Shown here piece after piece: positions 1 through 64,000 of a stretch of 64,000 nt of DNA (position 1 is its first letter; each line of letters begins with the position of its first letter). The stretch spans positions 1 through 64,000 of the forward strand of contig JALMLS010000275.1 in the NCBI GenBank assembly GCA_038496445.1. The letters are read 5' to 3'. A program made the position numbers and the translations under genes. The notes under the pieces are model-generated. The model did not search any database, was not told where the DNA came from, and saw only the letters and a program-made list of their open reading frames with translations. Origin of the DNA: Trichosphaerium sp. ATCC 40318. Lineage: Eukaryota > Protista > Tubulinea.

Positions 1-975
1 TTATTTTTTACAAAAATGCCTAGTTTTTGCCTCATTCAAAAAGGCAAATACAGGGCAATGCCTTATTTTTTGCTCCAAAAATGCCTCATATTTGATGAAA
101 AATGCTTGCATCTGGTACACAAGATTGCAATGGTTTTGCCTGCATATTTTAAGGAATTATGCCTTCAAATTAGGGCATAACTCATGCATCAATGCCTTAT
201 TTTGAAGGCAAAAAGAAGGCATTATCATAGTCTACAGTGCCTAATAAACCAGGGCATTTTCAGGTAATAACACAATTATTTATTTTATAATACAGTACAC
301 ATACAATACACAAACTCCTAAGTCCACATTTGAAAAAACCTTAAAGAAAATATGAGATGGGGGAAAAAAAAAAAAAAACAAAAACTTACCTTGTAGTGTT
401 AGAATTCCGCGGTCCTGTAAATATCGCGGAGTTCACTCCTACTACTGTTGTAGGTGAAATAGGGTGCTGCGGTTCATTTGGCGGTGGTTTCGTCTAATTT
501 CATGAATTACTAAGAGCGCTAGATGCCTGTCTATATAAAACGTCAGTAGGTGATGTGAAAAAAAAAGTGTAAAAGTTGTTTGACTGTTACTTACCTTAAA
601 CCACTTCCTTAATGTGATCAGTCCTATGATATAGTATAGGCAATGCCTTATATATGGATTAAAATACAAGGCATATAATGCTTAAAAAAATAAAGCATAA
701 TAAAGGCATAAAGTACTTGCAATACAGGGCATTACTTGATTTTATGCAATGCCAAAAAATGCAATACAAGGCATTACCTGATTTTATGCAATGCCAAAAA
801 ATGCCCAAAAATGCCTGGTTTTAATGCCTTTTTGATGAAGGCATTGCCTTTTTGTAAAAATGCCTTACTTTATTGGGCAATGCCAAATGCAAATGCCTTG
901 ATTTTGCCATCAAATGCCAAATGTTAGGAATATGCATCATTTTTTAAGGCAATGCCTAGCTGAGTTTCAGCCCTG
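1..975. mobile_element. Non-autonomous TIR element (MITE), copy 1, truncated by the window start
   Basis: Near-identical to 18404-19377; ends in TGAGTTTCAGCCCTG at 961-975; many AATGCC/GGCATT subterminal motifs. Confidence 0.9.
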
Positions 976-1369
976 AACTTGGTAGAGTATACCACAAAAC
1001 CAAGTGTATTATACTGTGTAAAAACTGTTCTAAAAATAAAAACACATTTATTAATACATCTTTTTCAGGGCTGAAACTCAACAAGGCATTTTTGGACAAT
1101 GCCTAGGCATTTTCATCAAATAATGCCTTATTTTTTACAAAAATGCCTAGTTTTTGCCTCATTCAAAAAGGCAAATACAGGGCAATGCCTTATTTTTTGC
1201 TCCAAAAATGCCTTATATTTGATGAAAAATGCTTGCATCTGGTACACAAGATTGCAATGGTTTTGCCTGCATATTTTAAGGAATTATGCCTTCAAATTAA
1301 AGCATAACTCATGCATCAATGCTTTATTTTGAAGGCAAAAACATAGCTTAGTGTACACAATAATGCTTT

Positions 1370-1710
1370 ATATAAAAAAGCATGATAACTAAGTAAATGC
1401 CTTTATAAAAAAGGTATGTCAACTACTCAAATGCCTTTATATAAAAGGCATAACAACTACTTAAATGCTTTGATATAAAAGGTACAACAACTACTCAAAT
1501 GCTTTTAAAAAAAAGGTATGACAACTACTCAAATGCCTTTATATAAGAGGTACGACAACTACTCAAATGCCTTTTAAAAACATGCACAATAACTATCCAA
1601 ATGCCACTTAAAGCAAGGCACAACAACATTCTAAATGCCTTCAAAAAGAACGTATAATAACACAACAAATGCTTTATAAAAAAGGTATAATAACCTTGTT
1701 AATGCCTCAA
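1370..1710 (+). repeat. Subterminal tandem array of ~28-30-bp units (AAAAGGTAYRACAACTACTCAAATGCCTTT)
   Basis: About 11 degenerate head-to-tail copies visible; such arrays are typical of CACTA subterminal regions. Confidence 0.85.
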
Positions 1711-1806
1711 AAGAAACGTGTTAACAATAAAAAACAATTTATTACAAAACTCTAACAAATATGCTTTAACCACTAGTAGTGCTCATCGTCTATCCAAAAA
1801 ATTGTG

Positions 1807-4081
1807 TTAGCGTGTAAATTCAATATAGCCATCAGCTTCCATTACATTCAAGGCTTCAATGGTCATTTTATTGAGCTGAGCGTCAACTAAAGAAAGTAAG
1901 AAACAGATTTTTTGTAACCAATTAAACATACATTCAATGAAGTGCATGCGCAATGAAGCACCATTTGCTAGTACCATTTTTTTAAAAAATGTTTTAAGAG
2001 AGGACTTGCTCAACTGTTTCTTTTTGTTTGCAGCAAGGTGAGTAATAATGTTATATGTGCGATTCTATGTCAAAAGTAAATGTTCACTTGTGTGAATGGA
2101 AAAACAATGTACCCATTTAAAATCTGCGACTATAGAGTGGATGTAGCGCCCCATAATTTCTCCACTGTGTTTAATGTCTCCCAAAAAACATGGTGCTTTA
2201 ACTACACGAACTTCAAGACTGTCAATACCTGGCACAAGTTGCCGATAATCAATTACAGATGCTGTAAAATGCAAAATTTGTTCAACAGCAACGTAAGAAC
2301 CTATACAGTATTCAATATCAAACAAAAGAGCTGCCTTACAAAAAACAAAAATAGCTTCATCTTTCACAGCCACAATAGAAAACCACGAACTATAAAAAGA
2401 CGTTAAACAAAACAATTTAAAAATCCACCTACATGTTTCCTATACAATCATCAACTATGATTGCAGGGTCAATGACACGTTGTTCTCCATCACCAATAAC
2501 AAACAGCACCAAAGCAAACAAGAAATTTGTAGTGTAGTCTTCTGTCTAAAATAATAATAAGAGAATAAAAAACCAAATTTTATTGTGTACCAAGGGCTTC
2601 ATATCAGATAACGCACGATTCAAACCAACAATTTTGTGAGGAAAGATTGAAGTTTTTGATCTTACTTACATTAGTTTGTTAAGTATGATACTAACTGTGG
2701 TACTTTGCGTTCAAACTATCAATATAGCACTTCATTTGATTTCCATTGGGAGCACCATTAGAAGAATATAACCACACAAAATCGCTAAAGTGAAACTCTA
2801 AACCGTAACAAGACACTTTGTCTTGGAAAAATAATTTTTTTTGTTCCACAGACACAGCTAAACAAGCATTAGCATTTTACAACAGCTGATGTGCGTACAA
2901 CTGGCTGGTCTCACAACATCACGCTGTGGAGACGGTGGTAAAGACGGCGGTGGAGATGGTGGCAAAGACGGTGATAAATCAAGCCCTGATAAACTTGCGC
3001 TGTCTACAAAACCAGGAGATGTAGGTGGCGTGCAATCTATATTTAAGTGTTAACTAATAACAATGTATCTATTTTTTACCTTTGTTGCTTTGCACACTAG
3101 CTATCAGTTGGTCATACATGTCAACATGGTTCAAATTGTTGTTTTGTTTTGCAACGTATGCAGCGCTTAAATAAATAGTCAGGGAAAAAACTGCCAATTC
3201 TGATTTACGATGTACATGTGCGATTCTGCTTCAATGTAATTAAAGCGCTTTAATGCTATAGCAGCGTATTGGTTGTGGTGGTCATGAACCTGAGTCGGCG
3301 AGTATGTGTTCCAAATCTTATTAAACTAAACAGATATTAACAACCACAAAACAAAACAAAGTGTACAAATCGTCTAAACATCATAATTGTTTTTTCTGTT
3401 ACGTCATGTGGAAAGGAATAGTTGAAAAAATCATCTTCAACAACAGACTTGCAAATCTCCCCTACAAAAAAACATTACGGAGTAACTCCGGAGTGGTTTA
3501 TACGCACAAGCACCATCTGCACTAACATCTGGAATAGCCATTTTTGTTTTGTTTAAAATAAGTACAACACCAGCCTTGCATTCCCATAGAAATGTTTTGT
3601 GGCGGACAATAATAATACTGCGGACGCATTCAAACGGAATTGCATTTGCAAATTTGCTTACATTCCACAATGAAGCTAGTTCTGTGTTCAAAATGTGCAA
3701 TTTTTCTGCTGACTCAACAGCACCATTGCTCAACAAAAGCGCTATGCCTTTGGCAATTGCAAACGCCTATCTCAAAATCAAATTACATTGTTTGCTTTCT
3801 AGAAAATTCAGCTTACCTTGGCTTTTGGCGTTATTACCACATTGTCGGGCGTTGTTGTCACAGAATTTGCTAGTGCTTCCTCTAACTTTGCAATTTTTTC
3901 TTTTTGCTCAGTTATTATTTGCTGCACTGCTACCATGTCATTACGCAAAAGCCTAACAAGTAAGTTGGTCCAAGTTCAAACTCAGAATTATATCGTACTT
4001 CATAAAAGCCAGTACACCATTATTCACAGTGGTAGTATTGGATTGCTTGAGTCTTTTTGGGTTCGGAGGCAAGTCGGACAT
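1807..4081 (-). CDS. Transposon-borne multi-exon gene: coiled coil, OTU-like cysteine protease, Pro-rich linker, BAH-like domain, possible C-terminal winged helix (at least one lesion)
   Basis: MSDLPPNPKRLK start; MAIPDVSADGACAY (OTU DGxC-like); NNLNHVDMY (His box); SLPPSP repeats; GLEFHFSDFVWL..CYIDSL..CWFE..LFVIGDGEQRVIDPAIIVDDC (BAH pattern); in-frame TGA at 2604-2606. Confidence 0.6.
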
Positions 4082-4124
4082 GTTCGGAGACGTTGGATGA
4101 TGTATAAATTTTACTAATTTTGAC

Positions 4125-7100
4125 TCATTGTGAAATAACATGTTGGTAATAGTTAATAAGATAGATGCCGTCATCAGACGTTTTATACAATTGTGCTGGT
4201 TTGTACAGCATGCTCAAAGGTACACAAGCCATACTGTTTTGAGGTTCAACGCTATTCACAAAAAAATGAACAATAGTGCCAAAAGAATCTGATAGTTACA
4301 CGTACATAATCAAGTCGCTCACTTTGTCATAGCGCCTATGATCTAAAGATTTATAGTACCTAAGGGTTTTTTAGTGAAATATCTCAGATAAAATAGCTAC
4401 ATACTTTCCAAATACCAAAACAACAGATTTGTCTATAACACTTTGATATATTGCGTCAGTTTTAATGTAAATGCACTTTCTTTTTGTCTCTCTTTGAGCT
4501 AAGCGCCAAGTTTTAAACACTGTTTGAGTGGATGCTGATAGTTTCCAAGCACCATCAAGTGACTTGACAGTATTGAACAAAGCAAATTTGCCACAAAGAA
4601 TGTGTTTTGCGAGATATGGCAAAGTTGCATCTACACACAACTTTTGTTGATAAGATAAAGTGCTCGTTTTCTTTAAATACTCTAATAATCCAATTAAACG
4701 AGTCAAATAACATATCAAGCTTACTTAAGGACCATTTTGTTTGTTTTCGTTTATAAAAAGCTGGAGTAGAAACAATTGCATGTGTTTTATTGTTGTTTTG
4801 AATTTTCAAAGACAAGCACACCTCGTCAAACTTTCCATTGTAAGAAAGCAACAACCATGGAATCTCTTTGCTTCCAATATCCCTACATAAATTGTCAATG
4901 TACAAATTAAACAAGTACACTCAATACTGTATCTTATCATGATTTTTAGATGAGGCCTTCCAACTTCTAATGGTGGCATGCTTTGACTCACAAGCATACG
5001 TGCTTAAAAACAAGTAACCATTTCAAACATTAAAATGTACTTACCTAAAGTGTTTAAATACTCCGTACTTTCTACACATGTACTCATAATGATACGGCAC
5101 ATGGAAGTTTATTGTATTGGTGTTCAAATCTAAAACCAATGTGAGTGTTGTTAAATGTACTAAGTTCACGAATACCAGGAAAGCAAGTTCTGATTTTAAA
5201 CAATAGTCGCTTATAGTGGTCTGTCAACAGCTTTACTTGTTCTTCGTACAAATAATTTTTTTGTGTCAGTACTATATAAAACAACAATTCTTTCCTAAAG
5301 AGGGAAAAAAGTCAACACGTCTTGTTTGTTACACGTTACATACCACATTGTCATCAATTGCTTTGGTAATAGTTTACGAAATACCAAAGTAGACATTTGA
5401 AAAAAAGAACGCAAATCGACTCCATCCCAACTGTCTTTTATCAAGCACCCCTTGTCATTCCATACTGGTTTCATTCTAGCAAAGCAACATCAGCAATCAC
5501 ACGCTAACCAACTTTACTCACTTTCCCAAGCTTTTGTTTTGCTTTTTAATATAGCTGATTCTTCTTTGTATTTGTCGCCTGAAAAGGTTAGCTCCTTTCA
5601 ATTGTTCCATGCGATTTAATGTTTCAATAACAACCGTTTTGCCAATGCCCAATATAATATTGTGAAAAGGACAGTACGGCGAATCCAGAAAATAATCAAA
5701 GTTACATTTTAACAATTTACTAAAAGGAGACAAAAAGTCAGATAGCAAATTGTGTATTATTGAACTCACCTGCGCATTAACACTGTAACAAAGCTTAATG
5801 TGTTTAGAATATTGGTACTTTGACAGGTCATGCAAAGTTTCTCGTGTATTACGATATGCCGCAATCAGTGCGTTTGAGTCTTTGGTGTATTTAAAAGAAT
5901 CTTTTTCTGTGCGACATATTCTACACGGATGATAAGATGTAGGTGACATCATTGCTATTGATTGAATTAATAATCATTGATAAAATACCCAAAAACAGCT
6001 CACATATAAGTCAATTTGATCCTTGACTATCACCAAGTATCTTTGTCAATCGCAAATAAACTGTGTAGTACTATTTTCCATATGTAAGTGGAAAAAATAC
6101 ACTAAAATTGAAGTGAGTACCTTTTTCTCGCTTTTGATATAGCATCTCATTCCATTGTAGACTTTTAACAAATCTTGTACGACATGCTCCAATAAATCTT
6201 CTTCGTGATGACACTTCGGCAATACAGCTATCATCATTTTACCTGTGGTGCTAGCACTATTGGGCAAGTTCCAAACCACAAGGTACAATGGACCAAAGCT
6301 GTCCTTTTTATCATACGTGAAATCATCTTTGCTTATGTATGCTATTTGAATGTGAGTGTACAACTGTTAAAATAGTAAAACATTACCTGGAAGCAAAATG
6401 ACATTTTCTTTATCGGCTTGATACTTGTCAATGACATCACTAAAGACGTGTTTGATATGAGTTCCCGTTTCTGGTCCTTGAAGCACCTTTTTGACTTTTG
6501 TAGAGCCATCATCTTTTACAATGGATATTGTTGGTGACGTCGATGGTATACATTCTGCTATGCTATCTCGTGACGGCAAGTCGTATAGTGTTCTTTTAAT
6601 ATGCTCTGAAGGAGCAAAAAAAGGTATTGAGATGGTGGAAATTATTGCATTTGTTTTTTTAGCTCGCTTAGTAACTGCTATGCGTTTAGGTTTGAAGCTG
6701 GGTAAAAACTATGCCTGATTAATATAAAATAAAATGGCTAGCATCTTTATTGTACCTTTGTCTTAACGGTGTTAAACAAGGTAACCATAGAACACTTTAT
6801 TAATCCTGCAACAGCAAATTAAAAAATAGTACAACGTTAAAAAACACATACCTTCATCAGGTACACCAAATGAAGGTAGTACGGCATTGAATAACTTAAG
6901 GATTTTTTCACACAAGACTTTTGATAGCTTGTACTCCATTTTTAAAGCAAATAGCAGGTATCCAAACATCTCTTCTGAAGTTGCATCGGCTAATTTTGTC
7001 TTTGGCGCAAATGGTGGTGGAGTATTTTCTTGATTCAAAGCGCTTACATCTTTGCACATTAATGTACCACAATTTGTCCAATAAAAAACTTCATACCTAT

Positions 7101-7552
7101 TTCTTCATCATTCTTTGATTGTGAAGAGCAATCAGGATCTTCAATATTATAAAACATCTCTATATTATCGTAATCACCGTCACTACGCCAATCGTCAAAG
7201 AGTTCATCCTCGCTACTACTGGTACAATCATCAGAGCTATTCCAATCGCCCATATCACTATTTTGGTCACTTATTTCGTCCTCGTCTATGCTTTTTATGG
7301 TATTTTTTGCTGTAGTTGAGTAATATTCTATTTTCATGTCGTTTTCAGTGGCACCACCGCCTACATACAATAAAATGGTAAAAATTAGATGCTGTAGAAT
7401 AATGCGATAAAAATAGCACCTGAAAAATTGCTATGCCCATTACCAAGCGCTGCTGAATGATGCTTGTACATTTGTAGATGTCTAAACAAATAATATTTGC
7501 GATCATAAAAACGTTTACACTCTGCACAAAACACAACGTCACTGTTTGCCAT
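4125..7552 (-). CDS. EnSpm/CMC (Tnp2-like) DDE transposase with N-terminal C2H2 zinc finger; mildly degenerate
   Basis: MANSDVVFCAECKRFYDRKYYLFRHLQMYKHH; acidic tract; SKDDFTYDKKDSFGPLYLVVWNLP; LGDSQG; HPCRIC; CPFHNIILGIGK; DLRSFFQ..LP..W; CESKHATIR; in-frame TGA at 6011-6013 and 4921-4923. Confidence 0.85.
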
Positions 7553-7672
7553 CCGCAAGTCAGACTTTAGTTAATTGAAACTGTATTTGGTATGTTTAAG
7601 TTGTTTATTGCTTATACAATTTGCTTAACCTACATAAGAACAATTAATCAGTTACACCAATAGTAATGTACA

Positions 7673-10469
7673 TCAAACGCACAAGTTGTTGTCACCTAAT
7701 TTATCTTTCAAGTCGTCAGTGATTGAAAACACTGTTTTAAGTGTTGGAGATACTGTGAAATGCATTAAAGTGGAAAGAAAAACCAGTTTGATGTACCGTT
7801 TAGAATGTGGTTCATTTTTTTCCAGTGCAAAGTTTCTATTTTGATTATGTCTTCATCAGATAACGCAAGTTTGGAGCTTTGATCAGTGAAGACATCCAAA
7901 AATTGAGGACGAGGGTCACAACAAACACAATTAAGAACAAATCTGTTCTTTTTGCTTGTTGAACGTTTAACCTGTTGCTTGTTCGTTCTAAACACCACCA
8001 ATGGTTGTTCACCGTAATAAACCAAGCCATGTACATACCATCTCGTTATAATTCCAAGTTGTCGGTTGCCTACACTGATGAGCTGTGGTAAACCAATGTT
8101 TGTAAACATGCAATTGAGTGACGGGTAATTGCTAGTGATATTGTGGTGTACAAGATTGCATGGTGTAATAAAAAAAGTACAGCCTTCGTCTAAACCTGTA
8201 TTTGTTTCTTGTAGGCTTAATGATTTGTCAATCAAGGCCTTTAGGTTTTTACGCGAAATCTCTGTCGCAGTCGCATAAACAAGTGCCCAACCATCATAAA
8301 AAAACCTTAAAAAAAAACATTAACAATCACATTGTTGGAATTGGCTGCACTCTTTAGCAAACGTCTCTTTTTTAACCACCACTTTCAATCCCAATTCTTT
8401 GTGACCTTGAAAAGTACACCCTTTTTTTGCAATTAATCCCATTTCATTTAAACTAAAGGGACTCAGTCAAAACATTTAATAAAACACAAGCACCCGTCAA
8501 TGTTATATATTACTTTTGTTCCAGGTTGAATTTTAGTTGGTCCGTCTCCCGGTTTGGGCAATACAAATGGTGAGGAATGAAGCATATGTAAATTGGTTCG
8601 ACATCTTGGGTTGCGTGGGTCCACAATTAGAGAATGCGACATTGTTTGTTTGTGGTGACAATAATCATCACTGCTCAAGCATGATAGAAATATTTGTTTA
8701 TCAATTGCCAGGGAATTGATGTTAAGTTCAGCGTTTATAAAATGCCTAACTATTAGAAAGAAGTATCTAACTCCTTTTGGCACTTTAACTGAAACAGAGT
8801 GTCTTACTACTCCTGTTTAGTGCCCAAACAAAATTTGTACCACCGGTTTGAATAAAGTCAGTGTCTATTTGAAGTTTTGGTTAAGTTTGACGCTGTTAAA
8901 TGCGACGTACTTGTCTTTATAACAATGTTCTTGGTAGGTTTTTTAGCATTTTTCCGAGTTCTTATCATAAAACCAAAGCATGTGATTCCGCAAACGTTAT
9001 GAAGTTGCCCTTTATCCCCATCCATGTGCATGGTTAAATGAGATTCTCCTTGTGACCATTCCTTCAAATAATAAGTACCATTTTAAAACTAGTAACTTAC
9101 TTACTTTGAGTTCTACAACAATGTTCTTTGCATCGCCATTAAAATATTTTGCTGTCGTTGTCATATTGTCGTGTGCTTTAAAAATAGGCGCCAACAACGC
9201 CTTTCTCTCCGCATCCAATTTGATTGGTACTTTAATCTCTGAATGGCCTTGTAACTTTTCTAATACCAAAAAAAGTGAACAATAGAGATTAATACAACCG
9301 CGTATACCTGAAAATGGAGTTACAGAAGTGACAGTGCCGTACATCTGACTTTTATAGTTTCTCATTATGTTTGCTTCCCATAAATCACCTGGCTTAGACC
9401 AATACTACTAAGATTAGCTCGACACTTGTATTGTTCTTCCACGCACATTGTATTTGAGTTCATTGGTTGCAGTTACAGCAAATTGTTTACAAGCCTCGAG
9501 CAAACCTCCAAATAAACAACACTTGGACAGCTGTATGTTGTGAACAGACTTTTGCCAAGGTATGTTCAACAACATACATTTTTTTTGTGTACAACATTCT
9601 GTTAAAACAGTTTTTACTTCCGGTTCATTATCTAAACAACCTTTTTGTTTTACTACCAACAAAATTAGTACAAACAACTAACAATTAATGTAATGCCACT
9701 GCTTACCTGGATCTGCATAGTCTGAAGAAGGTGGCATGGTACCGGCAAGGCAATTAAACGCTGTATTCAAATCCTCATTGGAGAAAAACTTTTTTAAGGT
9801 ACGGCCACAACGTTTGTTATTTGGTTGTTTATTGGATTTTGTCGCTATAGATAAAAAACAATCACTAAAATGCCTTTCAAGTTCAGGTACCTAGCCTCTT
9901 CTTTTGTAGTTTAAAAGCCATGCGCACCAAGGCTGTACAAGATATGTTGTGGTGTTTGCCTTTCAGTCTTGCTTTGATAAACTATAAGCTCATTAAATCA
10001 AAGTATGGTACCTCATTGATATTTCGCCACATTCGTCGTGTTGGCTGTTCTACATTTGGAGGCATGATGTTACCAACAATCCACTCTGTATGTGTATCAG
10101 ACAAACACTTCAATTTTATTGTAACATCTGTAGTCCATGACTCTGTTATCACTCCAGCTCCTTCATTGACGATGGCAGCTTCCAAAACAGCCTCCAGATT
10201 GGAAAAAGCCTTTTGAATATCATTTTGTGCTTTGTTTCTTGTTAGCGCATCTGAATTTACAGCCTGAAATATGAGTTATGACTACTGGTTATAAATTTTG
10301 TTACGTGCCTGTGTGTTATTCTTGATGTCATTCACATGGCATGTCACACTCATTTTTGTGAGTCTCTTTTTATCACGTGTTTGTGACACGTTAGAATTTG
10401 TTCTCTTTCTACAGATTTATTAGTAACAAATCAAAAGCCTGTGTACCTCTTAGCTCTATTATGATTCAT
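7673..10469 (-). CDS. Transposon-borne AlkB-like 2OG-Fe(II) dioxygenase fused to a probable SRA-like domain
   Basis: Spliced EWSQGESHLTMHMDGD..VCGITCFGFMIR..IVIKTNTDFIQTG..GVVRHSV..GVRYFFLIVR gives HxD...H...R..R; then PGTKVIYNIDGLNEMGLIAKKGCTFQGHKELGLKVVVKK..GWALVYATATEISRKNLKALIDKS; one frameshift near 8817. Confidence 0.65.
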
Positions 10470-11109
10470 TATGGTGTTGTTGTTTAAGTGTTGCCTTAAC
10501 CTAAATCAATCTAAGCAAAACGTGGTACGCCATTCAACAAAACAACAAAAAAAAAAATTGGAAAAACCATTTTAATGTACCAACAAGATAATTCACTGCA
10601 AGAATAACGACGCCGTTTGAAGTGTATTTCACGGAAGGTGAAAAAAAAAAATTGGAAAAACACATTTTTTTGTTTTTAATGGGTTTGAGCGCTGTTTCTA
10701 TGTGTAAAAATCGTAATGATGCCAAAAAAAAAAAAAAAACTGAAAGGTTTTTTTGACAATATGTCAACGGGCTCAAAATAACAAGAAATTAGCAATTGGT
10801 GCGACTGTACCTAAAATACACGCAAAATCTTCTTTTATGTCTTTGGTTCGTTGTAAATACTAAATACCGGTTAGGAAAATATGAGATGAACAGGATATGC
10901 TTTTAAATTATGTATGATGCCGTCTAATAAAGGAAAAATCAAGGTACAGAAAAGAATTTATGGTGGCAAATAGAAGACATAACGTACGTTTAGCAACTTG
11001 AGCTATCAACATGTTTATTTACCTTTCTCAAAAGATTCAAATCCAGTACCATTTGAAAAAAAAGCTCAAGGAAAAAATAAAGCACGCTTTAATTCAAACA
11101 TCCACAGCT

Positions 11110-12076
11110 TTATTAACAGGCATTCGGCAGCACGTTTTGTTCATTCACACTTGTAAGTCACAAGTATTCCATCCACAAAGCTTAATCATAAAAAACACAT
11201 TAGTCTGGTGTTCACTTTACATACGTTCTAATATAATTTTTAAGTCGCCTGTGGCAATTTTCTACCTAATTAGTTAATATATGAGTTGGTGGATAGGTAC
11301 AAAGGTGAGCGTACTAAAACAGGCGACATTACAAAAAATTGCTCAATTTGATAATCTACGCCAGAAAGACTTACTCCAGGTACTTTACAGGATCGCATTC
11401 AACAGATATGTATCGGAAATGGTTCAGCGGATGGTCGACCAGCCGTATGCACATAACACCTGAACTTTCACGTTTTTGAACCACTTTGCTGTTTTAAAAC
11501 TAGTCATTTAATTATATCAAACAAAAGTAGCGTTTGCACTAACATATTCTCACAGCAACTACGAAGCACACAAGAGTTCTCAAAAAGGTCAATAGCGCAT
11601 AGCAAGGATGGTTATAGTATTTACAGTTTACACGCTATAACTAAATCAGTGGCGTTGGTAGACTACGAGTACGCGCGCTAGCATCTTGAACATTGCCCAA
11701 GATTAATCTGTTGTGTAATAGGATAATGTCCAAATGACAACAACCAGCAAGGGGAATGCACTTTGTGGCCTCCTTTGATAGTTAACTATAATTTACTGCT
11801 TTTCTCCTTAGCCGTCTGTTTAGGTACTATAATGAACAACCCAGACAAGGAAACCACTTGTAACATCAATCAACTATGTTGGTTCATTGTTGCGCCAAAA
11901 CCTGCGCCAGGTACGCTACCTTCATCTCATGTACATACTAATGGCTGATAAAGTGTATTCGCTTTGAGTGGCTCGACACAGAATGGTACGAAACAGCTCC
12001 ATGACATGTTATACTAACAGATTAAAGGCCTAACGATGCTTTGATCTTCTTTGATGGTTCAGCTAAACATAAAAGG
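11110..12076 (+). pseudogene. Captured fragment of a CUB-domain protein gene
   Basis: GTIMNNPDKETTCNINQLCWFIVAP..IKCIRFEWLDTE..PNDALIFFDGS fits the CUB consensus; introns retained; 5' boundary approximate. Confidence 0.55.
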
Positions 12077-12438
12077 TAAGTACGACAATTTTTGCGTGAA
12101 AAAAAAACCCACAAAAATTAGTTTTAGCCAAAAGAAAGTACTGTAAGTCGTTGTTCTTATTGTAGCGTTTGCTCAGCGACAATATTGGATTTAGTACTCC
12201 TTAAAGATCCAGGAGCTGTATGTAATGATGGATCACAAGCCGGGTAAAATTTAACACGTACAAATTTCGTTGTCAAATACTCGATCAACTGTATTTCGCG
12301 ATAGTCCACGTGTAATCACAAGTATGTTTCATTCGCATTATCTAAGCTCAATTATTTAATTTTCGATTCTGTCGCACCTTGTACGCTTCACAAATCCTTC
12401 AACATAACACAAGCTTTCTGACTTTTTTTTCTCCATAG

Positions 12439-13830
12439 CTGAAGAAGAAGCAATTGCAAATCAAGGCGCTCTATCTGTAACAACAAAAGCATCCATTTTT
12501 GGGCCTGACACACGGAAAAAGAGTTTGACTGGCGATGGAGAAGCTCAATCTATCACTCTAGTACCACAAACAGCAGATGGTACAGTGTTTATAAATCAAG
12601 GCTTCTTGCTAATAAAAAAAATAGGTGAAGCGATTTCATTGCAAGAAAAACACTTAAACGTACTTATTACAGGACCAAAAGGTGTATCTACAGAGGTATT
12701 CGATAACGGTGATGACTCATGGAACGTTGAGTTTGAGGTACTTCAAAATTAATCAAACAGTCTCTACTCATCTAACAATATTGCAAAGGCACCAAAGACA
12801 GAAGGCGCATACAATCTTGTTTGCACATATCAAGGAAAGCCTTTATACGATCCAATACCTCTTGCTATTGGACCATCCAACCTACACCATCAGACAAGTT
12901 GTATTGTTTAATTGAAGGAACCAATCCCATTCATGATATTGATCGCGTTGCGTACACGATCACATTCAAAGAAGAAGTAAAGGAAGAAGATATTTCAGTA
13001 ACACTAGCAGCAGGTTCGTTCAATTTTTCTTTTTTTATTTGCTGAATACTCGTGTTGTTTACATGTTCCCTTAGGCGACATTAAAGTCATTGTTGAGCTT
13101 TATCCTATTGAAGCAGAAGACTTGGATGATGGCGTTGCAGTGTACGATGTAGAGTTTGAACTAAAAGGAGAAGGATCGTACACCATGGATTTTGTAGTTC
13201 GCGGTGAAGCAGTTGATGCATCTTCAATTAAGTTCATCACCAAAGGTTACAAAGAAAACGGCGAAGAGTAAGTAATCCACGAAATTAACAAGTACTAAGA
13301 GTATTGTAGAGCAAAACCTGGAGTAGTAACTCCAGAGGTTGATGTTAAAGCAGAAGAAACAGCAGATGAAGAATCTGCTCCTGCTGAAGAAAACGTAGCA
13401 GAGGAAGAAGATGAGGAAGAAAAACGTGCAGAAGCAGAAGCTGAAGCTGCACGTAAAGCAAAAGAAGAGGAAGATCAGAAGATTGCTGAGGAAGAAGCTG
13501 CACGTAAAGCTGCAGAAGACGAAGCTGCACGTAAGGCTGCAGAAGAAGAGGCTGCAACAAAAGCCGCTGAGGAAGAAGCTGCACAAAAAGCAGAGCAAGA
13601 ACGCATTGCAAAGATAGGAAGTAAGAAATGGCCTTGTTTTAGTGTCACGTTCAATAACAAAAACGGTACGATTCCTCAACAGATTCCTCCTTTTTAATAC
13701 TTTTTAAGGCGATGTTGTTAAAGTTCCAAAGCAATCAATATGAACTAGTGTCGATGGTCCTCTTTCACCTGAAACATGTGTATTTGAGAATGGTAATGGG
13801 ACATATGATGTTGAGTGGTGTCCAAAAGTA
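12439..13830 (+). pseudogene. Captured filamin/Ig-repeat gene fragment with EEEAARKAAE charged repeat
   Basis: VLITGPKG..EVFDNGDDSWNVEFE..PKTEGAYNLVCTYQGKPL; PETCVFENGNGTYDVEWCPK; E/A/K repeat at 13370-13616; resembles the repeats of the host gene at 32139-36679. Confidence 0.75.
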
Positions 13831-14919
13831 CGATCTTGTGGATTTTTCTGTTTTGCTCTTATCTAATGATAAGTACCACGACAGCGTTTTTTTACCGGCA
13901 TTAGGTCCTACATTGAACAAGGATCAAATCCAAAAACTTGTTTTGTACCTACAGGGCAAGTGCTTTAAATCTTTAATATCACCACTGACTTAGCGTAGGC
14001 GTAGGTTATTGCTTTGATAATACACTATAGTAAGACGCTAACACCCAATTCGCGTACGATGCTCAAAAGTTTTTTTTGTCACGTGATTAACTCGTCAAAA
14101 ATAAATAGCTAAGGCAGCAAAATTATATCTGCTGCAATATCCGATTTAAAAGATAATTACGGACTACGTGAAGCAACAGATGTTTTGTTCACTGGAAGTA
14201 GTGCTGGAGGCATTGGTAACAAAAAAAAGCAGTTGAACATACGCAAGAGGTCTTATATTTTGTCTGACTGAAACTTTAAGGCCTTCTTCCAACGCTGATA
14301 GAGTGGCTGAAATGCTTCCTACCAGTAAAGTTACTGTACTTGGTAAGTATCAAGACAAAAGTGGAATAATGCTAACACCTACTTCTAACAATCAACATTT
14401 GATTCCAGATGGTTCTTAGATTTCAAGCCTTACAAGGATCTTGTAAAGATGTTCCTGATTGTACAAAACAACAGGGTATATCTCGAGGATACAAGATATG
14501 GGAGCCTATCGTTAACAAAGGTAAACGAAAACAAGTACTTTTTTTCCTTTCCTAGTTTACATAAGGATGTTCTGCTTCAATGCCACCTGGTAAGCTATAT
14601 CAATGTACTCTTGGATACCACGCTTTCCCATTCATTAAAACTGATACTTTCATATTCCAATACCAGTACGTAATGTTACTTATCAGGGATTTGTGTGGTT
14701 AATATATTACTAATGTTGTTGGTGCTAAGATGGGTCATGATGACATTCATGAAGCCCCAAAATCTGGAGTGGAATTAATATATGCTCAAAAAGCAGCGAA
14801 AAACTTGATTGAAACATTTAGAAGCAGTGGAGCCAAAGGTGTCTTCAGGTAAACGTTTCTGTGATTGCTACTGTTCGAAAAACTAAACGTGTTTGTATGC
14901 ATTTTTTTAACTCACATTC

Positions 14920-15455
14920 AACGAAAAGGAAGTTCCTGAACTCAAAACCGCTCACATACAGGGATGTACACAACAAGGAGATTGGCAGGATAAGAGGTGA
15001 TCGCCCCACATGGACCATTAGAGGTAAGAAAGAGCTCCAATGGCATTAGAGCTCAAAAATGCCCTGTTCTACACTTACATCATTAACAAATGAGCTAACC
15101 GGTTATTACGCAGACGCTCAACCTAAGCCTCAGAGCTTTAAAGTGCCAGAAAACGATAAATGCGACGGCCTCAAGCACAAGAGGTCGCAACCCACACTTT
15201 CAGAGTTTCTCAGTGCTAAGAAACAGCGCCTATTGAAGGCAGCCGAAAAGAAGAAAGCAACAGCGGCGCTGCAAGTGTTGGAGGTACGCCACAGTGTCAG
15301 TCAGAGGTTGTTATCAACTCTAACCAATGTGCACACATGATCACACATCTATATTTGATCGCCTACCGCGGTCGTTAGTTGTTATGTTAGTGCTCACGAT
15401 GACCCCCTGTTTAGATCTAAACAATCAATTACTTATTTTTTTATTGAATAAATTC
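14920..15455 (+). other. GC-richer unidentified insert in a PAE intron, possibly a retroelement 3' fragment
   Basis: Intronless ~130-codon reading with one stop, QPTLSEFL motif, AATAAA near 15447; composition differs from the flanks. Confidence 0.3.
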
Positions 15456-15839
15456 ATTTATTTTTTTATTTTTAGAGCACGATGTAAGGCTTAGCAGTTG
15501 GTATCAGAAGGGGCGAGGCATGAGCATTAATACACTAGCATTTTGTGCCATTTCACAGGGTGTCAGCGCTTGCAAGCCTGTTATAAAGTACGTTGATGGC
15601 TAACACACCACATTCACAAAGCAATACTAATTTAGCGTACTAGTTTTTAAACATGCTCCAAAGCGAGTTGCCGGATAACATGCAAGATCACACCATAGGA
15701 ATGCTCTCAAGCCAAGAAAGCAAGCAAGCTTTCGCATATTTGCTGGAAGGTTTCCTAAACTGACAATTCGCCCTTTTGCACAGTACACATTCTCTGACAA
15801 GCTACAATATTTGTTTGTTGTAACATTACCAGTTGTTTA

Positions 15840-17060
15840 GATCCACGGCCTTCTTTCCTGATATTTTGATGAACGCTGGGTATGTAGAATTACAAGACAT
15901 TAACAGCAATGTAATTGTTCTCACAGAGTCCAAGTTTCACAAGGAGTGCAGCTCCTTCCTAAAGTACACTTTTTGTTTAAATTAAAATGTTTTATTCAGG
16001 TGAAGCCGCTACCTGTGCTACAGACTTTGCCTGCCTATCTCATTGGGGTCAGAACGATGCAGTAAAATCACAACAAAGCGGTACAGCTCAGAAGTCCTGC
16101 TAGGGACTTAAACGTTGATTGTGCTGCGTATTCTTAGACGCTATGGTTCAAGTTGCACAACAATGGTGACAACTCCAGGCTCTGATAATAGGTCGGGTAC
16201 GTATTATATTAGTACTACATTTGCCATTACAGTTTAAGTACATGATTGTTAACAACAAGTGCTAGAAACCATTCAGGTTGTTGGGCACATCTTCAATCGA
16301 TTCAAAATCTATCTACGGTGTGTCATGTATTATATAGAGTGCTGACAATTTGTTTGTACACATGCGTCTGGATATTGCTTTCAAAACTTCAAAGCGTTTT
16401 TGTGTGGGCAAACAAGCTTTCAAACAGCAATGAATATTAGATGACTGCTTTGGTATTGCGGAAGTGCCTGTAGGTTCCTTTTTTTTTTGTGCGAACAACC
16501 GTTATCGCTTACTTGTTGCTGATCTGCACCTCCTCTCTTTAGACAGTTATAAAAGGTACAGCAATTGGCCTCAAAAGACTTACAACATACAAAGGAAAGG
16601 TAACCAAACAAACCTTTTCAAGTCGTATTTAAGAATTCCAAGTTGAAGACTGACTTTTTACACAATAGCAATACAGAGTTTTGCCTACTTTGACAGAAAG
16701 AGAAGCACGTGATGCACTTTGCCACGATATCGCAAGAGGATCAGCCAGAACGCTCAAGTAAGAGAATAAGACCTTTTTTAGTCAATAGTATTCTACCTTT
16801 GACCGCCTATAGAAAATCGCTATTGGTAAAGGTGGTATACTACACTACGATAGCTGTGTATCATTCTGCGATGCTAGGTATCCAAAACAACGTTCAATCA
16901 AGGTGAGGAAACAGAGGTTACTTACAATTGAGCGTACCCGGATTAGCAGAAAAAAGACCATCTCTACTTTATGGCGACATACAAGATATAAAATTTTGCA
17001 CGTGTGGTACCCTTAGATTCTTTGTTGGATTTGACGATTATGTGATCATTTTTTTAATTA
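15840..17060 (+). pseudogene. Unidentified degraded multi-exon cargo fragment
   Basis: Regular GT..AG intron-like spacing with broken reading frames; no family recognised. Confidence 0.3.
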
Positions 17061-17370
17061 ATTGTCTGTCGTTTGCATTGTTAAGGCCATAGATTATGAC
17101 CATTGTAATGTAAGTGACAAACTGGCAATTATTACGACTAAATGCCTCAAAAAATTCCAGCAGTGCCAAATGTTTGAAATGCCTTTAAAAAATGGCGTTA
17201 TGCCGGTGTGTTGTGCCTACCAAAAATAGACATTGCCTGTGTTGATAAATGCCTCAAAAATAAACGGCATTGCCATATGCAAATGCATAGTTTTTGCCAT
17301 CTTGTGCCCAATAGTATAAAAATGCCTACTTTTTTAGGGCATTGCCCGGCTTAGTTTCAGCCCTGTTTTT

Positions 17371-17900
17371 GTTTACATTTGTGACCTTTAATTTTGCTCA
17401 TGTCCTTTTTTGCAGTGATCAAATAACCTTAAAAGAACAGATCATACTTGCTGTAAGTGCATTGAATGGATATAGCATGAAACCTAAAAGAAGAGTTAGC
17501 GCCGGCTTGGTTTCTTGTACACAAAATAAATAGTTGTACAAAAATTGTTGTTTTGTTGTGATGGCAGCGCTGAGAGTAACAAATGACCTGCACGGTGAAG
17601 CCAAACCAAGACTAAAACAAAGAAATGAAAATAGCTACCAACCTCATCGGAAACGAGTTCTAGCGGAATAGTACCTGGTTGGGCGGCTAACACGTTTTGT
17701 TTTTTTTATATCACCTATTGAGCCTGTAAAACCTATGGCAAACAGCTTTAAAACAACTACTTTCTAGCATACCTTGTGTTGTGTGGGCGATAAACTGGTC
17801 AAGACTTAGTTTTATGCCCTGGCTTAGCCAATTAGTTTACAATATCACTCGTAAGGTCAACGCATGGGTGCAGAGCCTAAATGCTATCTGTTCCGGCAAA
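17371..17900 (+). mobile_element. Highly degenerate piggyBac-like transposase remnant, probable insertion site of the 16-kb element
   Basis: ITLKEQIIL..MKPKRRVSAGL and VWAINWSRLSFMPWL loosely match the DE..KP.K.G and DN.F motifs of DDE_Tnp_1_7. Confidence 0.3.
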
Positions 17901-18342
17901 TGCGGGCGTTTAGTAGGAAAAAAACCAAAAAAATCCAAAAAAAAACAAAAAACTCGAAAAATGGGTAGGCTCTGAAACAACTTTGCCTTATAACACTAAT
18001 CGCGCGGTTTAACACACATTGGGGCATATATCAAGAATGTCAAAAAAAAATAAATAATTTTGCTCCTGATTTGGTAAATGAGGCTGTATGGCGTTGATTG
18101 AGTGTAAAAATGCCTATGGAGGGGAGAAAAAAATGAGAGCCGGAGAAAAAAACCTCCAATTGGAGGTTTTTTGCGAATGGGCATTTTTCGAGCGCTAAAC
18201 GCGTTTTTGGTGTGTCTACCACTGTAACGTTCTAACATGGGGTACGCGGAGTGGTTTCTTCCTCAAATACCATTAATCGGAGAAAGTTGGCCAATTTATC
18301 CCTAAAACGCCCGTAATTGGGGCGCGTTACCAGATTTCTCTT

Positions 18343-19377
18343 CAGGGCTGAAACTCAACAAGGCATTTTTGGACAATGCCTAGGCATTTTCATCAAATAA
18401 TGCCTTATTTTTTACAAAAATGCCTAATTTTTGCCTCATTCAAAAAGGCAAATACAGGGCAATGCCTTATTTTTTGCTCCAAAAATGCCTCATATTTGAT
18501 GAAAAATGCTTGCATCTGGTACACAAGATTGCAATGGTTTTGCTTGCATATTTTAAGGAATTATGCCTTCAAATTAGGGCATAACTCATGCATCAATGCC
18601 TTATTTTGAAGGCAAAAAGAAAGCATTGTCATAGTCTACAGTGCCTAATAAACCAGGGTATTTTCAGGTAATAACACAACTATTTATTTTATAATACAGT
18701 ACACATACAATACACAAAACTCCTAAGTCCACATTTGAAAAAACCTTAAAGAAAATATGAGATGGTGTAGAAAAAAAAAAAAAAAACTTACCTTGTAGTG
18801 TTAGAATTCCGCGGTCCTGGAAATATCGCGGAGTTCACTCCTACTACTGTTGTAGGTGAAATAGGGTGCTGCGGTTCGTTTGGGGGTAGTTTCGTCTAAT
18901 TTCATAAATTACTAAGATTGCTAGGTGCCTATCTATATAAAACGTCAGTAGGTGATGTGAAAAAAAAAGTGGAAAAGTTGTTTGACTGTTACTTACCTTA
19001 AAACACTTCCTTAAAGTGATCAGTCCTATGATATAGTATAGGCAATGCCTTATATATGAATTAAAATACAAGGCATATATTGCTTAAAAAAATAAGGCAT
19101 AATAAAGGCATAAAGTACTTGCAATACAGGGCATTACTTGATTTTATGCAATGCCAAAAAATGCAATACAAGGCATTACCTGATTTTATGCAATGCCAAA
19201 AGATGCCCAAAAATGCCTGGTATTAATGCCTTTTTGATGAAAGCATTGCCTTTTTGTAAAAATGCCTTACTTTATTGGGCATTGCCAAATGCAAATGCCT
19301 TGATTTTGCCATCTAATGCCAAATGTTAGGAATATGCATCATTTTTTAAGGCAATGCCTAGCTGAGTTTCAGCCCTG
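18343..19377. mobile_element. Full-length 1035-bp MITE, copy 2
   Basis: 15-bp perfect TIR CAGGGCTGAAACTCA; first ~275 bp nearly identical to 1066-1340; no matching TSD. Confidence 0.9.
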
Positions 19378-19512
19378 TATGCGTTTTCTGGTTCGTTTTA
19401 GTTGTTTCTGTTAGCTCTTAAAATTTTAAAACTACGCATTCTGAGCCAATAGTAACCACAACAATCTGTGTAAACCTTTTCACTGCTGATTGTTATCTTC
19501 AAGTTGGTATAG
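19378..19512 (-). repeat. Dispersed repeat, inverted copy of 50706-50834
   Basis: Direct reverse-complement match. Confidence 0.85.
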
Positions 19513-19713
19513 GGACGATTTTTGTAAGCAGTTCACACTTTCAAAAAAAGTTTAGCACACCTCAAAAACGTTATTTATGTCCAATTTTTTGGTATACTTC
19601 AGAACACATATGTGTGTATAATTTAGTTAACCAGAACTTGCTGGTAATTAATAGTGTGCTTCAATCAACTATTTCATTGAAATTAAAACTGAGTTTTTTC
19701 TGCTTGGGATCAT

Positions 19714-21902
19714 CAGTAGTAAATTAAAAACGGGATTTTCCTCTGGAATCCTGTTAAATTCCATGTTTTTTAAGGATTTTAATGGAATTGTGGAAAAAAT
19801 CCCTAAGCAATCTGAATTTTCAATAGGATTTTTGATGGGATTTCTGCTATATTCCATTAAAATAAGGAATTCCTTGGGATTTGTAAAAAAATCTCAAACA
19901 ACAATATTGGCAAATGTTGGCAGCATATCAACGGGAATACTTGAAGGGATTTTTAACGGAATTCCATATGGATTTTGTAGGGAATTCCCTTGGGATTTTT
20001 AATGGAATTCCATAGGGATTTTTAATGGAATTCTGTATGGATTTTGTGAGAATTCCTTTGAAAAATATTTTTGGTGAAAATTCATTATTTCGACAACTAT
20101 CAAAGCCTTACCTAACCAAGTTTTTTTTAGTAAACCACATCGTCACCCTTTTATTGTGTAGAAAACCAATGGATACAACGAAAAGACATTAAATCAAAAA
20201 GTAAGCGAGATAGGTATTTTGGTGATTTTCGTTAGCAGCGACATTTCTATATCGCTTACTAATCCGTTTTGAGGCTTTTAAAGCATTTTAATGGCCTTTA
20301 CACACCACTAGGACACGCATTTAGGGCATTAATCTCAAGTACGTTGTTTTTGAAGGTTATTTCCATTTAATTTATCAAAAAACTACTCTTTTCTTATTTT
20401 AGCTTCTACGAATGCATTATTGGCAGTTTATGATCACGATACCAGGTGCGATAAAATTCTTGGCCAAAGATTGAAAAGATTTGATGAGTTTGACCTGTAT
20501 GCGATAGCGTGTGGAACATTTGCGTTTTGTAACTAAATTATCATTGGTAAATAAAACGAATTTTGTGCTACAAGACTTGATGTAAATATTGTAAAGTATT
20601 TCGAGGTAATTTGTTTGGAATTTCATAAGAAATCCATTGGGAATTCCGTTGTTAATCCTTATGGAATTCCGTCATTAATCCTTAAGGAATTCCGTCCGGA
20701 TTCTTTAAGGAATTCCATTCGGATTCCATAGGGAATTCTGTTCGGATTCCATAGGAATAAAGGAAGAGATTTTCCGCTTATAAATCCTTTGGATTTTCAG
20801 GTCTAAAAATATATACCAGTTTTTTTGGTATATACCACTTTTATACCACTTTTTTATACCAGTTTTTTATGGTATATACCAAAAAAAGTGGTATATTTTG
20901 ACCGAAATATACCAAAAAAAGTGGTATATTGACCAAATATACCAACAATATACCAAAAAAAACAGGTATAAAAGCAGAAAATATACCACTTTTTTTCACC
21001 AGAAAAAAAAAAATATACCACTTTTTTATACCACTTTTTTTAGGTATATACCAGTTATATACCACTTTTTTATACCAGTTTTTCATGGTATATACCACTC
21101 TTATATACCACTTTATGCCTACTTATGGTACACCTGCAATTCCAGAAAATACACTTTATTTAATACACAGTTTGTGAGTTACAAGTTTTGGACAATGTCC
21201 ACTACAGTTACATTACTATGGGCGTCTGGAAAATTCGTCCATCTCCATGAGCTTGCTGTACCTACTGTAAAAACATGCTGCGCACCTAATGAAAGTGGTT
21301 CCATCTGAATCCATCAATTACTAAGGCCTATGGAGGGCAGTTAATGTATATCAAACGAAAATAAAATAAAACTTTGTCTGGTACCCACGAACGTCTGTAT
21401 AATACCTGCAATATAGTTTCCTCAATGTTGGTATTGGAATCAGGTCCTGCGGTTCGAATGAGCTTGGTTTGGTTAGATTCTATGATATACTAAGGTCCCT
21501 ACGCACCGTTCAATGTATGACGTCTATGATCGTTCAACAAGAAAACTCATTACCAAAAAGCTCCTTAATGACCTTCTTGAAGCATACCATAAAAGTGGTA
21601 TATACCAATAAAAAGGTGGTATATACCACATACCATAAAAAAGTGGTATATACCACTTTATATACCATTTTTAGAAGGTCTCATTATGTGAATGAAAAGT
21701 GGTATATACCACTTCCATATACCACTTTTTTATTCACTTAATTTCTAAAAAAAGTGGTATTTTAAAATGGTATATACCAGTTCATATACCATTTTGTTGA
21801 AAAAAGTGGTATATACCATAAAAAAACTGGTATATACCACTTTAATTTTTAGACCTGTTTAAGACGGAATCCCTTAAAAACCCCAATTTAAATTTACCAC
21901 TG
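19714..21902. mobile_element. Non-autonomous CAG...CTG element with GGAATTCC/GGGATTTT subterminal repeats
   Basis: Imperfect TIR CAGTAGTAAATTAAAAACGGG versus reverse complement CAGTGGTAAATTTAAATTGGG; repeat arrays at 19730-20060 and 20630-20790. Confidence 0.7.
20798..21857. mobile_element. Nested MITE with GTGGTATATACCAC palindromic repeats
   Basis: Perfect 13-bp TIR CAGGTCTAAAAAT / ATTTTTAGACCTG; TTT on both flanks. Confidence 0.85.
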
Positions 21903-22855
21903 TTCAATGTACCACATAAAGCTATCGTCACCTGTCTCTATACCTGATTGATGTAAAATGGTCATTCTTTTGAACAATCATTCTAACCCACAGATACCTT
22001 TTTCAAATCTTTTCTTCTGCTGGCAGTTGCTCAATAAATCATTGTGTACCTATGTGCAATTATAGCGTATTTGATAATTTAGGTATCAAAACACAGAGTT
22101 TCTTTCAAAGAAATTGATGAACATAATATTTAAATGAAAATGTCAAAAAACTCACTCTTGCTCGAGTACTTTATTGCATCAGATAGCCACAAAGCTGTAT
22201 ATGTATTTTACCACTTTTGGAGTTTTAGAGACAGATCTTAGTTTTTACATGGAGATGCTGCAAGATTTTCCAAAACCTGGTTCAAAGAAACTGTGTCACT
22301 ACACTCCATCAACTATTGCTATAAATTACACTGTGCAATACCACACATGTTGACTATCACTATGAAAAGTGTGGGATGGTCAATTAGCTCTTGAGGTATT
22401 TAAATCCAAAAATCGCTTAATGGTCCACTAGTACAGAATATTGGAATTTATCAATTACACAAGGCTCGACAAGCTTAAAACTAATGTAAATACATTAAAA
22501 ATAGCATTAGACAACACTTCAGTAATTTAAACGCTTGTCAAAGCTTGTGTAATTGCTAATTTTGGGAACTCGCTTTTTCTTTATTCTTTACACCACAAAC
22601 TAACGTTTTCAGCGTTTCTAGCGCAATAAACGTCGTTTAAAGGTACTTTGTATACACTTGTTCATATTTTGGTACCATAATCCTTGTTTTACACTATAAC
22701 GCTTCTATTGCTGTTTAAGCACCGCTTATAACTGATTAATGTGTTTGTGAGCAATGAAGCTCAGCGGACGCTTTTTTAGTTAAGTCTTAAAAAAAAACGC
22801 CAAAAAACAAGTAGAAAAGTAAATAAATTATTCCACATTTAGAACGTAACAATAG

Positions 22856-23170
22856 AGCCTTGTATTATCTGGATGGTTTGCATCTTGAGGATAATAAAAG
22901 GTGCTCATTTATGACGGTACAAACAGTATTGTACCGGCGTTTGATAAGCAAGGTAGTTTGTTACTTAAGGTAGTTTCCAGTGTAACAACTTCGGTGAGTA
23001 GCAGTTCAATCAATGCCAGATTACGATAGAAAAAGTTTGTTTAATGTAATTTATTGATTTGTACAAGAGATCAATCCAATAAATGGGAGGGGTTTCTGGC
23101 TATGTTGATCCAAATAGGGTCGCAACCGAGCGAGACGGAGTCTCTCCTCCAATCTGGTAGTGTTGGACTA
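22856..23170 (-). repeat. Dispersed repeat, inverted match to 50458-50664 (the 50-kb copy is internally deleted)
   Basis: Reverse-complement identity; the shared end reads TAGTCCAACACTACC. Confidence 0.8.
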
Positions 23171-23424
23171 ACAAGAACAAGTGAATCTAACTGGCTAAGT
23201 GCTACCATTTCGCTCGCATTTTATCTTGATGAATTTTAACAAATTCTAGGCGATTAGAACAATGCAATGTATTGTAAATAATCGCCATGGAGAGAAGGAC
23301 CAAAGTCATTTTAAACACATAATTAACCTTCATTGAAACCAGTTGAAAAACGGTGTAAAGCTGTCTTTAATTTTGCCAAAAGAATCTGCTGATATGTTTT
23401 ATTTGTGAGATAATACTACTACAT

Positions 23425-25875
23425 CTACAATCTAGCGCGTAATAACTCTCCTTGGTTATCGTCTTCATTGTAACGAGTCCAGTTTTGAGCAATTGGTGCT
23501 TGGAATAGATGCTCTGGTATGTTAAAGGCATCAGCAAGGTTCAATGATTGTGGAGCAATATCAAGTACAGCACTTCTCACAAGATCAGAGAATCCGGCAC
23601 CTGACTTGATGGTAATGAGACCTGAGGTCAAATACCATGCCAAGTCCTTCTCTATGATATCTAGAGCAAACATACGTGCAAGTTTGATCAACATTGTACT
23701 ACACGAACACGATGAGTATGCGACAAAACAAAAAGCTGTAAAGTGACACGTACGTTAATGAGCGATCGTTAGATTTCTGAGCTTGTGCGAGCGCTTGTTC
23801 CATACACATGCGTTCTCCATGTGCTCTAGCTAGAGTTTGAATTGTATCACTCTCTTGTTTCATCCATACATCAAACAATTGTTGTCCTGCAGCCATTTTT
23901 GCCTGCATTTGAGTAGCGAGCTACATGTAAACTTAGCTAAGGTACAGTTCTTTTTTCTTTGAATCTCAGTGCGTACCTGCTTTACAAAAGCGATTTCTTT
24001 GAGCTTCAATAGCTTCAACAAATTGTTTGCATCCATGAGATCCCATGAAGACGCATTTCTAGCATCAGAGACAACAGGGAGCTGAACTTCTCCTTTTCTC
24101 AAAGAAGCCAATAATTCCTTTGATACCTTTTGCATCAAGACACTGTTGTCACCTTCAGCGGTCATACCAGCGTGTGCAAATCCGATAGCTTCACCAAGTC
24201 TATTACAACTCAAGTATCCTTGTCCACCTAATCGACAAAATGAGCACAAAGAGAAGAAGTAAACAAGAACAACATAAAAGGAAAAAAAGGAAAAAGAAGA
24301 AAAAAAGAACACAACGTACCGCATCTCTCACGACAAATAGAAGCAACACGCTCACCATTCCAAGTAACAAGTGGCTTGATTACGCAACATAGACGGACTA
24401 CATCAAAAGCATCCGAACCATCAGAATTAGCATAAAGATTCTTTACAAAATTCAAACCGAAGTTTAAAACAATTGTTCTGACCAACAAAGGTACTAAAGC
24501 ACGCTGTTGAAGCTGGTAGTCAAGGATAGGTGTATCACTCTTTCCCTTTGGACCAACAGTGAGGCGACTCGCTGCATAGCGTAGAGCAATACCCAAGCAC
24601 ATCTTGGCAGAAGAGCCAATCATTGAAGCGATACAAAGCCTACCGCTAAGCAATTGATCTGCGACTGTCAAGAAGCGTGCACGCTTCTTTTTGATATCTG
24701 TAACATATTTCCCTTCAGGCGTTACATCGGCATACTTGTTGAGAATATTTTCACGTGGGATACGAACATTGGAGAACCACAGTTTACCATTGTCGACACC
24801 ATTACACTCAATCTACAAAAACGATTTAGTAAAAATCGAGAAATAGTTAAAAAAAAGATCACAACAAAGTAAGCGATCTTAGATATCGTTTTAAAGTACA
24901 GAGAGCACACGTGTACTAATATTGCATAGTCGAAAAAAAAATTGCTTTTCGTATATCGGAGAAACGGGAAAATAACGAAAAAAAAATTTGCAAGTTACAT
25001 GCCTTGTAGCCCATGTCTTGGATAACAACACCTGGAGAAACTGACATATCTTCTTCTCTAATACGGACCAAGAAGGCATGTATACCTTCATGTACACCGT
25101 TGAACATGAGTTGAGCGAAAACTACGGCCCACTTTGCGTGTACAGCAGAGTTTGTGATCCAGTATTTTTGAGCAAGTGTGGAAGGAGTGTTAATGATAAA
25201 TTCCTTAGTTGAAGCGTCCCAAGTGGCTGTTGTTTCCATTTGAACGGCGTTGTTACCATAACCGAGCTCTACATAGTGTATAAGCGTGAGGAATAGATAC
25301 AAGGCGCAAGTGATGCTGTACCTGTCAGAGCGAAACAACCAACAGCGCTGAGGTCATCAATGCCTTTTACCAAATGACGATGACGTTCAGTACCGAGCTT
25401 TAGTACTGTACCACCGAATAAATTGAACTAGGCCTTGTTAGAGAAGAAAAGGGGCGCATTTGAAATAATTTCAGCATAGAACATTGGCCGTACTTGTACT
25501 GTCATTTTTGTTGCCATAGAACCGTCAATAAAGCCAGCAATTTCGTGCGCAGCGAAGATCATTAACGGATTTCGTTCGAAATCGAGCACTGAGATGTGCT
25601 TTGCCTCGCATATGCGTTTCAGGCGCTCCAGCGCTATTTCTCTCTGATAACGTAAACTAGTTTAAAAATGAACAAATAACCGCCAACAAGCTACGACTAG
25701 TGTTTTATACGTACCTAATGTTGTATCGTGGAACATAGATTGGGTCTTTGGCAAATTTCTTCATTGCTTGCCTCCGCTCATGGTTATCATTCTCAATGAT
25801 GTACGCAAGCTTGTCAACTGGGAAATTTGGAGGTGCCAAGCTTTTAGCGTGAGCAAATTTCTTGTATGTTGTCAT
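23425..25875 (-). CDS. Peroxisomal acyl-CoA oxidase (multi-exon)
   Basis: [35 protein letters not shown]; LLSGRL; [11 protein letters not shown]; CRERCGGQGY; [11 protein letters not shown]; C-terminal PTS1 ARL. Confidence 0.95.
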
Positions 25876-26189
25876 GCGATACACCAAGTTCAAGGGGTTT
25901 AAAAGTTATGTTTAGCAACGATCAATTGTTAAGCCGTTGAAATTACGCGATTACGTCACCTACGTTGTATTATTACGGCGTACAAACGAACAGTAGCACA
26001 AACACAGCGAGTACATGCGGCTGAGGCGCTAGAAAAACAATAAACAAAACATTTTTTGCTTTTCCAATTTTTATTGAGACATCCAAACGAAGCGTTCAGA
26101 GCAAACATTCTACAATCATTACAACGCTTGGGCGTGTTTTTTTGGTTTTTCCACTTGATTATTTTTTTTCTGAGACTTTTTACGTTCAT

Positions 26190-29100
26190 TTATCTCATCT
26201 TGCTGTTTTTGTTCTTCATCTTCAAGTAATGTATACCCTTTGTATCATACACGGCCTTATCACCAGGACCACATTTACCACCAGCGCCAGACCACCTCTT
26301 TTTATTATCTAGACGTGCTCTCTTGCAAGCAGCAAGTTTTTGCTAAAAAAATCAAAAGTAAGTTCAGAGAAATCAAAGGTTTGTTCGTCTATTTGAGCAG
26401 AAAACGAGGTGAAATAGTTCCATACCTTGACATTCCTGTATCCTTCACCTTCTCCTGGTGTCATTTTCAAAATTCTTGCGCGAGATTTAGATGTCTCAGG
26501 AGATTGAGACACAGTGCGTTTTCTCTTACTTCCAACAGCTGATCGTTCTGAAGAAAGTCCACGTCCACGAGAACGAGAACGATCGCGAAGTCTCTCAACA
26601 GCAAGAGTAGGATCTAATCCCATACCACGGAGATGTTCAGCCATAGCATCAATCTTGGTGGCATTCTAAAAAAAAGTAAGAAAAAATAAGGGTGTTATTC
26701 GTCCGGAATTTTTCAAACTTTCTTGGAGCAAAGATTAACGTACACCGTTGTGATCTTTTACTGTGACATTCTCATCAATAAGTGTAACAGCATGGAACTT
26801 GTTACGAGGTAATTTACGGCCTCCTCGAGACTATACAAGCGTCAGTTTGTTAAAACAAAGCATTAAATTTAAATATAAGACGTACATTCTCTAAACGAGA
26901 ATTCCAGATCATAACACGTTTCTTATCGCGAATACGCTTCAATAAAGATTTCTCCTCAGGCGTTAATGTCCATTTGGAAGGATCAAGCTTCTTCAAACGC
27001 TCACCGAGCTCTCGTAGGCGATCTATAAACTCAGTAAGAGAAAGCCGTTTGAAACTCAAAATAACAAGCCCTTGTACCTTCTTCTTCCTTTAGTAGCTCA
27101 ATAAATCGTTCCTCTGAGTCTGGAGCAACCCAATCGGCGATATTCTCACCTTCCATAATCTCTGGGATGGCATCCCAACGCCATTCATCGTCTTCAAGCA
27201 TGTAGTACTCTACAAAAAATATTAGAACTTGTTACTCGTTCTTTCATCTTTAACGTGCTTTTTAGATCGATGCCAGTCCAATCAGCATCAAGTCCTTCGT
27301 AGAGCATTTGTTGACGAATAAAATCCTCGAATTTTTGTTTTGCGACTGCACCATCAGATTTACCGACTGTATCAGGTATACTTGGTGGACGTTCCTTGAG
27401 AAAAAAAAACCATCAGTTTTGGGATCAAAAATAAATAAAAAAAGACTCTGAACTTACGATGTCATCACGTCTTTCTGGAATAGCAACATGGAGGCGATGA
27501 GCCTTTGCTTTAATTTCTCTGCTGAGTAATTTTTGCTCTGTACGTTGTGCGAGTAGGATCTCACATGCCTGAACAAAGGAAAGTTAGTTTATATTTCTTT
27601 GTAAATAAAAATGTTGTTTTTCTCGTACTGTTTCTTTTACTTTTGCAACATTATCCTCATTTACATTACTCATTGGAATAACTTGAACACTACCAGCTGC
27701 TGGGTTGTCTTTAACAATCTCATCAATCAAAGCACGGTCTGAGTCATTTAGTTCTTCAAGCCTAAATAACAGAAATTTAGGAATAGACGGTTTTTACACA
27801 GTAAAAAAAAAAAGCAAAAAGTGCTCTTTAGGATTTAACACCAACACGTACTTTACAAGATCAATCTTATTGAGTACCAATACAAGTGGTTTATTGGTAA
27901 AGAGAGGACGAATGTTTTTAAAGAGAGAAACCTATTAACATTTGTTATTCGAACGTCTTTGTAGATGGAGAAAAAAAAACTCAGAAGTTTTGGTTGCATT
28001 TTATGAAAAAAATAATAAAAACGTACCTGTTGTTTTATGGAATATCCGCAGGCCTCAGAAATATCAATAAAAAATAAAACGCAACATCTTAGATGAGCCA
28101 AAGCTGTGACAGACTGCATTTCAATTGTATTACGCTCTTGGATCTCATGATCAAGAATTCCAGGAGTGTCAATTACCTATCAAACAAAAATAAGGAAAAA
28201 AACATTTACGATTTTTCTCTGATCCAAGACATTTGATGCGCTTGATTTTTTGTCTGCATTAATAAGAAAATAATACGTACCTGCCATCGCAAGTATTTGT
28301 AGTCCATGTGTCCAACAAACAAAGATTTTGTTGTAAACGCATAAGGTTCAACTTCACAGTTGGCACGCGTTACTTTGTTCATAAAACTACTCTTACCAAC
28401 ATTTGGGTAACTAGTTTGAAAAAAAAACGTTAACAACAAAACCGAAGGAAAAAGAGTAAAAAAATTAGTGAATTTCACCCAGAAAGTGTAAAGAACATGC
28501 ATTCCGCGAAAGATATGGTTATTTTACGTACCCACATACTAACAGTGTACGTGTGGAAGGATCAATAGATGGTAAACGAGCTAAATGCTGGCGTACTTGC
28601 TCTAAGTAAGCAAGACTGGCCTTTTGTTTCTTCAAAATTGTAACCATACTATAATAAGACGTTAATACCATGTGTATTGCAGAATTAGGCGTTTTAGGAG
28701 CGAGCTTTTTTCTTTTTTGGTGTTTTTACTTACCGACCCAAAGCTGCGCGTTTTAATTGTTTGCAACGGTACATACTATCACCGTATTTGAGCAAGCGCA
28801 CATAATCTTTAGAAAGAGTATCGATGAGATGACAAGCTGTGTTGAGTTGACCCAAAGCGAGTTTGTAGTGATCTTTATCGTATAGTACGTTAACCAAACT
28901 GGCGTAGAAAGGGTGTAACTCCTATTTGAGCTAGTTAGAAGAATGTACTTGCTTTTTTACACAAATAACGTTACCTCCATCACAGGAAATTCGGTGATAA
29001 TGCGCGAGAGGCGATCATGGGTAATTTGTTGACAATACCGTACTTTTCTCATGTAGAATTTGCGTATTCTTGAAATATGGTAGTGTTTATGGACTACAGT

Positions 29101-29193
29101 AGGTGTTCCACGCATTGTTTTGGACAATACAATGTTAATAATCTCTGTTCCATCAGGAACTACCTGTATGTTCTTGAAGTTGTATTGGACCAT
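26190..29193 (-). CDS. NOG1: Nucleolar GTP-binding protein 1 (NOG1/GTPBP4)
   Basis: [13 protein letters not shown]; [12 protein letters not shown]; [16 protein letters not shown]; [30 protein letters not shown]; [10 protein letters not shown]. Confidence 0.97.
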
Positions 29194-29543
29194 CTTTTAC
29201 AGCAAACGGAAGAGGTACAACCAAAGCGTGAGAAAAATGAACGAAAAACTCTTGACTTTAACAAGACCACAGGTGCACACCGTCTCCTGAAAAAGGTGAA
29301 GTGCCTTTTGGTTTTGCTGTAGCGCTTACATTGTAATGCTTTGTCTGTAGCGCGTATGTGTATTTGTAGCATACAGAATAACGTGTTTTTGTTCGTACTA
29401 CAACGCCCACAGAGAAAATATTTTGTTTTTACTTTACAGTATTTTTTCTTTCACTTTTAACGGCGTAAATAACTATTGGGGATGTTGTAAACATGTTTGT
29501 CATAGCTGGAAATTTGTTGGCGTCTGTGATAATCTCATTCTTT

Positions 29544-30029
29544 CTAGTAGATCATCGCATGCTCGTCATGGCCGTGCTCGCTGTGGCCGTGTACTCTGTG
29601 GTGAACTAGAAGTGATTTAGAGGGCCAACGGCTCAATTGTTTTTGCGTTTTGTAAGAATAATGCGCTTCTTTCGCTTATGTTCACTTACCATAGTTCTTC
29701 CACTTGTACGAGTATCTCATCATAACAGCAGTGGTAATTGAAAGAGCAATCCACATCTACCCACGCTTTAGTTAATTTTACTTAATTTATACTTCCCAGC
29801 GCTTGTGAGAGCTTATTTGCACAATTGTCGCAAAGAAAAAAAATAAACGTACGTAACCAGTTCTGTATGGTCCAATTCTGTTCCAGAACCTGTGGTGCCA
29901 GGTTTCGATGGTAGGCAAGATAGGCGCATCACCCTTCATAGTCCTTATGTATTTGAGTGGCTCATGTGAGACATCTTTAGCGGCGGTTTTCAAGGCCTCA
30001 GCGGCTTTAGTGGTTGCTGGCTCTGTCAT
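29544..30029 (-). CDS. Small single-TM protein, probable mitochondrial ATP synthase subunit f
   Basis: Three exons: ..WHHRFWNRIGPYRTG-MWIALSITTAVMMRYSYKWKNY-VHHRVHGH..; size and TM plus Y..Y..H tail resemble subunit f. Confidence 0.5.
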
Positions 30030-30239
30030 CCTGTGCTGAACTGAACTTAAGAATTATTGCGACTGGAAACTTAATCGCAGTCTGAATAGACTTCCAAGAG
30101 CACGCCCTTGTTATAATTAATATTGAGTGCGTTGTTGATACATTTGCTTGTTGCACTGCGTCCAAATCTCAGATACCTCAATGTTTTTAGCCCTCAGACA
30201 TTTTCTGCTATTGTAGCACAAACCAGAAACAAATACCAG

Positions 30240-31880
30240 CAGCAGCAGATAGTAATGGGTAAGGGATCAAAGAGAAGAGGTGCAACGGTTGTGATTGTGT
30301 AATATCTCCTGCACGTGTGCAACAATTCATAGCTTGACCATTCAAGTATTTTCTTCTATTGTGCATCTACGATGCTTCAATGCAACTTGTAAGCTGGAAC
30401 TATTTCTGAACAGGATAGATTCGTTGGCGCGATCAATAACCAATGAACATATCGTCTACGATAAGGCTGGACTGCAATTTATGTTATAACAGCTTACTTT
30501 CAGTCGTGTAGGATAACTCTGTTGAAGGTTCGTACACGCTGTTAATCTACGACACAAAATTGCGCCAGTGGAGCAAGCATTAGAACTGGTGATCCAGTTG
30601 TCGCTACATAGTTATGTGAGAGGTAGGCGACCTGCTTTTGGAGTGTTTGCAGTTTAAGCAGAAAGGGAAGGTTTTTTAGATGTATAGGTAGCGTTAACGC
30701 CCTTGCTTGATGCAATGCAATTTTTTGCATGTAACCTTAGTGGCCTCGCGGAGTGATTTTAGTGAGTGTCACAAGACCTAGGGATTTTTACGGGCGAGTA
30801 TTGACGGCGGTGACATACTTAGTAAAATTGTATTTAGCATCAATTATTAAATGACATTCAAGTGTCACTAGCACCAAAGAATGAAAGTTGTCTCTTTGCC
30901 AAATACTGTAATATTGGATAGGTGTTTTCAAGGTTGTAACTGTTTTATTTTTATTTCTTTATTTAACGTCAATAGAAGTCAACTAAGACAACTTCTCTTA
31001 GCATTAAGAGCACAGTTCATCAGGCCGTCGTACGGCGCTATTTAAGTTGGTTGTAACTGCACTACAGCGTACTAGACTTAAACGTGTTAAGTTTCCGAAC
31101 TAAATTTAGGTCAATTTTCAGATAGCGCGAACAAGAATTGTGTTTCTTACAAACCTTCCCAAATCGTACTAAAACAGCTCTTGGTGAGTTTTAACGATAC
31201 CCACAATTTTTTTTGACAAAGAAATGCAACTCTACAAAAACCTTTCCATCTTATCTAAAGCTTGAGGTGCATAGTTGTAGTGCTTCCCGACTGACGGTTG
31301 CGGCTGATTATACTTCGTTTTAACTGATTGGGGCTTTCAGGGTAATTACTTCGTTTCATACTTCGCTTTCTCCCTGTTAGCCCTTTAAACCAACATTACA
31401 GCCTGATTTGCACTTGCGACATGATTATCTGCGATGCCGCGACAGAGCTGGCATCGCTTAAGGATAGTTGTGATTGCTTGGTGCTTATTCCGAAAGTCAT
31501 ATACTTCGCAAAATTGTTGTTTTCACGTAAAATACTTGTGCTGATTAAGGACACTGGAGATGAGTAAATCATCTACTTGTGTACCTTGGCACTACCTGAG
31601 GCACACTACGCGACCACCTCTTTTTGTTTTTGTCTACCCATGATCAGAAATACAGTCTCATCCAGTAAGGTCTCCTTCAGTGGTTGAAAGCACAAGCAGC
31701 TGGTAATAGCACGTAATAACAACAGCTGGACAGTAGTTTGGAATGCTTACTATACTGTATTGTGTTTACATAGTTTATGACAGTGTACAAGAGGCCCACA
31801 TAATTACCAGACATTGTCACAAAACTTGTTGGAAATGTTGGCACGTGGCTACTTGAAATACCCATTTCAGTGATGTACCA
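30240..31880 (-). pseudogene. Possible decayed gene of unknown family
   Basis: Coding-like composition with multiple stops; hydrophobic stretch near 30240-30290. Confidence 0.2.
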
Positions 31881-32138
31881 CAAGTAATATATAAAGGCTT
31901 TCTAAATCGATTTTTTTCCTTTGCTTTATTTTACAATTACAAGTGCAAAAAAAAACCTTCGATATTTGTTTTTGTCATGGTGAGAGGCATATAAAAAAAA
32001 TAGAACACAATCACGTTATCAACTGAATACAGTTGATTTTGATTACGTTATAGTAGAAGTAATATCACTACGTGTTTTTACCAAGTGGTGGTTCTTACTT
32101 ATTTCTTAGTTATACTTAATTTCCTTTTTCTTTCTTTT

Positions 32139-35100
32139 TTACTGCGTTTTGGTGATTTTTCTGGAAGATCAAACTCCTCGAACTCAGGTAGAACAACAAC
32201 AGGTCCTGAGTGACCCATAATTTGTGGTGTTGTTTTCTTTATACCTGTATACCATTTTCTCAAGTCTTTGGAGTTAGGTACACCTAAAGAAGAATATCAA
32301 CAACACACACTGAAAAACCAAAATTGGAAGAAAACAATTTTGCATGCGTACCGAAGTATAGTGTTGTTGCTCCTGACCATGATCCAGTATTGGATGGTTG
32401 TGCAATAGAAAACATTATCAATTTTGCTGATTCTCTGGATAGCTAAGTAGCGATTTAGCAAGAAACCAAGGTTATGTTATCTTTTCTTTTGTTTTTTTTT
32501 TTTCAATTTTCAACAACGTACACCTAATGTTGCCTTATCTACATTTGTAACGTTTGTTACTGTAGTTCCCTTAAGATCAGTAATCTGATTTGGGTGTTTA
32601 TCTCTCTTTTGTTTGTATTGGTACATTATACCATTACGTAGTACGATCCTAAAGGTAAATACTGTCAGGAACATCAGAATAAAAATAAAAGACCTAAACA
32701 AAAACTTACCAGACTTTTTTGACTTCCTTAGAAAGCATGGCTTTTGGTGTGACACTATAAAGGTATCCAGTATGCTCTACAACCTTAGGGTTTGAGCTAG
32801 GTGGTGCTACTCTATGAACAAGCAAGAATTTCTGAACTTCTTTGTCTCGAAGTAAGGCTTGCTTCTGTACTACTTGACGTAACCTAGAAAGAACAATGTA
32901 AGAACAGGTATATTGTCTTAATTATTTTGCGTACCAGTCCTCAAGTGATCTTTGTTGTTTTTCTACATTGAAAGGACTGAGTTGGTTGAACCACCCTTTG
33001 TTTGCCTTAAGGACAGGTACAGTATTTTTATAGCACAGACGCAACTAAACAAGAAGAGTAGAATATTAATGGCAAGCCGGATGAAGGTTAAAAAAAAAAT
33101 TGTTTAAATATTCGTTCGCACGTACGTGTTTATGAAGGTCTCCAAAATCAGAATGGCGACGGTAAACTGACCACCGACGGTCATTAGCTTCAATGACTAA
33201 CTTGAAAATCTAATTCCAATAAGCAAGAATCCAAGGTAATAAAGAAGAAAATATGAAAAAAAAGAGAAAAACGTACAGTGTACAATCTATTCTCAGCGTT
33301 TCTCTTCATTGCTGTGTGATCAATAATATCAACGACAACGAGACCAGTGACCTTGAATTCTGTAGGTTTTTGAGCTGCTGATGCACTTTTGTTTCCTTCA
33401 TTGCCCATAGCACCAACCATAGTACTCAGGCGCCTAAGTAAAGGAATTAGCAGACTTAAAAAGCAAAGAATAGTGTAACTTGCCATAGTCTGGTAGCTCT
33501 ATATTTGGATCTTGGAGAAACTAAGTCATTAAGTGGAGGAGTATTCGTAGCTCCACTTGTAGGCTTGTTTCTTGGAGGTAGTGGAGGACGAGGCCCAAAT
33601 TGAGCAGTCTAATGGAACACGTCAGAGTTGTAAAGGAAAATGACTTACCCTTGGTCTTTGTCTTCTTGGAATTTGCATAGAAGCGCGTCTAGATGTGTTT
33701 TTGGTGTATGTACCACCCAAACCAGAGTTTGGAGCAGTAGGATCATAATCATCTTCATGTGAGAAATCAGCGTGGAGTTTTGCCAACATTTGCTTGTCAT
33801 ATCCTACGCCACCAGAGGATGAATTCAAAATAGCCATGGATTTTCTCTTGGCCTGTCGAATTACTTGGTGAGCATGTCTTTCTGCAGATTGTTGGAGTTG
33901 TGAAGTGCTTTGTCTGAGACTCTGCTTTAAGTGTTCCATCTCTTCAGCAACCTTGAGTCTAGCGTCTTCACGTGTCATATCACGCAATGTGTTGGACTTG
34001 GCTTGGGCTGCTTCGCGTATCTTGGAGGCTTGTTGTTGGGCAGCTTCGGTAATGACACGCCCTTCCTCTCGGCTGAGACTGCTGGCTTCTTGAAAAGCAA
34101 TATCTTTTGAATAGAGTAAGCAATAATGATGCAAACAAAAAAGAAAAAAAAGTGGCTCACCTTGCACGCGCTTAGCTTCTTCTTCAGCGGATAATGATAT
34201 ATCTTGTAATTGTTTCTCCAAAGCAATACGTGATTGTTGTTCTACATTTGAACGTAGTTTTTGCATCTCTTCTTCTGCTTCTGTTCTCATAATAATACTT
34301 CTTTCTTTAGCTTTTTCTAGCACTAATTTTGCTTCCTCTGATGCTTTGTTAAGCAAGGCATCTGCACGAGTTTGAGCAATCTCTAGTGCTTCTTTTTCGG
34401 CTTTCTTTGTGTAATCCTTTAATAGTTGTTGCTTGAATGATTCTACTTCACGATGCGCTTCTTGTTTGGCAAGTTCAGCATCACGTTCTGCTTTTTCTTT
34501 TACTCTCTTTGCGTTCTCTTCTAACTCGGCAATCCTTTGATTTATCATAAGCGATTCGTCTAACATTACGCTTTTACACTTATTACGTACCTTTCAGCGC
34601 TTATTTTTTGTTTCGCTTCGACTTGTGAATCAAGTTGTTTCAGTCTACAAAATTAGTCAGGTTTTGAATTGGTAACTCAAATGGAGGCCTTTTTACCTTA
34701 TTTGTTGTTGGTTTTCGGCTTCTGCAAGCATCTCAAGTTTGGTTGATAGTTCGCGTTCCTTATTAGATAATTCGTTCAAACGTTTCTTGTTGCTAAGCTC
34801 TGTACGCTCAAGCTCTTGAAGACGTTGCATTCTTGCAATAAGTTCGCGTTCTCGTTGTGCGAGTTGTTGTTCTCTTTCGTTTAGTTCTTGCTCGCGCTTT
34901 AGCTTAGCACTGTGCTCGCTTTCAATAAGCTTTAACTTTGCTTTCTTAATAGCGTCACTGGCTTCTCTTTGCTCCTTATTTTTCTTTTCACGTGCTTCTT
35001 TTAATTTGGCTTCTAAAACAAAGTAAATTAGAAAGAAGTAACAACAAAAATTTTGGCGCAAGGTTTTTTCATTATTAGACCCCACAGCATACCTCGTTCT

Positions 35101-36679
35101 AAGCGTGCTTGTTTCATCTTTTCAATCCTTAGTCTCTTCTCAGCTCGGTCTGGTTTTTTGATTTCCAAAGTTGGATCTACCCATTTACCTTGTACAAGTA
35201 AGTACTTTGTGAGAAATTATTTTTACGTACTTGTAGTTATTGTAAATGGACTTGCAACAAGCTTTGAACCGCGTAAGAATACATCACAATTATATCTTCC
35301 TTCACTATCAAGCACAAACTCAACATCAAAGGAGTTATCACCGTTATCATATACATCAATTTCAATCTGTTGTTGAGTATCTAAGAACTCTACTCTAATA
35401 TCCTCTTCTTTGAAGTCTAAAGCAAGAAAAAAAACAATAAGATTAAAAGCTTACAATAGACATCTCTTTTTTCAATTCAAAAAAGTTGGAAAAGCATCAT
35501 ACCTCCTCCTTTTAAGTATACAGTGAATACTGTATCGGTATTAATAATTACAAGGTTTTCTATCGCTGGTCCTTCAACAATGGCAGTAAGAATGGTAGCT
35601 TTAAAAAAATCCGGAAGTTAGTGTCTGCTTTAAATTGTAATTAATGGTACTTACAATTACCAACAACTACCTCTACTGATGGAAAAATTTCGTGCTCTCC
35701 ATAAGGAAACCTGAATGTATAAATGCCTTCTGCACCTCGATGCCACTCAACGTCAAAAGTTTCATCGCCATTATCAAAAACTTGAGCATTGATAACATCA
35801 CCTCCAGGCTCTAAACAAACGACATTAAATACACAAACTTTCAGAAAGAAAAAAAAAAAGAAGAAAAAATCGCCTTATATACTCACGAGTAACCTTGACC
35901 TTCAATTTGGCCATTTGTAACTCTAGTTCTGGAACACATACTGTGAACATTTGGCTTGCATTCTCCATATCAAGCGATTCTCCGTTAAAACCTATTAAAA
36001 GTATTACGACATGCAAAAGAGCGCATAGAATAAATGCTAAATTTATAGTGTATTTTTTTGAGCGTAAGTTGTTGTACCGTAACCAAATAGTGTCGTTTCG
36101 CTTGGTACTGCAAGTGCTCCATTTTCAAGAATAGTATAGCCAGTTGGGGCATCAGCTAGATGACTTGTATGAGTAACTGGTTAAACTTACGATAATACTA
36201 CTTACCAGCTTCTTTCGCTACTACTGAGAAGGGGCTCCTTGCTGCTGGTGTTCCTCTAAAGAGAAAATTGTCAGGTAAGAATAAACTAAATAGATAATAT
36301 TGTACCTCACTGATACGTGTATAATAAGCAATCCTGGAGCATCAGGTGTGTAGCCCACGTCAAATGTACCGTCTCCGTTATCGTACACTGTTTTTGGGGT
36401 GAGAAGATCAATGAAGTGAAGACAAAAGCATACCGTCGTTGGTGACCACTTTCCCACTTGCGTCTAGCATCTAAGAAAGCGGTTAAAGGCACCAACTAAC
36501 AATTATAAACGAAAAAAGAGTAAAAAAAGTACCTTCACTTCTACATCATCTTCGCTTATATATAGCTCTTTTAAACCTTCCTGGACAGGTCTGACGAAGA
36601 AAATATTTTCCCAACCAACTGTAGCACTCTCAATACCTTCACCACCCACAAGTGCCGGTGCGAACACAGTAGCACTCAT
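32139..36679 (-). CDS. Filamin-repeat, long coiled-coil, PX and PH domain protein
   Basis: VYDNGDGTFDVGYTP-type repeats; E/K/A coiled coil at 33850-35010; RRWSVYRRHSDFGDLHK (PX); HTGYLY..KKVW.IVLRNGIMYQYK..DLRKWYTGI (PH). Confidence 0.85.
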
Positions 36680-37001
36680 TGTTTTGTATGTTGGATAACT
36701 ACTAAAATAATTGTAGTTTGACTTGAACGCTTCTAGTTTTCGATCGCTTTAGTACTTCTCCATACGCACAGAAAGGATTGGTTTCAAAACAAAATATCTT
36801 CACACATACCTAAAAAACCGTTCCAGCGTCAACGCTTATTATATCTACAGCTATTCTATTTAGTTGTAGGATTGGTTTTGTTACAATACGTAGCAAACCA
36901 AAGATATGGTAGACCTTTTTTTTTTGTGTTTCCTACGCAGCAAAAATTTGGTGGCGAAAATCTGCAGGAAAAACTGAGTAATAAATACACTAATACAAAA
37001 C

Positions 37002-39299
37002 ATGGCGGAGGTGCCTACCACAGTGGAACAGACCACTAAAAAGCGAATACCAGCTCTGTATGTCACAGACTTGACAAGGTAATTACAAATACTAGAATGA
37101 CCAAATAACATATTTTACGTAGTAACGTCACTGAGCCTACACTATATGAGATATTCAACACATTTGCACCTGTAGCTTCAGTTCGATGCTTGCGACCAAC
37201 GCCACAGCGATCTAGAACGTATGCTTACGTTAATTTTTACAGTATTGAAGATGGTACGCCTTGCACCTGACAACTTTTTGTCTTTTGGGTTCTGGTATCG
37301 CCGCCAAGTCGCTGGCGATCGCCTATGTTGGTGTAATTGGAGAATTCACTCAGAATAGCCGAAAAAGCCCTAGAGGGAATGAGGGGTGGCATAATTGATG
37401 GAAAACCATGTAAAGTAATGTGGTCACAACAAAAGAGCAATTCCCGTAAATCTGTGGTACTGTATAAACTAATTTTCCATTGTTTGTTAATCCAACCTAG
37501 CTTGGCCAGATTTTTGTTAAAAATCTCGATCCGTCTATCACTGATGATGACCTTCTACATACATTTGCCGCTTTTGGTGATATTCTATCTGCTAAAGTTG
37601 GTGCTGACCGTAACGGTGTATCTAGAGGTTACGGATTTGTTCATTTCAAAGAACCTGTAAGTGACACTTTTGTTTTTTATTGTGTTTTGTAAGTAACTTA
37701 TTGATACGCAGGCCGCAGCTGCTAGAGCTGTAGAGAAAGTAAACGGACTTGTCCTTATGAACAAAGTAATATACGTAGCTCCTTTTGTACCAAAGAAGGA
37801 ACGCATGTCACATGTTCAGAGCGCTCCACAAACAAATGTTTATGTTAAAAACATTAACAAAGTACGTAACTTTTACTTTTTTTCGCACCTTGCTTGTGCT
37901 GCGTTTACTAACTTGTAATAAGAGTTGGGATGAAGAAAAACTGAAAGAAGCCTTTTCTAAGTTTGGAGAGATTGCTAGCGCATTCGTAACACGTGATGCC
38001 GATGGCGCCAGTAGAGGTTTCGGGTTTGTTAATTTCACAAACAAGGAATCAGCAACAAAATGCATCGATTTCTGTGCAAGTGCAGAAAACGACCTTACAA
38101 ATGAATCTGGTGTGAAAGTCTATGCTTCTCATGCACAAAAGAAAAATGAACGCGTAGCAGAATCACGTAAAATCACCTACGAAGTAAGCCATTAATCAAA
38201 AAAAAATCATCATAGTATTTCCACATTTTCATAATTTTCTGTGTTCCTCGTCAAACAACCTGACTTTTTTCCTAGCAGCAGCAACAACAACAAATTAAAG
38301 AACCTATTCCAAATAGTAATCTTTATATTAAAAACTTGGATACTGATTTGGATGAATCATTTCTTTTTGACCTATTTTCTGCTTTCGGTCAAACATTGTC
38401 TATCAAAGTAATGAGAGACGAGAATGGTGTATCTAAAGGATTTGGTTTTGTAAGCTTTGCTCAAAGTTCTGATGCATGGGCTGCTGTACAGGGTATGCAT
38501 GGTACTCTCGTTGAAGGCTGTAAGAAACCTCTATACGTAAACTTCCACGAACCGAAACATATTCGGCAATCAAAGATGAAAGAGCATCATATGAATAGAG
38601 AATCACCAAGAGAAGGTGGTTGGCAACAACAATATTCCCATCCTGATAACAGACAATACGAGGTAAACAAACACAATTTTCTCTTTTTTTTTTCTTTTTT
38701 TTTTCTTATTGTGACGTAAAAAACTCACCATCTTGTATTCAGGCTTATACCCAACACTATCCTCTACCCCCTGTACAACCAGTAGTAGCGCCTAAAGAGG
38801 ACCAAAAACCTCAAGTACTATCACTAAAGGAGCTTAATACATACCCGAAGGTACGACTTGAAAAATTACAATAGATTCTGTAGTTGGTACTGACTACTTG
38901 GGTTAGGAAAATCAGCGTATGGTAGTTGGAGAGCGTTTATATCCATTAATACTCGAAAAACAACCTCAACTTGCTGGAAAAATTACTGGAATGTTTCTAT
39001 CAGCTTTTGATGATCCAGTCGACCTCTTACCTGTCCTAAATGATCCTACGAGGTTATCACAAAAAGTAGATGAGGCTGTGGCAGTCCTAAATACAGGTAA
39101 GGAGCCAGGAGACAAACTTAACACCGAACTTTGAATACACTTTGTGCCATTATCAATATCTGCTTTATTGACATTTGTTGTAGCGCAAGGAGCAAACCAA
39201 GCTGAACCCCAAGCCCCTGAAAATGTAGAAAAAACCAGTGACGATGCTACTGATGCATCAACAAAGACTGAAAGTGATAAAACAGAAGCTAGTGCATGA
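37002..39299 (+). CDS. PABP: Polyadenylate-binding protein (4 RRM plus MLLE), divergent
   Basis: LYVTDL/YAYVNF; [15 protein letters not shown]; [15 protein letters not shown]; [15 protein letters not shown]; [18 protein letters not shown]. Confidence 0.92.
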
Positions 39300-39757
39300 T
39301 GAGATTTGGCATAGATAGACGTAATAAACTCCAGGATCCTCGCAAATACCAAGCCAGAGTCATGTCTGGTTTGTATTTTTCTCTCAAAACGCGCTGTATC
39401 AGCGCCGGTTGGTTCGTATTCTGGAGATCGGCAAGCATGAGTGTACAGGCGTGACGTTCCTTAGATTTGATCATAAAAAAAACTGCTGTAGTGCGAAAGG
39501 GAACAGAACAGATTGCTCTTTTATATTTGTTTACCATTACCTTTTTTTTATAAATAAACGCAAAAACTACACAATCATGGTACTTTTCTCATATTATGCC
39601 TTGTCCAAAATGATTTTTGTGCCATAAACCTAGTTCAAATTCCAAAAGTGAACATCGGGTATCCCCATGAGCAACTAAATGAAGTGGGTGCGGCAAAGGC
39701 TCAGACTGCCGAATTTAAACAAAAACTTACGAAATAACAACATAAATGGTTTATTAG

Positions 39758-42700
39758 TTACAACTCACTAGCCATAGAGTCTAGTTTTCTACCCCTTTCC
39801 ATAACAAATTGGTACATAAAAAATACCGCAAACATCATCACCACGATAACGATAGTCTCAACTCCTATTTTAATACCGCTTGTATACTCCCTGGCTCTCC
39901 TTAATAAATTCTTTGTTCCTTCCTATTGTACTGTGAGAATGAGAAAATATCTAAGAGAAAATGTGTGCCTTAAATTTCCTTATGGATGTTCTATCATCAG
40001 CGAGTCTTGTAACTACAACGTAATTTGGTTAGTAGTTACTTTTTTAAGCTCTGATATGTTTTTTTACTTGCCTCCTCCTACTCCGCATAGTTGAATTTTT
40101 TCCAAACATCTGGCAATAGCTTCAACTGTTCTAAAAGTACACAGTCATCTCTCAGAATGAAAATAAAAAAAAAAAAGCAGCTCTCGACTTACAGCTTGTA
40201 TTTGGTACTATCCCTATCAAACACTTCTCGTTTTGTGTAGTTGGAAACATACACTACTTCGTCGAATTCTACAAAGGGATTAAATAAATTAAACAAGCGT
40301 TTACTTACTGTCTTCTGCTTCGTCCCACTTTACTTTGTCAAGATTCGCATCTTGAATAGGAGCTTGCCCAGGGGCAGTGATTTCATCGTTTGCTTTGTCA
40401 ATATGAGTGATGAGTACAATATATGGGATTCCTAGCAAATTTAAGTAAATACAAATACAACACTGGCATACCTCTTTTCTTCAAGTCCGTTGCATAAGAC
40501 TGAAGTGAACCTAGTGCGTTGCTATCTTTGTATTTTCCAACCAAGATCGCTAATTGGATTTTATCTTTTTCTTGCTTTCCTCTAGCTCTCATATAATCCT
40601 TATCGTCCTGAGTTGGCAACGCTTCGATATCTGTGCACGTGGTCAGCTTTTTTTGGTTTGGATTTCAACGCGGCTACACGCACATTTTTCAATTTCTTCC
40701 CCGATCTTCTTCTCCTCAAGTGCATTGATAGACATTCCGCTTTTGATCGTTTCTTCCAGTAATGTCACGTGCTCCCCAATGTCTTGACCTGATGGAATGC
40801 CAGGAGTAGTCCTACGGAGGTATAAGAAGCAACCATTGAGGTTTAAGCACACCAAAATTTCAAGAAGATGTTGTTGTGTAGCCGTAATCCAACTCGACTT
40901 GTAGTTCCAGTTATCGCCACTGTACTCTCACTATCGAAGGTTGCAGTTCGGTCTAAGCCTGAAGCAATAGATAGTATATTATTAAAGAAACATGTCTTGC
41001 CAGAACTTGGAGGACCGGCAACAGCGATGTTACAAGTAGAGCCCCAAGAAGGTGTAAATTCAGCGATAGCTATTTCCAGCTCTTTAACAGATGGGTTTAT
41101 TGCTAGTAGAGCAGCACGATTTATGTTCGCCTTTTGAATGATGTTCGGCTCGTTCCTAAAAGAGTTTGTTAGGCGCATACAAAGTGTGGATATTTCAGTT
41201 CCTTTAGGAACATTAACGTACACTGCCATACTATGTTGCGGGGTGTTGTACTGCCTGTTACAGGACTGTTTAAGAGGTAAACTGTATCCAAGCAGTGATG
41301 CAAGTTTTCGAGGTGTTATGCCATCCTTGTTGGTTGCTTGCATTAATGCCCCTACCAAGTAAAAGTGAACTTGTAACGATGAGATATCAAAAGTTTGTAC
41401 CTTTGTCAATCAAAAATTTGAGTACATTTGTATTTTGTACTGCTACTGCCCAGAACAAAGGTGTGTCACCTCGTTCGTTTTTAGATTCGAGACATGCTCC
41501 TTTAGAAAGAAGATCTTCAGCATTTTCAACTGTACCATGTGCTGCTACGAAATGAAGTGCAGTATCTCCGTCTAGTTCTGTTAGTGACAAATGCTTGATG
41601 CAACGTACATCTATTACTACCACTTGAACCAAGTTTAGAGAGTGTGTATATGTAATCAAAACCATCAGGAAGGGTAGCCTCAGTCTGGTCTGCTGAGTCG
41701 CATAACAGGTAGCCACTTGAGTCATATCTTGATTGGTCTGAAGGGGGACCTGCCTTATTCTCATCAGGGGTTTTAACACAATGGCCTGCAATCATTTGTT
41801 CGTGTGTAACATATTGAACTGCAACATGGTTTTTCGACCATCCATTAGCTTAAATAGAACATTAGTAACATGTACGTAGAGTATTTGACATACCCGATAA
41901 TACTCTTGTGCACAGTCTACAGGTTATACTTTGTATTGCCATGTTTACTTGTTCAATGCATAACGAGGAATGGTCAGGCATATAGGACTTGTGCACACAT
42001 GTTCCTTGCTCCGTATAAAAGTAAATTGTAGATGGTGGCCAAAAATTAATTCCTCCAACTGTTCCTAGAGCAAGTGTAAGGACATTCCAAAACTCTTCAT
42101 TTCTAACCCCGCATTCCACAGTTAAGTAAAATAACATTAGGTGCGATACTTGTTATTGTAGGTTTGCCAAAGCCTATGACGTTATCAAAAGAAGTGTCAC
42201 AAAGTGTTTCCAAACCAACCCATCCACATATAAGCCGTTACTTTAACAATGAATTCAATAAGGAGTTCGCTCGATTGCTGCTTTAGTAGATTGTAAGAAA
42301 CACATGTGATCATATAGGCACCATACCGAAAAAACACCAAACCGTAGGCATGCATCGAACTTAAATGGGTGTCCATCCAATCTAACATTAATTCCTATCC
42401 AAACGATCATTTATTGTATTGTTAATACCAGTAAGTTGTACCTAATTGAACTCCATCAAAGCTGGCAACACCAGAAATATCAAAATTTCTTCGAATGTAA
42501 TCTAAAAAATACATAGTTTTTTAGTACTAAGGATACTGGTATAATGATTGAGTCCATTCAGAGTAGGTAGAACTGCTGAAGAGCACATGGTGGTACTAGA
42601 AAATGGAATGGCCCGTAACTTTAGACAGACGTTTTAGAATCTTTCGTTTCGCCTATCCAAGCGCATATTTATACCCGCAACATAATTTCAGCTTCAAAAA

Positions 42701-43130
42701 AAAACCAAATAAAAACACGTGATCCAAACGTCACGCAAAAAAAAAATGGATCTTGGTAGAATGTTTTTCGTTTACTAAAAGCTAATTACGTAGTTTTAGG
42801 CACGAAAATGCTTGCCTACCTCTTGGTTCGTCGTTTTCTCTAAGCTTCAATTGTTTAAAAGGTGATAGCCCTAGTTCCGGTTCAATAGTACACTGTACGT
42901 AGTATTTTGGTGCATCTTCTTTCACAGTCTACAAAGCAGTTAGTTTTAATACTATTGAGAGTCTTTACCAAACAAACGCATGGTTCTGGTGTTAAATACT
43001 TGTTCGAACGTTCATCGCCAAAGAAATGTACTGTAGTTTCAATATCCCCACAATCCATTGTAGCGAAAGGTGAATCGCACGCTACAGACGGTAGAAGTGG
43101 AAATAGGCCTTCAAGTTGATTTGTCTCCAT
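39758..43130 (-). pseudogene. Unknown N-terminal domain, ankyrin repeats, IFI44-like P-loop GTPase and C-terminal TM; copy 1 (frame lesions)
   Basis: DGDTALHF..RGDTPLFWA; NIAVAGPPSSGKTCFFN..GTT; WTTPG; GIPYIVLITHIDK; VVYVSNY; TM IVIVVMMFAVFFMY. Confidence 0.7.
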
Positions 43131-43276
43131 CTGGCGTATTTGTTCGAGTTAATAGTTTATTTTTGATTGACCAAAACAAAACCATGTCGTTAAATTAACT
43201 GAATTTGTTCGAGACTAGCGCTAGTTAAGTCTTTTTGTGCTTATAATTTCGTACCATTATCCTAATGAGTGTGCTC

Positions 43277-46200
43277 GTATACTCCCTGGCTCTCTTTAAT
43301 AAATTCTTTGTTCCTTCCTATTGTACTGTGAGAATGAGAAAATGATATCTAAGAGAAAATGTGTGCCTTAAATTTCCTTATGGATGTTCTATCATCAGCG
43401 AGTCTTGTAGTAGTTACTTTTTTAAGCTCTGATATGTTTTTTTACTTGCCTCCTCCTACTCCGCATAGTTGAATTTTTTCCAAACATCTGGCAATAGCTT
43501 CAACCGTTCTAAAAATACACAGTCATCTCTCAGAATGAAAATAAAAAAAAAAAAGCAGCTCTCGACTTACAGCTTGTATTTGGTACTATCCCTATCAAAC
43601 ACTTCTCGTTTTGTGTAGTTGGAAACATACACTACTTCGTCGAATTCTACAAAGGGATTAAATAAATTAAACAAGCGTTTACTTACTGTCTTCTGCTTCG
43701 TCCCACTTTACTTTGTCAAGATTCGCATCTTGAATAGGAGCTTGCCCAGGGGCAGTGATTTCATCGTTTGCTTTGTCAATATGAGTGATGAGTACAATAT
43801 ATGGGATTCCTAGCGAATTTCAGAACCTTTGATGGGTAACCGTAATCCAAACTCTACTTGTAGTTCCAGTTAAAGCCACTGTACTCTCACTATCGAAGGT
43901 TGCAGTTCGGTCTAAGCCTGGAGCAATATATATTATACCATTAAAGAAACATGTCTTGCCAGAACTCGGAGGACCGACAATAGCGATGTTACAAGTAGAT
44001 CCTGCTATAAAGATCTGGACAAACTTGAATAAAACGTGGAATACTCACTGCGACAAACTGGAATCCAGTATGGATGAGATGATCTCTAATGTATCTAAGT
44101 TTAGAGTACAATTAAAATAGCATTAGAGCTATAGACCAATATGTCCTAGCGAAGGCAGCCTCAATCTTCAGTAGCAATCCCACACAAACTGTAAAGAAAA
44201 TGGAAAAAATAATCCGAAAACATACACGTAAACTATGCAAATCCATCAATGAGCAAAAAGACGCAGACTATATGGCGGTTACAAGGAAGTTGTGAAAAAT
44301 GTGATATGTGATATGCATTGAAGACAAGCAAATAGATATGGCAACACAATACTAACTGTGACAATTCAGCAATGGTTGCTGTTAAAAATGACAGACTACG
44401 GAACGCCCAAACATTTAACTCACAAGTAATATCCAAAATGGGCGATATCAAACTTCCTCCACCAGGAAACAGAGATGGACACTATCAAATACACGATAAT
44501 TTTTTGGACACGTGGGGAGAAATAAACAGCAAAATATAATATACACTCCTAATGGCTGTACACGTGTTTTACTCCGTTACAGACATTTGGGTAAACTTCA
44601 GTTGACTTCGTATAAATCAACGACAACAACCGACAAAGCTTAAACAACATGGCGAGCAGCAATCACCCACACCCCACCCAAAAATTTCCTTTTCAATTTG
44701 TTTTAAAAAACTGTAAAAACCTTTCTTTATTTTCCAAGTGTTCTTGTATAATATAACAAATGCTTGGCACTGTAATAGAGCCACAAGACATTTTGGTTGG
44801 ATGCATTCATATCTGTACCTTCGTATCTGGATGGTTTGGTCGATTCAGTTATCCAGCTGTCATCCCATGCCTTTTAATTTTCTTCTTTCCTTGATTTTTG
44901 GTAGTTGCCGTGTACAGCTATTCTGTTCTTACTATGAATTTATTGTCCCATTCCCAGTCATTCGTAGTGAGGTGTTATGATGTATTTGTTTTTGTCTACC
45001 TAATTTTGCTAGGTTATCTGCTTCTCTATTTCCTGTTTCTTTCTTTTGCATACGATATTTATACAAAAATACAAGATGGGAACGTATGAAACTAGCAGAT
45101 GTGAAATATGCGGAGATGAAGATGAAGAACAAGCAGAAGACATAAATTAATTACTCCGACCTTACAAACCTTCCTAAACTCCACATCTGAAGTCATAGGA
45201 CAGGTAAGTAAATATCAAAAAAGCACCAATGGCAACTTAGAAGGGATACAAGAGGTCATACCAATAACAGGACACCTAGAAACAAATGTTGTCAAGAGTA
45301 AACTAAAGGAAAAACAAACAGAACAAAATACGCCACCTATGAACGTATATTCAATCACACGAATATGTTCATGAGATATAGAAACCCAAATAGAAGTATA
45401 TCACCAGAATTATGGCTCTTGGCCATTCTGGGATTCAACAAAAGAGACTACACTAACAGGAATCACATGCAAAGACAGCATGAAATACCCGACATTCTAC
45501 AACGAAATGTTATACGTATCGAGAATGATATCCTGGGCTCACAGTTCCAATCATGCTTTGGATATATTGCATTCCAAACGGCCACACGCCTATCGACAGA
45601 ATATCACAAGGAATTAGCGATAAATCTACTATCAAGAGCTTAGAAAAACAGTATTAGAGATGGCACAACAGAAGACTTGAGGAATACAGATGAAGATTAG
45701 TTTACTAACAAAAACTTTTAGGGGCAATTCCAGGTTCTATGGAGAGCTTGTGTTGTACTATATAATGTAACGTAATATGCGCCTTGAGTAAGCTTTGCGA
45801 AATCAAAATAAACCATACAAGTAGATCCCAAGGAGGAGCAAATTCAGCGATAGCTATTTCCAGCTGTTTAACAGATGGGTTTATTGCTAGTAGAGCATGA
45901 TTTATGTTCGCCTTCGGCTCATTCCTAAAAGAGTTTATTAGGCACATACAAAGTATAGATATTTCAGTTGTAGGAACATAACGTACGCTGCCATACAGTA
46001 ATACCCAAGAGGTAAACTGTATCCAAGCAGTGATGCAAGTTTTCGAGGTGTTATACCATCCTTGTTGGTTGCTTGCGTTAATGCCCCTACCAAGTAAAAG
46101 TGAACTTGTAACGCGATGAGATATCAAAAGTTTGTGTACCTTTGTCAATCAAAAATTTGAGTACATTTGTATTTTGTACTGCTACTGCCCAGAACAAAGG

Positions 46201-47928
46201 TGTGTCACCTCGTTCGTTTTTAGATTCGAGACATGCTCCTTTAGAAAGAAGATCTTCAGCATTTTCAACTGTACCATGTGCTGCTACGAAATGAAGTGCG
46301 GTATCTCCGGCTAGTTATGTTAGTGACAAATGCTTGACGCAACGTACATCTATTACTACCACTTGAACCAAGTTTAGAGAGTGTGTATATGTAATCAAAA
46401 CCATCAGGAAGGGTAGACTCAGTCTGGTCTGCTGAGTCGCATAACCGGTAGTCGCTTGAGTCATATCTTGATTGGTCTGAAGGGGGACCTGCCTTATTCT
46501 CATCAGGGGTTTTAACACAATGGCCTGCAATCATTTGTCCTAATGTAACATATTGAACTGCAACATGGTTTTTCGACCATCCATTAGCTTAAATAGAACA
46601 TTAGTAACATGTACGTAGAGTATTTGACATACCCGATAATACTCTTGCGTACAGTGTACAGGTTATACTTTGTATTGCCATGTTTACTTGTTCAATGCAT
46701 TTCGAGGAATGGTAAGGTATATGGGACTCGTGCACACATATTCCTTGCTCCGTATAAAAGTAAATTGTAGATGGTGGCCAAAAATTAATTCCTCCAACTG
46801 TTCCTAGAGCAAGTGTAAGAACATTCCAAAACTCTTCATTTCTAACCCCGCATTCCACAGTTAAGTAAAATAACATTAGGTGCGATACTTGTTATTGTAG
46901 GTTTGTCAATGTCATCTATGCTGTTATCAAAAGAAGTGTCACAAAGTGTGTTTCTAAACCAACCCATCCGCATATAAGCCGTTACTTTAACAATGAATTC
47001 AATAAGGAGTTCGCTCGATTGCTGCTTTAGTAGATTGTAAGAAACACATGTAATCATATAGGCACCATACCGAAAAAACACCAAACCGTAGGCGTGCATC
47101 GAACTTAAATGGGTGTCCATCCAATCTAACATTAATTCCTATCCAAACGATCATTTATTGTATTGTTAATACCAGTAAGTTGTACCTAATTGAACTCCAT
47201 CAAACGTGGCAACACCGTATGGATCAAAATTTCTTCGAATGTAATCTAAAAAATACATAGTTTTTTTAGTACTACGGACACTGGTTTAACGATTGAGTCC
47301 ATTCAGAGTAGGTAGAACTGCTGAAGAGCACATGGTGGTACTAGAAAATGGAATGGCCCGTAACTTTAGACGGACGATTTAGATCTTTCGTTTCGCCTAT
47401 CCAAGCGCATATTTATACCCGCAACATAATTTCAGCTTCAAAAAAAACCAAATAAAAACACGTGATCCAAACGTCACGCAAAAAAAATGGATCTTGGTAG
47501 AATGTTTTTCGTTTACTAAAAGCTAATTACGTAGTTTAAGGCCCTTAAACGCTTGCCTACCTCTTGGTTCGTCGTTTTCTCTAAGCTTCAATTGTTTAAA
47601 AGGTGATAGCCCTTCCGGTTCAATAATACACTCTACGAAGTATTGTGGTGCATCTTCTTTCACAGTCTACAAAGCAGTTAGTTTTAATACTATTGAGAGT
47701 CTTTACCAAACGAACGCGTGGTTCTGGTGTTAAATACTTGTTCGAACGTTCATCGCCAAAGAAATGTACTCTAGTTTCAATATCCCCACAATCCATTTTA
47801 GCGACAGGTTTTTTAATATCGTCTATCTCTGGCTGGTGTGTGTTCGCTGTGTCATCGCTTGTAGCAAAATATGAATCGCACGCTACAGACGGTAGAAGTG
47901 GAAATAGGCCTTCAAGTTGATTCTCCAT
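43277..47928 (-). pseudogene. Ankyrin-IFI44-like GTPase gene, copy 2 (tandem duplicate, internal deletion, LINE-disrupted)
   Basis: High identity to 39880-43130; deletion junction near 43820; insertion at 44003-45815. Confidence 0.85.
44003..45815 (+). mobile_element. 5'-truncated non-LTR retrotransposon with RNase H and an internal inversion
   Basis: 13-bp TSD TACAAGTAGATCC (43990-44002, 45816-45828); GNREADNLAKLG on the inverted segment (~44690-45060); CEICG..E knuckle; AATAAA at the 3' end. Confidence 0.85.
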
Positions 47929-48121
47929 CTGGCGTATTTGTTCGAGTTAATAGTTTATTTTTGATTGACCAAAACAAAACCATGTCGTTAAATTAACTGA
48001 ATTTGTTCGAGACTAGCGCTAGTTAAGTCTTTTTGTGCTTATAATTTCGTACCATTATCGTCGGGTCTACATACGTAAAGATAAATAATCAATATACTAC
48101 CGCTAATAAGCATTTAGAGCA

Positions 48122-50251
48122 ATGGAATTGATTCAAAAAACGCTAGACGGTTCGTTTACTGTTTCCTTTTTATGTTTCCCCCGTTTCTCACAAATTAAAA
48201 AGAAGGAGAAACGTTGCTTCACGCAGCGGTAAATGAAAAAAACCACGACGCTGTCATATTACTGTTAAACAACGGGTGTGATGTAAATGCGAAAACTAAA
48301 AAAAGAGGCATAACTCCACTGCACCTAGCCGCGGTGAAAGGTGAAGCTCGTATCTTTGACACTCTCCTAAAAGCAGGTACTGCTCATTGTTTAGCTCAAT
48401 CATATTCTTTCCTCACTTTTTTTTTACTATTGTAGGAGCTGATGTCAATGCAACTACAACTGATGGTTTGACACCAGCCAGAGCAGCCCGAATTTTTGGT
48501 GAAGTGAAAGAGCAACACAAAGGATCTATGCGCAAAGAAAACGCATACAATGTACAAACCACAAGTTCATACAGTTCAAGAACAAGTGCTCATTTGACAC
48601 TTGAATCACCTCCAGAAAAGATACAAGAAGAAAAGTCACGTGAATTTAAACCTATCCCAGAAACCGTTTTCTCTTCTTCACCGAAAATTTGTGGCAACAA
48701 ACCAATATCATCTCAAGGGAAATATCACGATAGGAGTTTTAAATGCATACTCGCGATAATGTTGGCACAAGGTCGAAACATGAGTGTAAGTTTCCTTCTC
48801 GCTTTTCTTCTTTTTTGCTTTCCTTGACTCCAATTGTGAATTTGTTACTCACTCTCATAAGATCCCGGAACCTGTATATCATGCAAACCCATTTGCAAAC
48901 CGTGAACCAATTAGAGTGATTCTTCCTGGTAATGACATAACAAAATATGAATGTGAGGTTACACATCAGAATAAAAAAGAGTTAACACGAACATTCAAAT
49001 GTGGCGATCCAAACCTAAAATATAATAAGAAAAAAGGGAGACATCCAGTATTGGAGAAACGACAATCATCTACAAAAACGCCAGACGGAAATTTACAATA
49101 CAACTTGGTATTGGTACTTGCTCACAGTGGGTGGTACACCGCGACCATCAGCCACATTGACTCCAAAGAAATTTATAAGATAACCATCCGCGCTTACTCT
49201 CGCAATTCCAATTACAAAGGCCTCAAAGATAAAATAAAATACTACACATCTGAAAAGCAAGTAACCGAACAAGAAAAGAACCTCAGAAGTCGTGGAAACC
49301 AAAATACAAAGCAGTATGTTATCAGCTTAAGCTACAGTTCGCTAATGTAAAGTAAGGCCTACAAACAATCCTCAAACAAGACAAGACACAGAAAAGCCTG
49401 TTACATTATTGCAAATACGAAATTCGGATGAAATCCTGATGGAGAAAATGTCCAAAAAGCGAAAAAATACACACAAGCACGTCATTTCAATTTTAGCTAC
49501 AACTGCTAATATTAATTTTAGGCCTACAAACAATTCTCAAAAAAGACAAAGAACAGGAAAGCCTATGACATTGCACAACAGTAATTCAGTTGAAATCCTG
49601 CGGGAGAAAATGTCGAATCTGCTTGTTGGCAAAAAGCATACTTCAACATTCTATATCAACTTGCTTGGTAAACCCGTACTCACAAAAGAACAACTCGATA
49701 ATGGATGTACACCTACAACTATCTGGGGCACCGAACCTGATCCGAGAAAAGTTACAATTACCACTCATGCCATCAATACTCCTTCTGAAAAAGAACTTAA
49801 CGAGCTTCTCATGGAAGCCTCTCGTCTCATTTATGGCTCCAAAGAAATTATCATACAAAATCTACACAATAAAAGCGCTGGTTTGGAGATCACCAGAAAC
49901 TCCTATATCATCACAGTGCGAGATTCTGACAGCATCCCTTTATCTTCAAAAGAGAGCTGTTTTTTTATTCATGGTCTACTTTGGTCAGCTGTGGCTCGCC
50001 TCCCTATAGTTCAAGAGGTTCGCTTTTCAGGTATTCCAGTACCTATTATTGAAAGTGACTTTTCAGCTTTTGTGGCTCAGCAGTTCAATGCCACTGTTAT
50101 TGATGGAAAACGAGTACTTTTAAACAATTTCCCAACTAAAGACATTATCATTTCTCTTGGTGAAGCATGTGATAAGCTCATGGAAGGGACATTCTCTTTA
50201 CACCTCCAGCGCGAAGAATTACATATCATATACAAAACCATTAAGAGTTAA
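48122..50251 (+). CDS. Ankyrin-repeat protein with an Ig/filamin-like middle and a C-terminal RRM-like (LINE ORF1-like) domain
   Basis: GETLLHAAV..GITPLHLAA..GLTPARAA; DGNLQYNLVL..SGWYTATIS; EVRFSGIPVPIIESDFSAFV. Confidence 0.7.
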
Positions 50252-50457
50252 GCTAGGGTTTTCATAATCCACTAAAACTGTTTTGTTCTCCGTATTCCAT
50301 TGTAAAATAAACTTAACATTTGCATTTTGACTTCGCTAATTTAAACAACCCAAGAACATCTTCATTATGTGTTTTCACAGTAGGTAATAAAGGTCTTCGC
50401 CTAGAATTTGGTAAAAAACATCAAGATAAAAATGCGAGCGAAAGGTGGCACTTAGCC

Positions 50458-50834
50458 TAGTCCAACACTACCAGATTGGAGGAGACTCCGTCTCGCTCGG
50501 TTGCGACCCTATTTGGATCAACGTAGCCAGAAACCCTTCCCATTTATTGGATTGATCTCTTGTACAAATCAATAAATTACATTAAACAAACTTTTTCTAT
50601 CGTAATCTGGCATTGAGCACGTTTATTATCCTCAAGATGCAAACCATCCAGATAATACAAGGCTTGATACAAATGTCGGTACATGAGTTTTAGTGGTCTG
50701 TTCAGCTATACCAACTTGAAGATAACAATCAGCAGTGAAAAGGTTTACACAGATTGTTGTGGTTACTATTGGCTCAGGATGCGTAGTTTTAAAATTTTAA
50801 GAGCTAACAGCTAAAACGAACCAGAAAACGCATA
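50458..50834 (+). repeat. Deletion derivative of the repeat family seen at 19378-19512 and 22856-23170
   Basis: Joins both inverted matches. Confidence 0.75.
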
Positions 50835-51267
50835 GCAAAAGACTTCTATTGGTAAAGTAGTATCAGGAGAGAATTTCGTTAAGCAGTTCTACTACTGGTT
50901 TAACGATTGAGTCCACTCAGAGTAGGTATAACTGATGAAGAGCACATGGGCTATGAACGTGGAAATTGAGAATCAGATATGCCTCGAAAATGTTGATTTT
51001 ATCTCAGCAATAAAAACTCTGTCCTGTCAACTGTGAACGTGTCTTTCAACTTCTTTACTACGGACCCAGTCATGTTTTTATCACCTTAATAATATCAAGT
51101 ACGTACTAGCCCATCCACACGATGGAGGGAAATACTTATCGTTTTACCATTGATAGAAAGGTAGGTATGTTGTGCCTATCCTTGAGTTTGGAATAACTAC
51201 TGCTTCCGGAGGACGATAACTGAGCAGTGATTTATATATTTTCTGGCGGGTTCATAGGAAAAAAAAC

Positions 51268-53160
51268 TCCCGGTTCATAAGAATTTCAACTTTTTTCAAC
51301 GCAACCATACACACAGCAGTCAACTTTTAATTGTTTGTTTCTTTTTACAGGTATGGGAATCATGCTCAATATTGTATACAAACAGCAAAATCTCATATTG
51401 AAGCATTTGATAGGCCGGGACATGACGAAATTCACAGCGTCCACATTTTTCTGTTTTTTTTAGCAGTGTCCATGAATTGATCACGCACCACCTGAGATAA
51501 TACAAAATAACGTGATATGGTTGCTGTATAGGCAAGTGACATAGAGTGTTCAATACAAGACCCCATTGAGAATATCAATGTCATTAAAATGAGTGACATA
51601 CATTTCCCTACGAACTGAAATTTGAGAGTTTAGTAGTAATGCATACACTTGTAGTCATTGTAAGACTCTAAAATGTCTACAAGATTAGTGCTAGGGCAAT
51701 AAAATAGATGTGGCTTCAGTTATGGATCTTTGGAGTTGTCACATAATACACACGCAAAATTCAAGCAACCGGGCAGACACTTAAATATGTACCCTTTGTG
51801 TTGAATCCAACGTTGCGCCTATTGATTGGTCGTTTTTTGAAACTTTCGCTACTAAAATCGTTAGTATGATAAACAAAGTGTTGTAGAAGATCCTTTATGA
51901 ATTGTAACGCGTGATAAGTTGTGTACAAGCTTGTTAAACCAGAAAATGTTGTAATGTACACTAAACGACACGCCATGACACGCCATGACAAACTACGTAC
52001 TGTTTTTAAACCATGTGATTGATTCTTATGAATGGGGTAGTCTTTTTCTGTTTTTTTACTAGATGGGAGTTGACACTTTTATATTTGTGATTCTAATAAT
52101 TCAGTCTCGGGCATATGGTCAAATCCCAGTCTTGAAAATATGCGCGTACTTTTGTAAAGTCGATTATTCTGCGCTCTAGCTGTACTGGTTTTACTCAGCC
52201 AAATTTTGTGCGTGTGTTTGTGGTATCAAATAATTTTTTGCTACACACAGTACTGAGAAATCGCGAAAAAACATACACGCCAGTAACAGCTGGTGCTCTT
52301 GTGTGGCTTGAAAATTAACACGAACTTGTTCGGGCTGTATGGCATCGTAAAAAATGTGGACCTGCATGTGGGAGGAGAAAAGCTGTATTTACCTGTTCCA
52401 TCATTGTTTTTTTTTATTATGTGGTTGCATTGTATTACATCTTGTGGTAATTTATTTCACCAGTAGGGATTGTAAAAATCAACTACAGTAGTGAAAATTG
52501 CACTAATTTTCAATTTTAAAAAAGTTTTTCACTAAATTTGGTAATAAATTGCGAAAGTCGTGCACCAAAGTACTTTATTGAATTTCATATAGCTATAAAC
52601 GATGAAAATTAAATACATACAATACACTGGGCGCTTTTTACAAAAATGTAACGGTTTAACAGCAAATAAGAGGTGTACTTCTACTATTTGGATTTCTAGG
52701 CGCGTATAAAGCAACAATAACCACTTCTTGGGAGTGTTAGTTGTATAGAAAATCAGAAAAAGCTGTTTTTCTTATACAGGCGCCACAGCGCCTATAATAT
52801 TGTACCAACGCTTCTCACAATTATAAGATTGTGCTTTATGGTGTTTTTTTGCAGATCAAGGGTGTGCTGTGCATGAAAACAGAGTTTGTGAACAAACAAC
52901 ACTCATGCTCCCCATAGATACTTTAAACCACATAGTGCATGTAATGCGCCATTAAACAGGACGAGTGTACTTTTTTTTCTCTTGTGCCAAAACCAAAAAT
53001 AACCAAAATACTTGCGATGTATTTACACACGTAAAACACCATGTTAAAACACATTAACGGCCATTATTATTAAGTCACAACTTGCTTATCAAGAGCGACT
53101 TGTGCCATACACTATGAATGGGGAGTTCAAAAAGTTAAGTCTTATGAATGGGGATATTAA
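51268..53160 (-). mobile_element. Degenerate piggyBac-like element
   Basis: Imperfect TIR (CTCCCGGTTCATAAGAATTTCAACTTTTT versus reverse complement TCCCCATTCATAAGACTTAACTTTTT); TTAA at the right end; PYHVILYYLRWCVINSWTL matches the DDE_Tnp_1_7 C-terminal helix. Confidence 0.6.
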
Positions 53161-53250
53161 GTCGTAAGATCTCGGCAGATTTTAGTATAAACTTGGTACA
53201 GTATTGCGAAATAACAGCATAAATGGTTTATTTAGCGAAAAATTCTCTAG

Positions 53251-54713
53251 TTACAACTCACTAGCCATAGAGTCTAGTTTTCTACCCCTTTGCATAACAA
53301 ATTGGTACATAAAAAATACCGCAAACATCATCACCACGATAACGATAGTCTCAACTCCTATTTTAATACCGCTTGTATACTCCCTGGCTCTCCTTAATAA
53401 ATTCTTTGTTCCTTCCTATTGTACTGTGAGAATGAGAAAATGATATCTAAGAGAAAATGTGTGCCTTAAATTTCCTTATGGATGTTCTATCATCAGCGAG
53501 TCTTGTAACTACAACGTAATTTGGTTAGTAGTTACTTTTTTGGCTCTGATATCTTTTTTTACTTGCCTCCTCCTACTCCACATAGTTGAATTTTTTCCAA
53601 ACATCTGGCAATAGCTTCAACCGTTCTAAAAATACACAGTCATCTCTCAGAATGAAAATAAAAAAAAAAAGCAGCTCTCAACTTACAGCTTGTATTTGGT
53701 ACTATCCCTATCAAACACTTCTCGTTTTGTGTAGTTGGAAACATACACTACTTCGTCGAATTCTACAAAGGGATTAAATAAATTAAACAAGTGTTTACTT
53801 ACTGTCTTCTGCTTCGTCCCACTTTACTTTGTCAAGATTCGCATCTTGAATAGGAGCTTGCCCAGGGGCAGTGATTTCATCGTTTGCTTTGTCAATATGA
53901 GTGATGAGTACAATGTATGGGATTCCTAGCGAATTTAAATAAATACAAATACAACACTGGCATACCTCTTTTCTTCAAGTCCGTTGCATAAGACTGAAGT
54001 GAATCTAGTGACTTGCTATCTTTGTATTTTCCAACCAAGATCGCTAATTGGATTTTATCTTTTTCTTGCTTTCCTCTAGCTCTCATATAATTCTTAGCGT
54101 CCTGAGTTGGCAACGCTTCGATATCTGTGCACGTGGTCAGCTTTTTTTGGTTTGGATTTCAACGCACATTTTTCAATTTCTTCCCCGATCTTCTTCTCCT
54201 CAAGTGCATTGATAGACATTCCGCTTTTGATCGTTTCTTCCAGTAATGTCACGTGCTCCCCAATGTCTTGACCTGATGGAATGCCAGGAGTAGTCCTACG
54301 GAGGTGTAAGAAGCAACCTTTGAGGTTTAAGCACACCAAACTTTCAAGAAGATGTTGTTGGGTAACCGCAATCCAACCCGAATTGTAGTTCCAGTTATCG
54401 CCAGTGTACTCTCATTATCGAACTTTGCGGTTCGGTCTAAGCCTGAAGCAATAGCGACCCAACCATTAAAGAAACATGTCTTGCCAGTAGCCTCCTTACC
54501 GAAAATAGCGATGTTACAATCAGACGGCCAATAAGGGAAAAATTCGCTGATAGCTATACACAGCTGTTTAACAGATGGGTTTTTTGCTGTTAGAGCTTTA
54601 AGGGTTATGTTCGCCTTTTGAATCATGTTCGGCTCGTTCCTGAAAGAGTTTGTTAGGCGCATACAAAGTATGGATATTTCAGTTCCTTTAGGAACATTAG
54701 CGTACGCTGCCAT
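53251..54713 (-). pseudogene. IFI44-like GTPase plus TM gene, copy 3 (3' half only)
   Basis: Matches 39758-41230; P-loop NIAIFGKEATGKTCFFN. Confidence 0.8.
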
Positions 54714-55322
54714 ACTGTGTCGCGAGGTGTTGCGCTGACTGTTATAGTACTGTCGAGAGGTGTTCCTGTTGTTAACAAAGTGTTTTGTTTGTGAACTGAC
54801 CGTTTTTTAAAACGTGATGACTCATCACAGGAACAGGAACTCTTGAACAAAAACCAATCACGTATTTTCAAAAAACAATGGAGAAAGAAAAAGTAGCAGT
54901 ATTTGTTCGAGACATCCCTAGCCATGTGGAACACGCTGAAAGTTTTTTCAACCAGAAAGAATATCAAAAGTTCGAATATGTGTTTGTAAAGTTAACGAAC
55001 GCTGGTATCAATGACCCCAATAATTCTGTACGTTCCACGTAGGTCTAGAACAAAAACCCTTCAACTAATTCTAACTGCAGTTTGTATACCATGACGCTAT
55101 TCGCAGAGGATGCGATGCAAGCGACAAGCACATGATATTGTATGTCGACCACGATGGGAGTGGTCGCATTGGTACAGATAACAATGCGCGCGATGGGTCT
55201 CATAGTGCGTTTCTAAGAGCCCTTAAAAACGTAAACGTTGATTCTGGTACAATTGACTTGGTTTCAAACCTTTCTTACTTACACGTGTTCATTTAGTGTT
55301 TTTACTGATTGACCGCAAAGAT

Positions 55323-56022
55323 ATGAAGGATTACAACAGAACTAATGTTAAACAACAGTCTTTCGTAAAACAAATAATTCCAGAGCGTCGCATTCTATGG
55401 ACCAGTGGTACGTGACAAACTGCCCCAACATACACTAATAATAACTACTTGATAGACAACACAAACGAGGAAATTGTGGCCAAGATTACAAACGGACCCA
55501 CCGATAGATCTCATTTTAAATTACACTCAGATGGATTCAAAATCCGGTGGAACGTAGTCATTGGTATAGCATTATTTATCGCTATTGGGATTGTTGGTAC
55601 GAACTTGGCATTTGTAATAGCTTGTGACACTTTTAGTTGTGCTCCTGGGGCAGGGTGAGAAATGTGACAATATTACAATAAGTTTTCAAGACAGGCTAAA
55701 CAAGATGACAGGTAAATTAGATGAGTCTACGACGAGAAATAGCATTTTGGCAGCCGATTTATTAACACAAACAAAATTAAAAGAAAATGTTATACAAAAA
55801 GGAAGTGAAAATATGGGACTACTCCCCATGATGAGCAGTAAATTAAATACAATAAACGGTGTGGTAAAGGCGCAGGCTGCCGAATTCAAACAAAAACTGG
55901 AGGCTGCTATGAAAGTGCAAATTGAGAATCAGATAGAAATGGAGAATCAAATTGCTGAATTTACCCGAGACATAAAGAAGATGGAAAGAGAGTGGCAAGA
56001 ATTCGTCGAAGCTCAAGGCTAA
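55323..56022 (+). CDS. Type II single-pass membrane protein with Cys-containing coiled-coil ectodomain (one frameshift in a G-run)
   Basis: MKDYN.., intron, TM VVIGIALFIAIGIVGTNLAFVIA, CDTFSCAPG(fs)QGEKCDNIT, ~110-aa heptad region. Confidence 0.55.
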
Positions 56023-56261
56023 GTATGCCTTGAAAAAGTTGATTTTATCTTAGCAATAAAAACTCTGTCCTGTCAAATATGAACGTCTTTCACTTCTTTA
56101 CTAAGGCGCCAGTCAGATATTTTTATCCCTAGTACCCTGTCAAGTACTACGCCAATCCTCAAACGGTGGAGTGAGAATACATGGCACAATGTGACACCTT
56201 CCTAAGCCACGTGTCTAATGTGATCCAATTTTTACTTAACCATTTGACTCATAATACGCTC

Positions 56262-57323
56262 ATGTATCGTGTGCTTGTATTACTCGTGATTTTGTTATTA
56301 ACTGGCTCTGCTATTGCTGCCAACAAGAAACCAAAGCTTGGCGCTTGTATGTCTCCAAAACATACTTTATGCGCGGATTTTGATAATATGGATAATATGG
56401 CTTGGTTTTACGACTGGAGTGGGGCTATGAAATCATTTAATACCCAGAACTGTTCAAAGACTAGTTATGAAAGCGTCGAGTACGTACCGCAAATCTGGGG
56501 GAAAAATGTCGTTTGTACGCACGTGATCACTATTTCTTCCCTTTTTCACCTTTCTACAGTGTCTGATACAACTATACTTCAACAAGCGTCGTATTTGATA
56601 GGGTTTAACGAACCTAGTCATCAAAAACAATCCAATGCACGTATTTTTTTTTTGGTCAATTGTTTTATTGTTTGACTTCTACAAGGTTTCTCCTGAAGAA
56701 GCAGCACATCTATGGAAGCAACTTGAAGCTTATGCTGTTCAATATAATCTCAAGTTAGTTAGTCCATGTGTTGCAAACTTCAATGCTGCCGCGCCTGCAT
56801 TGTGGTTTGAGGAATGGTACGTTAGTAGAATGCCTTTCATTAAGCTAATAAATTAAGGTTTTCAAATTGTACTGAACTTTATGGCAACGCCGGGTGTCAT
56901 GTCGACTTTATGTGTACACATGCTTATTATAATCCTGGTGGCGCTAACACAATGATGACAATGATTGACAAGTTGTATAAAAAGTATGGCAAGCAAGTTT
57001 GGATAACTGAGTACGTAACTACCTTGTTGTTTTTACTCCTTCTACTACTTAACTGATAATTCGTTTAGATTTGCATGTCCACCTTGGAATGACTGTACCG
57101 CTGCTAACAATCTTAAGTTCATGAAAGAGATTCTACCAAAACTTGACGCCTCTAGTGCTGTTTTTAGGTATTCTTGGTTTTCGTCTAGGTGTGGGGAGCA
57201 AGGAGGTTGCGGTTTGTTGAACTATACTAGCTCACAGTTGACGGAACTTGGTATGTATAATTGTGCAAATATTGTTGTGATTAAATGACAATAGGAGAGT
57301 GGTACAACACTTATGCTGGTTAA
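56262..57323 (+). CDS. Secreted GH128 beta-1,3-glucanase
   Basis: Signal peptide; WFYDW; EYVPQIWG; IGFNEP; KLVSP; DFMCTHAY; VWITEFA; FRYSWF; LTELG. Confidence 0.9.
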
Positions 57324-58729
57324 CAATTAAAAGTTTTACTGTCCTCTGAATAAACGCACTTATTCAGCAACGCATGTATTGTTGCATAAATCTGCATGTA
57401 TCTCTGTTGTAATGTAATCTCGTGATTGATTACCAGAGCCTTGATAATCGTTACAGAAGATGATAAAACGAATGAAAAATGATTGAAATACTTTGAGAAA
57501 GTTACATTCTGATTAATAATTTGATTGATCACGGGATAATTCGTTATGTAGTCTCATATCATAGGTTGATGAACATAGACTTAGGTATTACATATCTATC
57601 AGTGATATCAATCAGCCTTGAGCGATTTAGAGTATTCATCAATTGATGTTCGTTTCAAAATTTTTTTAGTACAGCATTTCAATCAAGACACTCGGCTTGC
57701 TTTTAAATATCTTCATTCATTTCGAATATAAAGATTTCTTATTTAGAGCATAGCTATACTTAGGATATTGTAGTACAAGCTTTAAAAGTACGACGGATGG
57801 GATGTACGAAAACTGCTAGATACATAGCATTTCGCAAGGCAGTTTGTACAATTTAAATCGAACTTTTTTTAAGCTTATAAGAACAATACACACCACTTTT
57901 TTTCTATACACGGACTTTAGAACAGATTGTGAAGCGTTGTGTATCATACAAACTCGACCACTTTTTGCGTGAAGCTAAGGACTTCTTGCTATACCAACAC
58001 TTCTTCTCAGGTAGGTTTTTGTCAATAGAAAAAGGGTACTTCCTCCGTTGATAGGAAGTAGTGAATGATAACGCGAACATTTAAAAGAGGACAAATAAAG
58101 GAGTTTTTCACGACAAACTATTATTGTAATTAAACGCGCTAATTATGATATTGATAATAAGCTATAATGAATATCACGTGCGTAAAAAACAAACGTAAAA
58201 TAATGACGCGCTGTTTATACGATACTTTTGTTGATGTCATCTACTACGTAGGTATATGTATAGATATATCTATTGCCAAGGTTTCCTGTTCGTGAAAGTG
58301 ACTTGTGGGCAAACTCGACTGAAAAAGGAGTTTGTGCTATACTGCTCGGAGACAGAGTTAAAAAACAGCTCCGAAAGGATTTTATCTAATGGCACGTGCG
58401 GTTATATAGTTTAAAATAAAAAATATTAGTGCGGAAGTGTGTTCTGTACCGTCGCAGTAAAAGACCTTCAAAATATTAAAAAGTAGAAGCTATTGAAGTA
58501 TTTTATTTTATTATTTCCATTAAAGAAGAAAATAACAAATATTGGGATTCTTTTTTTGTTTTTTTAGCAAGTCCTGAAGAATACACAACTACTAGTTGAT
58601 TGTGATTCTATCTGTATCGCGTTATATAACTAGTTAGTTCTAGTGTTTTGTGATCTTTAAACCCTGGCTTTATTTTTGACACATAACAACAAACTTTCAA
58701 AGCAATCAACAACACTTCCTCGGTTTACA

Positions 58730-61250
58730 ATGTATCCACAACATCTGATAACTGTACGTACATGTTTTCGCTGTATTCGCTCTCACTCAGAAGAACTTAC
58801 GAACGTATACAGATACTAGCTTGCGTGTTGTTCCTCTCAACAACTAGCGCAACACCAGACTTCTCTTCTCTTGCTTCAGCTATGACAGGAAATGTCTTTC
58901 TCCCAGGAAGCCCGCAATACGCTTCAAGGCTGTAAGTTTCTTTTGAAAAGCAAAGTTACAATATTGTATCACGTGACACGCATGTTTTTTTAGGTATTCA
59001 ATCTTTACTGTACCAGCTGATTTTATTCCACCACTCGCAATCGTTCAACCCGCTTCACCTCAAGATGTAGCACTTGCTGTACAGTTTGCAAAAAACCATA
59101 GTGTTCAAGTTACTGGTAAAGGAGGTAAGTTTTTATTCGTGTATCTCCGATCGTTCCGAGAAATCTCCGCCTGATCACAACTTTTAATTTTATTTTCCTA
59201 CTTCGTAATATCACAAAAACTTATGTTTCCTTTGCAGGTGGTCATCATACTGATGGCTTCAATCTTCCACAGTATGGCTTTCAGCTCAATTTTGAATTGA
59301 TGAATGAAATAACTGTTGATCCAAGTGCCAAGCTCGCAACAGCGCAACCAGGTATGAACCTATCATGTGCTTACAATTTACTTACAAAATATCAAATAGG
59401 AGCTATAGTTAAAGACGTCATTACTACTCTTGCGCCACATAATCTTGGTCATGCTGTTGGTAATTGTCCAGTTATTGGAGTACCTGGATTCATCTCATAC
59501 GGTGGTTGGGGTCTGTGGTCAAGAAACAAAGGTACCAAAGTTCATTTCGTTATAGTTTTATTTACTGGTTCAAGGCTTGGCAATCGACAATGTCGTTGAG
59601 TACGAGGTCGTCACTTCCGATGGAGAAATTCGCATTGTTAACAGTACATCTCACCCTGACTTATTCTGGGCACTTCGAGGAGCAGCACCAAGCTATGTGA
59701 TGGTCACGAAGTTTACGTTCAAAGTATTTGATAATTCTGATTTCTATGGTGGGCATTGGACTTTTTCAGGATCACTTGAAGGCCTCAAAGATTGGTGGCA
59801 TCGTGTTGATGACTCTAATCTCTCAAACGATCCTAATTTTATTTCACGTATCACTATGGCAAGACTACCAGCTAGCTTCTTAACGCCAACAGTTCAAACC
59901 TGTCAGTTCGTTTGTACGTTCTATCTTTCAAGTTCTTTGCTTACCTTGAGTTAGTTGAGATTGCTCTCTTCGGGAATATGACACATGAAGAGAAAGACGC
60001 TCTATTACTTGACGAGTTAGCATTCAATGTGTCTAATCCAAATGACCCTGGCTTCATTGGTTCAGTGATCAAAGCGTCATGGAATGAAAACTACACATAC
60101 TACAACACCTTTAATACTCAGTCTTTCGAAAATGGACTTGTTCCTGGTACCAAACAATGGATGAGACATGGATTCTTTGACGAGCTTACTGACGATATCT
60201 TGGATACATTTTGGCAGGGATTTGATGACAGTAAGTCTCAACAACCACACGTGTGAACCTACAACCTTCTCTAACAGATTTACTATAGGTACAACTACAA
60301 ACGAAGAAATGTCTCGATTCCAATCAGGTGAACTATCCATCGCTGGAGGGCGCTTTTCAGAGATAGATCAATCAGAAACATCTTACTTTAATCGACGTAA
60401 CGCAAAGTGGATGTGGGGATTTTGGGTAGGGGCTTTACCTATCCCTGGATTTGCTTCTTTCGATAGCTTGAAAACTCATTATGATGAAATAGCTGATGAA
60501 TTATACTATGAAGTTGCTAAGCAACGCGGATTTTATGCCAACTTAAACTCTATCGTTCAAGGTACGCATCTTTTAGCTAATGTAACTTTTCTTGCTATCA
60601 CGTGTCTAAATATTGTACTAGGGTCTGAGTTTGATGCTTTTGGGACTAACTTGGTGAAACTCGAACACGTCAAGAGCGTATATGACCCAGATAACTTGTT
60701 TTCTCGTGGTTTTGATATTGCAACAAGACCAGGTGCTAATTGCATCAACTACGTAAACGGTGACTTTGTAACACCAACCCACGCTGAGATTCAACTCCAT
60801 GACTTTACGTTGTTAAACGATATGGTTCTGTTTCAGTACAACTTTAACGAGTCTTATAATCCAGGAAATATGTCACGTGATGCTCACTTTTCTATTGCTA
60901 TTTATGACGGTCACTACAATCTAAAGTACGAAAAGGTTTACGAAGCATGGGATTCACCTCAAGCTCAACAGTACGTAAACGGATGGAAGAAGGATCATAT
61001 CGATGGCGAGTGGTTTCACAGCATAATTTTACCTCACGAGAGCGGCGATACCATAACGTACATTCGAGGAGGAAACTACAGTGGAAACTTTCTTGGAGAG
61101 GCAGACACGTTGCCTATCACGGGAAATCAAGCGACAAATGTCAAGTTGATAGTGAGGTTGGAGTTTGGCAATGAAAACTGTATCCATGTTGAGTTCACTG
61201 AAGATATGGTGACGTATGAGTCCCATAAGAGGCTACTGGCTTCTTTTTAA
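58730..61250 (+). CDS. Secreted BBE-like FAD-linked oxidoreductase with a C-terminal extension
   Basis: PLAIVQP..DVALAVQFA; KGGGHH; GNCPVIGVPG..GGWG; DLFWALRGA; KSVYDPDNLF. Confidence 0.92.
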
Positions 61251-61375
61251 TTCCTATGTACTTTTTAGTATGAAGGTTTAACACATTGTTCATAATAAAA
61301 CCATTCATTGTTAAAGTCGCTTTTAGCTCCAACACAGTTTACATAGTAGTGTATTTCACAAAAACTGACCTGATA

Positions 61376-61850
61376 TTATTGCTTAGTAACAATTAGGTAA
61401 CATATACAAGTGTATACCAACGCCAAGATGGCATGGATACATGCCTCTGATATGTTTTTACAATAGTTCAAGTGGCTAGTGTCGACATTGTTACCATCAT
61501 CGGTTATGTTAAGGCAATCTGTGCCTTTATCTGTTACATTAGTAGATGCTAGGTAAGCCGTTGATTTCAAGCCTTCGTCTGTTGCTTCGGCATGAATGGT
61601 GTGTACACCCAAGCGCCTCGTTGCCGTTGTTTGTTATTTTCTTACACCTATATAAGTTGGTGTACGCCGGCCATCACCTCTGTTTTGTTTACGCCTGAAA
61701 GTAACTGCAAGTGATGCTTGCTAACATCACTAACATTGATATGTGCAACTTTATAGTTGTATTTTGAAGCAAAGGACTGCCGGAGAGAATCAACAATTGA
61801 TCTTCGTTTGAAACACTTCGAAAAGCGCTGTAAATACAAAGACGGTAATA
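61376..61850 (-). pseudogene. Degenerate LRR gene, paralogous to 61978-62992
   Basis: TDEGLK, VTDKG, ITDDG, LNYCKNIS fragments. Confidence 0.5.
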
Positions 61851-61977
61851 GATCCACAGCCGTGCAGGCTTTTGTGTTACTGTATTTAACTTTCCGAGTT
61901 ACCAACAACTAGCCTTTTGTATGAAGAATTATCTATTTATTACACGTGCTCAGTAGGCATTTTTAATGATGTTTGTT

Positions 61978-62992
61978 TTATGCGTCAAATTGTATTCCAG
62001 AGTCTCGAAGGTAGAACCTTCCTTCCCTAGTGATGTTCTCACAATACCTTAGATCCATTACTTTAAGACCAGCGTCAACCATAACTTTCAACATTTTATC
62101 AGTAACTCCAGTGCAAGCGACACTTATTATCTCTACTCCAGCAAGCGCCATCACACCTTCATCAGTTATTGAAGGCTGTGCATTATTCGTCAAATCTACG
62201 TTCTTTGCGCCTGCTAAGGCTTTCAATCCTTCATCGCTTATTCTAGGGCAATTTGGTATGCTTATCTTGTATACACCTTTTAAAGCCTTTAATGCTTCAT
62301 CAGTTATGTTCAAGAAGCCCAATAGAATAGTATGGATTCCTGCATGGGCTTTGACGCCTTCATCTGTAATTTGGTGGCATCTACGAATATCCAAGCTTTC
62401 ACAACCGGCAAGAGGTATTATGCCCTTGTCAGTGATTTGTTTACAGTAGTATAAGCATACGTTGCGAGCTCCTGCTAAAGCAGCAACTCCAGTGTCTGTT
62501 ACGTTTGGGCAGCCACTAAGATCGATGTTTTGTACGCCAGATAGTGCTTTTAAACCTGAATCGCCAACATACGTGCCAGTAAGATTAATGGCACTTATAC
62601 CAGCCAAAGCTGAGATACCAACGTCTGTGATCTGCCTACATCCTGATAAACTCATAGTGTGGGCGCCAGCAAGACTTTTAAGACCGTAGTCGCGTAGTTC
62701 TGTGCGGCATTGATTATCTGCTTCCAAAATGAGCCGCTTAGCTCCTGCGAGTAGCTTTATGTTCTCGTTGGTAGTACGGGGATCGACTCTATGGAATTGT
62801 TAATTTCCTTTATTGTTGAATAGTGTTTCAATCTAAAAGTACCAATCGCTCTACGTACCTTATAGTGATGATTTGTAGTAACTTTTTGCGCTTAAGTAAT
62901 TCGTGGATTGTTTTATTGTTTACAACCCCAGAAGGGCCACATGTGCATACAGTAGCGGAACAACCTTTGCAAGCGGGGGTGTTTTGAGCCAT
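61978..62992 (-). CDS. Cysteine-containing LRR protein (FBXL/AMN1-type repeats)
   Basis: About 11 repeats of LSGCxxITDxGxxAL; start MAQNTPACKGC; one intron. Confidence 0.9.
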
Positions 62993-63413
62993 TTTTGTGA
63001 GAGAGAAGCTGTTGTGTTGGTTTTGTTTTGGAAATTATGTAATTTTACGACAACAGTACAATAATTACTTTAACTGAATATGAATTGCGCAAGCGAGTTG
63101 CACATCAATCTAGGAGGCCTAAGAACTATAGACAATAGCGTACAGAAGGGTAAGCAATTTTTGGTGATTGATGAAACTATCACTCAAAACGCAGATTGAT
63201 CATAGATTGATATGATAGCACTGGATAATAAATGGCTTGTGATTACATGCGTTCGTGTTGTCGTAACATGTCGTGTATCCCGCTGATTGTTCCAATTCCT
63301 TTCGCGGAATAACGAGCGGGGTTCGCTTAAGGGTGTATGCAGACAGGCTTTTAAGTCATGATTTTTTTCAAAGATAAATGCGTAAAAGTGCGCCAAAAAA
63401 CTCATAATTGAAC

Positions 63414-64000
63414 ATGGACATTTCTATGGATGATGATTACCTTCTTAAACAAGCTGATTTTGATTTTGACCTTGACGGCATAGATGATATCGATTTACCA
63501 GTTGATGATGTTCGTTCGCTGAGCAGTGAAGATGATGATCTATTAAATGAGTGCGTAACCAAAAAATTACTTCAGCAATTAAATAACGTTGTAGTAGCGT
63601 CCCTTACTTTAAATCATCCCAACAGAGTACGTTAGATAGTTGTAAAATTCATAAAGGCGCTTTTCGTGAATTACGGTTCTAATCCAACCAAAGCGCGTCG
63701 ATCAACGCGGATACAAAACAAAATAGACCAAGGAGAGGCCAGACGCGAAATGCAGATTGAACTAGCCGAAGGAAAGCCGCCACAGGACGCTTTAAAAAAA
63801 AATCATCAGTACTCGCTTGATGCTATAGTTAAAGCAACAAAGAAAGACAAGGAGAGGCAGGAGTACTTTAACATCTCGCTTGATACTCAAGGAACAGACG
63901 AAATAACGATGGAGGAGAATGTGGGATTATTGCAGTCTGGTACAGCAGCCATACAGGCACGTTAAAGTTTGACACTTTAAATCTCAAAAAAAACTCCGAC
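63414..64000 (+). CDS. Unknown protein with an acidic N-terminus, running off the window
   Basis: MDISMDDDYLL.. open exons with a GT-AG intron. Confidence 0.5.

Follow-up and report, generated by a model that had tools for sequence, protein, structure and literature searches.

The stretch described here is, as read from its sequence, the middle, catalytic-core part of a real, intron-split gene that is carried as cargo by a DNA transposon of the amoebozoan Trichosphaerium sp. ATCC 40318. Most likely, and we hold this with modest confidence, the gene encodes a classical Fe(II)/2-oxoglutarate dioxygenase, and the copy analysed is a pseudogene or yields a truncated product. We will refer to the whole stretch of DNA under analysis (64,000 nt of contig JALMLS010000275.1) as the window.

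Gene structure, copies and transposon setting

The gene lies on the minus strand within an element of 16.3 kb delimited by terminal inverted repeats (TIRs), and its exons are separated by introns of 40-50 nt with GT-AG borders (Table 1). The introns are backed by these borders and by protein conservation confined to the exons in at least eight paralogues, and their positions and phases are kept between subfamilies; the splicing and deletion calls are based on the assembly and on comparison among copies. The peptides from which the original prediction assembled a catalytic core were all located on the minus strand at the places given for them, with the HMD at 9028-9020, the distal His codon at 8801-8799 and the two Arg codons at 8768-8766 and 8747-8745. 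The splice that it had proposed from IVIKT to N-TDFIQTG is correct, and corresponds to the phase-1 intron. The ATG at 9365 is internal to exon E1 and is not the start codon, because conservation continues upstream of it in all copies.

At least 15 dispersed copies of the gene occur on different contigs of the 70-Mb genome, and they fall into at least three subfamilies (A, B and C) which are 25-35% identical to one another. The family is under purifying selection (dN/dS 0.08-0.21 in seven pairs, 133-404 codons), and near-identical pairs of copies also exist (dS 0.04-0.05). The features by which a cargo gene is judged, i.e., TIRs, a target-site duplication and multiple dispersed copies, are all present; positions 2718-10218 of the window are collinear with the copies on contigs C26 and C188, and the same ends also delimit short elements of about 1 kb. 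The neighbouring transposase gene probably begins with the zinc-finger ORF beside the cargo gene. The transposase motifs of this neighbour (D-D-F...N-L-P, C-x2-C, D...H...G) were recognised by visual comparison with the C(2)C description given in PMC12730594; the neighbouring gene gave no PF02992 or PF18758 match, and Pfam and word searches with it were blank.

Table 1. Features of the element and of the gene in the window
Feature	Position	Strand	Remarks
Cut-and-paste DNA transposon carrying the gene	1066..17365	.	Perfect 13-nt TIRs (CAGGGCTGAAACT at 1066-1078, inverted copy ending at 17365); TTT on both sides
Neighbouring gene, core exons with CMC/EnSpm-type transposase motifs (DDFTYDKKDSFGP..NLP, C-R-I-C, D..CPFH....G)	5521..6708	-	Conserved as neighbour of the cargo gene in A and C
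C-x2-C...H-x5-H zinc-finger ORF with Met start	7388..7552	-	Conserved; adjoins the gene in every subfamily
C-terminal domain exons (WALVYATATE...TPC; RQLGIITRWYVHG...CCDPRPQF)	7882..8304	-	In-frame intron read through in the ORF
Exon E5 (LNEMGLIA...TFQGH...GLKVVVKKE..AKE)	8350..8452	-	
Exon E4, broken in the window copy	8494..8864	-	TNFVWAL (8838-8818) in one frame, VVRHSV...VRYFFLIVRHF and tail in another
Distal His (8801-8799), subfamily-A Arg (8768-8766), invariant last Arg (8747-8745)	8745..8801	-	All out of frame with E3 in the window copy
TAA stop met by the frame entering E4 from E3	8785..8787	-	
Deletion junction	8814..8816	-	DNA alignment; three-frame translations of nine copies
Intron, 46 nt, GT-AG, phase 1	8865..8910	-	Same position in subfamilies A and C
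Exon E3 (W/Y-x2-G-x6-H-x-D-G, then G-I-T-C-F-G-F strand)	8911..9061	-	HMD at 9028-9020
Exon E2, helix (LL.P.I..H....NA), then strand ending ..VELK	9105..9259	-	
Exon E1 (YWSKPGDLWEANIMR...TPFS)	9308..9404	-	Conserved in all copies upstream of ATG 9365; borders read from sequence
Exon up1 (LNIPW...LKYNVR; conserved L..C..FA helix)	9441..9569	-	
Upstream exons of the same gene (basic N-terminal stretch, then AIVNEG...NINEV exon)	9985..10416	-	Protein-level conservation in paralogues

The deletion in exon E4

The last core exon of each paralogue is open in a single frame, from TNFVWAL through a loop of 12-20 residues to GFGPGVVRHSV...VRYFSLIVRHF. The window copy is without 53 nt of this exon in a DNA alignment with its closest relative, C411 (41-56 nt in comparison with other copies); the variable loop and G-F-G-P-G are lost, the frame is shifted, and the match of the E4 profile to the window begins no earlier than profile position 24. 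The core had been described as hidden across introns and one frameshift, to be repaired by removing one base near 8817. The introns are confirmed, but the core is not merely hidden: what separates the two frames is not one extra base, and a segment that every paralogue retains is missing at the junction. Since the distal His and both Arg are out of frame and a stop is met at 8787-8785, the window copy is probably dead, and would be a pseudogene or at best the source of a truncated product.

It is very improbable that this copy is still functional, as it would be if the 53-nt gap were an assembly error or if a short extra intron restored the frame. About 31 nt with GT...AG ends, lying immediately before the junction, cover the codons of TNFVWAL, and their removal would join ...IQT-G to VVRHSV in frame; besides, E3 is intact and the other examined exons of this copy are all open. 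However, such a splice would remove the F-x-W-A-L strand, invariant in all subfamilies, and 31 nt falls below the length of the introns seen in the gene; the mean intron published for the genome, 75 nt (PMC10521059), counts against it too. Intact copies are present on C445 (about 18.7-21.2 kb), C26 (about 150.1-153.3 kb) and C352 (about 25.3-28.5 kb), and biochemical or structural work should use one of these rather than the decayed window copy. More divergent members lie at C49:310121-310243 (an open frame of 195 aa), C5:895149-895322 and C365:14342-14515.

Invariant residues and the comparison with dioxygenase families

For classical 2-oxoglutarate-Fe dioxygenases an HXD signature, a distal His and a conserved arginine on strand 8 have been described (PMC2938197). 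In the present family, the residues invariant across the three subfamilies read H, D, G / G-I..G-F / F.WAL / H / R, and in E3 the residues H, D, G, G, I, G and F are invariant in nine sequences from the three subfamilies. At motif level, H-x-D, the distal His and the last Arg are kept in canonical order in all three subfamilies and in one metagenome fragment; the expectation that homologues would conserve both H-x-D and the distal His was thereby borne out. These four residues (two in H-x-D, the distal His and the last Arg) make up four of the 15 invariant columns among subfamilies of such low identity, and because there are only 15 of these columns the signal at the catalytic positions is more than chance. 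In order and spacing, the invariant residues fit a classical Fe(II)/2-oxoglutarate dioxygenase at the level of the motif. The fold predicted for such an enzyme is a double-stranded beta-helix, to which an AlkB member would add a nucleotide-recognition lid. The iron would be bound by the H-x-D on the E3 strand together with the distal His of E4, and 2-oxoglutarate by the invariant Arg with which the last strand ends. If the analogy with the transposon-borne TET/JBP proteins of fungi holds, the enzyme may oxidise a methylated DNA base in or close to the element, and in this way counteract silencing by the host.

The original prediction had placed this core in the AlkB family, ahead of TET/JBP. 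The order H-x-D...H...R is indeed real and family-wide, but it does not by itself make the family a member of AlkB, and the claimed fit to AlkB order and spacing stood in part: the arrangement closely resembles the one found in the genome's own AlkB genes, and E3 gives a weak match, yet there is neither a PF13532 match nor an R-x5-R. That the family is a true, very divergent AlkB member, acting as an oxidative demethylase of N-methylated bases (6mA, 1mA, 3mC) in DNA or RNA, is in our view unlikely, while keeping an appreciable chance. Against a profile of the genome's own AlkB genes (hhalign), E3 scored 21.4 (P 0.0024, probability 12%) with HxD on HxD; none of 120 column shuffles reached this score (maximum 18.7), and the reversed alignment gave 10.5. 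The flanking aromatic and Gly residues, which hhalign pairs, are spaced identically in E3 and in the genome's own AlkB set, with the aromatic at -10, the Gly at -7 and the Gly strand at +18/19 after HxD. With the P4H-type and 2OG-FeII_Oxy sets the best local alignments centre on HxD and the distal His at a score of about 10. AlkB was the only profile of the three dioxygenase families to score above background with the HxD exon, and this exon aligns better with AlkB than with the other two. Under a permissive setting, E4 falls on the final 40 columns of the AlkB profile, immediately behind the end of E3, with His on His and last Arg on last Arg. The match in spacing to the genome's own AlkB genes extends to the R-H-(S/A)-V around the distal His and, in subfamily A, to the last Arg; this Arg follows the distal His by 18-20 residues (+18 in subfamily A and in the genome's AlkB homologues, +19/+20 in C and B). 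Furthermore, an AlkB of fungi is on record that is fused to a divergent SRA domain (PMC4738411).

Several observations nonetheless speak against membership of AlkB. The suggested search with 2OG-FeII_Oxy_2 (PF13532), run over a six-frame translation of the whole genome at E up to 10, returned 41 places and none in the family, that is, none on C213 or at any paralogue contig position. The R-x5-R of the last AlkB strand (R-x-N-L-T-F-R) is kept in no subfamily. The R..R pair with the x6 spacing of the original prediction holds as R-x6-R in subfamily A, but not in B and C, where the first Arg is Gly or Ser, a Lys or Arg stands one to three residues before it, and the last Arg alone is invariant. 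The Asn of the AlkB N-x-Y is absent, with K-E-W/Y in its place, and the hhalign comparisons of E4 and E2 with the AlkB set were not significant (P 0.73).

A TET/JBP-like dioxygenase acting on 5-methylcytosine (or thymine), by analogy with the genes that fungal transposons carry, seems improbable. The triad and late Arg are also compatible with it, the host genome has C5-cytosine methyltransferase and SRA genes, and TET/JBP proteins are the only transposon-carried nucleic-acid dioxygenases known, including those of EnSpm and Plavaka elements (PMC12730594). But Tet_JBP (PF12851), the second model proposed for the search, found one weak place in the whole genome, on C19 (E 0.115), and none in the family, and the exon profiles matched no TET structure.

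Other searches extend this picture. Over the genome, PF13640 and PF03171 had no match at the locus or its paralogues; Pfam had none on the window ORFs and paralogue exons at E up to 10, and NCBIfam and PHROGs gave nothing meaningful on ten exon pieces at the same limit. The E3 and E4 profiles found nothing relevant among PDB sequences; ribosomal protein eS8, which came up in the PDB profile search, was set aside as a chance match (E 0.5). With the E4 alignment, a word-index protein search found none, and HMMER over 1.84 billion representative proteins returned as its sole match an 82-aa fragment on a 992-bp JGI metagenome contig; no related loci were confirmed in viral or metagenome contigs. 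The gene family is without detectable relatives outside the genome except for this one fragment. Feature searches of the ESM Atlas with two exons gave uninformative scores of about 0.8.

The structure models are of limited quality. AlphaFold of E4 alone reached a pLDDT of 41 and is unusable, with strands placed at low confidence on the segments RHSVEVMV and RYFSLIVRQF. The model of the C-terminal domain has a pLDDT of 66.8, falling below 50 over the intron-derived residues 53-71. Foldseek found nothing for it at E up to 0.001, and VIA-align gave no clear fold match (best Z 4.7, kinase N-lobes); the SRA domain of ScoMcrA compared with it at Z 4.2, within noise, and PF02182 matches other genes of the genome, not the cargo gene.

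The H-x-D...H...R motif is short, and the single positive profile score is modest; both speak against reading the protein as a dioxygenase. It is quite possible, although we do not think it the better reading, that the protein is no dioxygenase at all, and serves the transposon as an accessory protein with a different beta-rich fold, possibly a new one, in which H-x-D...H...R is kept for other reasons (for example metal or DNA binding) or is coincidental. All library searches were blank, the profile signal came from one of the three core exons only, no fold was obtained (a four-chain exon co-fold of the C5 copy scored 0.00, which weighs neither for nor against, besides the failure of E4 alone), and the language-model neighbours told nothing. 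Such a protein would, however, have to account for invariant columns that include exactly the four catalytic positions in canonical order and spacing, for an E3 score above every shuffle, and for the fall of E3 and E4 on adjacent, collinear parts of the AlkB profile. We favour the dioxygenase reading.

Comparison with known systems

If the protein is an active dioxygenase, it would found a new family of nucleic-acid-modifying enzymes without recognisable relatives. We tentatively propose, as something less than probable, that it is a sequence-orphan family of nucleic-acid dioxygenases dependent on Fe(II)/2-oxoglutarate, not described before, which CMC-type transposons of this amoebozoan captured and amplified as a self-carried eraser of host DNA methylation, with an origin independent of the fungal TET/JBP proteins and from a different enzyme lineage.

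The AlkB family (E. coli AlkB, ALKBH1-8, FTO) resembles the present one in the succession of aromatic-x2-G-x6-H-x-D, Gly strand, strand plus loop, R-H-x-V and a final R about 18 residues on, in an extra C-terminal domain after the core, and in the weak profile match of the HxD exon. The present family differs from it in lacking a PF13532 match, the R-x5-R and the N-x-Y Asn, and in a longer distance from H to H, about 80-87 residues in subfamily A vs. 57 in the genome's own AlkB L002. Unlike the fungal AlkB-SAD/SRA fusion (PMC4738411), the C-terminal domain here is not recognised as SRA.

Dioxygenases brought along by mobile elements have more than one precedent. AlkB domains are embedded in the replicases of plant RNA viruses (Flexiviridae), as clear AlkB members inside a polyprotein. 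As predicted here for the transposon, these elements bring their own base-demethylating dioxygenase, presumably protecting their own nucleic acid; the present gene differs in that it stands by itself in the nuclear genome, is rich in introns, belongs to a DNA transposon and shows no homology to AlkB that could be detected. To our knowledge, transposons with their own DNA-demethylating dioxygenase have so far been documented only in fungi, and only with TET/JBP.

In fungi, TET/JBP genes are encoded by Kyakuja/Dileera/Zisupton, EnSpm, Plavaka, hAT, Helitron and other elements (Kojima 2025, PMC12730594). As in the window, where the transposase is a putative one, a dioxygenase-type cargo gene stands beside a cut-and-paste transposase and is multiplied with the element, some copies being decayed, and the role proposed is the same, i.e., escape from methylation-based silencing. 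The differences are that the host here is an amoebozoan, that the protein is not recognised by Tet_JBP or other models, and that its dioxygenase activity is predicted; since no model recognises it, the enzyme family would either differ from fungal TET/JBP or have diverged from it beyond recognition. Should the gene encode an active dioxygenase, transposons would have acquired this means of countering silencing on more than one occasion, here by way of another enzyme lineage.

Gene model and dispersed copies

The assembly is eukaryotic (70.3 Mb, 642 contigs), and the published draft genome of Trichosphaerium is described as 70.9 Mb long, with G+C 37.7%, 8.7 introns per gene and a mean exon of 154 bp (PMC10521059). 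The window has a G+C content of about 36-40% and only short ORFs; its minus strand carries, at approximately 10416-7768, a gene split into several exons by GT-AG introns 40-50 nt long. The peptides of the original prediction, with the HMD, the distal His and two Arg codons, were all found where it had placed them. The ATG at 9365 is internal, since conservation reaches upstream of it in every copy.

Features of the cargo gene and its downstream neighbours
Feature	Position	Strand	Remarks
Exon E1	9404-9308	-	
Exon E2	9259-9105	-	
Exon E3	9061-8911	-	
HMD	9028-9020	-	sequence reading
E3/E4 intron	8910-8865	-	
Exon E4	8864-8494	-	
Distal His codon	8801-8799	-	sequence reading
Two Arg codons	8768-8766, 8747-8745	-	sequence reading
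Exon E5	8452-8350	-	
C-terminal region	8304-7882	-	domain ORF
Zinc-finger ORF, Met-initiated	7552-7388	-	C-x2-C-x12-H-x5-H; subfamilies A and C keep it just downstream of the cargo gene
Neighbour gene core exons	6708-5521	-	motifs D-D-F...N-L-P, C-R-I-C, D...C-P-F-H...G

Judged by sequence comparison, the cargo gene belongs to a real gene family and is no chance motif. Close paralogues, at least eight of them, form subfamily A and lie on other contigs of the genome (C411, C445, C351, C26, C176, C352, C188, C380); more distant are the subfamilies B (C86 and C108, the latter with two copies) and C (C445:9470, C92, C5). Three further weak members (C49:310121-310243, C5:895149-895322, C365:14342-14515) match the E4 core profile with E 6e-10 to 1e-6 in open frames of 126-195 aa, the 195-aa frame being one that might hold more of the core within one exon. 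Conservation is restricted to exons, and intron positions and phases are common to the subfamilies. Summed from exon-by-exon Nei-Gojobori counts, dN/dS is 0.08-0.21 in seven pairs (0.19 for the window copy and C411), and a dS of only 0.04-0.05 in some pairs indicates recent copying. Outside the genome, HMMER run in full over 1.84 billion representatives found one relative only, an 82-aa fragment on a 992-bp contig of JGI metagenome 3300044452 (L045); it carries F-I-W-A-L-H-G ... V-H ... V-I-R-H, and is evidently exonic sequence of a different eukaryote.

Some copies have repeats of their own. The closest paralogue (L023, on C411) has an insertion of about 0.9 kb between E4 and the next exon (approximately 2128-3020), containing a short tandem repeat that translates as HQGFLRKL repeats; the relative orientation of its transposase-like block is opposite to that in the window. 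The subfamily-B genes (L039-L041, on C86 and C108) are closely preceded on their upstream side by a repeat of minisatellite type (about 1100-1700 of the oriented loci), whose translation reads VSYVNRVGY... in several frames. The two copies on C108 are in inverted orientation, with about 8 kb between them.

In every paralogue, E4 stays open in a single frame, which encodes, in this order, a strand that ends in T-N-F-V-W-A-L, a 12- to 20-residue variable loop, G-F-G-P-G, V-R-H-S-V and V-R-Y-F-S-L-I-V-R-H-F. The window copy misses 53 nt relative to C411 (41-56 nt relative to other copies) at a junction at 8816-8814, so that the frame entering from E3 runs into a stop (TAA, 8787-8785), and the codons for both Arg and the distal His fall in another frame than E3. 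Only from its position 24 onward does the E4 profile of the family match the window. The removal of one base near 8817, as originally proposed, thus located the damage correctly but mistook its nature, the lesion being this 53-nt loss. A 31-nt GT-AG stretch, if spliced as an intron, could restore the frame, but this would delete the invariant F-x-W-A-L strand, and 31 nt is below every intron length seen in the cargo gene; for both reasons, the window copy is regarded as a probable pseudogene. Four of the remaining subfamily-A copies are damaged as well: C351 has lost 22 nt where E4 begins, the E4 tail of C176 is frameshifted, and E2 contains a stop in C188 and C380. In C445, C26 and C352, all examined exons are open.

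Relation to 2-oxoglutarate dioxygenases

Classical Fe(II)/2-oxoglutarate dioxygenases combine an HXD signature, a second His and a strand-8 arginine anchoring 2-oxoglutarate (PMC2938197). Only nine columns (H12, D14, G15, G25, I26, G30, F31, K44, I46) are invariant in the E3 alignment of nine sequences, whose identity to the window copy goes down to 29%, and only six (F, W, A, L, the distal H and the last R) in the E4 core alignment, which takes in the metagenome fragment. The four dioxygenase-required residues are therefore among the 15 positions that never change in the family. From the R..R pair initially read here, the last Arg is thus retained throughout, whereas the first is present in subfamily A only.

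Searches were run exon by exon. Pfam, NCBIfam and PHROGs gave no match for the exons, and profile searches of all PDB sequences, a word-index search and a search of viral and metagenome contigs for related loci were blank. Over the whole genome, PF13532 and PF12851, the models named with the original prediction, as well as PF13640 and PF03171, matched many other genes and never the cargo family. AlphaFold on E4 alone (pLDDT 41) gave no structural help, and language-model neighbours were uninformative. PF13532 itself matches 41 six-frame places in the 70-Mb genome, many of them in long frames free of introns and several containing stops; this is an unusually large set of canonical AlkB genes, which may itself be repeat-borne.

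Against a profile based on seven of the genome's own canonical AlkB genes, the E3 profile pairs W/Y-x2-G-x6-H-x-D with Y-x2-G-x6-H-x-D (score 21.4, P 0.0024, hhalign probability 12%), a score reached by none of 120 column shuffles (maximum 18.7, median 9.6), the reversed alignment scoring 10.5. The best local alignments of E3 to own-genome P4H-type and 2OG-FeII_Oxy sets also place HxD on HxD, and E4 aligns distal His on distal His with the latter set, in all cases at background (about 10). In a permissive setting, E4 falls on AlkB columns 144-184, directly following the stretch to which E3 aligns (98-149). His and last Arg are each paired with their counterpart, in a placement that is not significant (P 0.73). 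The family most likely encodes a classical 2-oxoglutarate/iron dioxygenase, at somewhat better than even chances. AlkB is the nearest clade among the dioxygenase families compared. Membership of AlkB, as originally proposed, is not established; R-x5-R, one defining AlkB feature, is absent from the family, as is any PF13532 match.

Transposon setting and proposed role

The element carrying the gene is bounded by CAGGGCTGAAACT at 1066 and by an inverted copy of it that ends at 17365, and TTT flanks it on either side. Its ends recur in two elements of roughly 1 kb, one at the window's left margin (1-975) and one at 18343-19377, which have 25 nt (CAGGGCTGAAACTCA...) in common with the 16.3-kb transposon; related copies, 90-98% identical, occur on C176, C352 and C188. 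These short elements are probably its non-autonomous derivatives. Positions 2718-10218 are collinear with copies on C26 and C188. The neighbour gene, directly downstream of the cargo gene on the same strand, also accompanies subfamily C; by eye, its motifs resemble those of CMC/EnSpm-type transposases with a C(2)C motif (PMC12730594); profile searches gave no match to confirm this. The zinc-finger ORF probably represents exon 1 of the transposase gene.

The ORF of the C-terminal domain continues through an in-frame intron, and its AlphaFold model is moderate (pLDDT 66.8), falling below 50 exactly over the 19 intron-derived residues (53-71), with flanks at 78-86. Structural comparison gave no clear match for this model; similarity to the SRA domain (Z 4.2) lies among unrelated matches of up to Z 4.7, so a role as methyl-DNA reader is possible but unsupported.

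A C5-cytosine DNA methyltransferase model has multi-exon matches at C7:645518-646681 and C59:71478-71633, and SRA-domain genes are found on C547, C42, C91 and C615. The host thus probably has 5mC machinery, and these genes make methylation-based silencing plausible. An intact copy would encode a nuclear protein with a DSBH core, in which H-x-D and the distal His would hold Fe(II) and the Arg of the last strand would bind 2-oxoglutarate. This protein would oxidise the methyl group of a base in the DNA of the element or close to it, and with the mark removed or changed, the transposase would stay expressed. The same logic has been proposed for the fungal transposon-borne TET/JBP (PMC12730594).
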